The translations under genes and the position numbers were made by a program. Of a DNA stretch of 64,000 nt, positions 1 to 64,000 are shown one piece after another. This DNA comes from Longimicrobiales bacterium (lineage in GTDB: Bacteria; Gemmatimonadota; Gemmatimonadetes; Longimicrobiales; Gaopeijiaceae): assembly GCA_041690395.1 (NCBI GenBank), contig JAWLHJ010000004.1, forward strand, positions 128,001-192,000. Reading direction: 5' to 3'. The first letter of the stretch is position 1. Every line of letters starts with the position of its first letter. The notes under the pieces were generated by a model. That model saw nothing but the letters and a program-made list of their open reading frames with translations. It made no database searches and was not told the DNA's origin.

Positions 1-186
1 TTCGTCCCGGACAGGCAGGCGATCCGAAAATACACGCGCCGCAGGGCACCGACACCCCCGCTCGACTCGCTCGGCGTGCTGGGCGCTCCGAGCCGTGCGT
101 CGTCGGACAAGGGAAAGGCGGTCTTCGAACGGCTGGTGTCCGCCCTGTGCGACACGATCAGCGGCGGCGAAGGGGACGACGGATAG
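1..186 (+). CDS. C-terminal fragment of a probable creatininase-family protein (truncated by window edge)
   Basis: Frame 1 is open to TAG at 184-186; ...LGVLGAPSRASSDKGKAVFERLVSALC resembles the creatininase C-terminal GV.G.P..A...KG motif. Confidence 0.55.
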   Translation, partial: FVPDRQAIRKYTRRRAPTPPLDSLGVLGAPSRASSDKGKAVFERLVSALCDTISGGEGDDG

Positions 187-220
187 AACCGCGAGCCCCC
201 CGGCGGGTATCCTCGTGATC

Positions 221-928
221 ATGCGCATCCATCCCGCACTCCGCCTCCTGGCGCTGTCGATCGTTCTGGCGGTCTCGTCCCCCACCCGGACGGCCCACGC
301 CCAGGGAATCGTCGTCGACGAGGGAAGCTTCCGGATCTCCCTCGCCGGGCGGGAGGTCGGGACCGAGAGCTTCTCCATCCGGCGGGCGGGCATCGGACGA
401 GACGACGCGCTTTTCGCCAACGGCACCATCGAGTTGGGCTCCTCCGTCGACCGCGATGCCATCGACCCACTGCTGCGCGCGACCCCACCGGACGGAGTCG
501 TAGCCGGCTATCAGGTGCGTGTGACCGGGAAGAACGCCCTCGACTTCCAGCTGACCCTGGTCGGGAACCGCTACGTCTCTTTCGCCCGGTCTCCGCTGGG
601 GGACGAGGAGCGCGAATATCCCGCCCGGTCCACGACCCGGATCCTCGAGCAGGACGTCGCCCACCACTACTACTTCCTCAGGGATGCCCGGGAAGGAGAG
701 CGGATTCATATCATCGAGCCGCGCTCGCGGAGCCAGGGAACGCTGACCGTGGATCGTCGCACCGACGACCAGATCCTGCTCGACGGACGACCCACCGAAG
801 CCCGGCGCCTCGAGATGTCGTTCCGCGACCAGGTCCGAACCGTCTGGTACGATCGGCTCGGCCGGGTGCTCCGTGTCGAGATCCCGGCCCTGGGATACGT
901 GGCCGAGCGCGCGGACCTGGTCGGTTGA
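221..928 (+). CDS. Secreted hypothetical protein
   Basis: ATG at 221; signal peptide ending AHA-Q; beta-rich mature part ending VWYDRLGRVLRVEIP. Confidence 0.7.
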   Translation: MRIHPALRLLALSIVLAVSSPTRTAHAQGIVVDEGSFRISLAGREVGTESFSIRRAGIGRDDALFANGTIELGSSVDRDAIDPLLRATPPDGVVAGYQVRVTGKNALDFQLTLVGNRYVSFARSPLGDEEREYPARSTTRILEQDVAHHYYFLRDAREGERIHIIEPRSRSQGTLTVDRRTDDQILLDGRPTEARRLEMSFRDQVRTVWYDRLGRVLRVEIPALGYVAERADLVG

Positions 929-1014
929 GGCCGGTCGACCGCAGTGAAACCGACGCGTCCGTTTCGGCGTACGGTGTATCGGCAACGAGAAGGATACGCG
1001 AAACGAGGGGGGTG

Positions 1015-2511
1015 ATGTTCTCGAGATGGCTGGTCGTGGGGGCCGCATTCCTGGCGCTGAGTCCGTGCCTCGCCGCGCAGGAACAGGTCCCCGAGCGCCT
1101 GACCCTCGAGCACGCGCTCGAGGTCGCTTCCCGCAACAGCCCTGCCTTCCTTCGCGCCCGGAACGACCGGGCGCTGGCCGACTGGGACGTGCGCGAAGCC
1201 TACGGGCGGCTCCTGCCGACGGCCGACGCGAGCAGTCGCGTGAGCTGGCAGGGATCCGGAGAGCAGCAGCTCGGCAGCAGCCTCACGGCGGGCGACCTCG
1301 GCTTCGGTAATCAGCCCTCGTACTACTTCTCCAGCTGGAACGTCGGCGTCAACTACTCGCTCGACTGGGCGACCCTCCGCGGCCCGGCCCGTGCCAAGGC
1401 GGAGAGGGAGGCGACCGCGGCCAGGATCGACGCGTCGGGGTCGGAGCTCGCCGCGCAGGTCACCACGGCCTACGTCGAAGTGCTCCGCAGGAACGAGTTG
1501 CTCGCCACGGCCCGCCAGCAGCTCGAGAACGCCAGGATCAACCTCCGGCTTGCCCAGGGCCAGCTCGAGGTCGGCTCGGTCACTCCGATCGACGTCGGGC
1601 AGGCCGAAGTGCAGGTGGGCCGATCCGAGGTCCAGGTACTCCAGGCCGAGAACGCGGTCGAGACGGCTCGGCTGCGACTCCTCCAACAGATGGGCGTCGG
1701 GGTGAGCCAGCCCTTCGAGCCCGGCACGGAGCTTGTGGCGGCGCCACCCCGATGGGATCTCGATTCGCTACGAGCGCTCGCCCTGGCCGAGAACCCGACG
1801 CTCCGGGCGACGCGGATGGCCCGCGAGTCGGCGGAGCTGGGGGTCAGCTCGGCCTGGTCTTCCTATCTCCCGTCTCTCTCCATTTCCACCGGGTGGGGCG
1901 GGTTCGCGCGTCAAGCGAGTGATGCGGACTTCCTCGTGGCGCAGGCGCAGGCACAGGCCGCGTCCGGGATCTCCCGATGCGTCGCGACGAACGACCTCTA
2001 CCGCCGGCTCGCCGATCCGCTCCCCCCTGTCGACTGCTCGCAGCTCGTCTTCACGGACGAGCAGCGGAGGGCGATCCACGAGGCGAACGACCAGTTCCCG
2101 TTCGGATTCGAGCGCTCCGCGCCGGCAGTCTCCTTCGGCCTGAGCATTCCGATCTTCACCGGCCTCAGCCGCCAGCGGAACCTCGAGGCGGCGAGGATCC
2201 AGCGCGACGACGTCTCGCAGGAGCTCCGGGAGCGGGAGCTGGCGCTGGAAGCGGACCTCAGGATCGCGCTCGCCAACGTGGAGACCGCATTCCAGAGCGC
2301 GTCGCTCGAGGAGCGGAACCGCGACCTGGCCGAACGCCAGCTGACCCTGGCCCGAGAGCGCTACCAGCTCGGGGCCATCACCTTCGTCGAGCTCATGGAC
2401 GCGCAGACCGTGCTGTCGCAGGCGGAGAGCGACCACATCGTCGCCCTGTTCGCGTACCACGATGCCGTCACGGACCTCGAAGCGCTCGTCGGAGCGCCCC
2501 TCAGAGACTGA
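1015..2511 (+). CDS. TolC-family outer membrane efflux protein
   Basis: Signal peptide, LTLEHALEVA start, two OEP-like repeats, ERYQLGAITFVELMDAQ; GAGGGG SD before the start. Confidence 0.9.
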   Translation: MFSRWLVVGAAFLALSPCLAAQEQVPERLTLEHALEVASRNSPAFLRARNDRALADWDVREAYGRLLPTADASSRVSWQGSGEQQLGSSLTAGDLGFGNQPSYYFSSWNVGVNYSLDWATLRGPARAKAEREATAARIDASGSELAAQVTTAYVEVLRRNELLATARQQLENARINLRLAQGQLEVGSVTPIDVGQAEVQVGRSEVQVLQAENAVETARLRLLQQMGVGVSQPFEPGTELVAAPPRWDLDSLRALALAENPTLRATRMARESAELGVSSAWSSYLPSLSISTGWGGFARQASDADFLVAQAQAQAASGISRCVATNDLYRRLADPLPPVDCSQLVFTDEQRRAIHEANDQFPFGFERSAPAVSFGLSIPIFTGLSRQRNLEAARIQRDDVSQELRERELALEADLRIALANVETAFQSASLEERNRDLAERQLTLARERYQLGAITFVELMDAQTVLSQAESDHIVALFAYHDAVTDLEALVGAPLRD

Positions 2512-2526
2512 TCCGGAGTCCACTCC

Positions 2527-3777
2527 ATGCAGCGTCGCTCGAAGATCATCGTCGGAGTGCTCGTCGTAGCGGTCGTGGGCGTGGCGACCGCCACGGCGGT
2601 CGCGCGCAATCGAAACCAGGGTGTCGAGGTGCGGACGGAGGCGATCGCCGAGCGGGACCTCGTCGAGCTCGTCACCGCGTCCGGGAACGTGCGGGCCCGC
2701 AGGACCGTGGAGATGAGCTCCGACGTGTCCGCGAGGGTCTCTCAGCTGCTCGTCCGTGAGGGCGACGAGGTCCGTGTCGGCCAGACGCTCCTCCGCCTCG
2801 AGCCGGACCAGTACCAGGCGGCCCTCTCCCGCGCGGAGGCGCAGCTCGCCCAGGCGCGGTCGCAGGAGTCGCAACAGCGCGCCAACCTCATCCAGGCCGA
2901 GCGCAATCTCGACCGTCTCCTCTCCCTCCGCGCGAGGGACTCGCTGCTGGTCAGCCCTCAGCAGCTCGACGACGCGCGCACCAACGTCGACGTCGCCGAG
3001 GCTTCGCTCGAGTCGGCGTCGCACGGAGTGTCCCAGGCGGAGGCGGCCGTCGCGGAGGCCGCGGACAGGCTCTCGAAGACGGTGTTCACCGCTCCGATGG
3101 CGGGCCGGGTGACCCGGCTCAACGTGGAGGAAGGCGAGACCGTGATCATCGGCACGATGAACAATCCGGGAAGCCTGGTGCTGACGATCTCCGACCTCTC
3201 CGTGATGGAAGCCGTCGTGCGCGTCGACGAGACGGACGTGCCCAGGATCGCGCTCGGCGACAGCGCGAGCGTCCGGATCGACGCCTTCCCCGGTCGGACC
3301 TTCACCGGACGCGTCACGGAGATCGGGAACTCGGCCATCACACCTCCGGCCCAGCAGACCGCGGGACAGCAGGCGGCCATCGACTTCGAGGTCGTGCTGA
3401 CGCTCGACGACACCGACGCGCTCCTCCGGCCAGACCTCTCCGCGACGGCCGAGATCGTGGTCGCGCGGCGTGAGAACGTCCTGGCCGTCCCCATCATCGC
3501 CCTGACCGTACGTGGGTCGGGTACGGAGGAGAGCGACGCCTCCGCCGGCAGGCCGGTGGAGGACGACGTCGAGGGTGTGTTCCTCGCGTCGGGGGGTCGG
3601 GTGCGCTTCACCCCCGTCGAGGTCGGCATAACCGGTCGAGAGCACTTCGAGGTCCTGTCCGGGGTGACGGCTGGCGATACCGTCGTCGCGGGTCCCTACC
3701 AGGCCATTCGGAACCTTCAGGACGACGACCAGATCCGTCCGATGGAGCAGTCGGCCGCGCCCCCGCGGGGCGGGTAG
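2527..3777 (+). CDS. MacA-like periplasmic adaptor (membrane fusion protein)
   Basis: N-terminal TM, lipoyl-like half motifs (VREGDEVRVGQTL; APMAGRVTRLNVEEGE), coiled-coil hairpin, VDETD. Confidence 0.92.
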   Translation: MQRRSKIIVGVLVVAVVGVATATAVARNRNQGVEVRTEAIAERDLVELVTASGNVRARRTVEMSSDVSARVSQLLVREGDEVRVGQTLLRLEPDQYQAALSRAEAQLAQARSQESQQRANLIQAERNLDRLLSLRARDSLLVSPQQLDDARTNVDVAEASLESASHGVSQAEAAVAEAADRLSKTVFTAPMAGRVTRLNVEEGETVIIGTMNNPGSLVLTISDLSVMEAVVRVDETDVPRIALGDSASVRIDAFPGRTFTGRVTEIGNSAITPPAQQTAGQQAAIDFEVVLTLDDTDALLRPDLSATAEIVVARRENVLAVPIIALTVRGSGTEESDASAGRPVEDDVEGVFLASGGRVRFTPVEVGITGREHFEVLSGVTAGDTVVAGPYQAIRNLQDDDQIRPMEQSAAPPRGG

Positions 3778-3783
3778 CCTCGG

Positions 3784-5025
3784 ATGGTCTTCCGGGAAGG
3801 CGTAGCGCTCGCGCTCCTCCAGATCCGCACCCAGAAGCTGAAGAGCTTCTTCAGCCTCCTGGGCGTGATCCTCGGCGTGACGTTCCTCATCCTGGTCGTG
3901 ACGGTGGTGGAGGGGCTGGATCGCTACGTTCGCGAGGACTTCACGTCCCAGGTGTTCGGCATCAACACCGTCACGCTGCGCCGCTGGCAGAGCGTGAACA
4001 TCAACACCGACCCCGAGGAGTGGCGTGCCCGCCAACGGCGGCCTCGCCTCGAGTACGAGGACGCCGACGCGATCCGCGCGGCCCTCACGATCCCCGGACG
4101 GGTCGCCGTCGAAAGCTCCACCAGCGCCGACGCGGTCGGGGACAACGGCCGAACGGCCACCGGTGTCCAGGTCACCGGAGCCTCGCCCGAGATCTTCGAG
4201 ATCCGCGACCTGACCCTGACGCGCGGTCGCGCCTTCACCCCCCAGGAGGCCGCCTCCGGCAGCCCGGTGATGGTGCTCGGCTCCGAGACCGCCGACGTCA
4301 TCTTCGAGACGCTCGACCCGATCGGCCGCTCCGTCCGCATCCGGGGCTTCCCCTACAGGGTGATCGGCGTGCTCGAGGAGCGCGGCTCGCTCTTCGGACA
4401 GTCGCTGGACAACCTCGCCATCGCCCCGGCCCGCTCGCCGGTCCAGTCCATCACGAATCCGCGCGGGGTCGTCGACGAGATCATCATCCAGACCCTCGAC
4501 CCGACGCTCCTGCGCGACGCGCAGCTGGAGATCGAGGGCATCATGCGCGCCCGGCGTGGCCTGCGGCCGACCGAGGAAGCCGACTTCACGCTGGAGACCG
4601 CGGAGCAGGCGATCAGCTTCTGGGACAACATCTCGCGAATCCTCTTCCTGGCGCTCCCCATGCTCGTGTCGATCTCGCTCGTGGTGGGCGGGATCGTGAT
4701 CATGAACATCATGCTGGTCTCGGTCATGGAGCGAACGCGGGAGATCGGCATCCGCAAAGCGCTAGGGGCGCGCCGGCGGGACATCCTGCTCCAGGTCCTC
4801 ATCGAGTCGACGACGCTCGCCACCGTGGGCGCCGCCCTGGGCGTCCTGGCGGGACTCGGCGTGGCGGCAGGCCTGGCGGCTACCACCCCGCTCCCGGCCG
4901 CGGTCGCCCCCCGGTGGATCGCGCTCGGCGTGGGAATGGGCATCACGGTAGGCGTCATCGCGGGCGTCTATCCGGCGGCAAGAGCCTCACGCCTCGATCC
5001 GGTGGACGCGCTCCGGTATGAGTGA
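3784..5025 (+). CDS. MacB/FtsX-like ABC permease (no fused ATPase)
   Basis: KSFFSLLGVILGV, periplasmic domain, GGIVIMNIMLVSVMERTREIGIRKALGA, DPVDALRYE. Confidence 0.92.
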   Translation: MVFREGVALALLQIRTQKLKSFFSLLGVILGVTFLILVVTVVEGLDRYVREDFTSQVFGINTVTLRRWQSVNINTDPEEWRARQRRPRLEYEDADAIRAALTIPGRVAVESSTSADAVGDNGRTATGVQVTGASPEIFEIRDLTLTRGRAFTPQEAASGSPVMVLGSETADVIFETLDPIGRSVRIRGFPYRVIGVLEERGSLFGQSLDNLAIAPARSPVQSITNPRGVVDEIIIQTLDPTLLRDAQLEIEGIMRARRGLRPTEEADFTLETAEQAISFWDNISRILFLALPMLVSISLVVGGIVIMNIMLVSVMERTREIGIRKALGARRRDILLQVLIESTTLATVGAALGVLAGLGVAAGLAATTPLPAAVAPRWIALGVGMGITVGVIAGVYPAARASRLDPVDALRYE

Positions 5026-6307
5026 GGAGCACACGTCGGGCCCGCGACGCCTCACGGCCACCCTCTCCGAGGGCTTCGCCATCGCATGGGAAGCCATCAA
5101 CGGGAACCGGATCCGCTCGTCGCTGACCGTCCTCGGTGTCGCCGTCGGCGTGGCCGTGGTGATGGCCATCGCGGCGCTCATCACGGGAATCCGCTCCAGC
5201 GTCATGGAAGCGTTCGAGTCGGCGGGTCCCGACAACTTCATGGTCACCCGGTTCGACTTCACCGCGGTCCGGATCTCCGACGAGGGCAACAACCGGCCCC
5301 CGTGGTGGAACAAGCCCGAGATCGAAGCCGAGGAGGCGCGGCGGATCGGAACCCTGCCGACGATCGACGAGGCGCTCTACAACTTCGGATTCAACGCGAG
5401 CTTCAACTACGAGGGCCAGGCGGTCCAGAACGTCCAGTCGCAGGCGTATTCGTCGGGCTGGCCGCGGTACCAACCCGGCGACTTCCTGGCGGGCCGTGAC
5501 TTCACGCCGGCTGAGGTAGGCCAGAACCGACCCCTGGTCGTCGTCTCGGCCTCGCTGGCCGAGGACCTTTTCGGGCAGCGTGACCCGATCGGACGGTTCG
5601 TGCGCGTGTCCGCGGGAGGTGGAGGCCACCAGGAGGCGTTCGAGGTGATCGGCGTCTTCGAAGCCGAGGAGAACATCTTCAGCAGCGCCGTCCGGCACTG
5701 GGCGGTCTTCCCCTGGACGGCCGCCGAGCGCCGGCTGCGGGTATCGACATGGCAGGCGCAGATCCTGGTCGTGCCCGAGGACTCCGTGTCGATGGCGCGG
5801 GCGCAGGACGACGTCATCGCCGCCCTGCGGAGCATGCGGAGCCTCGGGCCACGTGACGAGAACGACTTCGCGCTGATCGCGTCGGCGCAGATCGTGAGCC
5901 TGTTCAACCGGCTGACGGCCGTGTTCTTCCTCGTGATCCTCCTCCTCGCCTCCGCGGGCCTGCTCGTCGGCGGTGTCGGCGTGATCGGGATCATGCTGAT
6001 CTCGGTCACCGAGCGCACCCGTGAAATCGGGATCCGGAAGGCGGTGGGCGCCACCCGGCGAGAGATCCTATGGCAGTTCCTGCTCGAAGCGTCGCTTCTC
6101 ACGCTGGCGGGGGCGGCGGTCGGCATGGGCGCGGGATGGTCCGTGGCGTCGGCCGTCGCCGCCTGGACGCCACTGCCCGCGGCCATCCCGCTCTGGGCCG
6201 TCGGCGCGGCGCTGGGCATGGCGGCGGTGAGCGGTATGTTGTTCGGCCTGGTGCCCGCATACCGGGCGAGCCGCATGGACCCCGTGACCGCGCTGAGATT
6301 CGAATGA
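5018..6307 (+). CDS. Second MacB/FtsX-like ABC permease
   Basis: RSSLTVLGVAVGV, ISVTERTREIGIRKAVGA, DPVTALRFE; overlaps previous gene. Confidence 0.92.
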   Translation: MSEEHTSGPRRLTATLSEGFAIAWEAINGNRIRSSLTVLGVAVGVAVVMAIAALITGIRSSVMEAFESAGPDNFMVTRFDFTAVRISDEGNNRPPWWNKPEIEAEEARRIGTLPTIDEALYNFGFNASFNYEGQAVQNVQSQAYSSGWPRYQPGDFLAGRDFTPAEVGQNRPLVVVSASLAEDLFGQRDPIGRFVRVSAGGGGHQEAFEVIGVFEAEENIFSSAVRHWAVFPWTAAERRLRVSTWQAQILVVPEDSVSMARAQDDVIAALRSMRSLGPRDENDFALIASAQIVSLFNRLTAVFFLVILLLASAGLLVGGVGVIGIMLISVTERTREIGIRKAVGATRREILWQFLLEASLLTLAGAAVGMGAGWSVASAVAAWTPLPAAIPLWAVGAALGMAAVSGMLFGLVPAYRASRMDPVTALRFE

Positions 6308-6386
6308 TGAGAAGGGTCCCGGGGCCCCCCTGCGCAGCACGGGTCCGGCCCGCCCCACTTCTTCAGCACCCTTTTAGAGGAACCCG

Positions 6387-7115
6387 ATGACCGAGCCGCT
6401 CGACCTACTCGCCGTGATGGCCCACCCCGACGACGCCGAGCTACTGTGCGGCGGGGTACTCGCGGGAAGCGCGCGACGCGGACTGCGGGTCGGTATCCTC
6501 GACCTGACCGCGGGCGAGATGGGAAGCTCGGGCACGCCCGAGGGCCGGGCCGAGGAAGCGCGGGAGGCCGCGAAGATCCTCGGGGTGGTCGCGCGGCGCT
6601 GCGCCGGACTCCCCGACTCCGCGCTCGAGAACGACAACGAGTCCCGACACGTCGTGGCGGAGCAGCTCCGTGCCCTCCGGCCCGCGGTCGTCGTCACGCA
6701 TTGGAAGCTGGGGCGCCACCGGGATCACCGGATCGCCGCGGAACTCGTGCGCGACGCCTGCTTCCTGAGCGGGCTGCGAAAGCTGGACGTCGGAGGCGAG
6801 CCGTTTCGGCCCCGGAAGATCGTGTACGCGACCGCCTATCGTGAGGACGTGGAGCGGCCGGACTTCGTCGTCGAGGTCGCCGAGGAGGACGTCGAGCGGA
6901 AGCTCGACGCGCTGGCGGCCTACCGATCACAGTTCGAGGGGATCGCGGGGATCGGGGAAGTCTTTCCCGGCGGCGACCGACCGATCTTCGACCAGATTCG
7001 GGCGCACATGGCCCGCTACGGCTCGCTGATACGGGCCCCGTACGGGGAGCCGTTCAAGACCGACGAGGTGCTGCGGGTCGAGGACCTGACCCGGCTCGAC
7101 GTGTCGACGTTCTGA
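6387..7115 (+). CDS. bshB1: PIG-L family deacetylase, BshB1-like (bacillithiol biosynthesis)
   Basis: AHPDDAEL, DLTAGEMGSSGT..R..EA, HRDH, AYRSQF, YGEPF. Confidence 0.75.
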   Translation: MTEPLDLLAVMAHPDDAELLCGGVLAGSARRGLRVGILDLTAGEMGSSGTPEGRAEEAREAAKILGVVARRCAGLPDSALENDNESRHVVAEQLRALRPAVVVTHWKLGRHRDHRIAAELVRDACFLSGLRKLDVGGEPFRPRKIVYATAYREDVERPDFVVEVAEEDVERKLDALAAYRSQFEGIAGIGEVFPGGDRPIFDQIRAHMARYGSLIRAPYGEPFKTDEVLRVEDLTRLDVSTF

Positions 7116-7136
7116 TACGACGGGGGGCGCAGTCGC

Positions 7137-7478
7137 TCAGGCGACCCGGCAGTGGACCTCGACCAACAGGCGCCGCCATGACGGGGCGTCCGTGCCGTGC
7201 ACGCGCACGGCGTGCGCCTCGGCGGATCCGCCTCCGGACATCCAGGGCCAGAGCCAACTCGCAATATCGGGTGGCAGATGTCCGATCGGCTCGCCGGTCG
7301 TCAGGTGCACCCAGACTTCGGGGTGCTCCTGGACCGGGGGATCGGGAACCAAGCGGACGACATCGCCTTCCTTGAGCGCCTCGAAATGTCGCTCACGGTC
7401 GCCGAAGACCGTACCGTGTACTGTGGAGCGGAACGTGGGTGGGTGCCCCTCCGGGAACGGAGGTGGATTCGTCTCCAA
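7137..7478 (-). CDS. Stand-alone HIRAN-like domain protein
   Basis: TTG start with GGAGG SD; STVHGTVF..R....LKEGD.V.L..GEPIGHLP pattern. Confidence 0.65.
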   Translation of the reverse strand: METNPPPFPEGHPPTFRSTVHGTVFGDRERHFEALKEGDVVRLVPDPPVQEHPEVWVHLTTGEPIGHLPPDIASWLWPWMSGGGSAEAHAVRVHGTDAPSWRRLLVEVHCRVA

Positions 7479-7617
7479 GCGTGACGTGGCCTCCCATGGT
7501 GACGGAGCGGACGGTCATCCCATTAAGTTACCAGTCAGTGTCCCGAGTCAGAAGTTCGTTGAGCACCGAGAGCGTCGCGACGCCGCTGCGGCGAGGCGCC
7601 ACAGCAAATCAAGCCAG

Positions 7618-8784
7618 ATGTCGATGAACCCGGTCTATCTCGATCATGCCGCCACGACCCCGGTCCGGCCGGAGGTGCGTGAAGCCATGGCGCCTTTCGC
7701 GGACAGCGTCTTCGGCAACCCGTCCAGCCAGCACCGATGGGGTCGGGAGGCTTCGGCCGCGCTCGAGAATGCCCGTGCCGATGCGGCGGCCGCCCTGGGA
7801 GCGCGCAACGCCGAGGTCTACTTCGTCCGCGGCGGCACTGAAGCGGACAACCTCGCCGTCTGCGGAGCCTGCCGAGCGCTCGCCGCCGCCACCGACGGCG
7901 GGCGTCCCCGCCTCCTCGTGAGCGCGATCGAGCACCACGCCGTGCTCCACGTGGCCGAGAGCATGGCAGAGGCGGGCGAAGCGCAGCTGGAGATCTTCCC
8001 GGTCCGTGAGGACGGCTCGCTGGACCTCGATCCTATCCGGTCGGCGCTCGCAGATGGGCCCGCGCTGGTCTCGTGCATGTGGGTGAACAACGAGACCGGC
8101 ATCGTCCTGCCGGTGGAAGATCTCTCCCGCCTGGCCCTCGAAGCCGACGCGATCCTGCACACCGACGCGGTTCAGGCGGTCGGAAAGCTGCCCGTGGATC
8201 TCGGAGCCGTCGAAGGCATCCACCTGCTGACCGTCTCGGGCCACAAGATCTACGGGCCCAAGGGTACCGGACTGCTCTTCGTGCGCCGCGGCGTGGGACT
8301 CGCGCCGCTGCTCCACGGAGGCGGTCAGGAGCGGAAGCTCAGGCCCGGCACGGAGGACGTGGCCGGCGCGGTCGGCCTCGCGGCGGCGTTGCGGCTCGCG
8401 GTCGACGAGCGGGAGGCCGAGGCAGCGCGGCTGACGGCGTTGCGGGAACGTCTCGAGGCTCGGCTGACGGACGAGCTGGAGGGGGTGGTCGTCGCCGGCG
8501 CGAGTGCGCGACGGGCGCCGCACGTGGCCAATATGGGCTTCGAGGGCATCGACCCGACCATGCTCCTCATCAACCTCGATCTGGAGGGGATCGCGGCCTC
8601 CGGCGCGTCGGCGTGCCAGAGCGGAAGCGGTAAGGGGAGCCACGTCATCGAGGCCCTCTACGGCGCGGCCAACGGTCGCGCGCACGTGCGCTTCTCACTG
8701 GGTCACCTGAGCGACGAGGAGAACGTGTCGCGGGCGGCGGACAAGATCGTCGAGGTCGTACGGCGGCTGAGGGGCGCGGCGTGA
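7618..8784 (+). CDS. iscS: Cysteine desulfurase (IscS/NifS group I)
   Basis: YLDHAATTP, NPSS, NNETG, HTDAVQ, SGHKIYGPKG (PLP Lys), SGASAC catalytic Cys. Confidence 0.93.
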   Translation: MSMNPVYLDHAATTPVRPEVREAMAPFADSVFGNPSSQHRWGREASAALENARADAAAALGARNAEVYFVRGGTEADNLAVCGACRALAAATDGGRPRLLVSAIEHHAVLHVAESMAEAGEAQLEIFPVREDGSLDLDPIRSALADGPALVSCMWVNNETGIVLPVEDLSRLALEADAILHTDAVQAVGKLPVDLGAVEGIHLLTVSGHKIYGPKGTGLLFVRRGVGLAPLLHGGGQERKLRPGTEDVAGAVGLAAALRLAVDEREAEAARLTALRERLEARLTDELEGVVVAGASARRAPHVANMGFEGIDPTMLLINLDLEGIAASGASACQSGSGKGSHVIEALYGAANGRAHVRFSLGHLSDEENVSRAADKIVEVVRRLRGAA

Positions 8785-9869
8785 GCCGGGTGCTCGTCGC
8801 CATGTCCGGCGGCGTGGATTCGTCCGTCGCGGCAGCCCTGCTCGTGGAGGCCGGCCACGAAGTCGTGGGCGTCACCATGAAGACGTTCTGCTATTCGGAG
8901 ACCCCCGATTCCGGGAAGACCTGCTGCGGACTGGACGGCATCGTCGACGCGCGCCGGGTGGCGACCGCCCTCGACATCCCGCATTACGTGTTCGACGTGG
9001 AAGAGGACTTCACCCGCGACGTCATCGACGACTTCGTGCGTGAGTACGCGAGAGGGCGCACGCCGAACCCGTGCGTGCGCTGCAATAGCAACACGAAGTT
9101 CCGCGACCTGCTCAGGCGCGGCGAGGCTCTGGGGTGCGACCGGATCGCGACCGGCCACTACGTGCGCATCGAGCACCACGACGACGGCTCGTCGCTGCTC
9201 CGCGGCCTGGACGGCGGGAAGGACCAGTCGTACTTCCTGTGGGGGCTTCCCCGGGAGATGCTGCCGAAGCTCCTCTTCCCCCTCGGTGATCTCACCAAGC
9301 GGGAAGTGCGGGAGCGGGCCCGGGCGCTCGAGCTCGCCACCGCCGAGAAGCCCGAATCGCAGGAGATCTGCTTCGTGCCTACCGGTGACTACCGGGACCT
9401 CCTGGCGAAGAAGCTGCCGGAGCCGCACCCCGCGCTCCGCCCGGGGCCGATCGTGCGGACGGACGGAACCGTGGTCGGTGAGCACGACGGGTATGCCGGA
9501 TTCACGGTCGGCCAGCGGCGCGGATTGGGCGGCGGCTTCACCGAGCCGCTGTTCGTCCTCGAGGTGCGGCCGACGACACGTGAGGTGGTCGTCGGCACCC
9601 GAGACGAACTCCGCCGGGACCAGGTCGAGGTGGCCGAGCTGAACTGGCTGGCCGACGCGCCGGGGGAAGGAGACAGGGTGGCGGTCCAGATGCGCTACCG
9701 GGCCCCCGCGGTCCCGGCCACGGTCCGTGCACGCGGGGAGGCCCTCGTGCTCGAGCTCGACGAAGGCTACCCGGCCATCACGCCCGGTCAGTCCGCGGTC
9801 GTGTTCGACGGGGCGCGGGTGCTGGGTGGCGGCCGGATCGTCGAAGCGCGGGTAGCCGCGGCGGTCTGA
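8781..9869 (+). CDS. mnmA: tRNA 2-thiouridylase MnmA
   Basis: AMSGGVDSS, TPNPCVRCN, ATGHY, KDQSYFL, ESQEICF, TVGQRRGLG, TPGQ. Confidence 0.96.
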   Translation: MSRVLVAMSGGVDSSVAAALLVEAGHEVVGVTMKTFCYSETPDSGKTCCGLDGIVDARRVATALDIPHYVFDVEEDFTRDVIDDFVREYARGRTPNPCVRCNSNTKFRDLLRRGEALGCDRIATGHYVRIEHHDDGSSLLRGLDGGKDQSYFLWGLPREMLPKLLFPLGDLTKREVRERARALELATAEKPESQEICFVPTGDYRDLLAKKLPEPHPALRPGPIVRTDGTVVGEHDGYAGFTVGQRRGLGGGFTEPLFVLEVRPTTREVVVGTRDELRRDQVEVAELNWLADAPGEGDRVAVQMRYRAPAVPATVRARGEALVLELDEGYPAITPGQSAVVFDGARVLGGGRIVEARVAAAV

Positions 9870-9892
9870 AACCGTCGCGGGAATCCTCGAGC

Positions 9893-11029
9893 CTAGTGTT
9901 TGAGGCCTGAGGCCTCCGCGAACTCCTCCATGGCACGCTGCTCCTCGTCGGAGAGCTTGTCCGGCACCGTGACGCTCACCTCGACGAACTGATCGCCGAC
10001 GCGGTCCGCTTTCCGGACACCCTGGCCGCGAATCCGGAATTTCGTCCCGGACTGCGTGCCCGCCGGGATCTTGAGCACGACCTTCTTCCCGCTCACGGTC
10101 CGCACCCGGACCTTCGAGCCGAGCGTGGCCTGGACGATGTTGATCGGGACCGTGACGTGGACGTCCAGCCCCTCGCGCCGGAAGAACCGGTGCGGCTGGA
10201 CCTTGAAGGTGATGATCAGGTCGCCCGGGGTCCCGCCACTCCTGCCGCGCTCGCCCTGCCCCGACAGCCGGACCTTCGACCCCGTGTCGACGCCTTCGGG
10301 CACCGCGATCTGGATGGTCCGCCGCTGCCGGACGGAACCCCGTCCGCCGCAGGAAGGACAAGGCGTCTCGGGGATCTGGCCACGGCCGAAGCAGGCCGGG
10401 CACGGACGTTTGACGGCGAAGCCGCCCTGGCCGAAGGACACCGTGCCGCTACCACCGCACTCGCCGCAGCGGCGGCGGCCGGTTCCCGGCGCGGCGCCGT
10501 CTCCGCCGCACGTCGCGCAGTCCTCGGTGATCGCGACCTCGACGGCCACCTTCCCGCCACGCACGGCCGTGAGGAAAGGGATCTCGACGACGTACTCCAC
10601 GTCCTGCCCACGTTCCCGCCCCGCCCCTGTCCGCCCGGCGCTCGGACCGGGGCCACCCCGCTTCCCGCCCAGGTCGAAGAGGGAGCTGAACAGGTCGGAG
10701 ATGTTGCCGAACCCGCCCTGGAAGTCATCGAACGAGAAGCCGGGATCACCTGGAGCGCCGCGCGGTTGCGACGCGCCAGGGCCCCGACCACCGAGACCGA
10801 ACGCGCCCAGCTTCCGCATCTGGTCGTATTGCTTGCGCTTCTCGGGATCCTTCAGGACCGCGTAGGCCTCGCCGATCTCCTTGAAGCGCTCCGCGGCCTT
10901 GTCGTCCCCGGGATTCGCGTCGGGGTGGTGGCTCTTGGCGAGCTTGCGGTAGGCCTTCTTGATCTCGTCCTGGCTGGCCTTCTCGGCCACCCCGAGGATC
11001 TTGTAGAAGTCCTTGTTCTGCCCGGCCAT
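9893..11029 (-). CDS. dnaJ: Chaperone DnaJ (type I)
   Basis: J domain with HPD, G/F region, four CxxCxGxG repeats, C-terminal domain. Confidence 0.95.
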
Positions 11030-11036
11030 GGTCGTC

Positions 11037-11654
11037 TCAGCCGTGCTTGTAGACGCTGACGCGGGCGGGGCGCACGAGCACCCCCTTCAGCTCGTAGCCC
11101 TTCTGGAAGACCTGGGCTACGTGGTCGTCGAGGTCCTCGTCCTCCGTGGCCACGCGCATCAGCGCCTCCATCCGCTCCGGATCGAAGGGCTGTTCCGCGG
11201 GATCGATGACCTCCACTCCGGTCTCGCCCAGGGCGCGGACGAACTTCCGCTCCACCAGATCGATACCCTCCATAATCGCATCGACCGTAGCGCTCGACGT
11301 GTCCAGCGCGGCGACCCGCTCGAGGTCGTCCAGAACGTCGAGGAGACGGCCGAGAAGATCGGCTTGAGCTCTCGACCACGACTCCCGGCGCTCCTGCTCG
11401 CTCCGGCGTCGGAAGTTGGTGAACTCCGCCGCGAGCCGCAGATGACGATCGTTCAGCTCGTCGAACTCGGAGCGCAGCTCGGCGAGGGCACCGTCCTGGG
11501 GAAGCCCTCCGTCGTCACGCTCTTCGTCGCGGTCGCCCTCCGACCTGGACAGCGGGGCGCCACCGTCTCCGGCTCCCCGTCCGGACGAGCCTTCCGGGTC
11601 GTCTACCCCGGTCGCGATCTGGTCGTCGTTTTCTTTTGAGCGTTCCTTCATCAC
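11037..11654 (-). CDS. grpE: Nucleotide exchange factor GrpE
   Basis: [38 protein letters not shown]. Confidence 0.95.
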
Positions 11655-11713
11655 GTCGCCTTTCGATGTCGAACGGAGAATCGATCACCCCGCGGTCGGG
11701 GCTCCGATCGAGA

Positions 11714-11722
11714 AAGATACCA
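11714..11722 (-). promoter_or_regulatory. Putative extended -10 promoter (TG-G-TATCTT) for grpE-dnaJ
   Basis: TGGTATCTT on the minus strand in the intergenic region, about 60 nt above the grpE start. Confidence 0.4.
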
Positions 11723-11758
11723 CGGTCGCGCATGAGGGTTCAGGGGTCGGGTGGCCGC

Positions 11759-13039
11759 TCACCGCTCCAGCGCCTGAACGACGCGCCGGTAGAGGAGCCG
11801 AAGGGCGTCCTGAGCCGCACGCGCCTGTATGCCCTCGCGATCGCCGGGGAAGACACGCCGCCACGCCTCCACCTCGCCTCCGTACGAGACCGCGGTCCAC
11901 ACGGTTCCAACCGGCTTCTCCTCGCTGCCGCCGCCTGGCCCGGCCACTCCCGTGACACCGATCCCGAAGTCGGCGCCGAGCGCCCGAGCCGAGCCGGCCG
12001 CCATGGCCCTGGCCACCGGCTCGGACACGGCCCCGTGCCCATCGAGGTCGCCCTGAGAGACACCGAGGAGGTCGCGCTTCACGTGGTTCGCGTACGCCAC
12101 GACCCCGCCGAGGAAGACGTCCGACACTCCGGGCACCCGCGTGAGTCGGTGGGCCAGGAGACCGCCCGTGCAACTCTCGCCGATCGCGACGGTCGCGCCG
12201 AGCCGACGCAGCCCATCGGCCACCGCCTCGGCGAGATCGCCGGAATCACTGCGGTAGCGCCAGGGCTCGATGACGGGCGCCACGAGCGCCTCGAGTCGAT
12301 CGAGCTCGTGGTCGACCGCCGCGTCCGCCAGCCCCGATACGGTCAGCCGGAGGTCGACCCCCAGCGCATCGGGAAGGAAGGCCACACGGGAGCGCTCGCC
12401 GTCCGGCGGGAGGACCTCGTCGAGAAGCTCGCCCAGACGCGACTCGGAGATACCCGTCGTATGGAGCACACGATGGCGTACCGGCTCGAGCCGTGCCCCG
12501 AGGCGGTCGTGGATCAGGCCGCGCACATGGTCCTCGAAGAGCCCGCGCAGCTCGAGGGGAACGCCCGGTAGAAGGACGAAGACCGTGTCGTCCGCCTCCA
12601 GCGCGAGCCCGGGCGCGGACCCGTGTCGGTTCGCCAGCACGCGCGCGCCTCGCGGCACCTGGGCCTGGCTGCGGTTCGGGGCGGGCATGCGCTCGTAGCC
12701 GAACGAGCGGAAGCGCGCCTCCAGCCCCGCGACCAGCTCCTCGTCCTCCTCGAGCGGAAGCCCGAGCTGGCCAGCCACCGCCTCACGGGTCACATCGTCA
12801 CGGGTCGGACCGAGGCCTCCCCCGATCAGCACAATATCCGCCTCTCGTGAAGCGGCCTCGACGGCGCGTCGGATGTCGCGATCGACGTCGCCGACCGTGT
12901 AGTGGACGCGGGCCGGGATCCCCATCGCCGCCAGCTCACGTCCGAGCCAGGCGGCGTTCGTGTCGACGGTCTCGCCGCTCAGGAGTTCCTCGCCGACCGT
13001 GACGATCGCGGCGCGCGGCGCGCCCGGCTCCGAAGTCAC
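11759..13039 (-). CDS. cinA: CinA (MoCF-like domain plus NMN deamidase PncC domain)
   Basis: VGEELLSGETVDTN, GGLGPTRDDVT, LPGVP, ESCTGG, GAVS, TGVAGPGGG..EKPVG. Confidence 0.93.
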   Translation of the reverse strand: MTSEPGAPRAAIVTVGEELLSGETVDTNAAWLGRELAAMGIPARVHYTVGDVDRDIRRAVEAASREADIVLIGGGLGPTRDDVTREAVAGQLGLPLEEDEELVAGLEARFRSFGYERMPAPNRSQAQVPRGARVLANRHGSAPGLALEADDTVFVLLPGVPLELRGLFEDHVRGLIHDRLGARLEPVRHRVLHTTGISESRLGELLDEVLPPDGERSRVAFLPDALGVDLRLTVSGLADAAVDHELDRLEALVAPVIEPWRYRSDSGDLAEAVADGLRRLGATVAIGESCTGGLLAHRLTRVPGVSDVFLGGVVAYANHVKRDLLGVSQGDLDGHGAVSEPVARAMAAGSARALGADFGIGVTGVAGPGGGSEEKPVGTVWTAVSYGGEVEAWRRVFPGDREGIQARAAQDALRLLYRRVVQALER

Positions 13040-13050
13040 GGCGCGGGAAC

Positions 13051-13695
13051 TCAGTCCCGGATCCCCACCAGCGTCCGGTACGACCACAGGTAGTCGATGA
13101 GCGAGTACACCGTCAGCACGACCGCCACCACGAGCGACAGCGCGACGACCGCACCGTGGATGGGAAACCAGACCGCCCAGAACCCCTCGTCCGCCCCTGC
13201 GGCACCGACCCAGGTCCGCAACGGGAACCAGAGGAGCGCCGCTCCGGCGAAGATGGCCTGGAACAGGGCCTTCCGCTTGCCCGCGAGGCCCGCGGCGATG
13301 ACGACGCCCCGCCGCGCCGCGAAGCTCCGGAAGACCGTGATGAAGATCTCACGACCGAAGATGACGACCATGACCCAGAGCGGCAGCTCGCCCCACCACG
13401 GAAGCGAGTCGAATGCGCCGTCCCGCTGCGCGACCATGTAGATCGGAACGTAGCTGGCGACGAGAAGGAGCTTGTCCGCGAACGGATCGAGCAGCTTCCC
13501 CACGTCCGTGACCAGACCGTCCCGCCGCGCGAGGTACCCGTCCCAGATGTCCGAGAGCGCCGCGACCACGAAGAGGGCGAACGCCCAGAAGCGGAGTCCG
13601 GTGTCCGGCGACACCGCAAGGAAGAAGATCACCGGGCAGGCCGCGATGCGGCTGACCGTGATGATGTTCGGGAGGGTGAGTGCGCTCCCCGACAC
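13051..13695 (-). CDS. pgsA: CDP-alcohol phosphatidyltransferase (PgsA-like)
   Basis: LPNIITVSRI, SDIWDGYLARR..VTDVGKLLDPFADKLL. Confidence 0.88.
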   Translation of the reverse strand: MSGSALTLPNIITVSRIAACPVIFFLAVSPDTGLRFWAFALFVVAALSDIWDGYLARRDGLVTDVGKLLDPFADKLLLVASYVPIYMVAQRDGAFDSLPWWGELPLWVMVVIFGREIFITVFRSFAARRGVVIAAGLAGKRKALFQAIFAGAALLWFPLRTWVGAAGADEGFWAVWFPIHGAVVALSLVVAVVLTVYSLIDYLWSYRTLVGIRD

Positions 13696-13703
13696 GGAGG
13701 ACC

Positions 13704-14282
13704 TCAGGAGAGGGTTTTGACGACGAGCTTGCTCACGGACGAGAGGGTCTCGAAGACCCCCTTCCCCTCGATGGCCGTCGCCTCGAAGTCCGGTACGCCC
13801 ATCGGATTGATCTGGGCCCTGAGCTCGTCGACCGGGAGAATGTCGGGAAGATCCCGCTTGTTGTACTGGATCGCGAACGGGATCGTCTGGAGATCGTACC
13901 CGTAGGTCTCGAGATTCTCGTACAGGTTGTGCATCGACTCGATGTTCGCCTCGGCGCGGCTCGCCTGGGAGTCCGCTACGAAGACGATGCCGTCCACGCC
14001 CTTCAGGATGAGGCGCCGGCTGGCGTTGTAGTAGACCTGCCCCGGCACCGTGTACAGGTGGAAGCGCGTCTTGAAGCCGCGCACCTCGCCCAGGTCGATC
14101 GGGAGGAAATCGAAGAAGAGCGTGCGCTCGGTCTCGGTGGCCAGGGAGATCATCTTCCCCTTGGTCTCCGGATTCACCTTGGAGTAGATGTACTCCAGGT
14201 TCGTCGTCTTCCCGCCGAGCCCGGTCCCGTAATAGACGATCTTGCAGTTGATCTCACGGGAGGCGTAGTTGATCATCGACAT
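13704..14282 (-). CDS. mglA: MglA Ras-like small GTPase
   Basis: [43 protein letters not shown]. Confidence 0.93.
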
Positions 14283-14400
14283 GGGTCGACACGGCCTCCC
14301 TGGGCATATGCGTTGAAGATCACCGAAGCTCCTCGTAGGACGTCACGCGGCGCCGGCATCCGGTCCGTGCGACGCGGCGGGATGGGTGCGGCGAGCGCAT

Positions 14401-14429
14401 AAACTCGGCCCGGGGGGGCCGGGTGGCAA
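14401..14429 (-). promoter_or_regulatory. Putative sigma70-type promoter for mglA
   Basis: TTGCCA-N17-GAGTTT on the minus strand. Confidence 0.35.
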
Positions 14430-14457
14430 GGGAGAACGCCCTCTCGACGGCGAGTCC

Positions 14458-14775
14458 CTAATCGGTCAACGCCTCGGGACGGGGGCGGGCCGTCACCCCG
14501 ACCTCGTCCTCCATGCGGGCCGCGATGGAGCGGGCACGCTCGCGCAGGAGCTTCCGGGGCTCCCAGGCGATGAAGTCGCGCAGCAGGCGGATGTGGGACA
14601 CCGACGCGGGCTCCCGGCTCATGTGCCCGAGCGCCGCGAGTCGCTTGAACGCGTGCGGACTGAACATGTTTCGCTGGTGGCGCGTGATCTGATCCCGGAT
14701 CACGAGCGCGGCCAGCGCACCGGCCGCAGCGGCCGCCAGCAGGGCGATTCCAGTCGTCTTCAGCGTACGATTCAT
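14458..14775 (-). CDS. Small membrane-anchored hypothetical protein
   Basis: ATGA overlap with recR stop; N-terminal hydrophobic helix followed by a helical domain. Confidence 0.75.
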   Translation of the reverse strand: MNRTLKTTGIALLAAAAAGALAALVIRDQITRHQRNMFSPHAFKRLAALGHMSREPASVSHIRLLRDFIAWEPRKLLRERARSIAARMEDEVGVTARPRPEALTD

Positions 14776-15365
14776 ATCATCTCCCGACGCCCGGCGAGTG
14801 CCTGGGCGATCGTCGTTCCGTCCACGTACTCGAGATCGCTGCCGACGGGGATACCCCGCGCCAGACGCGTGACCCTGGGACCGAGCGGCCGGATCTCCTG
14901 CTCCAGATAGACGGCCGTGGCCTCGCCTTCGACGCTGGCGTTGGTCGCGACGATGACCTCCTCGATCGTCCCCTGCCTCCCGATGCGCCCCAGCAGCCCC
15001 GCGACGTCCAGCTCTTCCGGCCCCACGCCGTCCAGAGGCGAAAGGTGACCACCCAGCACGTGGAAGAGTCCCCGGAACTGACCCGTCCGCTCGATGGCAC
15101 CGACCTGGTAGGCCTCTTCAACGATACACAACACCGTGCGATCCCGCCTGGGATTCTGGCAGATCTCGCAGAGCTCGTGCTCGCTGAAATTCCCGCACTC
15201 GTCGCAACGACGGATCTTCTCGGCGAGGTCCACCAACGAAGCCGCCAGTCTGCGCGGCTGCTCCTTCGGAGCCTTCATGAGGTGGTGGACCAGGCGCAGC
15301 GCCGTCTTCTTGCCGATCCCGGGTAGGCGCGCGAAGTCGTCGGTGAGCCGATCGATCACCGACAT
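14772..15365 (-). CDS. recR: Recombination mediator RecR
   Basis: LPGIGKKTALRL, C4 zinc finger, HVLGGHLSPLDG, EGEATA, RLARGIPVG. Confidence 0.97.
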   Translation of the reverse strand: MSVIDRLTDDFARLPGIGKKTALRLVHHLMKAPKEQPRRLAASLVDLAEKIRRCDECGNFSEHELCEICQNPRRDRTVLCIVEEAYQVGAIERTGQFRGLFHVLGGHLSPLDGVGPEELDVAGLLGRIGRQGTIEEVIVATNASVEGEATAVYLEQEIRPLGPRVTRLARGIPVGSDLEYVDGTTIAQALAGRREMI

Positions 15366-15390
15366 GGCATCGCCCTCGATGTGCGTGCGC

Positions 15391-15720
15391 TCAGAAGAGC
15401 CCCGGCAGCCCCGGAAGGTTCATCGGCAAGCCGCCGGTCGCCTTCTTCATCTCTTCCTCGTACTCGGAGGCCGCTTTCGTCTGCGCCTCCGACACGGCGG
15501 CGAGGACCAGGTCCTCGAGCATCTCGACGTCCGACGGATCGACGCACGTCGGGTCGATCTGGATCTGCTTGATGCGGCCCTTCCCGTCCACCGTCGCGGT
15601 CACCATGCCGCCGCCGGAGGCGGCGGAGATCTTCTTGGTCTCCAGCGATTCCTGGAGCTTGGTCATCTTCGACTGCAGCTGCTGACCGAGCTGCATGAGC
15701 TGTTGCATGTTGTTGTTCAT
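15391..15720 (-). CDS. ybaB: YbaB/EbfC nucleoid-associated protein
   Basis: SGGGMVTATVDG, DVEMLEDLVLAA; lies between dnaX and recR. Confidence 0.95.
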   Translation of the reverse strand: MNNNMQQLMQLGQQLQSKMTKLQESLETKKISAASGGGMVTATVDGKGRIKQIQIDPTCVDPSDVEMLEDLVLAAVSEAQTKAASEYEEEMKKATGGLPMNLPGLPGLF

Positions 15721-15728
15721 TTAAGCAC

Positions 15729-17459
15729 CTAGTCCATGAGCTCGAGATCGAGTTCTTCTACCGCCCGCTTGAGGCGGGGTTCCTGTCGGAAGAGTGCGCG
15801 CATCGTGTCCTCCCGGACCTCCGACTGGGTGACCCGCGACGCCGCCGGCGGGGCTTCCGCGGCCGCTCCGATGCTCAGGGTCACCGGCCGGCCCAGGAAC
15901 GGCTCGAGCCCCTTCCGGATGGCATTCTGGATGCCGACATCGGCCAGTCGCTCCGCGGCGGGACCGGGGAGCGGCGACACGGAGACGGTCCCGTCGCCCA
16001 GATCCTCCACGGTCGCGGAACGGAGGAAGGCCGTGAGGCCTTTGGGCACGCCGCGTCCGGCTTCGAGCCAGCGGTCCCATGCCTCGGCGGCCGAGGCAGC
16101 GGGGCGTGGGGTCGCTTCGGGCCGCGGCGCGGCCGTCGCGGCGGGCGAGCCTCGATCGCGCGGGGTCGGCTCGGGGTCACCGGCCCGTACGTCGTCGACG
16201 ATCGTCCGGGGAGTAGCAGCCTCTGCGGTCTCGGCACGGACACCGCTCTCCCGGGGCCGTGAACCCTCGCCAGGCGCGCCCGGTCTTCCGGCGCCGCCCC
16301 CCGACGACGGGTCGCCGCCCAGCATGCCGAGCAGCTCCTCGAGGTGGACGGTCCGGTCCATGTAGCTGAGGCGGAGGAGGAGCATCTCGATCAGGATGCG
16401 CGGATTCACGCTCCTCCTGAGGCTCCCCTGGGACTCGAGCTCGGCCGCGGCGGCGAGCATGCGGACCAGGTCGCCCGGATCGAAGCGCTCTGCCTTGGCG
16501 GCGAGGTCGGCCTGCGTCCCTTCCGGGAGGTCCAGAGCCTCGTCCGGCGTCAGGCGGACACGCAGGAGCGCCCGCAGCATGTCGAGGAGTCCGTGGTAGA
16601 ACTCGACCAGGTCGTATCCCTCGTCCACGAGGCGACCGACGAACGCGAACACCTCGGCGTGCCGTCCGTCCGCCAGGATGTCCAGAAGCTCGAGGTAGCG
16701 TTCCTCTTCGACGAGGCCGAGCACGCGGCGCACCGATTCGGTATCGACCTCGCCCCCCGTGAGCGCCAGCACCTGGTCGAGCAGGGAGAGCGCGTCGCGC
16801 ATGCCGCCGTCGGCTTTCCTGGCCACGATGCGGAGCGCCTCCTCGGGCGCGCTCGCCCCTTCGGCCGCCAGCACGTCGGCGAGGCGCTGCACGATGTCCG
16901 ACACGCCGAAGCGCTTGAAGTCGAAGCGCTGGCACCGCGACAGGATCGGCGCCGCCATCTGCTGGATCTTCTGGGGCTCGGTCGTCGCGAAGACGAAGAT
17001 CACCCGCGAGGGCGGCTCCTCGAGGATCTTGAGGAGCGCATTCCACGCCTCGCGCGTGAGCATGTGCGCCTCGTCGACGATATAGACCTTGAAGCGGCCT
17101 TCCTCCGACGGAGCGTACATCGCCCGCTCGCGGAGGTCGCGGGCGTCGTCGACTCCGCGGTTGGAAGCGGCGTCGATCTCGACGACGTCGAGCGCGGTGT
17201 TGCCGCCCCAGATGCGGCGGCAGCTGTCGCACTCTCCGCACGGCTCGCCCGACTCGTCGCGGTTCGGACAGTTCAGGGCCATCGCGAGCATGCGGGCCAG
17301 CGTCGTCTTGCCGACGCCCCGGGGGCCACAGAAGAGGTAGGCGTGGCCGACCCGGTTGCCGACGACCGCCTTCCGGAGGGTCTCCGATACGTGGGCCTGG
17401 GCGGCCACGTCGGCGAACGACCTCGGCCGGTACCTTCTGGCTAACGCTGTATGCGTCAA
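15729..17459 (-). CDS. dnaX: DNA polymerase III subunit gamma/tau
   Basis: LARRYRP, GPRGVGKTT, PCGECDSC, EIDAAS, DEAHML, SRCQ, GGMRDA. Confidence 0.97.
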   Translation of the reverse strand: MTHTALARRYRPRSFADVAAQAHVSETLRKAVVGNRVGHAYLFCGPRGVGKTTLARMLAMALNCPNRDESGEPCGECDSCRRIWGGNTALDVVEIDAASNRGVDDARDLRERAMYAPSEEGRFKVYIVDEAHMLTREAWNALLKILEEPPSRVIFVFATTEPQKIQQMAAPILSRCQRFDFKRFGVSDIVQRLADVLAAEGASAPEEALRIVARKADGGMRDALSLLDQVLALTGGEVDTESVRRVLGLVEEERYLELLDILADGRHAEVFAFVGRLVDEGYDLVEFYHGLLDMLRALLRVRLTPDEALDLPEGTQADLAAKAERFDPGDLVRMLAAAAELESQGSLRRSVNPRILIEMLLLRLSYMDRTVHLEELLGMLGGDPSSGGGAGRPGAPGEGSRPRESGVRAETAEAATPRTIVDDVRAGDPEPTPRDRGSPAATAAPRPEATPRPAASAAEAWDRWLEAGRGVPKGLTAFLRSATVEDLGDGTVSVSPLPGPAAERLADVGIQNAIRKGLEPFLGRPVTLSIGAAAEAPPAASRVTQSEVREDTMRALFRQEPRLKRAVEELDLELMD

Positions 17460-17497
17460 GTCGTTACGGCCTTCCGCTCTGCAACGGGGAAAGAAAA

Positions 17498-17597
17498 ATG
17501 CCCCAGGCTACCCGCAGCGACGATCACCGCACTTACCGCTGCTACCTGCGGGGTCCTGACGGGATTCGCGGGCTCTCGCCCTGCGGACCTGGGGCAT
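17498..17597 (-). ncRNA. ffs: Signal recognition particle RNA (4.5S, small bacterial type)
   Basis: About 100-nt hairpin (ATGCCCCAGG...CCTGGGGCAT) containing GTCAGG-ACC-loop-GGT-AGCAGC; directly upstream of dnaX; followed by a T-run. Confidence 0.9.
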
Positions 17598-17602
17598 GGA
17601 TG

Positions 17603-17631
17603 AAGCTATGGGTCAATCGACCTCAGGTCCA
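17603..17631 (-). promoter_or_regulatory. Putative ffs promoter
   Basis: TGGACC-N17-TAGCTT ending 5 nt before the predicted RNA 5' end. Confidence 0.55.
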
Positions 17632-18012
17632 CCCCGGCCGCCACGCGTCCTCGATGTGATCGACCCGGACGATCCGTCCGTCCGCCAGGAGGCGCACGGC
17701 GACGACGTCGAACCGCACATCAACGTCGTCGCGGACGTTTCGCGTCAGATACTCGAGCGCGACCAGCTCGATCTCACGACGCTTGAGAGGCGTCACGGCC
17801 GCCTCGGGTCCCCCGTACCCGTCGCCGGCCCGGGTCTTCACCTCGACGAAGGCCAGGAGGGAGCCGCGGCGAGCCACGATGTCCACCTCGCGCCGACCGA
17901 ACCGGTAGTTCCGGGCCAGGATCCGCCACCCGCACGCCGCCAGCGCGCGGGCCGCCAATGTCTCTCCACGTCGGCCGAGCCGGTGCGGTGGATGGGTGGA
18001 GTCGGGCGTCAT
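17623..18012 (-). CDS. YraN/UPF0102 family protein
   Basis: LGRRGE.LA, ILARNYR...EVDIVA, FVEVKTR, RFDVV, HIEDAW. Confidence 0.92.
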   Translation of the reverse strand: MTPDSTHPPHRLGRRGETLAARALAACGWRILARNYRFGRREVDIVARRGSLLAFVEVKTRAGDGYGGPEAAVTPLKRREIELVALEYLTRNVRDDVDVRFDVVAVRLLADGRIVRVDHIEDAWRPGWT

Positions 18013-18077
18013 GCGCCCAAGGTGGCGCCTCCGCCCGGGCGACCGGATGGCGAGACGGGACGCCCTCCCGGCGGGTA

Positions 18078-19130
18078 CTAAGCGCTCTTCGCCGACGCCG
18101 TGGCGAGCGGCGCGGCCACCTCGCGTCCGATCGAGCGCGCGATCACCCGGATCTGCTCCATCAGCTCGACGAACTGCTCCGGATAGAGAGACTGGGCTCC
18201 GTCCGACATGGCCCGCGGCGGATCCGGGTGGACCTCGACCATGAGGCCGTCCGCCCCGGCGGCTACCGCGGCCCGAGCCATCGGGATCACCTTGGCCCGC
18301 ACCCCGGTTCCGTGACTCGGATCGGCGATGATCGGGAGGTGCGACAGCCCCTTCACCACGGGGATGGCGGTGAGGTCCAGGAGATTGCGCGTGTGGTTGT
18401 CGAAGCTGCGCACGCCGCGCTCGCACAGGATGACGTCGTCGTTCCCCTCGGCCAGGATGTACTCGGCCGCGAGCAGCAACTCGTCGATCGTCGCCGAGAG
18501 GCCGCGCTTGAGCAGCACCGGCTTCCCCGCCTGCCCGGCGCGCCGGAGGAGCGGATAGTTCTGCATGTTGCGGGCGCCGATCTGCACGATGTCGGCGTAC
18601 TCGGCGACGAGGTCGACTCCCGCCACGTCGAGCGCCTCGGTCACGATCGCCATCCCGGTCTCCTCACGCGCCTTGGCGAGCAGCCGGAGGCCCTCCTCTC
18701 CCAGCCCCTGGAACGAATAGGGTGACGTGCGCGGCTTGAAGGCCCCGCCCCTAAGCACGGTCGCGCCCGCGTCCCTGAGCTGCCGCGCGATGCCGATGAT
18801 CTGAGCCTCGCTCTCGACGGCGCACGGACCGGTCATGATGACGATCTCGTTCCCGCCGATCCGGGTCCCGTTCGGAAGCGACACGATGGTGTCGTCCTCC
18901 CGCCACTCGCGGGACACCTGCTTGTAGGGCTGCGTCACCGGAATGACCTCGAGCACGCCGTCGAGCCCCTCGAGTCTCCCTGAGTCCACGCGACCGTCGT
19001 TGCCGATCAGCCCGACGGCGGTCCGCTGCTCGCCGGGGATCGGGCGGGCGTCGTAGCCCATTTCCTTGATGGTATCGACCACGAAATCGATCTGGTCCGC
19101 GGTCGCGTTGTGCTTCATGACGACGAGCAT
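18078..19130 (-). CDS. aroF: DAHP synthase type I-beta with N-terminal regulatory domain
   Basis: [52 protein letters not shown]. Confidence 0.95.
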
Positions 19131-19190
19131 GGGTGCGTCACCTACTCGGGGGTTCGTTCCGCCGCACGGCGGGGCCGGGCGCACCGAAGT

Positions 19191-20024
19191 CTATACGTCG
19201 CGCGGACCCGGGTCCACGGTCCATCCCTCCGGGCCCTTCGAGGCCCTCAGTCCATCACGACCCGCCACCACGGTGCCGCCGTAGCCCGCTCCGACCCGTC
19301 TCGCGGCCTCCGCGGGGGTCATCGGGGGGTACACGTGGGTCAGGATCAACAAATCCGGCCGTGCGGTCCTCGCGAGCTCGACCACATCCGCGGGGGCGAG
19401 GTGCCCCGGCCCCTGCCCCTGCTCCGACCAGGCGCACTCGCTGATCAGGACCTCCGCGCCCCGCAGGAAGGCAGCGACGTCCCCGGAGGGGCCAGTGTCA
19501 CCCGTGTATCCCACCGTCCCCGTGTCCGCGGACAGCCGAAACGCCACCGACTCCTCGGTGTGCGGGGTGGGATGCGCCTCGAGGCGGAAGCCGTGCCCGG
19601 GGTCCTCGAGGACGGCTCCGGGCGAGAGCTCCTCCACGCGGAGCGGGCGCTTCGGGTCGAGCACGTGGGCGCCCAGCGCCGATGCGGCCCGTCCGAGGTA
19701 CGTTCGAAAGCCGGGCGGTCCCAGGAGCGTGAGCGGGCCGAGCCTCGACGCGTCCGCCGCTCCGCCGGCCCGCTCGCGGGCGCTCGCGCTGCCGCGGAGC
19801 GCGAACATCAATGCCGAGAGATCGCCGACGTGGTCGGGATGGTAGTGGGTGACGGCCACGTGCGTGAGCGTCTCCCAGTCGATGGCGTGCCGGGCGAGGC
19901 CGTGCACGGTTCCGCTCCCGCAGTCGAGGAGGACCGAGGCGTCGCCGAACGAGACGTGGTGCGCCGCAGAATAGCGCTCGGCGTCCGGAAGGAGAGTACC
20001 GGATCCCAGGACCGTGACGCGCAT
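19191..20024 (-). CDS. MBL-fold metallohydrolase (RNase Z-like)
   Basis: VTVLGSG, LLDCGSG, THYHPDHVGD, YTGDT, HL, LTHVYP. Confidence 0.85.
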   Translation of the reverse strand: MRVTVLGSGTLLPDAERYSAAHHVSFGDASVLLDCGSGTVHGLARHAIDWETLTHVAVTHYHPDHVGDLSALMFALRGSASARERAGGAADASRLGPLTLLGPPGFRTYLGRAASALGAHVLDPKRPLRVEELSPGAVLEDPGHGFRLEAHPTPHTEESVAFRLSADTGTVGYTGDTGPSGDVAAFLRGAEVLISECAWSEQGQGPGHLAPADVVELARTARPDLLILTHVYPPMTPAEAARRVGAGYGGTVVAGRDGLRASKGPEGWTVDPGPRDV

Positions 20025-20053
20025 CGACTGCGACCTACCGGGCGACGGCGGGA

Positions 20054-23000
20054 TCAGGCGATGCCGACGGTCTCGAGCGCCTCTTCCAGCTTCACCCCGA
20101 CGATCGTGCTCACCCCCGGCTCCTCCATCGTCACGCCGTAGATCCAGTCGGCCGCCTCGATGGTGCGTGGGTTGTGCGTGATCACCACGAACTGCGTCTG
20201 GCCCTTGAAGTCCTGCAGCAGCCGGATGAAGCGTCCGATGTTGCTCTCATCGAGCGGCGCGTCGACCTCGTCGAGCACACAGAAGGGGCTCGGCTTGACG
20301 AGGTAGATGCCGAACAGCAGGGAGAGGGCCGTGAGCGCACGCTCTCCTCCTGAAAGCAGATCGATGCGCTGCGTCTTCTTCCCACGGGGCGAGGCGTGGA
20401 TGTCGATGGGCGACTCGAGCGGATCCTCGGGGTCCTCTAGGCGGATGTCCGCCTCGCCGCCCTCGAAGAGCCTCAAGAACGTCTGGCGGAAGTTCTCGCG
20501 GATCTGCTCGAAGGTCCCCTGGAAGAGATCGGTCGCGGTCTTGTTGATCTCCCGGATGGCCGCCCGGAGATCGTTCCGGGCCTCCACCAGGTCGTCACGC
20601 TGCCCCTGGAGGAACTCCAGCCGCTCGCTCTCCTCGGCGTGCTCCTCGACGGCCAGCATGTTGACCGGCCCGATCCGTTCGAGCGCCTCCACGATCTCCC
20701 GGAGCTCCCGCTGCAGCACTTCGGGCTCCCCCTCGACGTCATCGGCCTCGTCGAGGAGTGCCTCCAGCGGTCGGCTCCACTCGCCTTCCAATCGCTCGCG
20801 AATGCGCTCGACCCGCCCGTGAAGCTCCTGCCGCTCCAACTCGAGCTCGTGGCGACGATCCGACGAGGCCCGCTCCTTCGTCCGAGCCTCGCGCACGCGC
20901 CGCTCGGCCACCCGGAGCGCTTCGCTCACCTGCTGGAGCGCCTCGGTCCGTTCACGGACGGTCGCCTCGACGGTGGTGCGCTCGCCGAACAGCGCCTCCG
21001 TGCGTGCCTGCCCCTCCGCCTTGCGTGCCTGCAGAGCCTCGCGCTCACCCTTCAGCGACGTCTCCTCCTCGTCGAGGGCGCGCGTCCGCTCGGACGCCTG
21101 ACGTCGGCTCCGCTCCAGGGATTCGAGGCGCTCCGAGAGGCGCCGGAGATCGCCTTCGAGACGGGCGAGGTCGACCGCGACTCGGGCCTCTTCGGCACGC
21201 ACGGTCTCCCATCGCTCCTGGACGGTCTCGAGCACGGCCCGGGACGCCTCCCGCTCCTCCTCCACCCCGGACTCCTGCTGGAGCAGCGATTCCCGCTCCT
21301 CACGTGCGTCCTTCGAGCGGTCGATGGCACGCTGGCGCGCGGCGCGGGTCCCCTCGATCTGCCGAGAGAGCTCGTCGCGGAGCTTGTCCATCCGACCGTG
21401 CTGGTCGGCCTGGGCCTCGAGCTCCGCGTTCGCCTTGCGGTGGCCGTCCTCGGCGGCGCGCCAGGCCGTCCGCGCGGCTTCGACACGAGCTTCCGCGGCC
21501 GTGACCGCCTCCTGGGCCTCCTCGCGGCGGGACCGGAGCCCTACCTCGTCGGCGAGCGCCCGCTCGTGCTCGTCGCGAAGCACGCGCAACCGCTCCTTCC
21601 GCTCGAGGACGCCGGACGCTCCCTGGGGGTTGCCCATGCGGACCACACCACGATGAACAGTGACCGGAGTCTCGTCGCGGCTCGCACCTTCCACCTCGAC
21701 GCCAGCGAGCAGCGCTCGAACCCAAGCGCCGGCCTCCCCGGTCGTGTGGATCCGGTCGAGCAGTCCCCCGGAGGCAGCGCCCGCGTCGGGAATCCGGTCG
21801 AGCGGAAGCACGATGAGTCCTCCACCTTTCTTCCAGGTCGACGAGAACCAGTCCACGAGGCGGCGGACCGCCGCCCCGTCCCGCACGACCAGGGCGCGGG
21901 CCATCGAGCCCAGGAAGGCCTCGGCCGCGGCGACCGCGTCGGGGGGGCCCTCGATGGCGTCCGCCAGTGTGCCCAGCACGCCGTCGTCGCCGAGGTCGAG
22001 GGCGGCGCGTACCACGGGTTCCACGCCCTCCTGATCACGCTCCATCCGTTCCAGCGCTTCGACCCTGGCTCCGATCGAGGCCGCCCGGTCGACGGCCTCG
22101 CGCTCGGCCGTCCTGGCCTCGTCCAGCGCCGCTCGCGCCTCGTCGAGCTCGGAAACCCGCGTGTCGAGAGCCGCACGCGTCGACTCGACCTCGCGCTGGA
22201 GCTCGTCCAGCCTCCCCGAGAAGAGATCGCCCTGCGACGCGAGATCGGAGAGCTTCTCCGCGGTCGCGGCGAGCTCCTCGCGGGTCCGCAGGAGCCGCTT
22301 CTCGAGCTCCTCGGCCTGCTCCTCGGAGGCTTCGGCGTCTCCCTGGAGCTGGGCGCTGCGGCGTGCGATCTCCCGCGTGCGCGCCTCGGCCTGCTCCACC
22401 CGCTTCCGTGCTTCCGCGAGCTCGACACGCGCGCGCTCGGCCTCGGCCGAGCGGGTGGCCGCAACTTCGCGCAACTCCTCGAGTTGGACGACCACTTCGT
22501 CCCGCTCGGCCACGAGCTTGCCGGCCTCGGCTTCCATCGCCTCGGTGCTTTCGGCGGCAAGGCGCCGCTCTTCGTCGATCCGCTCGAGGCGGCGCTCGCC
22601 GTACGCCTCGCGCTCGGCCGCGACCGCGAGCTCACGCTCCCAGTGGACCAGCTGCTCCCGCACCCGCTCGAGCTCCTTGGCCGCTTCGGCCCGGGCCCGC
22701 TCGGCATCGACCTCCCGCACGCGCAGCGACTCGAATTCGGCCTCGGCGGTCCGCAGCTCGGCGACCATCCCCTCGCCGGTCATCTCGTCGCCCTCGAGCT
22801 CCTTCTCGACCTTGCCCAACCGCTCGGTGAGGGTCCGCAGCTGGTGGCGAACGACCGTCACCTCGACGTCGAGCCGCCGCTGGCGCAGCTCCATGAACCG
22901 CTGCGCCTTGCCTTTCTGGCGAGCGAGCGAGCGGACCTTGGTCTCGATCTCGGCGATCAGGTCCTCGAGACGCTGGAGGTCCATCTCCGCCCGCTCCAGG

Positions 23001-23539
23001 CGGCGGCTCGCGGCCTTCCGGCGATCCTTGTACTTCCCGATGCCGGACGCCTCCTCGAACAAGGCGCGACGCTCCTCCGCCCGGTCCGAGAGAATGGCGT
23101 CGATCATCTTGTTCTCGATGACCGAGTACGCGTTGGCACCCAGGCCGGTGTCCCGGCACAGGTCGACGACGTCCTTGAGGCGGCAGGACGAGCGGTTGAT
23201 CGAGTACTCGGAGCCCCCGTCCCGGAACACCTGGCGGCCGATCTCGACCTCCTCGAGCGGGATCGGGAGCGCCCCGTCCTCGTTGCTCACGACGAGGGAC
23301 ACCGACCCACGGTTCACCGGACGGCGACCCACGGTGCCCTGGAAGATGGCCTCCTCCATGCGGGATCCCCGGATCGCGGACGGCTTCTGCTCGCCCAGCA
23401 CCCACCGGATGGCGTCGCCGATATTCGACTTCCCACAACCGTTCGGGCCGACGACCGCCGTGATCCCGTCGTGGAACTCGACGGAGGTGCTATCGGCGAA
23501 GGACTTGAACCCGTGGACTTTCAGGGCACGGAGCTTCAT
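20054..23539 (-). CDS. smc: Chromosome segregation protein SMC
   Basis: GFKSF, GPNGCGKSN, long coiled coils, LSGGE, LDEVDAPLD, VITH. Confidence 0.97.
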   Translation of the reverse strand: MKLRALKVHGFKSFADSTSVEFHDGITAVVGPNGCGKSNIGDAIRWVLGEQKPSAIRGSRMEEAIFQGTVGRRPVNRGSVSLVVSNEDGALPIPLEEVEIGRQVFRDGGSEYSINRSSCRLKDVVDLCRDTGLGANAYSVIENKMIDAILSDRAEERRALFEEASGIGKYKDRRKAASRRLERAEMDLQRLEDLIAEIETKVRSLARQKGKAQRFMELRQRRLDVEVTVVRHQLRTLTERLGKVEKELEGDEMTGEGMVAELRTAEAEFESLRVREVDAERARAEAAKELERVREQLVHWERELAVAAEREAYGERRLERIDEERRLAAESTEAMEAEAGKLVAERDEVVVQLEELREVAATRSAEAERARVELAEARKRVEQAEARTREIARRSAQLQGDAEASEEQAEELEKRLLRTREELAATAEKLSDLASQGDLFSGRLDELQREVESTRAALDTRVSELDEARAALDEARTAEREAVDRAASIGARVEALERMERDQEGVEPVVRAALDLGDDGVLGTLADAIEGPPDAVAAAEAFLGSMARALVVRDGAAVRRLVDWFSSTWKKGGGLIVLPLDRIPDAGAASGGLLDRIHTTGEAGAWVRALLAGVEVEGASRDETPVTVHRGVVRMGNPQGASGVLERKERLRVLRDEHERALADEVGLRSRREEAQEAVTAAEARVEAARTAWRAAEDGHRKANAELEAQADQHGRMDKLRDELSRQIEGTRAARQRAIDRSKDAREERESLLQQESGVEEEREASRAVLETVQERWETVRAEEARVAVDLARLEGDLRRLSERLESLERSRRQASERTRALDEEETSLKGEREALQARKAEGQARTEALFGERTTVEATVRERTEALQQVSEALRVAERRVREARTKERASSDRRHELELERQELHGRVERIRERLEGEWSRPLEALLDEADDVEGEPEVLQRELREIVEALERIGPVNMLAVEEHAEESERLEFLQGQRDDLVEARNDLRAAIREINKTATDLFQGTFEQIRENFRQTFLRLFEGGEADIRLEDPEDPLESPIDIHASPRGKKTQRIDLLSGGERALTALSLLFGIYLVKPSPFCVLDEVDAPLDESNIGRFIRLLQDFKGQTQFVVITHNPRTIEAADWIYGVTMEEPGVSTIVGVKLEEALETVGIA

Positions 23540-23600
23540 CCCAGTTGTCCCGAGTCGGAGGCTCGTCGAACACCGAGCGTACCGGGGCGCCGCTGCGGCA

Positions 23601-24671
23601 CTATCTCAGCGCCCCCAGGACCACGAGAACGACCAGGATGAGCACGGCCAGCCCGACCCAGAGCAGCTTCCGACGGGCATCGGGATCCGCGCCGCCCTTC
23701 CGGCCGCGCCGCCTCGCGGGCGGGACGCCGGACACGGGATCGGCGGGCTCCGCCTCGGGTGCGTGCACGTGAGGCGCGCTCGACTCGGCTTCGACGGCGC
23801 GGCGGACCGACGCCTCGGCGGGGTCGCCCGTCGTCGCCTCGCTCTCTCCGGTGGGGGCCACGGTGAAGTCCATGGCAGCCTCGGCCTCGTCGGCGACCGG
23901 CTCGTCGCTCTCCGCCTCGGTCGAGCCCCATTCGCCGAGGCCTGCCAGCGCGGGGTCGTCCCATCCGGTGCCGGAGGGCTCCGGCAATCCGGCATCGGCG
24001 GGCACGTCCCTGTCTTCACCCCAGTCCGGATCCGACTCGGCCTCTACGTGCCTGGCGCCGACCCCCTCTTCGGGGGCGGGCTCCGCCCGGCCGGCACCGT
24101 CCACGCCGACCAGCACCCGGATCTTCCCCGCGGCGTCCCTTGCACTCGCAGGCACTCGCTCGGGCGAGTCGGTCAGGACGACGATGTCGTCCGCGCCCTC
24201 GATCAGCATCGCCTCGCCGACACACCCTTCCCGCAGGAAGACCACGAAGGTCACCCCCGCGTCCCGGAACCCGTCCTGCAGCCTCCCCCACCGAGCGCTC
24301 GTGATGACCTTCTCCGGATCGCCGGCCGGTGATCCGGCCGATACGAAGAAGAACGAGCGTCCCGGAACCGGCTGCGCGATCCGTGACACCGAAGCGCCGA
24401 AGAGGGCGGCATCGGCCACACCCTCGCCGGACTCGAGGCCGGCGCTACGGTGCAGCGTGGGATGTTCGAGCACGCAGTCCGCCACGACCACCCGATGCCC
24501 GGACTCTCCCCACGCATCGGCCATGCCTAGCGCCACATCGGCGGACCAACGCTCTCGGGATGCCGCCGCCGGAGCCAGAGCCACGACCACGCGTCCCCGC
24601 TCGGACGACTCGGGCGTCCACGGCGCACTACCGGCCGTGAACGGCTGCCATTCAGGAAGTTCGACGATCAA
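23601..24671 (-). CDS. Hypothetical protein: degenerate MinD/BY-kinase-like domain, acidic linker, C-terminal TM
   Basis: GHRVVVADC...PTLH...GEGVAD...FFVSAG resembles the CapB/Wzc/MinD core; no Walker A GK[ST]; terminal hydrophobic helix. Confidence 0.7.
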   Translation of the reverse strand: MIVELPEWQPFTAGSAPWTPESSERGRVVVALAPAAASRERWSADVALGMADAWGESGHRVVVADCVLEHPTLHRSAGLESGEGVADAALFGASVSRIAQPVPGRSFFFVSAGSPAGDPEKVITSARWGRLQDGFRDAGVTFVVFLREGCVGEAMLIEGADDIVVLTDSPERVPASARDAAGKIRVLVGVDGAGRAEPAPEEGVGARHVEAESDPDWGEDRDVPADAGLPEPSGTGWDDPALAGLGEWGSTEAESDEPVADEAEAAMDFTVAPTGESEATTGDPAEASVRRAVEAESSAPHVHAPEAEPADPVSGVPPARRRGRKGGADPDARRKLLWVGLAVLILVVLVVLGALR

Positions 24672-24701
24672 CGCTCGACGTTGGCTGGAGGGAAAGGCGT
24701 A

Positions 24702-24730
24702 ACATTAGGCGAGTCCTCCTGGTCCGGCAA
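24702..24730 (-). promoter_or_regulatory. Putative sigma70 promoter upstream of the hypothetical gene and smc
   Basis: TTGCCG-N17-TAATGT on the minus strand. Confidence 0.55.
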
Positions 24731-24750
24731 ACGGCGCGCCACGGCCCCGG

Positions 24751-25107
24751 TCACTCGGCCGGTGCGTCCCAGCGCGGGGCGTCTCCCCACAGGTTCTCGA
24801 GCTGGTAGAACGAGCGTGCCTGGGGGTGGAAGACATGGACGACGAAGTCGATGTAGTCCAGCAGAACCCAACGCCCGCCATTCATCCCCTCGACGTGCTC
24901 GGGCTTCACGTCCGCCTTCTTCAACTCCTCGACCACGTGCTCGGCGATGGCCTTCACCTGCACGTCGGAGTTGCCGCTGGCGATGACGAAGTAGTCCGTC
25001 GCGGACGAGATGCCCTTCAGGTCCAGCACCACCAGGTCGTGCGCCTTCCGCTCCAGGGCAAGAGCCACGGAACGGTTGACCTCCTCGGGGAAGTCGCGCG
25101 GCGTCAC
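24751..25107 (-). CDS. rsfS: Ribosome silencing factor RsfS
   Basis: KAHDLVVLDL, DYFVIASGNS, WVLLDY.DFVVHVF, FYQLENLW. Confidence 0.96.
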   Translation of the reverse strand: MTPRDFPEEVNRSVALALERKAHDLVVLDLKGISSATDYFVIASGNSDVQVKAIAEHVVEELKKADVKPEHVEGMNGGRWVLLDYIDFVVHVFHPQARSFYQLENLWGDAPRWDAPAE

Positions 25108-25130
25108 CGCCGCGTCGGCGCCGGTGCCGA

Positions 25131-25586
25131 TCAGCCTTCCTCCCGCTCCACCCGAATCTCGAGCTCGACCTCGACCTCGGGATGCAGGCGCACACCGACC
25201 GGGAAGACCCCGAGCGACTTGAGCGGCTCCTCCAATTGGATGGTGCGACGGTCGAGCTCGAAGTCGAGCTCGCCGGTGTTCGCGCGCTCGGCGATCTCGG
25301 CGGCGGTGACGGACCCGAACAGCTTGCCGTCTTCGCTGGCCTTCACCTCGAACGTCAGCGACAGGCCTTCGACCTGAGCCGCACGACGACGCGCCTCGAG
25401 GAAGTCGCGACGCGCGCGCTCCTCGGCCTTGGCCTGCTCCTCTTCGAGGCGCTTCATGTTCGCCTCGCTGGCGACGTACGCCAGGCCCTGCGGGAGCAGA
25501 TAGTTACGTCCATATCCGGGCTTCACCTGCACGACCGCACCGGCCTCGCCAAGGTTCGCCACGTCCTGCTTCAAAATGAGCTTCAT
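25131..25586 (-). CDS. rplI: 50S ribosomal protein bL9
   Basis: MKLILKQDVANLG, VKPGYGRNYLLP, GKLFGSVT. Confidence 0.97.
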   Translation of the reverse strand: MKLILKQDVANLGEAGAVVQVKPGYGRNYLLPQGLAYVASEANMKRLEEEQAKAEERARRDFLEARRRAAQVEGLSLTFEVKASEDGKLFGSVTAAEIAERANTGELDFELDRRTIQLEEPLKSLGVFPVGVRLHPEVEVELEIRVEREEG

Positions 25587-25608
25587 CGTTCCTCCGACGA
25601 TGGATCGT

Positions 25609-26553
25609 TCAGACGGTCGTCTCGCGCAACCGAGCGCGGACGTCCAGCCAGGTGTCTCCGATACCGACGACCATCGCGACGCCCACGACCACCGGAGCGG
25701 CCAGAACGAGCGAAATCGCGAGCAGCACGTAGCCGAACAGAGACAAGCCTCCACTGATGTACATGAACACGGCGGATCCACGGAGCGCGTACAGTGCACC
25801 CATGAACACGACGGCGTTCGATCCGACTCGGGCGACAGCGTCGCCCCAGCGGGTGACCACGAGGAGCAGCCCGGCGATCATGAGCCACACCAGATGATCG
25901 TTGAAGCGAAAGTTCCGTACCGGACCAATCGCCTGATCTCCTCCTCCTCCCAGACGCGTGTACAGCCACCACGCGACTGCCAGCCCCGACATCGAGGCGA
26001 TCCCCATCAGGGCGGGAAAGACATTCGTCTGAGCCCGCGCCGTCTGATGGATCGCCGTCGCCAGTGCGGGCGACACCGCCCCGTCACCGCGGAGCAGCTC
26101 GAACGCCTGGACCGTCGTCGCAACACCGGCCTCGACGGCATTCTGCACCGCGAAGTCGACAGTCTCCCAACCGCCCGCACGCAGTGCCAGGACCGCCCCG
26201 GCCGCCAACAGCGCGCCTCCGACCGAAGTCAGGAGACGGGCCGACAGCCGCCAATGGGGCGCAGCGAGCGTAACGCCCACGAACCATCCTCCGACGAGCA
26301 GCCCCCAGGCCCTCTCCATGAACCAGAAGCCGTCGCGCGTGCCGGACACCACCAGCACCATGGCGAGCACGGCGGCGATGAAGACACCCGGCCCACGAAC
26401 CCCCCTGAACCCCGCGATCACCAGGAACGGGATCGCGACGAGAACGCTCGGCTGCACGACGGACGCCGCCATCGTGACGCCGAAGAGTCCCGCGGCCCTC
26501 GGCCAACCCCGGCCAGTGGGCTCGCGCGACTCCGGGACGCCCTCCCGATCCAC
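25609..26553 (-). CDS. DUF2232/YybS-family membrane protein
   Basis: Multi-TM protein; FRFNDHLVW, GIGDTWLDVR; typical position between rpsR and rplI. Confidence 0.8.
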   Translation of the reverse strand: MDREGVPESREPTGRGWPRAAGLFGVTMAASVVQPSVLVAIPFLVIAGFRGVRGPGVFIAAVLAMVLVVSGTRDGFWFMERAWGLLVGGWFVGVTLAAPHWRLSARLLTSVGGALLAAGAVLALRAGGWETVDFAVQNAVEAGVATTVQAFELLRGDGAVSPALATAIHQTARAQTNVFPALMGIASMSGLAVAWWLYTRLGGGGDQAIGPVRNFRFNDHLVWLMIAGLLLVVTRWGDAVARVGSNAVVFMGALYALRGSAVFMYISGGLSLFGYVLLAISLVLAAPVVVGVAMVVGIGDTWLDVRARLRETTV

Positions 26554-26558
26554 CTTCC

Positions 26559-27182
26559 TCAGCCCTCGTGGCGCCGGGTGTAGGGGATGAGTGCCAGATA
26601 GCGCGCACGCTTCACGGCCCGCCCGAGCTGCCGCTGGAAGGCTGCGTTGACCTTGGTCGTGCGCTTCGGAAGGATCTTCCCCTGCTCCGTCAGGAAGCGC
26701 GCGAGCGTCGAGACGTCCTTGTAGTTCAGGAGCGTGATCGCGGGCCCTTCCATGCGCCGGCGCCGGCCGCCGCCACCCTGGAACTCGGGGGGCGAGCCGT
26801 CGTCGTCCTCGTCCTCTTCCTCTTCATCATCGTCGTCGTCCTCGTCACGCTCGACGTGATGCACCTCGGCCATGATCGACTGGCCGTTGGTGGGCTCGCC
26901 CTCGTTCAGGACGATCAGGTAGCGGAGGACCTCGCCGTCGAGCTTGACGATACGCTCGAACTCGGGCAGCGCGTCCGGGGCGGCGTTGAACTGCGCCACC
27001 ACGTAGTAGCCCTGGTTGAGCTTGTTGACGGGGTAGGCGAGCTGGCGGATGCCCCAGTGGTCGACGGAGGTCACTTCGCCGCCGTTGGCGGTCGCGAGCG
27101 CGTGGAACTTGTCGAGCTTCGCCGTCACGGCGCTCTCGTCGAGCGCCGGGTCGAGGATATACACAGCCTCGTAAAGCCGCAT
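26559..27182 (-). CDS. rpsF-rpsR: Fused 30S ribosomal proteins bS6-bS18
   Basis: aa 1-95 are bS6 (MRLYEAVYILDP, WGIRQLAYPV, VLRYLIV); D/E-rich linker; aa ~145-207 are bS18 (NYKDV..L.RFLTEQGKILPKRTT, QRQL..AVKRARYLALIPY); no stop between them. Confidence 0.93.
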   Translation of the reverse strand: MRLYEAVYILDPALDESAVTAKLDKFHALATANGGEVTSVDHWGIRQLAYPVNKLNQGYYVVAQFNAAPDALPEFERIVKLDGEVLRYLIVLNEGEPTNGQSIMAEVHHVERDEDDDDDEEEEDEDDDGSPPEFQGGGGRRRRMEGPAITLLNYKDVSTLARFLTEQGKILPKRTTKVNAAFQRQLGRAVKRARYLALIPYTRRHEG

Positions 27183-27361
27183 TTCGGTTTCCCTCGGTCC
27201 GTAGAAATGGTCACGGGCCCCGTCATGACTTGGATCCTCACTGCGGTGGAGGCTTCCGGACGGAGCGGGATTTCATTGTTTGCGCCGTTCTGGCGCTCCC
27301 GAAGCTAGCGCAACGGTTGGCGGGGCGGTAGGCGCGGAACCGCGTCAGCCCTGGCCTACGT

Positions 27362-28564
27362 TTACGTCGAGGCCTGGTGTAGCGCTTCGATGAGGGTCGG
27401 GTATCGCTCGAGACCCCACTTGAACTCGTCCACGGATATGCGCTCCCGGTTGGTGTGCGCGTAGTGCTCCTCCCCGGGCGCGAAGCCCATGGTCGGGATT
27501 CCGTGCACCCCACACGTCCAGCCGCCATCGGTGGCGAAGCGCCACGGGCGGATGCGAGCCGGTCGGTCGGCGTCGTCGCGCGTGCCCACGGCCGCCGCGG
27601 CCGCAACGATCGCCGGGTGATCGGGGTCCACCAGAAATCCGGGGCTGAACATGTCCCGAGACCGCTCGAACCCGGTGTAGGTCCGCTGATGGACCGAAGC
27701 GATCCGCACCTCCACGCCGCACCCTTCCGGTGCCTCGGGAATCCGGCCGCGCACGGCGCGCTGAAGGCGGGCCAGAAGCTCCTCGGGCGTGTCGTTCGGC
27801 AGCACCCGCCAGTCCACGGCGATGACCACCTGGTCCGGGATCACGTTCCGGGTCTCGGGGACGACGTCGATCATGGTCGCCACAGCCGTGGAGCCGCCCA
27901 GGAGCGCGTCGGTCGGCTGGTCGGCCTCGAGGTCGCGCACGGCGGCAAGAGCGTCCCCGACCAGGTCGAGAGCGTTCCTGGCTCGGGACGGCTCGCTCGC
28001 GTGCCCCGCCCTTCCCCGAATCACGATCTCGAGCTCCGCGCGTCCCCGGTGGCCGATGCACACGTCGCCGTGCGTGGCCTCGCCGATGACCACCCAGGCT
28101 GGCTCGAAGTCCCCGGACTCGAGCAGCACCTTCATGCCGAGGCCGCCCTGCTCCTCGAGCACCGTGTGCGCCACGATGACGTCTCCGGAGGCCCGCCCCG
28201 CCATGGCCGCGGCCGCGTACGTCTGCACCGCCAGCGGCCCCTTGATGTCCATCGCGCCCCGGCCGTGCAGATACCCATCCTCGACCACACCCGCAAACGG
28301 CGGGTGCTCCCACTCGGCGGGGTCGCCGGCCGCCACCATGTCGAGATGACAGGCGAGCATGACCGGCGGAGCGGCCCCGTTCCCCTTCACTACACCGATT
28401 ACGTTGCCGACGTCGTCGACCCGCACGTCACGAAGTCCCAACGCACGCATCTCGGCTTCGACGAGCTCGGCGACCCTCTGCTCGTCCCCCGGGAGCCCGG
28501 GCGTCTGGATGAGCCTCGACGCGAAGTCGAGCGCGTTCTCGAAGGAAGCTTCTTTGATGGTCAT
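27362..28564 (-). CDS. M20 family metallohydrolase (ArgE/DapE/YgeY-like)
   Basis: HLDMV, HGRGAMDIKG, EE, IGEAT, GRAGHAS, TDG, AHT.RE. Confidence 0.9.
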   Translation of the reverse strand: MTIKEASFENALDFASRLIQTPGLPGDEQRVAELVEAEMRALGLRDVRVDDVGNVIGVVKGNGAAPPVMLACHLDMVAAGDPAEWEHPPFAGVVEDGYLHGRGAMDIKGPLAVQTYAAAAMAGRASGDVIVAHTVLEEQGGLGMKVLLESGDFEPAWVVIGEATHGDVCIGHRGRAELEIVIRGRAGHASEPSRARNALDLVGDALAAVRDLEADQPTDALLGGSTAVATMIDVVPETRNVIPDQVVIAVDWRVLPNDTPEELLARLQRAVRGRIPEAPEGCGVEVRIASVHQRTYTGFERSRDMFSPGFLVDPDHPAIVAAAAAVGTRDDADRPARIRPWRFATDGGWTCGVHGIPTMGFAPGEEHYAHTNRERISVDEFKWGLERYPTLIEALHQAST

Positions 28565-28579
28565 GGGGCCCCCGAACGC

Positions 28580-30706
28580 TTAGCCGAAGATCCCGGTGAT
28601 GAAGTCCGCGAGCCATGTGGTGGCGTCCGGATCGACGTCGATGCCGTGCACCCGCGCGAACCACGGCGCGAGCACGAGCGCCACCACGCTCATCAGCTTG
28701 ATGAGGATGTTGAGCGAGGGACCGGACGTGTCCTTGAACGGATCGCCCACAGTGTCACCGACGACCGCCGCCTTGTGGGCGTCGGACCCCTTTCCGCCGT
28801 GCGCGCCGCCCTCGATGTACTTCTTCGCGTTGTCCCACGCGCCCCCGGCGTTGGCCATGAACAGCGCCATGAGCACGCCGGTCACGGTCGCACCGGCGAG
28901 CAGGCCGCCGAGCGCCTCGACGCCGAGGAAGTATCCTACGACGACCGGGGCGAAGACCGCGGTGACGCCCGGAAGCACCATCTCGCGAAGCGCGGCACGG
29001 GTGGAGATGTCGACGCAGCGCGCCGAGTCGGGCTTGGCCGTTCCTTCCATGATGCCCGGGATCTCCCGGAACTGGCGCCGGACTTCCTCGACCATGCCGG
29101 CAGCGGCGCGGCCCACGGCCGTCATCGTGAGCGCAGCCACGAAGAACGGTAGCGCGCCCCCGAGGAACAGCCCCACCACCACGACCGGATCGACAATGTC
29201 GATGCCGGTCGTCTGGAGTCCGACCTTCGACGAGTAGGCGCTGAACAGGGCGAGCGCGGTCAGCGCCGCCGAGCCGATCGCGAAGCCCTTACCTATCGCC
29301 GCGGTCGTGTTACCGATCGCGTCGAGCGAGTCGGTGATCGCGCGGGTCTCGGGGCCGAGGCCGGCCATCTCGCTGATGCCACCCGCGTTGTCCGCGATCG
29401 GTCCGTACGCGTCGACCGACATGGTTACGCCGACCGTGGCGAGCATGCCGACGGCCGCGATGCCGATCCCGTACAGACCGGCGAAGAAGAAGGAGACGCC
29501 GATCGCGATGCAGATCAGGATGACCGGAATGACGGTCGACTCCATCCCGATCGCGAGGCCCGTGATGATGTTCGTCGCCGCGCCCGTCTCGCTGGACTGG
29601 GCGATCTTCTTGACCGGCCCGAACGCCGTGTAGTACTCGGTCACGAGGCCGATCGAGATCCCGACGAGCGTACCGGCCACGAGCGCGATCCAGGGGCCGA
29701 TCGCGGGATAGACCCGACCGGACGCGGCTTCGGCGAACGTGATGCCGAGCGACTGGATCACGAAGAACATGATCGCCAGGAAGAGCCCCGCCGCGATGAA
29801 CGTCACGTTGCGGAGCGCGGCGGCCGGGTTGGTCCGCTCCAGCATCTTCATCATGCCGATGCCGAGCAGGGAGGCGAGGAGCCCCACCATGACCGTGATG
29901 ATCGGGAGTGCCACGGCCTCGGCGCGGTGCGCCACCAGTACCGGGGCGGTCGCCGCGATGGCGATGGTCGCCACGATCGAGCCGACGTAAGACTCGAAGA
30001 TGTCCGCGCCCATGCCGGCCACGTCACCGACGTTGTCACCCACGTTGTCGGCGATGGTCGCCGGGTTCCGGGGATCATCCTCCGGGATACCCGCCTCGAC
30101 CTTACCCACCAGGTCCGCACCCACGTCGGCCGCCTTCGTGTAGATGCCGCCGCCGACCCGCGCGAAGAGCGCGATCGTGCTGGCGCCCATCGCGAAGCCG
30201 GAGATGATCTCGGCGAAGTTCGAGAAGTCGAGCCCGGTGATCGCGTCCGCGGCGTAGAGCGCGTAGAGGACGCCCAGACCGAGCAACCCGAGAGACGCCA
30301 CGGCCAGCCCCATCACCGCGCCTCCGAAGAACGCGATCCGGAGCGCCTTGCCCTGACCCTCGGTGTTCGCCGCGGCCGACGTGCGGGTGTTGGCTCGCGT
30401 CGCCGCCTTCATGCCGATGAACCCGGCCGCGACCGAGCTGATGGCGCCGAAGACATACGCGATCGCAGGCATCGTGCCGATGGCGAGACTCAGCAGCACC
30501 GCGACGATGGCCACGAACACCGCGAGCACCGAGTACTCGCGGCGCAGGAAGGCCATCGCGCCGTCGTGGATCTGCTCCCCGAGGTCGATCATGACCTCGT
30601 TTCCGGGAGGCTGCTTCTTCACGTAGCCGTAGATGAACAGCGCGACGCCGAGTCCGGCGGCGCCGAGAATCCACGCCCAGTTGGTGAATACGACGAGGTC
30701 GGTCAT
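28580..30706 (-). CDS. hppA: Membrane-integral ion-pumping pyrophosphatase (K+-dependent, probably Na+)
   Basis: [59 protein letters not shown]. Confidence 0.95.
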
Positions 30707-30795
30707 GGGATCAGTCTTCCCCTGTTCGTCCGTCTCTAGGAATCGATGGAACCGTGCTTACCGTGGGCGCCACGCTCTCGCGTGAGGCGTCCCCG

Positions 30796-31359
30796 CTAGC
30801 GATTGAAGCGGTTCATGGCCGCTTCCACGCCCTCCGTCATCCAGACTTCGACTGCCTCCGTGAGCTCGGGCAGCAGTCCGACCACCACATCTTCGTCCTC
30901 TGCCGGCATCGGCGACAGGACCCAATCCGCCAGATCCACGCCACTCGGCCGCTGACCGACTCCGATGCGGAGTCGCGCGTAATCGTCCGAGCGCAGCGCG
31001 CCCGACACCGATTTGAGCCCGTTGTGCCCCCCCGCGCTTCCGGAGGGGCGCAACCGGACCCGTCCCACGTCGATCGCGGCGTCGTCCACCACGACCAGCA
31101 GATCGGTTTCCGGATCGAAGCCGTCCAGGTCCTCGAGGACCCTCAGTGCCGCCCCGCTCCGGTTCATGTATGTCGTGGGCTTCAGGAGCATCACACGCTC
31201 TTCGCCCACCGTTCCCTCCGTCGTCCAGGCCGGCCCGCTGCGCCGAAACGACGGTAGGTCCCAGTCGTAGGCCAGTCGGTCCACGAGCCACCACCCGACG
31301 TTGTGCCGGGTGGCGTCGTAGTCCGGGCCCGGGTTTCCGAGCCCCAGCACGATCTTCAC
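30796..31359 (-). CDS. pth: Peptidyl-tRNA hydrolase
   Basis: GLGNPG..Y..TRHNVG, KPTTYMNRSG, GGHNGLKS, RLRIGVG. Confidence 0.97.
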   Translation of the reverse strand: MKIVLGLGNPGPDYDATRHNVGWWLVDRLAYDWDLPSFRRSGPAWTTEGTVGEERVMLLKPTTYMNRSGAALRVLEDLDGFDPETDLLVVVDDAAIDVGRVRLRPSGSAGGHNGLKSVSGALRSDDYARLRIGVGQRPSGVDLADWVLSPMPAEDEDVVVGLLPELTEAVEVWMTEGVEAAMNRFNR

Positions 31360-31395
31360 GATCCGGACCGGCCTCGAGCGACTGCCAGCGCGAGC

Positions 31396-32076
31396 CTACT
31401 CCTCGCTCTCGCCTTCCTCGCCCTCGCCCTCGGACTCCTCGGCCGCTTCCTCGCCCTCGAGCTCCAACTCGTCCTCGAGCTCGTCCTCGTCCTCGTCCTC
31501 TTCGATGAGGGCACGCGGCACGGAGACCGAGCAGACCGTCCGCTCGCCGGGCAGCTGGATCTCGACGCCTTCCTCGACCGGCAGATCGGACACGTGAAGA
31601 ACGTCGTTGAGGCCCATGCCCGACACGTCGAGCTCGATCGACTCCGGAATGGCGGACGGGATGCACGAGATCGGGATGTCGTGGATCGTCTGCTCGAGCA
31701 CGCCGCCCTCGTCCTTCACGCCGACAGGCGTACCGACGAGGTGCAGCGGTACGTTGACGTCGACCATGACCCCAGCCTGAATGCGGAGGAAGTCGACGTG
31801 CACCAGCGTCCCCTTCCAGGGGTGCGTCTGGATCTCACGCACCAGCGTCTGGTGGGGCTCCTTGTCGCCCTCGACCTGAAGCTGGATGATCGTGTTGTCC
31901 ACGGGGATCGAGCGGAACAGCAGGTCGGCCTCGTGGCCGTCCACCGCGATGTGGATGGCGTCCATGTCGCGGCCGTAGAGGACGGCGGGAATCTTGCCGG
32001 CCTGGCGGAGCTTACGCGCCACGCCCTTACCGGTACCTTCGCGCTTCTCGGCGCTCAACGTCACGTTCTTCAGCAT
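31396..32076 (-). CDS. rplY: 50S ribosomal protein bL25/CTC with acidic tail
   Basis: GKGVARKLRQAGKIPAVLYG, HVDF, GVKDEGGVL. Confidence 0.96.
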   Translation of the reverse strand: MLKNVTLSAEKREGTGKGVARKLRQAGKIPAVLYGRDMDAIHIAVDGHEADLLFRSIPVDNTIIQLQVEGDKEPHQTLVREIQTHPWKGTLVHVDFLRIQAGVMVDVNVPLHLVGTPVGVKDEGGVLEQTIHDIPISCIPSAIPESIELDVSGMGLNDVLHVSDLPVEEGVEIQLPGERTVCSVSVPRALIEEDEDEDELEDELELEGEEAAEESEGEGEEGESEE

Positions 32077-32132
32077 GTTTTCTTCTCTTCCTCTGATTGT
32101 CGGCCCTCGGGCTCGCCCCGAGGCCCTTTCCC

Positions 32133-33098
32133 TCAGTTGTCCGGAATCGCCTCGAAGAGCTGGCTCACCGACTCGTTCGAGTGCACGTGGTCGATCGCCT
32201 TCGACAGGAGATCCGCCACGGAGAGGATCTTGAGGTTCGGGAACCTCTTCTCCTCCGGGATGTGGATCGTGTTGGTCACCACCATCTCTTCGAGAGGGGC
32301 GGAGCTCAACCGCTCCACGGCCGGGCCCGAAAACAGCGCGTGGGTTGCTGCGGCGTACACCCGGGACGCCCCGCGATCCTTCAACGCGTGCACGGCATTG
32401 GCCAGCGTGCCCGCGGTATCCACCATGTCGTCGACGATCAGGCAGTTCATCCCCTCGACCTCGCCGACCACGTTCAGGACCTCCGACATGTTCGCCTTCG
32501 GACGGCGCTTGTCGATGATCGCGAAGGTGGCGTCGAGACGGCGCGCGTAGCCGCGGGCCATCTTGGCCGATCCGACGTCGGGGGCGACCACCACCAGGTT
32601 GTCGAGCTCGAGGTTCCGGAAGTACTGCGTGAAGACCGGCGCCGCGTAGAGGTGGTCCACCGGGATGTCGAAGAACCCCTGGATCTGGTGCTGGTGGAAG
32701 TCGATCGAGATCACCCGGTCGGCACCGGCGGCGACGATGAGGTTGGCCACCAGCTTTGCGCCGATGGCGACGCGGGGCTGGTCTTTCCGGTCCTGGCGGC
32801 CGTAGCCGAAGTACGGGATGACCGCCGTGACCCGGGCCGCCGAGGCGCGCTTCGCCGCGTCGATGAGGAGCACGAGCTCCATGATGTTCTCGGCCGGCGA
32901 GTTCGTGGACTGGATGATGAAGACATCCCGTCCGCGCGCGTTGCGGTCGATCCGAACGAAGATCTCTCCGTCCGCGAACTTCTTGATCGTCGCCCCATCC
33001 GGAGACTTCCCGATCTGCTCCCCGATCTCGACGGCGAGAGGTCGGTTGGCGCGGCCGCTCAGCAGGAGAAGCGGGCCTCTCCCGTAGGTGTCGTCCAT
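32133..33098 (-). CDS. prs: Ribose-phosphate pyrophosphokinase
   Basis: FADGE, PYFGYGRQDRK, VAPDVG, VDDMVDTAGT. Confidence 0.97.
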   Translation of the reverse strand: MDDTYGRGPLLLLSGRANRPLAVEIGEQIGKSPDGATIKKFADGEIFVRIDRNARGRDVFIIQSTNSPAENIMELVLLIDAAKRASAARVTAVIPYFGYGRQDRKDQPRVAIGAKLVANLIVAAGADRVISIDFHQHQIQGFFDIPVDHLYAAPVFTQYFRNLELDNLVVVAPDVGSAKMARGYARRLDATFAIIDKRRPKANMSEVLNVVGEVEGMNCLIVDDMVDTAGTLANAVHALKDRGASRVYAAATHALFSGPAVERLSSAPLEEMVVTNTIHIPEEKRFPNLKILSVADLLSKAIDHVHSNESVSQLFEAIPDN

Positions 33099-33141
33099 GG
33101 CTCGGAGTGTGGGGTGCGGATCAGGTGGACCAGAGCCCGAG

Positions 33142-33170
33142 AAGCTAGAAAGGACCAGCCCTAGGGTCAA
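33142..33170 (-). promoter_or_regulatory. Putative prs promoter
   Basis: TTGACC-N17-TAGCTT; the -35 overlaps the stop of the upstream gene. Confidence 0.6.
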
Positions 33171-35014
33171 CGTGGCGCGAGAGCCCGCACCTGGAAGGTC
33201 CGGGTGGCGGTCACTGGCTCCCGTCCCGCGGTCCGGAGCCGCAGACGCACCTCGTAACGCCCTGGCGCCAGGTCGGGGAGCTCCAGATCGACGGCGCGGA
33301 ACAACGGACCCGGCTCGTCGGGTCCCGCCTCCTCCCAGCCGAGCGTGAGCGGTCGAGGAGGGTCGGACAGCCCGACCAGGCCGCCCAACCGCTGGAGCAG
33401 GCTCCGGTCGAGGCGCTCGACCGAGAGATCGAAGGCCAGCGTCTCCGGCCGGAAGCCCAGGCCCGTGAGCTCCCATGCGATCCCCACGCTCTCCCCCTCC
33501 CGGACCGACGGGCGCGCCAGCGCCCGAGGCAACGCCTCGTCGAGCGACGCCGGGACGGGATCGTGGGCATCGACCAAGAGGAGGTCCGAGAGCACGGGCA
33601 GGTCTTCCGGGACCGGTGTGTGCGCCACGCCTCGACGGAGCCGTCCCGCGAGCCGTCGGGACGGGCTCCATGTCTCCACGGAAAGCACGTGGCTCCCGGA
33701 GGGGCCCTCCACACGGAGCGCTCCCTCGGCGCCGTCGACCTCCTGTGCGACGGTCACCTCGCCCGACGAGGCATCCAGGAGGAAGAGCCCTGCCCTGTCG
33801 GGAAGATCCGCCTGGTCGCCCGGCTCCGACCACGGCCGCGGGATCCCCTCGCGAGCGCGGCGCGTCGTATCCGCCGGCAGGTAGTGCGTCGCCACGACGG
33901 TGAAGGTCGGTCCGCGCGGGAAGACGGCGACCTGACCCTCCATCGGGAGGACGACCGGAGCATAGGGCGGCGCGTACAGGCTACGGGGGCGGGTCCGCGC
34001 GGCCACGTAGTCGTCCGGCACGGCGCTCGCCGGGTCGACCAGCACCCGTCCGGGCGGCAGGTAGTCGCGACCGTCCGGGTGCTTCCGGCCCACGATCCGG
34101 TCGCGCTCCGTCACGCGCCTGCTCGGCTCACGCTCCCAGCCGATCTCCCACCCGTGACGCACCAGGAGCTCCTCGAGGTCGCGCCCCCACGAGATCCCGT
34201 ACGGTGTGCGCGAGCCGTCCCGGAGCGTGGCCACCGTCCAGCGGGCGAAGTGGGCCGTCTTCCGGTCGTTCCCCTCGACCAGATGGAGCGGGTCGGCGAG
34301 CCTCCAGAGCCGGTCGGTCGTCCGGGCCACCGAGTCCGTGGTGGTCGTCCGGAGCTCTTCGAGGAAGTCGTGAGCGTCTCCGTCGACCGCGCGCACCGGG
34401 ACCCGCCAGTCCCAGGCCCGCTCGAGGTCCATCTCGTAGATCGCCACGTCGAAGGCCCGCTCGGCCTCCACCCAGCGCCCGAGGCCGTGGAGGGCCAGCC
34501 CCTCGAGCGCCGCGCACCACCAGGTCTCCTGGGGCGGCCCGCACGACCGGGCGACCTCGAGCGCATCCTCCCAGGCTCCCCTCTCGGCGCGGTACCAGAC
34601 CCGGTGGCCGAAGATCCACCCGTCCGCGGGCGCCCCGTCCTGCAGAGAGTCGAGCTCGGCGATCAGTTGGCCTCGCATCGCGTCGATCTCCGGCGCCTCG
34701 GGCTCCGGCACCCAATCCCCCTCCCCGTACCAGGTGCAGAACCGGCCGACCGTCTCGTCACAGGGACCGCTCGATCCGCCGAAGGTCCGCGGAAAGTGGC
34801 GGCCCCGACGGATCTCGTAGCGTGCCTGGGCGGCCTGGGCGGCGCCGCGCACATCGCCCGGATCCGGCATCTCGACAATCGTGTCGACCGGGAGGTCGAC
34901 GCTCTGGGCGTGGGCCACACGGGGAGCCAACGGCCACGAAACAGGCAGAGCCGCGACCAGCAGGAGGCCGATCGCGCGCTTCGAAGGGGAGCGGGTCAGG
35001 ATACGTTGCTTCAC
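33167..35014 (-). CDS. Secreted hypothetical protein with a GWxTD-like segment and Ig-like C-terminus
   Basis: Signal peptide (AHA-Q); LWRLADP....GNDRKTAHFARW and SWGRDLEELLVRHGW resemble GWxTD domains; start codon uncertain (35014 or 35074). Confidence 0.6.
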   Translation of the reverse strand: MKQRILTRSPSKRAIGLLLVAALPVSWPLAPRVAHAQSVDLPVDTIVEMPDPGDVRGAAQAAQARYEIRRGRHFPRTFGGSSGPCDETVGRFCTWYGEGDWVPEPEAPEIDAMRGQLIAELDSLQDGAPADGWIFGHRVWYRAERGAWEDALEVARSCGPPQETWWCAALEGLALHGLGRWVEAERAFDVAIYEMDLERAWDWRVPVRAVDGDAHDFLEELRTTTTDSVARTTDRLWRLADPLHLVEGNDRKTAHFARWTVATLRDGSRTPYGISWGRDLEELLVRHGWEIGWEREPSRRVTERDRIVGRKHPDGRDYLPPGRVLVDPASAVPDDYVAARTRPRSLYAPPYAPVVLPMEGQVAVFPRGPTFTVVATHYLPADTTRRAREGIPRPWSEPGDQADLPDRAGLFLLDASSGEVTVAQEVDGAEGALRVEGPSGSHVLSVETWSPSRRLAGRLRRGVAHTPVPEDLPVLSDLLLVDAHDPVPASLDEALPRALARPSVREGESVGIAWELTGLGFRPETLAFDLSVERLDRSLLQRLGGLVGLSDPPRPLTLGWEEAGPDEPGPLFRAVDLELPDLAPGRYEVRLRLRTAGREPVTATRTFQVRALAPR

Positions 35015-35105
35015 ACTCCCGAGAATGCGCGGACCGAGGCTCGCGCGCCACCAGCCGCCACTCGACATCGACACCGACGGACGCGACCGGGCCGCGGAGG
35101 GAGGA

Positions 35106-35176
35106 TTGGCCCGGGTGGATTCGAACCACCACCGCCGGTTCCAAAGACCGGTGTCCTGCCATTAGACGACGGGCCA
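35106..35176 (-). tRNA. tRNA-Gln (anticodon UUG), CCA not encoded
   Basis: TGGCCCG/CGGGCCA acceptor stem, CCGGT-CTTTGGA-ACCGG anticodon arm, GGTTCGAATCC T arm. Confidence 0.97.
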
Positions 35177-35210
35177 GCACGCACATCCTACCGGAGAACG
35201 ACGTCCGCGT

Positions 35211-36161
35211 TCAAGGCCCGTCCGGCGGTGGGTCGCTCTCATGCCGCGCTCGGGACGCCGCATCCCGAGGCTCGGCATCCACGTCTCGGCTCGGGCCGGG
35301 CCACTGCGTCAGGGTCCGCGCAGCGACGAACGGCCAGCCGAGCTCGAGCGTGAGCTCGTCGGCCACGCGCTCGGCGGCCTCACGGTTCGGGAAGAACCCG
35401 AAGGACGCCGCCCCGCTGCCCGAGAGCAGCGCCCCGGACGCGCCGGCCTCCTCGAGCGCGCTCAAGGACCGCGCGACCTCCGGGTGCGCCGCGGCCACGA
35501 CGGGCTGGAAGTCGTTCACCAGCCCGGCGAGAACGGAACCCCAGTCGGACGGAGCACCCTCTCTTCCGCTGGGCCCCCCGCCGGCTGCGGGCTTCCACGC
35601 CCGTCGGCCGAGCGCCTTGTAGGCCTCCGCCGTGGACATGTGCACACCAGGGAGAGCGAGCACGAGGTCCGCCGCCGGCAGCGCTCGGTACGGCGTGAGG
35701 ACCTCGCCACGGCCCGTGCCCTTCGCCAGCGGGCTCGCGCCGAGGAAGAAGGGGACGTCGGATCCGAGCTTCGCGCCCAGACGCATGAGCTCCCCGGGAG
35801 GCGGCGGGAACGGGGACAGCCACGAAAGCGCCCTCAGGACCGCGGCGGCGTCCGACGACCCGCCCCCCATCCCCGCCCCGGCCGGAACCCATTTGGTGAG
35901 CTCGATGTGCACCCCCTGCGTCTCCCCGAACGCCTCGAGGAAGAGCTCGGCCGCTCGGTAGGCGAGGTTCTTCTCGGTCGGACCGAGATCCGGTCCCCGC
36001 ACCTCGAGTGAGAGACCCCGGCCGCCACGACTCACCCTCAGCTCGTCACCCAGGTCGAGTGCCTGGAACAGCGTCCGGATCTCGTGGAAGCCGTCCTCGC
36101 GCCGGCCGAGTACCCGGAGCGACAGATTCACCTTTGCGGGCGCGGCGACCCGGAGGCTCAC
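35211..36161 (-). CDS. ispE: 4-diphosphocytidyl-2-C-methyl-D-erythritol kinase
   Basis: APAKVNLSL, DGFHEI, PAGAGMGGGSSDAA, LGSDVPFF, LSGSG. Confidence 0.95.
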   Translation of the reverse strand: MSLRVAAPAKVNLSLRVLGRREDGFHEIRTLFQALDLGDELRVSRGGRGLSLEVRGPDLGPTEKNLAYRAAELFLEAFGETQGVHIELTKWVPAGAGMGGGSSDAAAVLRALSWLSPFPPPPGELMRLGAKLGSDVPFFLGASPLAKGTGRGEVLTPYRALPAADLVLALPGVHMSTAEAYKALGRRAWKPAAGGGPSGREGAPSDWGSVLAGLVNDFQPVVAAAHPEVARSLSALEEAGASGALLSGSGAASFGFFPNREAAERVADELTLELGWPFVAARTLTQWPGPSRDVDAEPRDAASRARHESDPPPDGP

Positions 36162-37261
36162 GGCCCGGGCGCTCCGTCCCGGACTTCGGGCCCATCCCCG
36201 CCCTCGGCGACCTCGAGCGCGGTCAGGCCGATCTCCTGCTCTACCGCATCCTCGACCCGCTCCTCGGCCGCGCCCATCTCGCTCACCGACAGCCCGAGCC
36301 GCCACGTGTACCAGAGCCCGATGAGCGTGATCGGGATCCATCCGCCGAAGTGGTAGCCGAAGGCGAACGCCAACGACTCGGCCTCCGCGACACCGTATAC
36401 ATCGCTGAGGGCGAACTTGGCCGCCGCGTGGAACGTCCCGAAGAACCCGGGCGCCGACGGGATGGCCACGCCGAACCCGACCACGGCCTCGGTGAAGATC
36501 GCCGACACGAAGCCCGTGTCGATGCCGAAAGCCAACATCCCGAGCCAGAACGACAGCCCGTGCCAGGTCCAGAAGAAGAGCGACCAGAGAGCCCCGGCTA
36601 CCAGGAGCCTGGGCCGACGCAGGATCGCCACCGAATCGAGGAACGCCTCGAGCGAATCGACGAGCGGACGGGCGACGGCCTCCGGAAGGAAGCGCGCGAC
36701 CCGCTCGACAGTCCGCACGAACGGGGCCGGCCAGACCGAGAGCCAGATCAGCAGTGCGAGCACGGCCAGGACGGCGAGGACGCCGGCCCGGAGCAGCGCG
36801 CTACCCCACCCCTCCGTGAGCGCTCCGGCCGCTGGGAATCCCGGCGTGAGCACCGGCAGCACGAGGAAGAGCAACAGGATGATCCCGTCCATCAGCCGCT
36901 CGACGACGAGCGAGCCCAGGGCGGCCGGCGCGCTGACGGGCTCCATGCGGCTGAACGCGTAGGCCCGGGCGAACTCTCCGACCCTGGCCGGGAGCACGTT
37001 GTTCATCATGAACCCGATCGAGACGCTGGCGAAGCGCGATCGGAGCTTCGTGTCGGGCTTCACCGGCACGAGGAGAACGCGCCAGCGGAGCGCCCGGATG
37101 AAGAAGCCGAACGTGGCGACGAACACCGACGCGCCGAGCAGCCAGAAGTTGCCCCGGCGGATGTTGGCCCATACTTCGGCGAACGCCACGTCGGCGAGCG
37201 CCCACCAGAGCAACAGGCCCGTGACGACGAGCCCGAAGAGCGCCTTCCCCCAGTGCTTCAC
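36158..37261 (-). CDS. Lysylphosphatidylglycerol synthase TM-domain (UPF0104) membrane protein
   Basis: [41 protein letters not shown]. Confidence 0.88.
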
Positions 37262-37992
37262 GTGCCGACGCGGGCCCTGCGAATGAGCTCGGCCATGTCC
37301 CTCACCGCGCGCTCGATGCCCGTGAAGATGGAGCGGGACACGATGCTGTGCCCGATGTTGAGCTCCTCGATCTCGGGGATGGCCGCCACAGGTGTGACGT
37401 TCTCGTAGGTGAGCCCGTGGCCGGCGTGCACCGCGACGCCCAGCTCCCGGCCGAGCGCGGCGGCACGGGCGAGGCGGTCACGCTGTGCCGCGTGCGCGAG
37501 GGCGTCGGCCGCGTTCGCATACTCGCCCGTGTGCAATTCGATGGCGTCGGCGCCGAGGTCGACGGACGCCCGAATGGCGTCCTCGTCGGGATCGATGAAG
37601 AGCGACGTACGCACACCGGCGTCGGCGAGCCGCTCGAGCGCGGGGCGGACCCAGGCCAGGGTCCGCTCGGACGTCAGGTCCAGACCGCCCTCCGTCGTGA
37701 TCTCCTCGCGCTTCTCCGGCACGAGTGTGGCCTGCATGGGCCGAAGAGAGCACGTCAGCTCCAGGATCTCAGAGGCGCCCGCGAGCTCCAGGTTCACGCC
37801 TGTCCGGGAGGTCTCCGTCAGAAGCCGGACGTCGCGGTCCTGGATGTGCCTCCGGTCCTCCCGCAGGTGGACCGTGATGCCGTCCGCGCCGCCGAGCTCG
37901 GCCAGCACCACCGCCCGCACCGGATCGGGCTCGTCGGTCCGTCGCGCCTGACGGACCGTCGCGACGTGATCGATGTTCACGTAGAACCTCAT
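37258..37992 (-). CDS. pdxJ: Pyridoxine 5'-phosphate synthase
   Basis: [45 protein letters not shown]. Confidence 0.97.
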
Positions 37993-38019
37993 CCTCGACC
38001 CCACTTCTTCGGCACCGTT

Positions 38020-38880
38020 CTACTCCTGCGAGATGTGTTCGTAGGCCGGCACCGGCGTGGCGTCGGCTTCGCGGTCACGGATTCTCCGCCCGGCGATCGC
38101 CAGCAGCCACTCGTAGAGCTGGCGTTCTTCCCCCTCGAGCGCGCGCAGATGAACACCGGACGCGTCCGGATCCACGCGCGCCAGGACCGCGGCAAGAGCC
38201 TGGTCCACGCCGTGCTCCTGCACCTCGTCGAGCACGCTCCTCAGGAGCGGAACGAGCGCGGCGGCGGCTTCGTCGCCGGGCACACCGGCCTGCTCCAGCA
38301 ACGGAGCGATCGTCTCGATGAGGACCGGGATCGCCATGGAGGCACCGGCGACCGCCGCGTCGGCAGCCGCCCGTCGGGCGGCCGGAATGGTCACCACATA
38401 AGCTCCGATCAGCGACGCGAGCTCCGCGGCGGTGCGCGTGGCCTCGGGCGACGCCGTCACCCCGATCGCGGCCCCGCGGAAGCGGTCCGCGCCGAGCGGC
38501 GTTCCGGGCGCCAGCACCCAGGGGTGGAAGACGCCAACCTGGTAGCCGGCGGCGTGGAGCGGTGCAAGGACGTCGGTCGGGAGGGCGCCGGACAGGTGGA
38601 ACGCCGAGCACCCTTCGGGGGCGGGTCCCTGCGCGGCCACCTGATGCGCGACCTCGGGCATCGCGGCCTCGGGGACGGCCAGCAACACCGCCATACAGTG
38701 GCCCGCGACCGGCTCCAGCCCGTACACGTAGCGTACGTCCGGGGCCGAGAAGATCGGGTGCGCGGGCGGCTCGGGGCGACGACCGTACACGGTCACCTCC
38801 AGGAGCTCCTCCGAGCGTCGGAGAGCGTCGGCAAGGGCCAGCCCCATGCGTCCCGGCCCGACCACGGCGACGCTCCTCAC
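38020..38880 (-). CDS. Rossmann-like/DUF2520 oxidoreductase (PanG-like)
   Basis: VVGPGRMGLAL, LLAVP, HLSGAL, FHP. Confidence 0.75.
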   Translation of the reverse strand: MRSVAVVGPGRMGLALADALRRSEELLEVTVYGRRPEPPAHPIFSAPDVRYVYGLEPVAGHCMAVLLAVPEAAMPEVAHQVAAQGPAPEGCSAFHLSGALPTDVLAPLHAAGYQVGVFHPWVLAPGTPLGADRFRGAAIGVTASPEATRTAAELASLIGAYVVTIPAARRAAADAAVAGASMAIPVLIETIAPLLEQAGVPGDEAAAALVPLLRSVLDEVQEHGVDQALAAVLARVDPDASGVHLRALEGEERQLYEWLLAIAGRRIRDREADATPVPAYEHISQE

Positions 38881-40181
38881 GACGGGATCTCCTCTACCGT
38901 CACGTCCGCGCGCCCCGCCAGCCATCCCTTGAGCGCGTCGGGAACACGGGCTTCGACCCGAACGCGCGTGCCCTCGCCCGTACGCTCGATCACCTCGGCC
39001 TCGCGATACAGAGCCGCGAGCCCCTCCCCATCGCCGGCGCCGAGCTCCACGCGCACGTGGGACAGCCGGGCGCGGCTTCGGGCGCGCAGCGTCTCCTTGA
39101 GCGGCTCGAGCGAGTCGTCACGGAGAGCCGACACGAACACGGCCGGCGTGGACTCCAGCGCCCTGACGCGGGCCTGGAGCGCGTCCTCCTCGGCGTGGGT
39201 CAGCCGGTCCATCTTGTTGAACACCAGGATCATGGTCCGATCCTGAAGCTCGAGGTCCTCGAGGACGGTCTCGACGACCTCGCGCTGCTCTTCCCAGTCC
39301 GGGTGGGACGCGTCGATGACGTGCAGCAGCACGTCGGCCTCCCGTGCCTCTTCGAGCGTCGACCGGAACGACGCGACGAGGTGGTGGGGGAGCTTGCGGA
39401 TGAAGCCGACCGTGTCGGTCACGAGGACGTCGTAGCCGCTGCCGAGCTCGACCGTGCGGGTCGCGGAATCGAGCGTGGCGAAGAGTCGATCCTCGACGAA
39501 CAGGTCCGAGCCGGACATGGCCCGGAGCAACGACGACTTACCGGCGTTCGTGTAGCCCACCAGGGCCGCCCGGAACTTCCCCTGCCGGGCCTTCCGCTGC
39601 GTCTCGCGCGCCTTTCCGACGGTGCGGAGCTTGTCGCGGAGATCGGCGATGCGCGTGCCGATGAGGCGTCGGTCGGTCTCGAGCTGTGTCTCGCCGGGAC
39701 CCCTCAGGCCGATGCCGCCCCGGATCCGCGAAAGGTGGCTCCACATACGTCGGAGCCGGGGGAGCAGGTATTGCAGCTGGGCCAGCTCGACCTGCATGCG
39801 CGCTTCCCTGGAGCGGGCCCGGGTCGCGAAGATGTCGAGGATGAGCTCGGACCGGTCCATGACGCGCACCTCGAGCAGCTCCTCGAGGTTCTTTCCCTGG
39901 GCGGGACTGAGCTCCTCGTCGAAGATGACCAGGTCGGCCTCGCGCTCCTGGACCAGGTCACGGAGCTGCTTCGCCTTGCCTTCGCCGATGTAGAAGCGGG
40001 GCTGAGGGTGGTCGAGGCGCTGCACGATCGTCCCCACGACCTTGCCGCCCGCGGTGTCCGTGAGGCGCGCCAACTCCTCGAGATGCTCCTCCACGAGCCG
40101 AGCGTCCACGTCCTGGACGGGAGCACCGACCAGCACCGCTCGATCCACGGGCGTGCGGAGGTCGATCAGCTGAGTGGGAAT
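38877..40181 (-). CDS. hflX: Ribosome-splitting GTPase HflX (probable ATT start)
   Basis: LILDIFA.RA, QVELAQL.Y, GPGETQLETDRR, GYTNAGKSS, LFATLD, DTVGFI, NKMD; start position inferred. Confidence 0.93.
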   Translation of the reverse strand: MPTQLIDLRTPVDRAVLVGAPVQDVDARLVEEHLEELARLTDTAGGKVVGTIVQRLDHPQPRFYIGEGKAKQLRDLVQEREADLVIFDEELSPAQGKNLEELLEVRVMDRSELILDIFATRARSREARMQVELAQLQYLLPRLRRMWSHLSRIRGGIGLRGPGETQLETDRRLIGTRIADLRDKLRTVGKARETQRKARQGKFRAALVGYTNAGKSSLLRAMSGSDLFVEDRLFATLDSATRTVELGSGYDVLVTDTVGFIRKLPHHLVASFRSTLEEAREADVLLHVIDASHPDWEEQREVVETVLEDLELQDRTMILVFNKMDRLTHAEEDALQARVRALESTPAVFVSALRDDSLEPLKETLRARSRARLSHVRVELGAGDGEGLAALYREAEVIERTGEGTRVRVEARVPDALKGWLAGRADVTVEEIPS

Positions 40182-40228
40182 GCGAGGAGGCTCCTGGCGT
40201 TGAACGGCGTAGCGAAGGTCATACAGGA

Positions 40229-40258
40229 AGAATAGCCAAGGTCGCGGCCAATGCTCAA
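40229..40258 (-). promoter_or_regulatory. Putative hflX promoter
   Basis: TTGAGC-N18-TATTCT at the end of rarA. Confidence 0.45.
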
Positions 40259-41619
40259 TCGCCTTCGGGCGTCTTGCCCGACCGGCGCTCGGCCCACCAG
40301 GCCAGCCGCTCGCGGATGGTCTTCTCGAACCCGAACCGGCCCGGATCGTAGAAGCGGGTCCCCTCGAGCTGCTCCGGGAGGTACCGCTGGCTCGAAACAC
40401 CGTGCTCCGTGGCCGGGTCGTACTGGTAGCCGTCGCCGTATCCCAGCTCCTTCATGAGCCCTGTCGGCGCGTTCCGTATGTGGAGCGGGACAGGGGCGGC
40501 CGGCGTATCGCGCGCGACCCGGAGCGCCTCCGACCACCCTTCGTAGACGCGGTTCGACTTGGGCGCGGTCGCGAGGTAGACCGCTGCCTGGGCCAGGGCC
40601 AGGTCGCCTTCCGGCGAGCCCAGGAAGTGATACGCGTCCCGTGCGGCCACGGTCACGTCGAGGGCACGCGGGTCGGCGAGCCCGATGTCCTCGATGGCCA
40701 TGCGCACCATACGCCGCGCGATGTAGAGCGGATCCTCACCGCCCTCGATCATGCGCGCGAGCCAGTAGAGAGCGGCGTCCGGATCGCTTCCGCGCACCGA
40801 CTTGTGAAGGGCCGAGATGAGGTTGTAATGCTCCTCGCCCCCCTTGTCGTAGGCCGCGAATCGGTGCTGAAGCGCCTCGCGCGCGACGTCGATGTCGAGC
40901 GTGCCGCCGGAGCCCGCGAGGCCCGCGGCGGCCTCCAGCGCCCCCAGCGCGCGGCGGGCGTCTCCGTCCGCGGCCGCCGCCAGGAAGTCGAGCGCGTCGG
41001 GCTCGGCCCGGACGCCCGCGGCGCCGAGTCCCCGGTCCTCGTCCACGAGCGCTTCCTCGAGGATCTCACGCACGTCGTCCGGTGAGAGCGGCTCCAGCAC
41101 GTAGACCGGGGCACGGGACAGGAGCGGCCGCACCACCTCGAACGACGGGTTCTCGGTCGTGGCCCCGACCAGGACGACGGTCCCCGACTCCACATGCGGC
41201 AGGAAGGCGTCCTGCTGGGCCTTGTTGAACCGGTGGATCTCGTCGCAGAACAGGATCGTGCGGCGACCCGTGGCGCGCAGACGTTCGTCCGCCTCCGCCA
41301 TGATCTGCCGGACACGCGGGATCCCCTCGGTCACGGCGCTCAGCGAGACGAACGAAAGACCCGTCTTCCGCGCGATCAGACGCGCGAGCGTCGTCTTGCC
41401 GCTACCCGGAGGGCCCCAGAGGATCATGCTTCCGGGTTGGCCACGCTCGAGCATCGCTCGGATGGCCCGGCCCTCGCCCAGGAGGTGGTCCTGCCCGCGG
41501 AACTCCTCGAGCGACCGAGGCCGCATCCGCGCGGCCAGTGGCGCGCCCGGACCCGGCTCGTCGGGTGACTCGGCGGGTCCGGTTCCGCCCGCGCCGCCGA
41601 ACAGATCGGGCTCAGGCAC
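40255..41619 (-). CDS. rarA: Replication-associated recombination protein A
   Basis: [57 protein letters not shown]. Confidence 0.96.
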
Positions 41620-42916
41620 GGCCGGGCGTCTCCATCGCGAGGACCCTCTCGACGAGAAGCTCGGTCTGGTTCCGGGACGGATCGTCGAGCACCCAGTCGA
41701 GGAGCTCGTCGAGGATCTCGCCGAAACGTGGACCGGGCCGGAGCCCGAGCGAGATCAGGTCGCGACCGTCGAGTGCCAGGTCGCCCACGGCGAGCGGGGG
41801 TCCTGCGTCCCGGACCCGGCGGGCGGTCCGCCATGCCCCGACGACCGCATCGGGATCCGAGCCCGCGTCGACTCCGAGTGCCCGTCGGGTACGGGCGAAG
41901 GCGAGCTCCAACCGGGCCGACGCCGGCCACACGTCCCGCCCGACACCGCTCAGCCATCGGCGGAACTCGGCGTCCGGCGCCCCCGGATCGGGGAGTGGTG
42001 GTGCGGTGACCAACCGGAGTGTCCGGTCGACCTGTGCGTTCGAGAGACGCATGCGGAAGAGCAGCTGCGCCGAGGGCTCCGCACCCAACGGCCTGAGGAG
42101 CGCGCCGAGCCGGAGGAGCGCGTTGCCCACGGGCAGGGTATCCACCACGGCGCAGGCGATCTCCCATGCCGACGGGCCCGGGCCGGCCGTCTCCGCACAC
42201 CGGACGTCGTCCAACTCCGGGTACAGGGCGCCCAGGGCGCCCGACTCCGCGTACAGCCCGAGCGCCCGTGACGGCACGGGATCCGTGTCGAGCACCTTGA
42301 GGAGCTCGTCCCGGATCCGTTCTGCCGACAGCCCGCGCAGCCGGTCGCTCACCCCGCTGATCGCGGCCCAGGTGGCCTCGTCGATGTCGAGCCCGAAGCG
42401 ACCCGCGAACCGGAACGCCCGGAGCACCCGCAGATAGTCCTCGCGGAACCGCTCCTCCGGCTCGCCGACCGTCCGGAGCACGCCCCGCTCGAGATCCCCT
42501 CTTCCGTCGAACGGATCGTGCAGGCGCTCCGTGAGCGGGTGCCAGGCGATCGCGTTCACGGTGAAGTCACGGCGCGCGAGATCATCGTCGATCCGGTCCG
42601 CGAACGACACCACCGCGTGTCGGCCGTCGGTCTCCACGTCGCGACGGAACGTCGTCACCTCGTACATCGTGCCGTCCCGGGCCAGCACCCCGACCGTGCC
42701 GTGCTCGATACCCACGGGCACGGTGCGCCGGAAGACCCGGCGGATATCCTTCGGTCGGGCACGGGTGGTCAAGTCCCAGTCTCCGGACGGACGACCGGCC
42801 AGCCCATCCCTCACGGCTCCCCCCACCGCCCAGGTCTCGAAGCCGTGGTCCTCCAGCGTGCGCGCGACCCAGACCACCGCTGGCGGGGCCGTGAGGTGCA
42901 CTCTGGGCTGGCTCAC
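41612..42916 (-). CDS. cca: CCA tRNA nucleotidyltransferase (class II)
   Basis: [51 protein letters not shown]. Confidence 0.9.
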
Positions 42917-42923
42917 GGCTTCG

Positions 42924-43511
42924 TCACTCCGCCAGGGCCGACTCGACCAGATCGCACACGATGTGGCCGATCGTGAGGTGCATCTCCTGCGCCCGCGCCG
43001 TGGAGTCGGTCGGTACGACGAGCGCGAGATCGACCTCCGAGCGCAGGCGGCCTCCTCCCTTGGCGAGCAGCGCGCATGTGCGGGCCCCGACGTCCCGGGC
43101 CGCACGAGCGGCCCGGATGAGATTCTCCGACTCCCCGCTCGTGGAATGCAGGACGAGGAGGTCGGAGGGGCGAGCGAGCGCCCGTACCTGACGCTCGAAC
43201 ACGGCGTCGAAGCCGTAATCGTTGCCCCCCGCCGTCAGGATCGAAGTGTCGGTGGTGAGGGCGATCGCGGCCAGGGGCGCCCGTTCCCGCGCGAACCGGA
43301 CGACATACTCGGCGGCGAGGTGCTGCGCGTCCGCGGCCGACCCTCCATTGCCGCAGAAGAGGAGCTTTCCACCGGCCCGCAGCGCCTCCAGAGACGCGTC
43401 GACGAGCGAGACGATCTCGTCGCCCATCGCATCCGCGACCCGCCGGGCGAGCTCCGCGTGGTCCATGAGGGCGGCGTGGAGGGCCTCCTCCCGCGACGGC
43501 CGGCCGCTCAC
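42924..43511 (-). CDS. gmhA: Phosphoheptose isomerase (SIS domain)
   Basis: CGNGGSAADAQHLAAE, NDYGF, STSGES, QEMH. Confidence 0.92.
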   Translation of the reverse strand: MSGRPSREEALHAALMDHAELARRVADAMGDEIVSLVDASLEALRAGGKLLFCGNGGSAADAQHLAAEYVVRFARERAPLAAIALTTDTSILTAGGNDYGFDAVFERQVRALARPSDLLVLHSTSGESENLIRAARAARDVGARTCALLAKGGGRLRSEVDLALVVPTDSTARAQEMHLTIGHIVCDLVESALAE

Positions 43512-44323
43512 TGCACGAGCTCCTTGATGCGAGCCCAGAAGCCGCGCTCTTCGGGCAGCGGCTCGACCGCCAGGGGTGCCTCGTTGCGGAGCATCCGAGA
43601 TGGATTGGTGACGCATAGCGTCGTGAGCATGTCGCGGGCGCCCAGCTCCTCCAGGATCGACCACGCTTCCTTCTTGTAGAGCTTCATACCGGACTGTCCA
43701 TGGAAATCGGTCGACAGGTAGTCCGCCCATCCGCGCCGGAGCAGGCGGAACGCGTTCTGGCGGGCGTCCGAGCCGTAACGGCCCGCGAAAGAGCCGTAGT
43801 TCACCTGGAGTGCCGCGCCGGCGTCCTTCCAGCTCGCTACCACATCGAGCTGGGCGCCCACTCCGTGATATCGCTCGGGATGGGCGATGATGGGCCGATA
43901 CCCGGCCGACACGATGCTCTCGAGTACGCGAGCCGTGCCGGGCGGGATCTGCATGCGAGGCCATTCCACCAACACGAAGTCGGTACCCGCCATGCGGATG
44001 CGGCGATCGGAGAAGTCCGGATCCGGCACGTCGAGCATCACCTCGTGCCCGAGCCTGAACTCGACCTCGGGAAAGTCCGATCCCACCGCGTCAGCCGCCT
44101 CCTCCCAGGCCCGCTCCACTTGGTCCAGCCGGTACCCGAGGGCCGGAGGGTCCAGCGTCAGCCCCGCCCGGATGTGTGGGGTGGTGACGATCTTCCGGAT
44201 CCCCGCGCGCGCCATCCGCTCCACCGAGGCCAGGACCGCCGGGACGTCACGCGCCCCGTCGTCGACCCCGGGGACGAGGTGGCTGTGCAGGTCGATCACG
44301 GAGGTGGGGTCCCGATCGCTCAC
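43508..44323 (-). CDS. CpsB/CapC-family PHP protein-tyrosine phosphatase
   Basis: IDLHSHLVPGVDDG, TPH, IIAHPERY, LQVN, STDFH, NP. Confidence 0.9.
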   Translation of the reverse strand: MSDRDPTSVIDLHSHLVPGVDDGARDVPAVLASVERMARAGIRKIVTTPHIRAGLTLDPPALGYRLDQVERAWEEAADAVGSDFPEVEFRLGHEVMLDVPDPDFSDRRIRMAGTDFVLVEWPRMQIPPGTARVLESIVSAGYRPIIAHPERYHGVGAQLDVVASWKDAGAALQVNYGSFAGRYGSDARQNAFRLLRRGWADYLSTDFHGQSGMKLYKKEAWSILEELGARDMLTTLCVTNPSRMLRNEAPLAVEPLPEERGFWARIKELVQ

Positions 44324-44616
44324 CGCGCGCTCGCGCTCCGGAGGATCCACGTCAGCGACGCTTCGGGGTCGTCCGCCTCGAGCGCCGCCTCACAGGCGTA
44401 GGTGATCAGGGCGTCCGCCGCCAGGAGCTCGAACGCGCTCTCCCGGACCCGGCCCGGACGCGCGAGCGCTGCTTCGAGCGCCTGCCGCCCCATCGACGTG
44501 AGCGAGCGGACCGGCGGCTGGCCTGGGTCCGACGGCGCACGGGACGTCCACCGTGCCAACGGCACCGACGACGGAGGCTGCCGTTCAGCGAGCCAGTCCT
44601 CGAGCCGCGCGCTCAT
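44320..44616 (-). CDS. Small hypothetical protein
   Basis: Coupled by overlaps to alaS and the phosphatase; RESAFELLAADALITYACEAA. Confidence 0.7.
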   Translation of the reverse strand: MSARLEDWLAERQPPSSVPLARWTSRAPSDPGQPPVRSLTSMGRQALEAALARPGRVRESAFELLAADALITYACEAALEADDPEASLTWILRSASAR

Positions 44617-47255
44617 TCCACCGCGCTGCCCAGAAGGCGCTCGCGCACCTTCTCGGCCCCCAGGGCCAGGGCCTCGTCGAGGCGCGCGGCGTCGCCGACC
44701 CCGGCCTGGGCCAGGTGCGGCCGTCCACCGCCCTTCCCTCCGACGACCGCGGCCACGTCGCGCACGACGGCGTCGGCACGAATTCCCTTCGCGATCAGAT
44801 CGTCGGTAACGAACGCGAAGAGGGCCTGCTTGTCTTCGGGGAGCTCCGCGGCCACCACGGCGACGCCGCTCTCGCCCGACGACAGGAACGCGTCTCCCCA
44901 ACTGCGGGCGTCGTCGGCGTCGCGGGCCTTGAGTCGGATCGCCCGATAGCGGGTCGACGTCCCGCCTCCGAGGTCGTAGGACTCGGAAACCACCTCTTGC
45001 TCGCCGGCACCGCCACCCGATCGGAGCTCGGCCAGCAGCGACTCGAGCTCCGTCTTCTCGGCCACGAGACGCTCGGCCCGCTGCGTCAGGTTCTCGGGCT
45101 TCGTGCGCAGCACGTCGGCCGCTTCCTCGAGGGCCCGCTCCCTGTCGGTCAGGTACCGGAAGGCCCCGGGCCCGGTGAGCGCCTCGACGCGCCGCACGCC
45201 GGCCGCGACGCCGGACTCGCTCACGATCCGGAACAGGCCGATCTCTCCGGTATGCCGGGCGTGCGTGCCTCCGCACAGCTCCATGCTCACGCCCGGAATA
45301 TCGACCACCCGGACATCGTCGCCGTACTTCTCGCCGAACAGCGCCATCGCCCCGGCCGCCACGGCCTCGCGATAGGACCGCTGGCCGATCTCGACCGGGT
45401 GGTCCTCCCAGATGCGCCGGTTGACGATGTCCTCGACCCGACGCCGTTCCTCGGGGGTCATGGGCGCCGTGTGGGCGAAATCGAAGCGGAGGCGGTCAGG
45501 CGCCACCAGAGAGCCTCGCTGAACCACGTGGTCTCCGAGGACTTCCCTGAGCGCCGCATGGAGCAGATGTGTCGCCGTGTGGTTCCGTACGGTGTCGTGC
45601 CGGACGTCTTCGGGCACGGACGCGACGGCACTCACCGGGGCACGCCCGACCGGGAACGTCCCGGTGAGCGTACCGAACAAGGCCGTCCGCTCACCGGCTC
45701 GCGCCACCCGCTCGACCTCCAGGGACCACCCGTCACCCGAGACCACCCCTCCGTCGGAGACCTGGCCACCGCTCTCGAGATAGAACGGGTTCTCCTCCAG
45801 GACGATGCCCGCCGATCCGTCGCCGAGCCGGTACGCGAGCACGTGGGTCTCGGCACGGAGCCGGTCGTAGCCGACGAACCGCTGCTCCTCGTCGGCCAGC
45901 ACGGTCCACTCACCCACATCCTCGTCGTCCATGGCCACACCCGAGCTCGCGCGGTCGGCGCGGGACCTGGCGCGCTGAGCGTCCAGAGCCCGCTCGAAGC
46001 CGTCCACGTCGACGTCGTAGCCGCGCTCCTCGGCCATCAGCTCGGTCAGGTCGAGGGGGAAGCCGAACGTGTCGTAGAGCTTGAACGCCTCGTCTCCAGC
46101 TATGGTGCCCCCGTCGCCCGAGGCCAGCTCGGCGAAGCGCTCCATGCCGCCTTCGATCGTCTGTAGGAAGCGCTCCTCCTCGGCCCGGGTGCTCCGCAGC
46201 AGGTGATCGCGTCGTTCGACCAGCTCCGGATAGACGTCTCCCATGCTCTCGATCACGGCATCCACCACATCGACGAGCGTCGCCTCGCGGCGTCCGAGCA
46301 GCCAGGCATGGCGGACCGCGCGCCGCAGGATACGACGCAGCACGTATCCGCGTCCCTCGCTCGACGGAAAGACACCGTCGGCCAGCAGGAACGCCACGGC
46401 GCGTGCGTGGTCCGCGAGCACCCGGTAGCTGACGCCTTCCTCGGAGTCACGGTCGTAGGGCCGGCCGACGAGCTCGGCCACGCGCTCGAGCAGCGGCGCG
46501 AAGCCGTCCGCGTGGTAGTTCGAGTCGACACCCTGGAGGACGGCCGCGATCCGCTCGAGCCCCGCCCCCGTATCGACGCATGGCGCCGGCAACGGATGCA
46601 GCTCCCCGTTCTCGTCACGATCGAACTGCATGAACACGAGGTTCCACAGCTCGATGATCGTGCCGGCCTCGTTCAACTCCACGAACGCCTCCGTCGTCGT
46701 GACCGGGTTGCGCTCCTCGCGCAGGTCGTAGTGGAGCTCGGAGCACGGGCCGCAGGGGCCCGTGTCGGCCATCTGCCAGAAGTTGTCCTTGTCGCCGAGC
46801 CGGAAGACCCGCTCCGCCGGCAACCCGATGTCGTTCAACCACAGATCGGCGGCCTCGTCGTCCGTATGGTGCACCGTGGCGTAGAAGCGCTCCGGGTCGA
46901 GGCCGTACACCTCCGTCATCAGCTCCCAGGCGTAACGGATGGCGTCGCGCTTGAAGTAGTCGCCGAACGAGAAGTTCCCGAGCATCTCGAAGAAGGTGTG
47001 GTGCCGGGTCGTCCGACCCACTTCCTCGAGATCGTTGTGCTTGCCCCCCGCGCGTACGCACTTCTGGGCCGTGACCGCCCGCGTATACCCCGGGTCGTGC
47101 TGGCCCAGGAAGACGCGCTTGAACTGTACCATTCCCGCGTTGGTGAACAGGAGGGTCGGGTCGTCCGCCGGCACGAGCGGCGAACTGGGGCGGACGGTAT
47201 GCCCCCGATCCCTGAAGTAGTCGAGGAATCGGCTTCTGATCTGGGCGGTCTTCAT
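44613..47255 (-). CDS. alaS: Alanine-tRNA ligase
   Basis: LLFTNAGM, HHTFFEMLGNFSFGDYFK, HTATHLLH, ELCGGTH, GGKGGG. Confidence 0.98.
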   Translation of the reverse strand: MKTAQIRSRFLDYFRDRGHTVRPSSPLVPADDPTLLFTNAGMVQFKRVFLGQHDPGYTRAVTAQKCVRAGGKHNDLEEVGRTTRHHTFFEMLGNFSFGDYFKRDAIRYAWELMTEVYGLDPERFYATVHHTDDEAADLWLNDIGLPAERVFRLGDKDNFWQMADTGPCGPCSELHYDLREERNPVTTTEAFVELNEAGTIIELWNLVFMQFDRDENGELHPLPAPCVDTGAGLERIAAVLQGVDSNYHADGFAPLLERVAELVGRPYDRDSEEGVSYRVLADHARAVAFLLADGVFPSSEGRGYVLRRILRRAVRHAWLLGRREATLVDVVDAVIESMGDVYPELVERRDHLLRSTRAEEERFLQTIEGGMERFAELASGDGGTIAGDEAFKLYDTFGFPLDLTELMAEERGYDVDVDGFERALDAQRARSRADRASSGVAMDDEDVGEWTVLADEEQRFVGYDRLRAETHVLAYRLGDGSAGIVLEENPFYLESGGQVSDGGVVSGDGWSLEVERVARAGERTALFGTLTGTFPVGRAPVSAVASVPEDVRHDTVRNHTATHLLHAALREVLGDHVVQRGSLVAPDRLRFDFAHTAPMTPEERRRVEDIVNRRIWEDHPVEIGQRSYREAVAAGAMALFGEKYGDDVRVVDIPGVSMELCGGTHARHTGEIGLFRIVSESGVAAGVRRVEALTGPGAFRYLTDRERALEEAADVLRTKPENLTQRAERLVAEKTELESLLAELRSGGGAGEQEVVSESYDLGGGTSTRYRAIRLKARDADDARSWGDAFLSSGESGVAVVAAELPEDKQALFAFVTDDLIAKGIRADAVVRDVAAVVGGKGGGRPHLAQAGVGDAARLDEALALGAEKVRERLLGSAVE

Positions 47256-47408
47256 GAAACTCCGAACGACGAACGGGCGACTGGACGAGCGAGCTCGAGT
47301 GGATGGGGTCCACCGCCACGGCACTCCGGAACTGCCCGGAAACGCCGTGCTCGGCCGGGAAAGGGCCGAGCCTTAACGATAACGCTCCAGCGCGGATCCC
47401 GAGAGTCC

Positions 47409-47445
47409 GAAGGGGCTCGGGCGCATGCAGCGCTCGAGCCCCTTC
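47409..47445 (-). terminator. Strong hairpin downstream of recA (possible terminator; no U-tract)
   Basis: GAAGGGGCTCG...CGAGCCCCTTC inverted repeat. Confidence 0.45.
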
Positions 47446-47486
47446 ATACCGATCTCGGAGTTGCGCGCGGAGCGGCCGCGCTCTGC

Positions 47487-48551
47487 CTACTCCTCGTCGG
47501 CCTCCGAATCGTCGTCGTCACGGGCCCCGCCGATGCCCGGCAAGGAGAGCGCGTCCCGGATTTTCATCTCGATTTCGAGCGCGATGTCGTCGTTCTCGGC
47601 CAGGAAGGCCTTCGAGTTCTCCTTCCCCTGACCCAGCCGGAGATCCCCGTAGGAGAACCAGGAGCCGGACTTGTCGACGATCCCGTGATCGACGCCCAGG
47701 TCGACGAGGAGACCGGTATGGCTCACGCCCTCGTTGTACTGGATGTCGAACTCGGCCTGCTTGAAGGGAGGGGCGCACTTGTTCTTGACCACCTTCACGC
47801 GCGTCCGGTTCCCGACGACGTCCTGACCGTCCTTGATCGCTCCGATCCGACGGATATCGAGCCGCAACGATGCATAGAACTTGAGCGCCCGCCCGCCGGA
47901 CGTGGTCTCGGGACTCCCGAACATCACGCCGACCTTCTCACGGATCTGGTTGGTGAAGACGACCGAGGTGTGCGACCGATTCACAGCGCCCGTGAGCTTC
48001 CGGAGCGCCTGGCTCATGAGCCGGGCCTGGAGCCCGACGTGCGTATCGCCCATCTCGCCTTCGATCTCGGCTCGGGGTACGAGAGCCGCCACGGAGTCCA
48101 CCACCACGACGTCGATCGCGTTGCTTCGGATGAGCACCTCGGCGATCTCGAGCGCCTGCTCTCCGGTGTCGGGCTGGGATACGAGCAGGTTGTCGACGTC
48201 GACCCCCAGCTTCCGCGCGTAATTGATGTCCAGCGCGTGTTCCGCGTCGATGAAGGCCGCGATACCGCCTTTCCGCTGAGCATTCGCTATGACCTGGAGA
48301 CAGATCGTGGTCTTCCCCGACGACTCTGGACCATAGATCTCGCTGATGCGGCCGCGCGGAATCCCGCCGATGCCGATCGCGGCGTCGAGGTTCAGGGCGC
48401 CGGTCGAGATCGCCTCGATGGCCACCATCCCGCCTTCCGCGCCCATGCGCATGATCGCGCCTTTTCCGTACGAGCGCTCGATCTGCGTGAGCGCCGTATC
48501 GAGGGCCTTCTTCTTCTGATCGTCGGTCTTTTCGGTCTGCGCCGTCCCCAT
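47487..48551 (-). CDS. recA: Recombinase RecA
   Basis: [43 protein letters not shown]. Confidence 0.99.
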
Positions 48552-48774
48552 ATCCCCTCCATCAAAGGGTTCCGCTTCTCGGAACCGCGTACGGGAAAGT
48601 ACACGACCCGAAGATAAAGCGAAAGTACCCAGGAATCCCTTCGTCTCGAACGCAAGCTACCCACCCGCACGGGACGGCGGAATGCCGGGTTGGGATGGCA
48701 CGCCCCTTGCGGCATCCGGGGCCTGGCTTACTCTTGTGTCATCCGTCGACTGGCCTTCTGCCGGTACCCTTCGA

Positions 48775-49206
48775 ATGAGCAACGTCACCAACGGGCGCGC
48801 CCGCCTCCGTTTCGACAGCCTCGAGCAGGTCACGACCCCGGACGGTTCCGGGCGTGTGGCCGTGCGGCTCGAGTGGCGCGGGGATATGTTCGAGGGTGAG
48901 GTGCCCTGCCTCCAGACGCAACAGGGCATCCTCAGGGCCGCGGCTCAATCCACCGTCGCCGCCACCGTCGCCTCGACCCGGGGCGAGAACGGAACCAAGA
49001 TCCAGCTCGAAGTCGTCGGCGTGAAGGCTGTGAGGGCGTTCGACGGATGGGTCGTCGTGGCCCGCATCAACGGTGCGGCGGGCAACGAGACCTACCGGCT
49101 TCTCGGGGCCGCCCCCTGTGAGCGGGAAGAGGACCTACCCGGCGCGGCGGTCAAGGCGGTCCTGAACGCCAGCAACCGGATTCTGGAGCAGAGAGTCGCC
49201 CGATAG
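48775..49206 (+). CDS. Hypothetical protein divergent from recA
   Basis: Well-formed ORF ending AAVKAVLNASNR; function not recognised. Confidence 0.65.
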   Translation: MSNVTNGRARLRFDSLEQVTTPDGSGRVAVRLEWRGDMFEGEVPCLQTQQGILRAAAQSTVAATVASTRGENGTKIQLEVVGVKAVRAFDGWVVVARINGAAGNETYRLLGAAPCEREEDLPGAAVKAVLNASNRILEQRVAR

Positions 49207-49260
49207 GGTGCCGGGGCGAATCCGGCCGACCCGCCGGCTCGCCAACCGCACGAGGAGCGC

Positions 49261-50400
49261 ATGAAGGCACCGCAGCGCCCGAAGGTCCCTCACATCGCCG
49301 GTCTCGCGGCCGCACGTCGCGTCATCGGCCGGGTGGTCGGACCCGTCCGAAAGCCACCCGGGTCCCCACCCGGGACGCTCGTCCACACCGGCACCCGCAA
49401 AGTCGAACAGGTCCACGTCTCGCACATGGCCTACGACGCCGAGGAGCTCCACGAGTCGTCCGGAGCCAGCCTCAGCGAGGTCCTGGCCGCGCTGCCCGCG
49501 ACCCCGAACGCCTCCCGCGTCGACTGGATCAATGTCGACGGGCTCCACGAGCCAGGTCTGCTCGAGTCCCTCGACACCCGCTTCGGCATCCACCGACTGG
49601 TCCTCGAGGACGTGCTGAGCACGCACCAGCGGCCGAAGACGGAAGATCACGGGGCCTACTTCTTCGTCGTCCTCCGGATGTTGTCGTTCGACGAGAATAC
49701 GGGGTCGGTGGAGGCCGAGCAGGTCAGCCTCATCGTCACCGACCGCCTCCTGATCTCGTTCCAGGAACGGTCGGGCGACGTCTTCGAGCCCGTCCGGGAG
49801 AGGCTCCGACAGGCGAAGGGCCGCATTCGTAGTCGGGGGGTGGACTACCTGGCGTACGCGCTGATCGACGCCGTCGTCGACGGCTATTTCGAGGTGCTCG
49901 AGAAGATCGGCGACCGGATCGAGGAGCTCGAGACCCTCGCCCTGACGGACGCCTCGACCGACACCGTACACGCCATCCACACACTCAGACGCGAAGCGCT
50001 GGTCCTGCGTCGTGCGGTATGGCCGCTCCGCGACGCCCTCGGCCCGATGTATCGCGGAGACGTCTCACAGGTGCGCGAAGAGACCAGGGTCTTCCTCCGC
50101 GATGTGCACGACCACGCCGTGCAGGTCATCGACACGGTGGAGTCGTTGAGGGAGCTGCTCTCCGCAGCGATGGATCTTCATCTCTCGAACGTCAGCAACC
50201 GGATGAACGAGGTCATGAAGGTCCTGACCATCATCGCGACGATCTTCATTCCCCTGTCCTTCTTCGCGGGCGTCTACGGCATGAACTTCGAACACATGCC
50301 CGAGCTCGCCCTCCCGTGGGCGTACCCGGCCCTCCTCGCATTCATGGCCTCGCTGGCCCTGGGGATGCTGGGTTTCTTCAAGCACAAGGGTTGGTTCTAG
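49261..50400 (+). CDS. corA: Magnesium/cobalt transporter CorA
   Basis: PPGTL, QRPK.E, MNEVMKVLT, YGMNF..MPEL. Confidence 0.95.
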   Translation: MKAPQRPKVPHIAGLAAARRVIGRVVGPVRKPPGSPPGTLVHTGTRKVEQVHVSHMAYDAEELHESSGASLSEVLAALPATPNASRVDWINVDGLHEPGLLESLDTRFGIHRLVLEDVLSTHQRPKTEDHGAYFFVVLRMLSFDENTGSVEAEQVSLIVTDRLLISFQERSGDVFEPVRERLRQAKGRIRSRGVDYLAYALIDAVVDGYFEVLEKIGDRIEELETLALTDASTDTVHAIHTLRREALVLRRAVWPLRDALGPMYRGDVSQVREETRVFLRDVHDHAVQVIDTVESLRELLSAAMDLHLSNVSNRMNEVMKVLTIIATIFIPLSFFAGVYGMNFEHMPELALPWAYPALLAFMASLALGMLGFFKHKGWF

Positions 50401-50403
50401 CGG

Positions 50404-51267
50404 ATGCCCACGACGGTCAAGAAGCTGATCGAGCTCCTCGATCTCGAAGTGATCGAGCACAACATCTACCGCGGCACGAACCGCGACATCGGAACGGGGA
50501 GGATCTTCGGGGGGCAGGTGCTCGCCCAGGCGCTGGTCGCGTCGCGGCGGACCGTCGACGGCGACCGGCCGTGCCACTCCATGCACGGCTACTTCATCCT
50601 GGAAGGCGACCTCGCGGCACCGGTCGTGTACTTCGTCGACCGGCTCCGGGACGGCCGGAGCTACTGCACCCGCAGAGTCACGGCGATCCAGCACGGTGAG
50701 GCGATCTTCAACATGTCCTGCTCGTTCCACCGACCGGAGACGGGGCTGGAGCACCAGATGTCCATGAGGGATACCGTCGGCCCGGAAAGCCTGCGTGACG
50801 AGCTCGACGTTCTCCGCGAGCACGCGGAGCAGATCCCGAAGCGGGTCCGAGGCGTGCTGACTCAGGACCGGGTCCTCGACATCCGTCCGGTCGAGGCGGA
50901 GGACCCCTTCCAGCCCGAGCGGCGCGCCCCACGCCAGCGATACTGGATGCGCACGGTCAACGACCTTCCCGACGACCCGCTCCTGCACCAGGCGATCCTG
51001 GCGTATGCCTCGGACTACGGCCTCCTGGGCGCGGCCCTGCGGCCGCACGGCGTCACCTTCCGGGATCCGGAGGTGATGGTGGCGAGCCTCGACCATGCGA
51101 TCTGGTTCCACCGGCCGTTCCGCTTCGACGAATGGCTGCTCTACGTCGTGGAGAGTCCCTCGTCGGGGGCGGGCCGGGGATTCTCACGCGGCACGTTCTT
51201 CACGCGCGACGGCACGCTGGTCGCTTCGGTGGCTCAGGAGGGCGTCTTGCGGGTCCGGCGGGACTGA
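50404..51267 (+). CDS. tesB: Acyl-CoA thioesterase II
   Basis: IFGGQVLAQAL, LRDGRSY, AYASD, ASLDHAIWFH, VAQEG. Confidence 0.94.
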   Translation: MPTTVKKLIELLDLEVIEHNIYRGTNRDIGTGRIFGGQVLAQALVASRRTVDGDRPCHSMHGYFILEGDLAAPVVYFVDRLRDGRSYCTRRVTAIQHGEAIFNMSCSFHRPETGLEHQMSMRDTVGPESLRDELDVLREHAEQIPKRVRGVLTQDRVLDIRPVEAEDPFQPERRAPRQRYWMRTVNDLPDDPLLHQAILAYASDYGLLGAALRPHGVTFRDPEVMVASLDHAIWFHRPFRFDEWLLYVVESPSSGAGRGFSRGTFFTRDGTLVASVAQEGVLRVRRD

Positions 51268-51295
51268 CCCGCTCGTCGAGAGCCCGGACCACCGC

Positions 51296-51335
51296 CCGGA
51301 AGACCCGCGGGGGGTGACCTCCGCGGGTCTTCCGG
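51296..51335. terminator. Inverted repeat between convergent genes (probable bidirectional terminator)
   Basis: CCGGAAGACCCGCGG-N10-CCGCGGGTCTTCCGG, perfect 15-bp stem. Confidence 0.7.
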
Positions 51336-51342
51336 CGCGCCC

Positions 51343-52191
51343 TCAGAGCCGGATGACCAGTGTGAACGTGACGACGCTGTCGAGCTTCTCGCTCGGCGTG
51401 AGCACGGTCGTGCCGGTCGGCACCCCGCCGGAGGTCTCGAGAGGAACGCTCAGGAGAGCCGGAACGTTGTCCCAGATCAGCTGTAGCGAGGTCTTGAGGG
51501 CGAGCGCGTCGTTGATCGACACCGAGAGGGAGTTACCCCAGTCGAGCCGCACGTCGTCGGGCTCCGAGAAGCTGCTGTTCATCACCATCTGGCTCTGGAA
51601 CCGTGCCGTCTCCGTCAGCTCCTTGGCGGCGTCGACGGAGACCCGCCAGCCGCCGAAGCCTTCGTCCGCGTCGGGTGCCGGCTCCACGTCCTTCTGGATC
51701 GTGTAGGTGAGACCGACGTCGGCCTTGAGGCGGCCGGCGTCGGAGTCGATGAAGCTCCGACCCACACCTCCCACGATCTGGAAGCGGTTCTGGATTCCGG
51801 AGAAGGTGTTCCGGTCCCACCCGCCGCCGACGAACCCGAAGCCGACTCCGAAGGAGCGGTCGTATCGCCCGCGGGCGAAATAGCTCTCCGCGGTCGTCTC
51901 CGAGCGCACGGTCTCGGCGATGGTGAAGTCGCCCTGTGTACCGATGGCCCTGAGCGTGGTCACGTCCGACGAAGCCCTCACGCCGCCCACCTCGAACAGG
52001 AACTCATCCGGGGCGCCCGACCCCTCCAGGGTGCCCTTGAGGCCGAAGGTCTGGGACGACGCGTTGCCGGACGTGGAGACGTAGCTCACCTCGGTCGAGT
52101 TCTGCCAGGTGAACCCCGTGGGCTCCTGCGCCGCGGCGAGCGTGGGGGTGCCGACGAGGGCGAATGCCCAGATCCAGCTGAGGCGGGTCAT
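51343..52191 (-). CDS. DUF481/YdiY-like outer membrane beta-barrel
   Basis: Signal peptide, STSGNASSQT, RNTFSGI..R, amphipathic strands to the C-terminus. Confidence 0.75.
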   Translation of the reverse strand: MTRLSWIWAFALVGTPTLAAAQEPTGFTWQNSTEVSYVSTSGNASSQTFGLKGTLEGSGAPDEFLFEVGGVRASSDVTTLRAIGTQGDFTIAETVRSETTAESYFARGRYDRSFGVGFGFVGGGWDRNTFSGIQNRFQIVGGVGRSFIDSDAGRLKADVGLTYTIQKDVEPAPDADEGFGGWRVSVDAAKELTETARFQSQMVMNSSFSEPDDVRLDWGNSLSVSINDALALKTSLQLIWDNVPALLSVPLETSGGVPTGTTVLTPSEKLDSVVTFTLVIRL

Positions 52192-53729
52192 GACGAGCTC
52201 CTGGAGGGTCGGTGCTTCGGGGGTCGAGCGATGACGATACCGTCGGCGATGCCGATGAGGAACCTGCTCGGGTCCATCTCTGCCGCGGGAGGTGAAGCGC
52301 CCACGGTATCGGAGCGGCGGACCTCCTGGCGCTCCTGGGGGCGCTCGTACCGCTGCCACACACCGATACGGACCGGGACGAAGACGGCCTCCAGCGGACG
52401 GATCGCGTCCCGGTCCGCGAAGAGCGGGACACCCTGGTATGCGCCCACCCTCAGGATCTCGCCACAGGTGATGTCGAAGGGCCCTCCGACCGGAACGAAC
52501 CGGTCACCCTCGAACTGGATGTCGTCGCGCCGCTCGTACCAGAGCGCGCCCGTGGCATACTGACCGGCGAAATCGACGATCGGGCGGAGCTCGGCGATCG
52601 GCGTGCCGCTCGGACCGACCAGCGTGTCGCCGGCCGCGGTGATGCGGACCGGAGCGCCCTGACCGGTCGACAGGCAGACGGTGGCCGGCTCCCCTTCGGG
52701 CTCCGCCGGAGCCCGTGCGTCGATGATGACCGTGTCGGGAGGCGGCGGCGGGATCCGGATCGTGTCCGGCTCGACCCGCTCCATGAGACGGGACCGACAG
52801 CGGAGACCCGGGGCGTCGGGACAGACGGAGAGGGAGACCGAGAAGCCGAGCTTCGGGGAACGATACCCCGATGTGTAGCCACCCGGAGGGCGCGAGTGGT
52901 TCGCCCCCAGGACGTGTACACCCACACTGGCGCCGCTCACATCGGCGCGCATGCCCACGTTGACGTCGAAGCCGTTGTGCTCGGCCATGATCAGGAAGAC
53001 CGCGTCGTCACCCAGCCGCCAGTGCGACGAAGCTCCCGCGAACCAGCCGTTCGAACCGTCCCCGTAGAAGTCCGCCCCGGAGGATCCCCGGAACATGCCC
53101 CCGCCCCACCCGAGCGACAGGACGAGGTCGTTCTCGGGGATCCTCGACGCGTCGAAGCCCCGCAGCTGAGCCGTCGCGACGCCGTAGAGCGAGAGCCGGG
53201 TGCGCATGGGCTTGTCCGAGCCCTCGAAGCGGCGCACGAGGCGCCTGTCCGGAAATCCGAGCCTCCCCGACGCGCGCATCACGCCGTCACCGAAGTCCTG
53301 CCGGGTCAGGTAACGACCGCCGACCGCCACGCCGACGCCCTGGCCACGAGGCTGGAGAAGGTTGAGCCGCCCGAAGATGCCCCACATGTCGCCGCCGGAG
53401 TCCGACGATCCCAGGGACTGGATCGAGACGCCCATCTCCCCGCGGTCGAAGAGGCCCACCGAGAGCGACCCGTCGTCGTGGTAGAAGCGGCCACCCGGCG
53501 CGAAGCCCGCCTCCTCGCCGAAGTCGTCCACGAGGACGCTCCGGTCGACGTTCGTCCAGAAGCCCGAATAGCCCGCCTGGACCCGCATGTGCGGCAGGAC
53601 GGAGGCGACCGGAACGTCCAGTAACCCGCTTCCGTAGCGGAGCGTGTTCCCGAACGTCGGCGCCTGCGCGCTCGCGGCCGCCGCCGCCACGAGCGACAGC
53701 GCGAACAGGCCGACGAGGGTAGGGCGCAT
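52188..53729 (-). CDS. Secreted YjbH-like beta-barrel protein with an extra C-terminal domain
   Basis: Signal peptide, GSGLLDVPVASVL, EHNGFDVNVG.R, Pro-rich PPPPPDT linker, Cys-containing C-terminal domain. Confidence 0.55.
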   Translation of the reverse strand: MRPTLVGLFALSLVAAAAASAQAPTFGNTLRYGSGLLDVPVASVLPHMRVQAGYSGFWTNVDRSVLVDDFGEEAGFAPGGRFYHDDGSLSVGLFDRGEMGVSIQSLGSSDSGGDMWGIFGRLNLLQPRGQGVGVAVGGRYLTRQDFGDGVMRASGRLGFPDRRLVRRFEGSDKPMRTRLSLYGVATAQLRGFDASRIPENDLVLSLGWGGGMFRGSSGADFYGDGSNGWFAGASSHWRLGDDAVFLIMAEHNGFDVNVGMRADVSGASVGVHVLGANHSRPPGGYTSGYRSPKLGFSVSLSVCPDAPGLRCRSRLMERVEPDTIRIPPPPPDTVIIDARAPAEPEGEPATVCLSTGQGAPVRITAAGDTLVGPSGTPIAELRPIVDFAGQYATGALWYERRDDIQFEGDRFVPVGGPFDITCGEILRVGAYQGVPLFADRDAIRPLEAVFVPVRIGVWQRYERPQERQEVRRSDTVGASPPAAEMDPSRFLIGIADGIVIARPPKHRPSRSSS

Positions 53730-53734
53730 GGGTC

Positions 53735-53989
53735 CTACTCCTCCAGGCGGTCCTCGACGTCCCTCAACCGCCTCGAGATCGAGACCACCCAGACGAGGAC
53801 CAGGGCGATGGCGATGGCGTAGGCGATGAACACGTGCCAATAGGGCCGAAGGCTCTGGCGAGCCATGCCGGCGGCGGGCATCGCGGCGTCCTGGGCCCAC
53901 GCGGGGAGGGCGCCGAGCGCCAGGAACGCCAGGGCGCCGAGCTGTCGGAGAAGCGCGTCGGGTCGAAGCATCGGGAATATCCGGATCAT
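53735..53989 (-). CDS. ccmD: CcmD-family heme exporter protein D
   Basis: VFIAYAIAIALVLVWVVSISRRLRDVEDRL; directly follows ccmC. Confidence 0.7.
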   Translation of the reverse strand: MIRIFPMLRPDALLRQLGALAFLALGALPAWAQDAAMPAAGMARQSLRPYWHVFIAYAIAIALVLVWVVSISRRLRDVEDRLEE

Positions 53990-53998
53990 GGGAACGAG

Positions 53999-54703
53999 TC
54001 AGGAGCCGAGGACGGAGGCGCGCCGCGCGCGCTCGTCGAGACCGGACCGCAGCCCTTCGAGGGCGTAGCGGAGCAGGAACAGCCCGAAGAAGAGCAAAGT
54101 GAAGACGGCCAGGCTCGTCAGGAGCAGGGTCAGCATGTCACCTGGCAGCGTGGGGCCTTCGGGCTTCACCACGACCGGCTGCGGGTGGAGCGAGCGGAAC
54201 CACAGCACGCTCAGATGGATGAACGGGATGTCGAGAGCGCCGACGATCGCGACCACGGCGGCGAAGCGCTTCCCCTTCTCCGGGTTGTCGCTGGAGCTCC
54301 TCACCATGAAGTAGCCCAGGAAGATGAACCACATGAGCAGGGTGAGCGTGAGCCGAGGCTCCCAGGTCCAGTACGTCCCCCACGCGATGCGGCCCCAGAG
54401 CGGCCCGGTGGTGAGCATGATGGTGGCGAAGACCATGCCGCCCTCCGCGGCCGCGACGGCGGCTCGGTCGAGCCGCTCGTCCCTCAGCCACAGGTACATG
54501 CCGCTCGTCAGGGCACACAGGCCGAAGGCCAGGAACGACGTCCACGCCGCCGGCACGTGTACGTAGAAGATCCGCTGAGCGACGCCCTGGCTGACCTCCG
54601 TGGACACCCAGAAGAAGGACAGCCAGTAGACGAAGGCCATCCCGAGCAGGCCCAACACCGTGAGCGCGGTTCCGGCGCGTCTCATACCGGATATCGACAT
54701 CAA
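53999..54703 (-). CDS. ccmC: Heme exporter CcmC
   Basis: IFYVHVP.AW, WGRIAWGTYWTWEPRLT (WWD-type motif), WFRSLHP. Confidence 0.93.
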   Translation of the reverse strand: MMSISGMRRAGTALTVLGLLGMAFVYWLSFFWVSTEVSQGVAQRIFYVHVPAAWTSFLAFGLCALTSGMYLWLRDERLDRAAVAAAEGGMVFATIMLTTGPLWGRIAWGTYWTWEPRLTLTLLMWFIFLGYFMVRSSSDNPEKGKRFAAVVAIVGALDIPFIHLSVLWFRSLHPQPVVVKPEGPTLPGDMLTLLLTSLAVFTLLFFGLFLLRYALEGLRSGLDERARRASVLGS

Positions 54704-55380
54704 TCCTCCACGACGAAGCGAAAGAGCACGGCGCCGGCGGCCAGCGTGGCCAGCGCGAATGCCGCGAGCATCCTCAGGTTGCCGGCCACTTCCACGAGCG
54801 GCCGGTCGGCCAACAGCCGCGCCGTGGCGCCGACTCCGTAGATGACCATGGGAACTAGTAGCGGAAAGATAAGGATGGGCAACAGCGTCTCGCCCATGCG
54901 CGTGCCCGCGGTGACCGCCGAGAACAGGGTGCCGAGCGCCACGAAGCCCAGCGACCCGAGGCCGAAGGCCGTCAGGAGGGCCAGCGGGTGCGATCCGAGA
55001 TCGAGCCCGAAGAAGAGCGTGAAGACGCCGAGCACGAGCAAGGCAACCGCGAACAGCAGTATGAAGTTGGCCAGCACCTTCCCGAAGAACACGGCGTCTT
55101 TCGGGGTCGGAGAGAGGAGCACGCCCTGGAAGGCGTCGTCCTGCGCCTCTAGGTGGAAGGTGCGGCCGATCCCGAGGAGTCCTCCGAAGACGAGGGTCAC
55201 CCAGATCAGGCCCGCCGCGATGTCCTGCATGCGGACGAGGGAGGTGTCGACGGAGTAGTTGAACAGGACCCCGGCGAGCACCGCGAACGCCCCCATCGAC
55301 GAGACCCGCTCACGCGTACGGAGCTCGAGGAGCGCGTCCTTCCACATGACCACGTACACCTGCCTCAGATAGGCCGTCAC
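54700..55380 (-). CDS. ccmB: Heme exporter CcmB
   Basis: WKDALLELR, GKVLAN, LLPILIFPLLVP. Confidence 0.92.
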   Translation of the reverse strand: MTAYLRQVYVVMWKDALLELRTRERVSSMGAFAVLAGVLFNYSVDTSLVRMQDIAAGLIWVTLVFGGLLGIGRTFHLEAQDDAFQGVLLSPTPKDAVFFGKVLANFILLFAVALLVLGVFTLFFGLDLGSHPLALLTAFGLGSLGFVALGTLFSAVTAGTRMGETLLPILIFPLLVPMVIYGVGATARLLADRPLVEVAGNLRMLAAFALATLAAGAVLFRFVVED

Positions 55381-56150
55381 GAGCGCTCCTCGACGACGCG
55401 ATGGTACAGGTGCTCGAAGTCCGCGCCGGCGTCCGCGCGCGTCCCTTCCCAGGCGAACCGTCCCCCCACCTGGACCGCCACGCGGGTCGCGAGCTCGAGC
55501 CCCTCGTGGAGATTGTGGGTGACCATCACGACCGTGCGCTCGCCGTCGCGTAGCTCGGTCAGCACTCCCCGGAGGAGCGCGGCGGCCGAAGGATCGAGCC
55601 CGGTGTAGGGCTCGTCCAGGAGCACGAGGCGCGGGTCGTGGAGGAGGGCTCGCGCCAGAGAAAGTCTCTGCCGCATGCCGTGGGACAGCTCGCGAACACG
55701 TGCGCGCGCCTTACCCGCGAGTCCGACCTGCCGGAGGCGCTCCGGAACCCGGTCTTCGAGGTCCGGGAGGTCGTAGAGGGTCCCGTAGAAGCGGAGGTTC
55801 TCCTCGGCGGTCAGCTGCGCGTACAGGAAGCCGCGATGAGACAGGACTCCGACGTGCCGGCGCCACGACCCTCCGTCCGCCGCGAGGTCCACGCCGCCCA
55901 CGCGCACCGTGCCACGGGTGGGCCGAAGGGCCCCGGAGAGCATGCCGAGCAGCGACGACTTCCCCGCCCCGTTCGGCCCGAAGACCGAGAGGAACTCACC
56001 GGCGGCGAGTTCGAGGTCGATGCCCGCGACCGCGACGACCGGCCCGTACTCGCGAAACAGACCGCGGGCGTCGAGTACGGGGGCGTCGGCCGCCGGAGCG
56101 GAGCCCTCGGATGGGTGGGACTCCGCCACGGGACTGGTAGGGCGCGGCAC
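55377..56150 (-). CDS. ccmA: Heme export ATPase CcmA
   Basis: GPNGAGKS, LTAEENL, LSHGMRQR, LLDEPYTGLD; ccm context. Confidence 0.88.
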   Translation of the reverse strand: MPRPTSPVAESHPSEGSAPAADAPVLDARGLFREYGPVVAVAGIDLELAAGEFLSVFGPNGAGKSSLLGMLSGALRPTRGTVRVGGVDLAADGGSWRRHVGVLSHRGFLYAQLTAEENLRFYGTLYDLPDLEDRVPERLRQVGLAGKARARVRELSHGMRQRLSLARALLHDPRLVLLDEPYTGLDPSAAALLRGVLTELRDGERTVVMVTHNLHEGLELATRVAVQVGGRFAWEGTRADAGADFEHLYHRVVEERS

Positions 56151-56156
56151 CGCTCC

Positions 56157-56606
56157 TCAGCCGACCGCCCGGTCTCCGAGCGCCGCGCCGCACGAAGAGC
56201 AGAAGCGGCTCCCGTCTTCGTTCGTGTAGCCGCACGAAGAGCAGACGAGACCACTCCGGATGTGACGGCGGATACGGGCGATCTCGGCTTCCAGGTCGTC
56301 TGTGGTCGACGCCGTGGCAACGCCGCCGGACTCGGATCGAGCGGCCTCGTCGGCTTCCAACGCCGCGAGGGCTTCGGCCGTCAGCTCGCTCTTCATCGCC
56401 CGGTAGTCCTCTTCGTCGAGCTTTCCGGCGAGGAAGTCGTACTCCACATCCCGGAGCGCCAGGAGCGCGACGCGCTTCCGTGCTTCGGTGTCCGTCAGCT
56501 CGTCGTCCTCACGCTCCAGCGAGGCATGCATCCCCTTCACCACCGGCTGGACGATGAACATGATCACCGCCGCGCTGACGAGGGCCACGCCCAGAAGCAA
56601 GGTCAC
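56157..56606 (-). CDS. CcmI-N-like membrane protein with C-terminal zinc ribbon
   Basis: N-terminal TM, LRDVEYDFLAGKLDEEDY, CSSCG...FCSSCG. Confidence 0.7.
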   Translation of the reverse strand: MTLLLGVALVSAAVIMFIVQPVVKGMHASLEREDDELTDTEARKRVALLALRDVEYDFLAGKLDEEDYRAMKSELTAEALAALEADEAARSESGGVATASTTDDLEAEIARIRRHIRSGLVCSSCGYTNEDGSRFCSSCGAALGDRAVG

Positions 56607-56624
56607 CGCCCGACTCCCGCCACC

Positions 56625-58700
56625 TCAGCCCGCCGAGCCGGCGGGGGCCGGGGTCGGCCGACTGCCCTCGGACGTGCCGGACGACACCGCGCCGGCCGTC
56701 TTGCGCGGGTCCGCGCTCGGCCACAGGGCGATGACGGTACCGATGACCAGCATCAAGGTCCCGAACCAGATCCAGCCCACCAGCGGCTTGATCAGGACCT
56801 GGAGGTCGATCCCCTGAGCCGACGAGTCGGCGTTCAGGGCCGCCCGGGTATCGTCCACCGCCGACAGGATGAGGTACAGGTCCTCGCGCGCGATCGAGCG
56901 AATGCCGACCTCCGTCATCTGCTGGTCGCTGGTGACGTACTGCCGCTTCTCGGTCGTGAGAACGCCGGCCGGATCGCCGTCCTGGCTCACCGACACCGTC
57001 GCGATCATCTGCCAGAGCAGATTCCTCTGCCCCTGGCCGAGGGAAACCGACAGCCCCTCGTACGTCAGCTCGTACGTGTGTCCGAACGGCGACGCGACCT
57101 GTACGACGTCGCCGGGCATCACGTGGTGTCGGGTATCCACATTGTAGGCGGCGCCGGCGAAGCCCATCACCATGATGACGAAGCCCACGTGGACGATGTA
57201 GCCGCCCCACCGGCGACGGTTCCGCGTGACCAGGTGGAAGAAGGCCAGCAGGTAGCCTTCGCCCTCGATGCGGGCGCGGGCCTTGGTGCCCTTCCAGAAC
57301 TCCGTCGCGATGACCGTGAGCACGAAGGCGCTGATGCCCCAGGTCACGAGCGCGAGGCCGTGGCGCGCGCCCATGGTCCAGATGACCGCGGCGGTGCCGA
57401 GACCGACGAGGACGGGAGTCAGGAAGTTGCGCTGCAGATTCCGCTTCGACGCACGCCTCCACGCGATGACGGGTCCGATCCCCACCAGGGTGAGGAGCGC
57501 GAGACCGATCGGGAAGTTCACCCGCTCGAAGAACGGCGGCCCCACGCTGATCTGCTGACCCGTGACGCCTTCGGTGATGAGCGGGAAGAGTGTGCCCCAC
57601 ATGACGGCGAAGGCCGCGCCGACAAGCAACAGGTTGTTGAACAGGAAGGCCGATTCACGCGAGAGGAACGACTCGATCTGGTTCTCGCTCCGGAGCTGCG
57701 GCAGCCGGTACAGGATGAGCACCGTGCAGAGCGCGAGCATGCCGCCCATGAAGCCCAGGAAGATGTACGCGATCGTCAGGTTCTGGGCGAAGGTGTGCAC
57801 CGACTCGATGAGGCCGGCGCGCGTCAGGAAGGTCGCGAAGATCGTGAGAAGGAACGTCAGGAGGACGAGGGACATGTTCCAGATCTTCAACATGCCCCGC
57901 TTTTCCTGGATCTGGATCGAGTGCAGGAACGCGGTCGCCGTCAGCCAGGGCAGAAGCGACGCGTTCTCCACAGGATCCCAGAACCAGTACCCGCCCCAGC
58001 CCAGCTCCTCGTACGCCCACCGCATGCCGAATACGATGCCCACGGACAGGAAGAGCCAACTCGTCAGGATCCACCTGCGCGTGAGCTGGATCCAGCGCGC
58101 GTCGAGCCGTCCGCTGAGGAGCGCCGACACGGCGAAGGCGAAGGGGACCGTGAACGCCGTGAAGCCGAGATACAGCGTCGGCGGGTGGATCGTCATCCAG
58201 TAGTTCTGGAGCTGCGGATTCAGCCCCTGGCCGTTCGCCGGGATGAAGTCGAGCCGCTCGAACGGATTCACCTCCGCGAACAGCAGGACGACGACGAAGA
58301 AGGCGAGAATCGTCTGGAGCACGCCCGCGACGTAGGGCATGAACTCACGGTTCTTGTTCCGGTTCTGGAACACGGCCACGCTCGAGAACAGCCCGAGCAG
58401 GAGCGCCCAGAAGAGCAGCGAACCACGCTGTCCGGCCCAGAGCCCCGTGATCTTGTAGAAGAGCTCCATCTCGCGGTTCGAATAGCTGGCGACGTACCAG
58501 TACTCGAAGCTGTCGGTCAGGAACGAGACGACGATCCCGATCGACGCCACGAGGTGCAGGAGGAAGACGGCGTAGATGCTCCGCTCCGCGCTGAGCACCA
58601 GATCCCCTCGCTGGGTCCGTCCCCCGGCGAAGCCCAGGAACATCCCCCAAAGTGCGACGGGAAGGGAGATCCAGAGGGCGAACTCCCCCAGTACGATCAC
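56625..58700 (-). CDS. ccmF: Heme lyase CcmF
   Basis: WAGQRGSLLFW, IHPP, WAYEELGWGGYWFWDPVENAS, AFLHS, SVHTFA, HVG, KPLVGWIW. Confidence 0.96.
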   Translation of the reverse strand: MIVLGEFALWISLPVALWGMFLGFAGGRTQRGDLVLSAERSIYAVFLLHLVASIGIVVSFLTDSFEYWYVASYSNREMELFYKITGLWAGQRGSLLFWALLLGLFSSVAVFQNRNKNREFMPYVAGVLQTILAFFVVVLLFAEVNPFERLDFIPANGQGLNPQLQNYWMTIHPPTLYLGFTAFTVPFAFAVSALLSGRLDARWIQLTRRWILTSWLFLSVGIVFGMRWAYEELGWGGYWFWDPVENASLLPWLTATAFLHSIQIQEKRGMLKIWNMSLVLLTFLLTIFATFLTRAGLIESVHTFAQNLTIAYIFLGFMGGMLALCTVLILYRLPQLRSENQIESFLSRESAFLFNNLLLVGAAFAVMWGTLFPLITEGVTGQQISVGPPFFERVNFPIGLALLTLVGIGPVIAWRRASKRNLQRNFLTPVLVGLGTAAVIWTMGARHGLALVTWGISAFVLTVIATEFWKGTKARARIEGEGYLLAFFHLVTRNRRRWGGYIVHVGFVIMVMGFAGAAYNVDTRHHVMPGDVVQVASPFGHTYELTYEGLSVSLGQGQRNLLWQMIATVSVSQDGDPAGVLTTEKRQYVTSDQQMTEVGIRSIAREDLYLILSAVDDTRAALNADSSAQGIDLQVLIKPLVGWIWFGTLMLVIGTVIALWPSADPRKTAGAVSSGTSEGSRPTPAPAGSAG

Positions 58701-59116
58701 CGCGCGAGGTCCTCGGGCGCGGCTTCATAGCGACTGCCGCACTTCGTGAGCAGCGTCGTGGCCTCGAAGACGCCGTCCGCGTTCAGCCGCCCCTCGACCA
58801 CGACCTCGACCTCGTCGGTGAAGGTGTCGGGCAGCGCGTCGCGCCACTCGACCGGGAAGGTCACGGACTCGTCCTCCAGATCGTGGATGACGAAACGGTG
58901 CAGGAGCTCACCTTCCACCCGCTCATAGGTGCCGGGGACGACCTTGCCGCTCACCTTCACGCCCAGGTCGCGGAAGCTGGGATCTTCCTCGACGCGCTCC
59001 ACGAGCTCGACCGGGGTCAGGTAATAGACCATGGTGCTGCTCACACCGGTCCAGACCAGATACGAGATCACGGCGGCTACGCCGACGAGACCCACCATGA
59101 AACGGCCGTGCTTCAT
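58697..59116 (-). CDS. ccmE: Heme chaperone CcmE, CxxxY type
   Basis: YYLTP.E, LPDTF, VVVEG, TKCGSRY. Confidence 0.92.
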   Translation of the reverse strand: MKHGRFMVGLVGVAAVISYLVWTGVSSTMVYYLTPVELVERVEEDPSFRDLGVKVSGKVVPGTYERVEGELLHRFVIHDLEDESVTFPVEWRDALPDTFTDEVEVVVEGRLNADGVFEATTLLTKCGSRYEAAPEDLAR

Positions 59117-59270
59117 ATTCTCTTCCTCCCCGAAGGGTCGACTCCAACGTGGGTGGAATGTAGCGGCTCTTCGAGTCGCCGAACCAGTCCGGGAAATCCC
59201 CTACGGAGAGTCCCCCACCGGCCGAATCCACCGTCGTATCTGATAACCCGGAGGCCGTCCGTCGATCCCT

Positions 59271-60773
59271 TCAGGACGCGACGTCGCCGGCCCAGTGGAT
59301 CGCGGTCCTGACGGCCCGCCGCCATTGCGCGAGGGCGTGCCTGCGCCCCGCGGGGGTGAGTGTCGGCTGGAATCGGTCCGGCTCACCTTGTGCCTCGAGG
59401 AAATCCGCCGAGGTGCGCCAGACGCCCGTGGCCACGCCGGCCAACCCCGCGGCGCCCAGCGCCGTCGTCTCGGGCATGGCCGCGCGTCGCACCGGACGGT
59501 CGAGCACGCCGGCCTGGTACTCCATCATCCAGTCGTTCATGGCCGCGCCCCCGTCCACCCGGAGCTCGGGCGAGACGATCCCCGAATCGGCCTCCATCGC
59601 CTCGAGGACCTCGGCCGTGCCGTAGGTCATCGCTTCGAGCGCGGCCCGTGCCAGGTGGGCGCGCGTGGTTCCCCGCGACAGACCGACGATGGTCCCGCGA
59701 GCGTCCGGCTCCCAGTGCGGCGCCCCGAGGCCCACGAACGCCGGCACGAAGTACACGTCGCCGTTGTCCGGCACGGAGCGCGCGAGCGCCTCGGATTCCG
59801 CGGCAGAGCCCAGGATCTCCAGCCCGTCCCGCAGCCACTGGACGGCGGCGCCCGCGATGAAGACCGACCCTTCGAGGGCATACGCGGCGCCGCCCTCCGC
59901 GTCGCACGCCACCGTGGTCAGGAGCCCGTGGCGCGAGATCACCCGCTCCGTGCCCGTGTGCTGCAGCAGGAACGAGCCCGTTCCGTAGGTGTTCTTGGCC
60001 GACCCCGCGTCCCAACACCCCTGGCCGAACAGCGCCGACTGCTGATCGCCCGCGACGCCCGCCACCGGGACCTCGATGCCCAGGTGTTCGCCGAGCGCCA
60101 TGCCGAAGGTCCCGGAGCTGGGCCGGACCTCGGGGAGCATCGACGCCGGGACCTCGAGCAGATCGAGCGCCCAGGGATCCCACCTGAGCTCGCGCAGGTC
60201 GTACAGCATGGTCCGCGACGCGTTGGTCGGGTCGGTCGCGTGAACCCGGCCGCCCGTCAGGCGGGCGATCAGCCAGGCGTCGATGGTTCCGAGCGCGAGC
60301 TCACCCGCCTCCGCGCGCCGCCTGAGCTCCGGGTGCTCCCGCAGGAGCCAGGTCACCTTCGTGCCGGAGAAGTACGGATCGATGACGAGCCCGGTGCGCT
60401 CCCGGATCCGGTCCGCGTGGCCGGCCCGCTCGAGCTCCCGGCAGATTCCGGTCGTGCGCCGATCCTGCCAGACGATCGCGCGGTGCACCGGTTCGAGCGT
60501 CTCGCGGTCCCAGAGCACCACGGTCTCGCGTTGGTTGGTGATGCCGATCCCTCTTACTTCGGCCGCATCGGCCGCGGCGGCGATGGCTTCACGGGCCACG
60601 TGCCGGGTCACGGTCCATATCTCCTCGGCGTCGTGCTCCACCCATCCGGACCGGGGAAAATGCTGGGTAAACTCGGAGTAGGCCCGTCCGAGCACGTCGC
60701 CTTCCTCGCCGACGACGAGGCACGTGGTTCCGGTGGTTCCCTGGTCGATGGCGAGAACGGCTGGCGTCGGCAT
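59271..60773 (-). CDS. glpK: Glycerol kinase
   Basis: AIDQGTTGT, GITNQRET, WQDRRT, PYFSGTK, GDQQSAL, KNTYGTG, VDGGA. Confidence 0.96.
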   Translation of the reverse strand: MPTPAVLAIDQGTTGTTCLVVGEEGDVLGRAYSEFTQHFPRSGWVEHDAEEIWTVTRHVAREAIAAAADAAEVRGIGITNQRETVVLWDRETLEPVHRAIVWQDRRTTGICRELERAGHADRIRERTGLVIDPYFSGTKVTWLLREHPELRRRAEAGELALGTIDAWLIARLTGGRVHATDPTNASRTMLYDLRELRWDPWALDLLEVPASMLPEVRPSSGTFGMALGEHLGIEVPVAGVAGDQQSALFGQGCWDAGSAKNTYGTGSFLLQHTGTERVISRHGLLTTVACDAEGGAAYALEGSVFIAGAAVQWLRDGLEILGSAAESEALARSVPDNGDVYFVPAFVGLGAPHWEPDARGTIVGLSRGTTRAHLARAALEAMTYGTAEVLEAMEADSGIVSPELRVDGGAAMNDWMMEYQAGVLDRPVRRAAMPETTALGAAGLAGVATGVWRTSADFLEAQGEPDRFQPTLTPAGRRHALAQWRRAVRTAIHWAGDVAS

Positions 60774-60832
60774 GTCGGCTCCGTGTTGCGTGGGCTGGGC
60801 GCGCCGAGCGGGCCCGGCTCGGGCCGCCGATG

Positions 60833-61438
60833 TCAGCGCGTCGGGTCGATCGGGCGCAGGCCCCCGAAGTCGTAGCGCCACCCCAGCTGCTCGAAGAGCC
60901 GCAGGAGGGCGTCCACCGGAAGCCCGACGATGGAGTAGTAGTCACCCTCGACGCCCTCCACCAGGGCCGCGCCCAGGCCCTGGATCCCGTAGGCCCCGGC
61001 CTTGTCCATGGGCTCTCCGGTAGCGACGTAGCGTCGCGCGATGTCACGGTCGAAGGTTCGGAAGCGCACACTCGTCCGGGTCAGCGCGTCGACCGCGCGG
61101 TCCTCTCCGGCCACCGCGAGCCCGCTCAGCACCTGGTGTGTCTTGCCGGCGAGCGACATCAACATGGCCACCGCCTCGTCGAGGTCGGCCGGCTTACCGA
61201 GGACCTCGCCGTCGAGGACCACCACGGTATCGCCCGCGATCACGAGGGCGTCGGGCACGGACTCGAGCACGCGCGCCGCCTTCTCCCGGGCCAGGCGCCG
61301 AACGTGCTCACCCGGTTCCTCCCCGGGAAGGAGCCGCTCGTCCACATCCGCCGGACGCACCTCCGGATCGAGACCGAGCTGCCTCAGGATGTCACGCCTG
61401 CGCGGAGAAGCCGAGGCCAGCACCAGGCGGGGCGGCAT
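60833..61438 (-). CDS. maf: Maf-family nucleotide pyrophosphatase
   Basis: LASASPRR, LAREKA, GDTVV, LGKP, DKAGAYGIQG. Confidence 0.94.
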   Translation of the reverse strand: MPPRLVLASASPRRRDILRQLGLDPEVRPADVDERLLPGEEPGEHVRRLAREKAARVLESVPDALVIAGDTVVVLDGEVLGKPADLDEAVAMLMSLAGKTHQVLSGLAVAGEDRAVDALTRTSVRFRTFDRDIARRYVATGEPMDKAGAYGIQGLGAALVEGVEGDYYSIVGLPVDALLRLFEQLGWRYDFGGLRPIDPTR

Positions 61439-61875
61439 CAGCGCTCGAGCATCAGCGTGACCGGCCCGTCGTTGACGAGCTCCACGTCCATCATGGCGCC
61501 GAACACGCCCGTCTCGACCGGCACGCCCCGTTCCCGCAGTAAGTCGACGAAGCGCTCGTAGAGGGGCACCGCGAGGTCCGGGTCGGCCGCGTCCACGAAG
61601 CTCGGCCGGCGTCCCTTCCGGGTGTCGCCGTAGAGCGTGAACTGGCTCACCACGAGGAGCTCCCCGCCCACGTCCTCGAGCGAGAGGTTCATGCGGCCCT
61701 CCTCGTCCGGGAACACCCGGAGGCCGAGAACCTTGTCCGCCATCCAACGGAGAGCGTCCTCGTCGTCTCCGTCGGTGAAACCGACGAGGAGGAGGTGGCC
61801 GCGCCCGACGCGGCCGACGACCTCTCCGTCGACCCGCACTTCCGCCCGCGACACCCGCTGGAGCAGGACCCTCAC
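61438..61875 (-). CDS. dtd: D-aminoacyl-tRNA deacylase
   Basis: LQRVS.A.V, VSQFTL, GRRPSF, FGAMM, NDGPVT. Confidence 0.97.
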
Positions 61876-63710
61876 TCGACCGTGACGGACTTCGCGAGGT
61901 TGCGGGGCTGGTCGACGTCCGCGCCCTTGAGCACGGCCATGTGGTAGGCGAGGAGCTGGAGCGGCACCGTGGTGAGGACCGGCAGCAGGCTCGGGATCGT
62001 CTGGGGGACCCGGATCATGTGATCCACCTTCCCCTGGAGCTCCGGCGCGTCGTCGCTCACCACGGCGATGATCCGTCCGTGGCGCGCCTTCACCTCCTCG
62101 ATGTTCGACACGACCTTCTGGTAGACCGGATCCCGGGGGGCCAGGACCACGACCGGCATGTCCTCGTCGATGAGCGCGATGGGTCCGTGCTTCATCTCGG
62201 CGGCGGGGTACCCCTCCGCGTGGATGTAGCTGACTTCCTTGAGCTTGAGCGCGCCCTCGAGCGCCACCGGGAACTGGTAGCCGCGCCCGAGATACAGGAA
62301 GTTGCGCGCCGTCTGGTAGGCCTCGGCCAGAGCCCGGATCTCGTCGTTCAGCGCGAGCACCTCCTCGACCTGTCCGGGGAGCGCCTTCAACGCCTGCACC
62401 ATCTCACGTCCCTGGAGCACCGAGAGGTGCCGGCGGCGCCCCATGTAGAGGGTGAAGAGGGCGAGCGCGGCGATCTGGCTCGTGAACGCCTTGGTCGACG
62501 CCACGCCGATCTCGGGACCCGCGTGCAGGTAGATGCCGAAGTCGGTCTCGCGGGCGATCGTCGAGCCGACCGCGTTGACGATGCCCATCGTCGTGATTCC
62601 CCGCTGCTCGGCCTCCTTGAGCGCGGCCAGGGTGTCGGCCGTCTCGCCGGACTGGCTGATCGCCAACGCGAGCGTGCCCTCCTCCAGGACCGGGTTCCGG
62701 TAGCGGAACTCCGATGCGTACTCGACCGTCACCGGGATGCGGGCGAAGTCCTCGATCATGTACTCGCCGACGAGCCCGGCGTGCCAGCTGGTGCCGCAAG
62801 CCGTCACCACCACCCGGCGCACCTGACCGAGCTGGAACTGATGCTGGGCGATGCCGCCGAGGCGCGCGTCACCTTCGTCCTCGAGGAGCCGGCCGCGCAT
62901 GACGTCTCGCAGGCTGTTGGGCTGCTCGAAGATCTCCTTCAGCATGAAGTGCTCGTAACCACCCTTCTCGATGGCGTCGAGGTCCCAGGTCACCTCGTGC
63001 ACGTGCCGCGTGACCTCGGTCCCCTCGAGCTGGTACGTCCGGTAGCCGCCCGGCTCGAGCACCGCGTAGTCGCCGTCGTCGAGGTAGACCACGTCCCGGG
63101 TGTGGGCGACCACGGCGGCGGCGTCGGAGCCGGCGAGCATCTCCCCGTTCCGGCCCACGCCGATGAGGAGCGGGCTACCGTTACGCGCGACGACGATCTT
63201 CCCGGGATCCCGGGTGGACACCACCGCGATCCCGTAGGCTCCCTCGATCTCCCGCAGCGCGGAAGCCACGGCGTCTTCGAGCGGCATGCCGTCGAGCCAC
63301 AGATGGTCGATCAGGTGGACGACCACCTCGGTGTCCGTGTCCGAAGCGAACGTGTAGCCCTCCTGCAGCAGATGTGCCTTGAGCGCATCGGCGTTCTCGA
63401 TGATGCCGTTGTGCACCAGTGCGATCCGCCCGTCGGTCGACGTGTGGGGGTGCGCGTTCGGCTCGTTCGGCGCACCGTGGGTGGCCCAGCGGGTGTGCGC
63501 GATGCCGCAGGTTGCATGGGAAGGTGCAGATCGCAGGGCCTCCTCTAGGGCGCGGATCTTCCCCGGACGCTTGACCACGTGGACCGCCTCGCTGCCGTTG
63601 AGCAGCGCCACGCCCGCGGAGTCGTACCCCCGGTACTCGAGGCGCTTGAGCCCTTGCAGCAGGATGGGCGTCGCGTCCTTGGACCCCACGTAACCGACGA
63701 TACCGCACAT
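61872..63710 (-). CDS. glmS: Glutamine-fructose-6-phosphate transaminase
   Basis: [44 protein letters not shown]. Confidence 0.98.
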
Positions 63711-63744
63711 ACTTGTTCTCCCTGGCTATCCGCTCGAGATTCCC

Positions 63745-64000
63745 TCAGCGCACCCCGGCCAGCAGGTCGCTGGCTCGACGCACCAACGCCCGGGCGCCGG
63801 AGGCGTCCGAGGCTTCGGCGATCAGGCGCACGACCGGCTCGGTGCCGGAAGGTCTTACGTGCAGCCAAGCGCCACGCTTAGGCCATGCAAGTCGGAGGCC
63901 ATCGGCGTCGTCCCGTTCTTCGGCCTCCATGTCCTCCTCGAGCGCGCGATACGCGTCGTCGAGCGACTCCCGCGGAAAGGAGACCTTCTCCTTCACGATC
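63745..64000 (-). CDS. glmM: C-terminal part of a phosphohexomutase (probable GlmM), truncated by window edge
   Basis: DGLRL...WLHVRPSGTEPVVRLIAEA; directly upstream of glmS. Confidence 0.8.
   Translation of the reverse strand, partial: IVKEKVSFPRESLDDAYRALEEDMEAEERDDADGLRLAWPKRGAWLHVRPSGTEPVVRLIAEASDASGARALVRRASDLLAGVR

What the first reader, a model, noticed from the sequence alone, without database searches (positions are those of the whole stretch)
26559..27182. Ribosomal proteins bS6 and bS18 fused into one polypeptide through a poly-acidic linker
Seen: one 207-aa ORF carries a complete bS6, then the linker ERDEDDDDDEEEEDEDDDGSPPEFQGGGGRRRR, then a complete bS18 core. There is no stop between them and no ssb/priB gene in between. 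The one ATG directly ahead of the bS18 core (26753) has no SD. Established: bS6 and bS18 are normally separate genes whose products bind the 16S central domain as a heterodimer. In E. coli the bS6 C-terminus is polyglutamylated by RimK and the bS18 N-terminus is acetylated by RimI. Inference: the fusion fixes 1:1 stoichiometry, removes both modifiable termini, and encodes an acidic tract near the 30S platform and mRNA exit. I do not know of this fusion being characterised.
Basis: partly seen in the sequence, partly recalled or inferred. Interest (0 to 1): 0.88.

Follow-up and report, generated by a model that had tools for sequence, protein, structure and literature searches.

The report
Family-wide fused S6-S18 ribosomal protein
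In this soil bacterium and nearly its whole family, two small-subunit ribosomal proteins that normally pair as separate chains (S6 and S18) are encoded by one gene whose S18 half lacks its ancestors' zinc-binding residues; the product likely works as a pre-joined pair, and similar fusions appear to have arisen separately in other bacteria.

Summary
Confirmed. Window 26559-27182 (minus strand) is one 207-aa frame holding bS6 and bS18, the genome's only copy of each. It is inherited, not an error. Of 151 genomes of this Longimicrobiales family, 139 carry it intact and 2 are truly split; none of 80 genomes of the two sister families shows it. On RpoB the fused genomes form one clade, with a split member as sister. 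In both split members rpsR starts in frame one codon behind the rpsF stop, so stop loss is the likely origin. The acidic tract is the ancestral S6 tail, grown to 25-167 aa. The internal start codon is not conserved. A covarying rpsF-type autoregulatory leader is kept. S6-S18 fusions recur in other lineages (one origin rejected, p=1e-6). That the chain stays uncut is inferred. My searches found no paper on it, but databases label the architecture automatically, and this scan has noted it before (33 findings, at least 24 genomes). Verdict: a new variant of a known kind.

The parts
26559..27182 (-). Fused rpsF-rpsR gene, 207 aa, the only bS6 and bS18 coding sequence in the genome
26901..27182 (-). 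bS6 domain (residues 1-94). It keeps the RQLAYP loop (46-51) and R87, the equivalents of E. coli S6 residues 44-49 and R85 at the S18 interface
   Evidence: interface residues from PMC4647458 section 8
26868..26900 (-). Conserved bS6 C-terminal segment (residues 95-105). Residues 103-104 are called strand/bridge in both models, as are S18-side residues 149-151; their pairing is inferred
26799..26852 (-). Acidic tract (residues 111-128), predicted disordered. Derived from the ancestral encoded acidic tail of bS6; the variable linker is 25-167 aa across the family
26754..26792 (-). Conserved PPEF-x-G-x-(R)-G-RRRR motif (residues 131-143): a remodelled basic N-terminal tail of bS18 plus a family-specific PPEF segment; low confidence in both models
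26562..26753 (-). bS18 core (residues 144-207), zinc-free: the CxxC knuckle is replaced by EGP and the CxxH by xxxF (F182 invariant). RNA-binding K191, R192 and R194 (E. coli K60, R61, R63) are invariant
27190..27270 (-). rpsF-type leader RNA: three stems, with the SD-like GGGA paired in the closing stem and an invariant unpaired CC pair (27196-27197); predicted S6:S18-binding translational operator
   Evidence: definition from PMC4647458
25609..26553 (-). DUF2232 membrane protein gene, directly downstream in the likely operon
25131..25586 (-). rplI (bL9), downstream in the likely operon; followed by rsfS at 24751-25107

Best explanation
This gene encodes bS6 and a zinc-free bS18 in one reading frame throughout one Longimicrobiales family, and its product likely folds as an intramolecular version of the normal S6:S18 pair that binds the 16S central domain uncut, with the acidic linker predicted to loop out unstructured. 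Shown: the single frame, single copy, family-wide inheritance, one clade on RpoB, loss of all four zinc ligands, and conservation of the interface and RNA-binding residues and of the leader fold. Inferred origin: the ancestor had rpsR starting in frame just behind the rpsF stop, as G095 and G102 still do (TAG, one codon, ATG). Loss of that stop turned the encoded acidic S6 tail into a tether. The S18 start and its CxxC knuckle were then remodelled into PPEF-Gly/Arg-EGP, which would make reversal hard because no conserved start remains. Inferred function: the tether likely takes over part of the job of holding S18 folded and beside S6, so the zinc site became dispensable; the order of these two events is not resolved. 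Surplus fusion protein would bind the retained leader at its CC pair, hold the SD paired and repress its own operon as a one-chain autoregulator.
For: Domains over cut-off and single copy. 139 of 151 family genomes intact and fused, 2 split. 0 of 80 sister-family genomes show a stop-free through-match, and 26 of them translated are all split. RpoB: 15 fused genomes form one side of a branch (SH-aLRT 97), with split G095 as sister inside a family branch at 99. Cys in S18: 0 of 45 fused, and CxxC plus CxxH in 28 of 28 split (L066 read by eye). The same genome keeps Cys-rich L28, L31, L32, L33 and S14, so the zinc loss is specific to S18. The S18 core tree places the fused S18 (97) beside Longimicrobiales split S18 (91), which favours change in place over replacement from afar. 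Two AlphaFold runs give pTM 0.73 with both domains confident and the linker under pLDDT 50. Leader: 96.5% of cells paired, 7 pairs with two-sided changes, 0 of 500 shuffles as high, slid controls 32-49%; the single-sequence fold is the same.
Against: No protein-level evidence that the chain stays intact. The PPEF-Arg motif is strongly conserved yet unplaced in both models, so it may have a role that this account misses. rimI is retained. The zinc-fusion link rests on one event in this family: kin are not independent. Many other fused lineages look proteobacterial or Bacteroidota-like, where S18 is zinc-free anyway (recalled for Bacteroidota; for E. coli stated in PMC6094098). The leader has no Rfam match, its folding energy is not better than shuffles (z -0.52), and the structure was drawn from the same alignment it was scored on. 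The RpoB tree is a quick search with 24 rows and lacks G102, which is placed with G095 only by S6 (98).
Confidence: 0.8

Rival explanations
1. The gene encodes a polyprotein that a protease cuts at or near the conserved PPEF-Gly-Arg motif, so ribosomes carry ordinary separate S6 (with acidic tail) and S18.
For: A near-invariant motif sits in a predicted disordered linker. The linker reaches 167 aa in some genera. rimI, whose textbook substrate is the free S18 N-terminus, is kept in 55 of 61 family genomes.
Against: No Prp-family ribosomal protease in this 98% complete genome, while the control search found it in 3 of 14 genomes. Genus g38 lacks PPEF yet stays fused (4 of 4). The Arg tract aligns with the normal N-terminal tail of B. 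subtilis S18, which explains its conservation without cleavage. RimI has another substrate, EF-Tu (PMC9079301), and lies in the tsaE-tsaB cluster here (gene names read from the translations).
Confidence: 0.11
2. The linker is not a passive tether: the acidic loop and PPEF-Arg motif act at the 30S platform on the anti-SD or mRNA exit path and change how this family initiates translation.
For: The bS6 C-terminus and bS18 N-terminal region line the anti-SD pocket in Flavobacterium (PMC7797042 passages). The motif is conserved and the tract stays acidic (19-76% D/E) over a sevenfold length range.
Against: This genome uses SD sequences: 30% of 956 likely starts against 8.6% of 13,903 internal ATGs, from a crude ORF set. 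It has bS21 and a canonical anti-SD. So Bacteroidota-type sequestration is not in force. Linker length and sequence vary freely, and split ancestors had the acidic tail already.
Confidence: 0.15
3. A separate short S18 is also made from an internal start at Met144, so the fusion is only part of the output.
For: ATG is the commonest codon at this position (17 of 45; 63 of 75 among the closest relatives). One 64-aa database protein, P0166, begins there.
Against: 24 of 45 have neither ATG nor GTG there (CAC 14, GTC 5, GTT, ATC, ATT, CGC, TTA). 19 of 45 have no ATG/GTG/TTG within 25 codons of the S18 core. Where the residue is Val, GTG is 4 of 10, the same as background use (310 of 778). There is no SD upstream.
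Confidence: 0.04
4. Assembly or sequencing error joining two genes.
For: Such read-throughs exist. Most of the 21 gammaproteobacterial-type two-domain hits keep a Met-started, otherwise normal S18 N-terminus behind a scrambled tail.
Against: 139 of 151 family genomes, a remodelled junction without a conserved start, and independent contigs across the linker.
Confidence: 0.005

Closest known systems
Canonical bacterial bS6:bS18 heterodimer (rpsF, rpsR; PF01250, PF01084; e.g. chains of PDB 1G1X, 7K00)
   Same: Both domains over family cut-offs; S6 fold matches at rmsd 1.3-2.2 A for the top 14 hits; interface and 16S-binding residues conserved; same operon position before DUF2232 and rplI.
   Different: One chain instead of two. 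None of the best 60 PDB sequences matched or the best 50 fold matches covers both domains.
Zinc-binding (C+) and zinc-free (C-) bS18 forms; Zur-regulated C- paralogues of mycobacteria
   Same: The fused S18 is C-, its split relatives are C+.
   Different: It is the only copy, sits in the housekeeping operon, appears to descend in place from the local C+ gene, and the other zinc ribosomal proteins of this genome stay C+. It is not a starvation paralogue.
rpsF leader bound by S6:S18 (PMC4647458)
   Same: Structured leader with the SD in a stem, a conserved unpaired CC pair, a conserved second stem; the S18 residues that read the CC pair are invariant.
   Different: The predicted ligand is one chain. 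The family adds a third hairpin, also present in the two split members. No Rfam model matched. Binding was not tested.
Anti-SD sequestration by bS21, bS18 and bS6 in Bacteroidota (PMC7797042)
   Same: Lineage-specific additions at the bS6 C-terminus and bS18 N-terminal region, the part of the platform where this linker would lie.
   Different: This genome uses SD sequences; the addition is a long, predicted disordered acidic loop, not a folded helix.
Ribosomal protein precursors that are cut (Prp-processed bL27 of Firmicutes; ubiquitin-ribosomal protein fusions), recalled
   Same: A ribosomal protein made with an N-terminal extension and a conserved motif ahead of the core.
   Different: The extension here is another ribosomal protein that binds the first; no Prp found; no cleavage shown.

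Membership tests
bS6 (PF01250, TIGR00166) | Profile score over the curated cut-off | tested here: met
   99.8 bits against 27; 87.8 against 42.9
bS6 (PF01250, TIGR00166) | S6 fold and S18-interface residues (RQLAYP loop, R85 equivalent) | tested here: met
   Foldseek top hits are all bS6; R46, Q47, A49, Y50, P51 and R87 invariant or nearly so
bS18 (PF01084, TIGR00165) | Profile score over cut-off and 16S-binding K60/R61/R63 equivalents | tested here: met
   67.1 bits against 21; 73.9 against 38.75; K191, R192 and R194 invariant
Canonical bS6:bS18 heterodimer | Two separately encoded chains | tested here: not met
   One frame, single copy
Canonical bS6:bS18 heterodimer | Incorporation into the 30S platform | not testable with these tools
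   Inferred from being the only copy and from conserved residues
C+ (zinc-binding) bS18 | CxxC and CxxH ligands | tested here: not met
   0 Cys in 45 of 45 fused copies; present in 28 of 28 split relatives
Zur-regulated C- paralogue | Second, zinc-free copy beside a C+ copy | tested here: not met
   One PF01084 match in the genome
rpsF leader (S6:S18 operator) | SD paired in a stem, conserved second stem, conserved unpaired CC pair ahead of rpsF | tested here: met
   44 leaders: 96.5% paired, two-sided changes at 7 of 15 pairs, CC invariant
rpsF leader (S6:S18 operator) | Match to a curated RNA model | tested here: inconclusive
   No relevant Rfam hit at E up to 5; whether Rfam holds a model that covers this lineage was not checked
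rpsF leader (S6:S18 operator) | Binding and repression by S6:S18 | not testable with these tools
   Needs a binding or reporter assay
Bacteroidota anti-SD sequestration | Genome-wide lack of SD use | tested here: not met
   SD-like motif at 30% of likely starts against 8.6% of internal ATGs
Prp-processed ribosomal protein precursor | Prp protease (PF04327) in the genome | tested here: not met
   No match in G000; control found it in 3 of 14 genomes

The most novel reading that the evidence does not exclude
Joining bS6 to bS18 is a repeated evolutionary route by which a covalent tether replaces the zinc knuckle as the device that keeps bS18 folded on bS6. In this family the result is a one-chain autoregulator whose conserved PPEF-Arg motif and 25-167-residue acidic loop form a new lineage-specific element on the 30S platform that tunes mRNA recruitment.
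Probability: 0.15. Interest if true: 0.75.

Novelty: new variant of a known kind. Interest (0 to 1): 0.48.

Why it matters
The S6:S18 pair is a model for coupled folding and hierarchical ribosome assembly. A natural one-chain version that is fixed in a large family, with living split sisters that keep the zinc site, gives a ready comparison. It lets one test whether tethering can replace zinc, and whether a single chain still represses its own leader. It also shows that core ribosomal protein boundaries are more plastic than the textbook set suggests, since the same join recurs elsewhere. In practice, most named records call these proteins 'S6' only, so S18 can look missing in annotation or marker-gene surveys. 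It does not reveal a new pathway.

Tried and rejected
Rfam scan of the leader: only chance hits. First pair count used a structure out of register and is void; corrected. The one-clade test (p 0.017) was mis-specified, because it left out five fragments of this family's own S18 that nest in the clade; I do not use it. A second, deeper AlphaFold run did not place the PPEF motif. A general zinc-sparing shift was rejected for this genome, though G011 has zinc-free L31 and S14. Stop-codon read-through in split relatives was rejected: the in-frame stops are TAA, TAG and TGA in different genomes. A metagenome scan to see the DNA of one other fused group (P0206, P0215, P0266) returned only two distant loci; L207 is split and L208 has a stand-alone S6. 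So the other-lineage fusions are supported at protein level only. The regex missed 29 of 80 loci through a length bound; the rerun parsed 75, three more are intact by eye, and two (L193, L198) were not read. No sigma-70 consensus promoter was found. The family name could not be fixed.

Full report
Observation. The minus-strand frame 27182-26559 gives 207 aa without a stop, and the quoted linker is exact. Pfam and NCBIfam place bS6 at residues 1-92 and bS18 at 149-203, both over cut-off. tblastn with each half and a PF01084 search find one copy of each in the 98% complete genome. Downstream lie DUF2232, rplI and rsfS. Contigs of close strains from three studies cross the linker without gaps.

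Distribution. Homologues are labelled Gemmatimonadota or Longimicrobiales, most as 'S6' only; all 120 listed carry both domains. Of 151 family genomes (counted by hand from the table), 139 are intact fusions. 113 of these are one stop-free match, and 26 are two matches in one open frame, 20 of which I translated. The remaining 12 are: 2 truly split (G095, G102), 2 with a one-base shift in the linker (G137, G159, probably assembly errors), 1 with an N gap, 3 cut by contig ends, 1 with a foreign-looking S6-ssb-S18 locus (G089), and 3 without a match. In the two sister families none of 80 genomes shows a stop-free through-match; 61 weak rows were not listed. The 26 loci translated are all split. 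In a phylum sample at E up to 1e-30, none of the 46 matching genomes outside the family is fused; 88 genomes had no match at that cut. The family name is not fixed. One record title reads UBA6960 and earlier scan notes say Gaopeijiaceae; the Gaopeijia paper passages did not settle it.

Origin. On RpoB (24 rows, quick IQ-TREE search) the 15 fused genomes are one side of a branch (SH-aLRT 97), G095 is their sister (family branch 99), and the outgroups are split. G102 lacked enough RpoB but pairs with G095 on S6 (98). In both, rpsF ends in TAG, one codon follows, and rpsR starts in frame. In 13 of 27 split loci parsed the start is in frame, and in all 27 it lies within -1 to +4 nt of the stop. 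Loss of one stop is therefore a sufficient first step (inference).

Anatomy. All 28 split bS6 end in an encoded acidic tail, so the tract is inherited; in 45 fused copies the variable linker is 25-167 aa, median 37. All 28 split bS18 have CxxC and CxxH; none of the 45 fused copies has a Cys, nor do 75 of 75 parsed in an overlapping, closer set. This genome keeps Cys-rich L28, L31, L32, L33 and S14, so the loss is specific. The S18 tree puts the fused form on a long stem beside Longimicrobiales split S18 (55 columns, weak). A PPEF-Gly/Arg-EGP motif precedes the core. Its basic part aligns with the N-terminal tail of B. subtilis S18, and genus g38 lacks PPEF. The codon at Met144 is not a conserved start. 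Two AlphaFold runs give confident domains, pTM 0.73, and a linker under pLDDT 50; the fold search returns bS6 chains only in the top 50. The residues that E. coli uses for the S6-S18 interface and for RNA binding (PMC4647458 section 8) are conserved.

Leader. Upstream of the gene, 44 leaders share three stems, an SD-like GGGA in the closing stem and an invariant unpaired CC. 96.5% of cells pair, 7 of 15 pairs show two-sided changes, and 0 of 500 shuffles reach that (structure drawn from the same alignment). The window's own fold agrees (z -0.52). This fits the rpsF leader that S6:S18 represses in E. coli. Rfam gave no match. Autoregulation by the fused chain is predicted, not shown.

Modifiers and SD use. 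No RimK orthologue was found. rimI is kept in 55 of 61 family genomes; RimI also acetylates EF-Tu (PMC9079301). No Prp. SD motifs are enriched at starts, bS21 is present and the anti-SD is canonical, so Bacteroidota-type sequestration (PMC7797042) does not apply.

Recurrence. Of the best 150 representatives, 54 hold both domains. Seven belong to this family. I left out 13, most of them likely chimeras or read-throughs, and used 34 plus P0285. On the S6 domain these form several separate well-supported groups of fused proteins (six at 96-99). The label needs 11 changes, and a single clade of all fused rows is rejected (p-AU 1e-6; 102 columns, sparse and biased sampling of unfused S6). P0226 has five further clusters at 71-74% identity, all fused at 194-196 aa. 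Against this, most of the 21 gammaproteobacterial-type two-domain hits look like sporadic read-throughs, and I could not view DNA for the other lineages.

What is known. Nine paper searches, seven of them aimed at the fusion or at ribosomal-protein surveys, showed no description of a natural S6-S18 fusion. Word searches inside two ribosomal-protein surveys (PMC3353972; bioRxiv 2021.01.31.429008) found no mention of fusions; I read passages only and no supplements, which could list them. The library lacks most subscription journals. Papers seen: PMC4647458 (passages and section 8), PMC7797042, PMC6094098 and PMC11651109 (passages), PMC9079301 (listing and start of abstract). Databases already label the architecture automatically: two IMG names list both proteins and an Atlas cluster is called 'Multifunctional fusion protein'. 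This scan holds 33 earlier findings with these words in at least 24 genomes.

Verdict. A real, fixed, family-level variant of a known complex, with a clean evolutionary path and a tight but single-event link to zinc loss. Best reading: an uncut one-chain S6:S18 that still regulates its own leader (0.8). Interest 0.48.

Noticed in passing
L084 and L088 (G011:C1:3382258-3383313): G011 has Cys-free L31 and an S14 lacking the CxxC pair, lying about 700 bp apart; they were the only copies found of each. G000, G095 and G102 have the Cys-rich forms where found.
   Followed up: partly
family f5 genomes, e.g. G267:C4:696883-697449: In 16 of 31 f5 genomes rpsR lies in frame directly behind the rpsF stop, the same pre-fusion layout, yet none is fused.
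   Followed up: no
L038, L043 upstream of rpsF; window 27199-27216: The third hairpin of the leader is shared by fused members and the two split family members but not seen in most sister-family leaders, so it predates the fusion.
   Followed up: partly
L031 (G137) and L037 (G159), linker: One-base shifts at the PPEF motif; in G137 the S6 frame then runs 535 aa into the next gene. Probably assembly errors.
   Followed up: partly
L060 (G089:C9): An S6-ssb-S18 locus with C+ S18 and 31% identity to the family S6, in a 60% complete bin; likely a foreign contig.
   Followed up: partly
L201, L202, L203: Records titled Gammaproteobacteria carry this family's fusion at 60% identity; likely mislabelled bins.
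   Followed up: no
P0304: A protein named mitochondrial bS6m of a tsetse fly in UniRef is a gammaproteobacterial-type S6 plus S18 read-through, likely from a bacterial symbiont.
   Followed up: no
P0325: A single record with S18 ahead of S6; likely an assembly artefact.
   Followed up: no
P0166: A 64-aa protein call that begins at the internal Met of the family's S18 half; context not seen.
   Followed up: no
L118-L120 (G029, G025, G027): RpoB of family f2 sits in open frames of 1781-1858 aa and matches the model in four pieces, suggesting large insertions.
   Followed up: no
window 23601-24671 (-): A 356-aa ORF between rsfS and an SMC-like gene (20054-23539) has no Pfam match; it has an acidic middle and a C-terminal hydrophobic stretch.
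   Followed up: no
L036, L039, L045-L049, L051-L053, L057 (genera g61, g65, g67, g69): Linkers of 77-167 aa, Ala/Gly/acidic, in a group that clusters on RpoB; these are the extreme forms of the fusion.
   Followed up: partly
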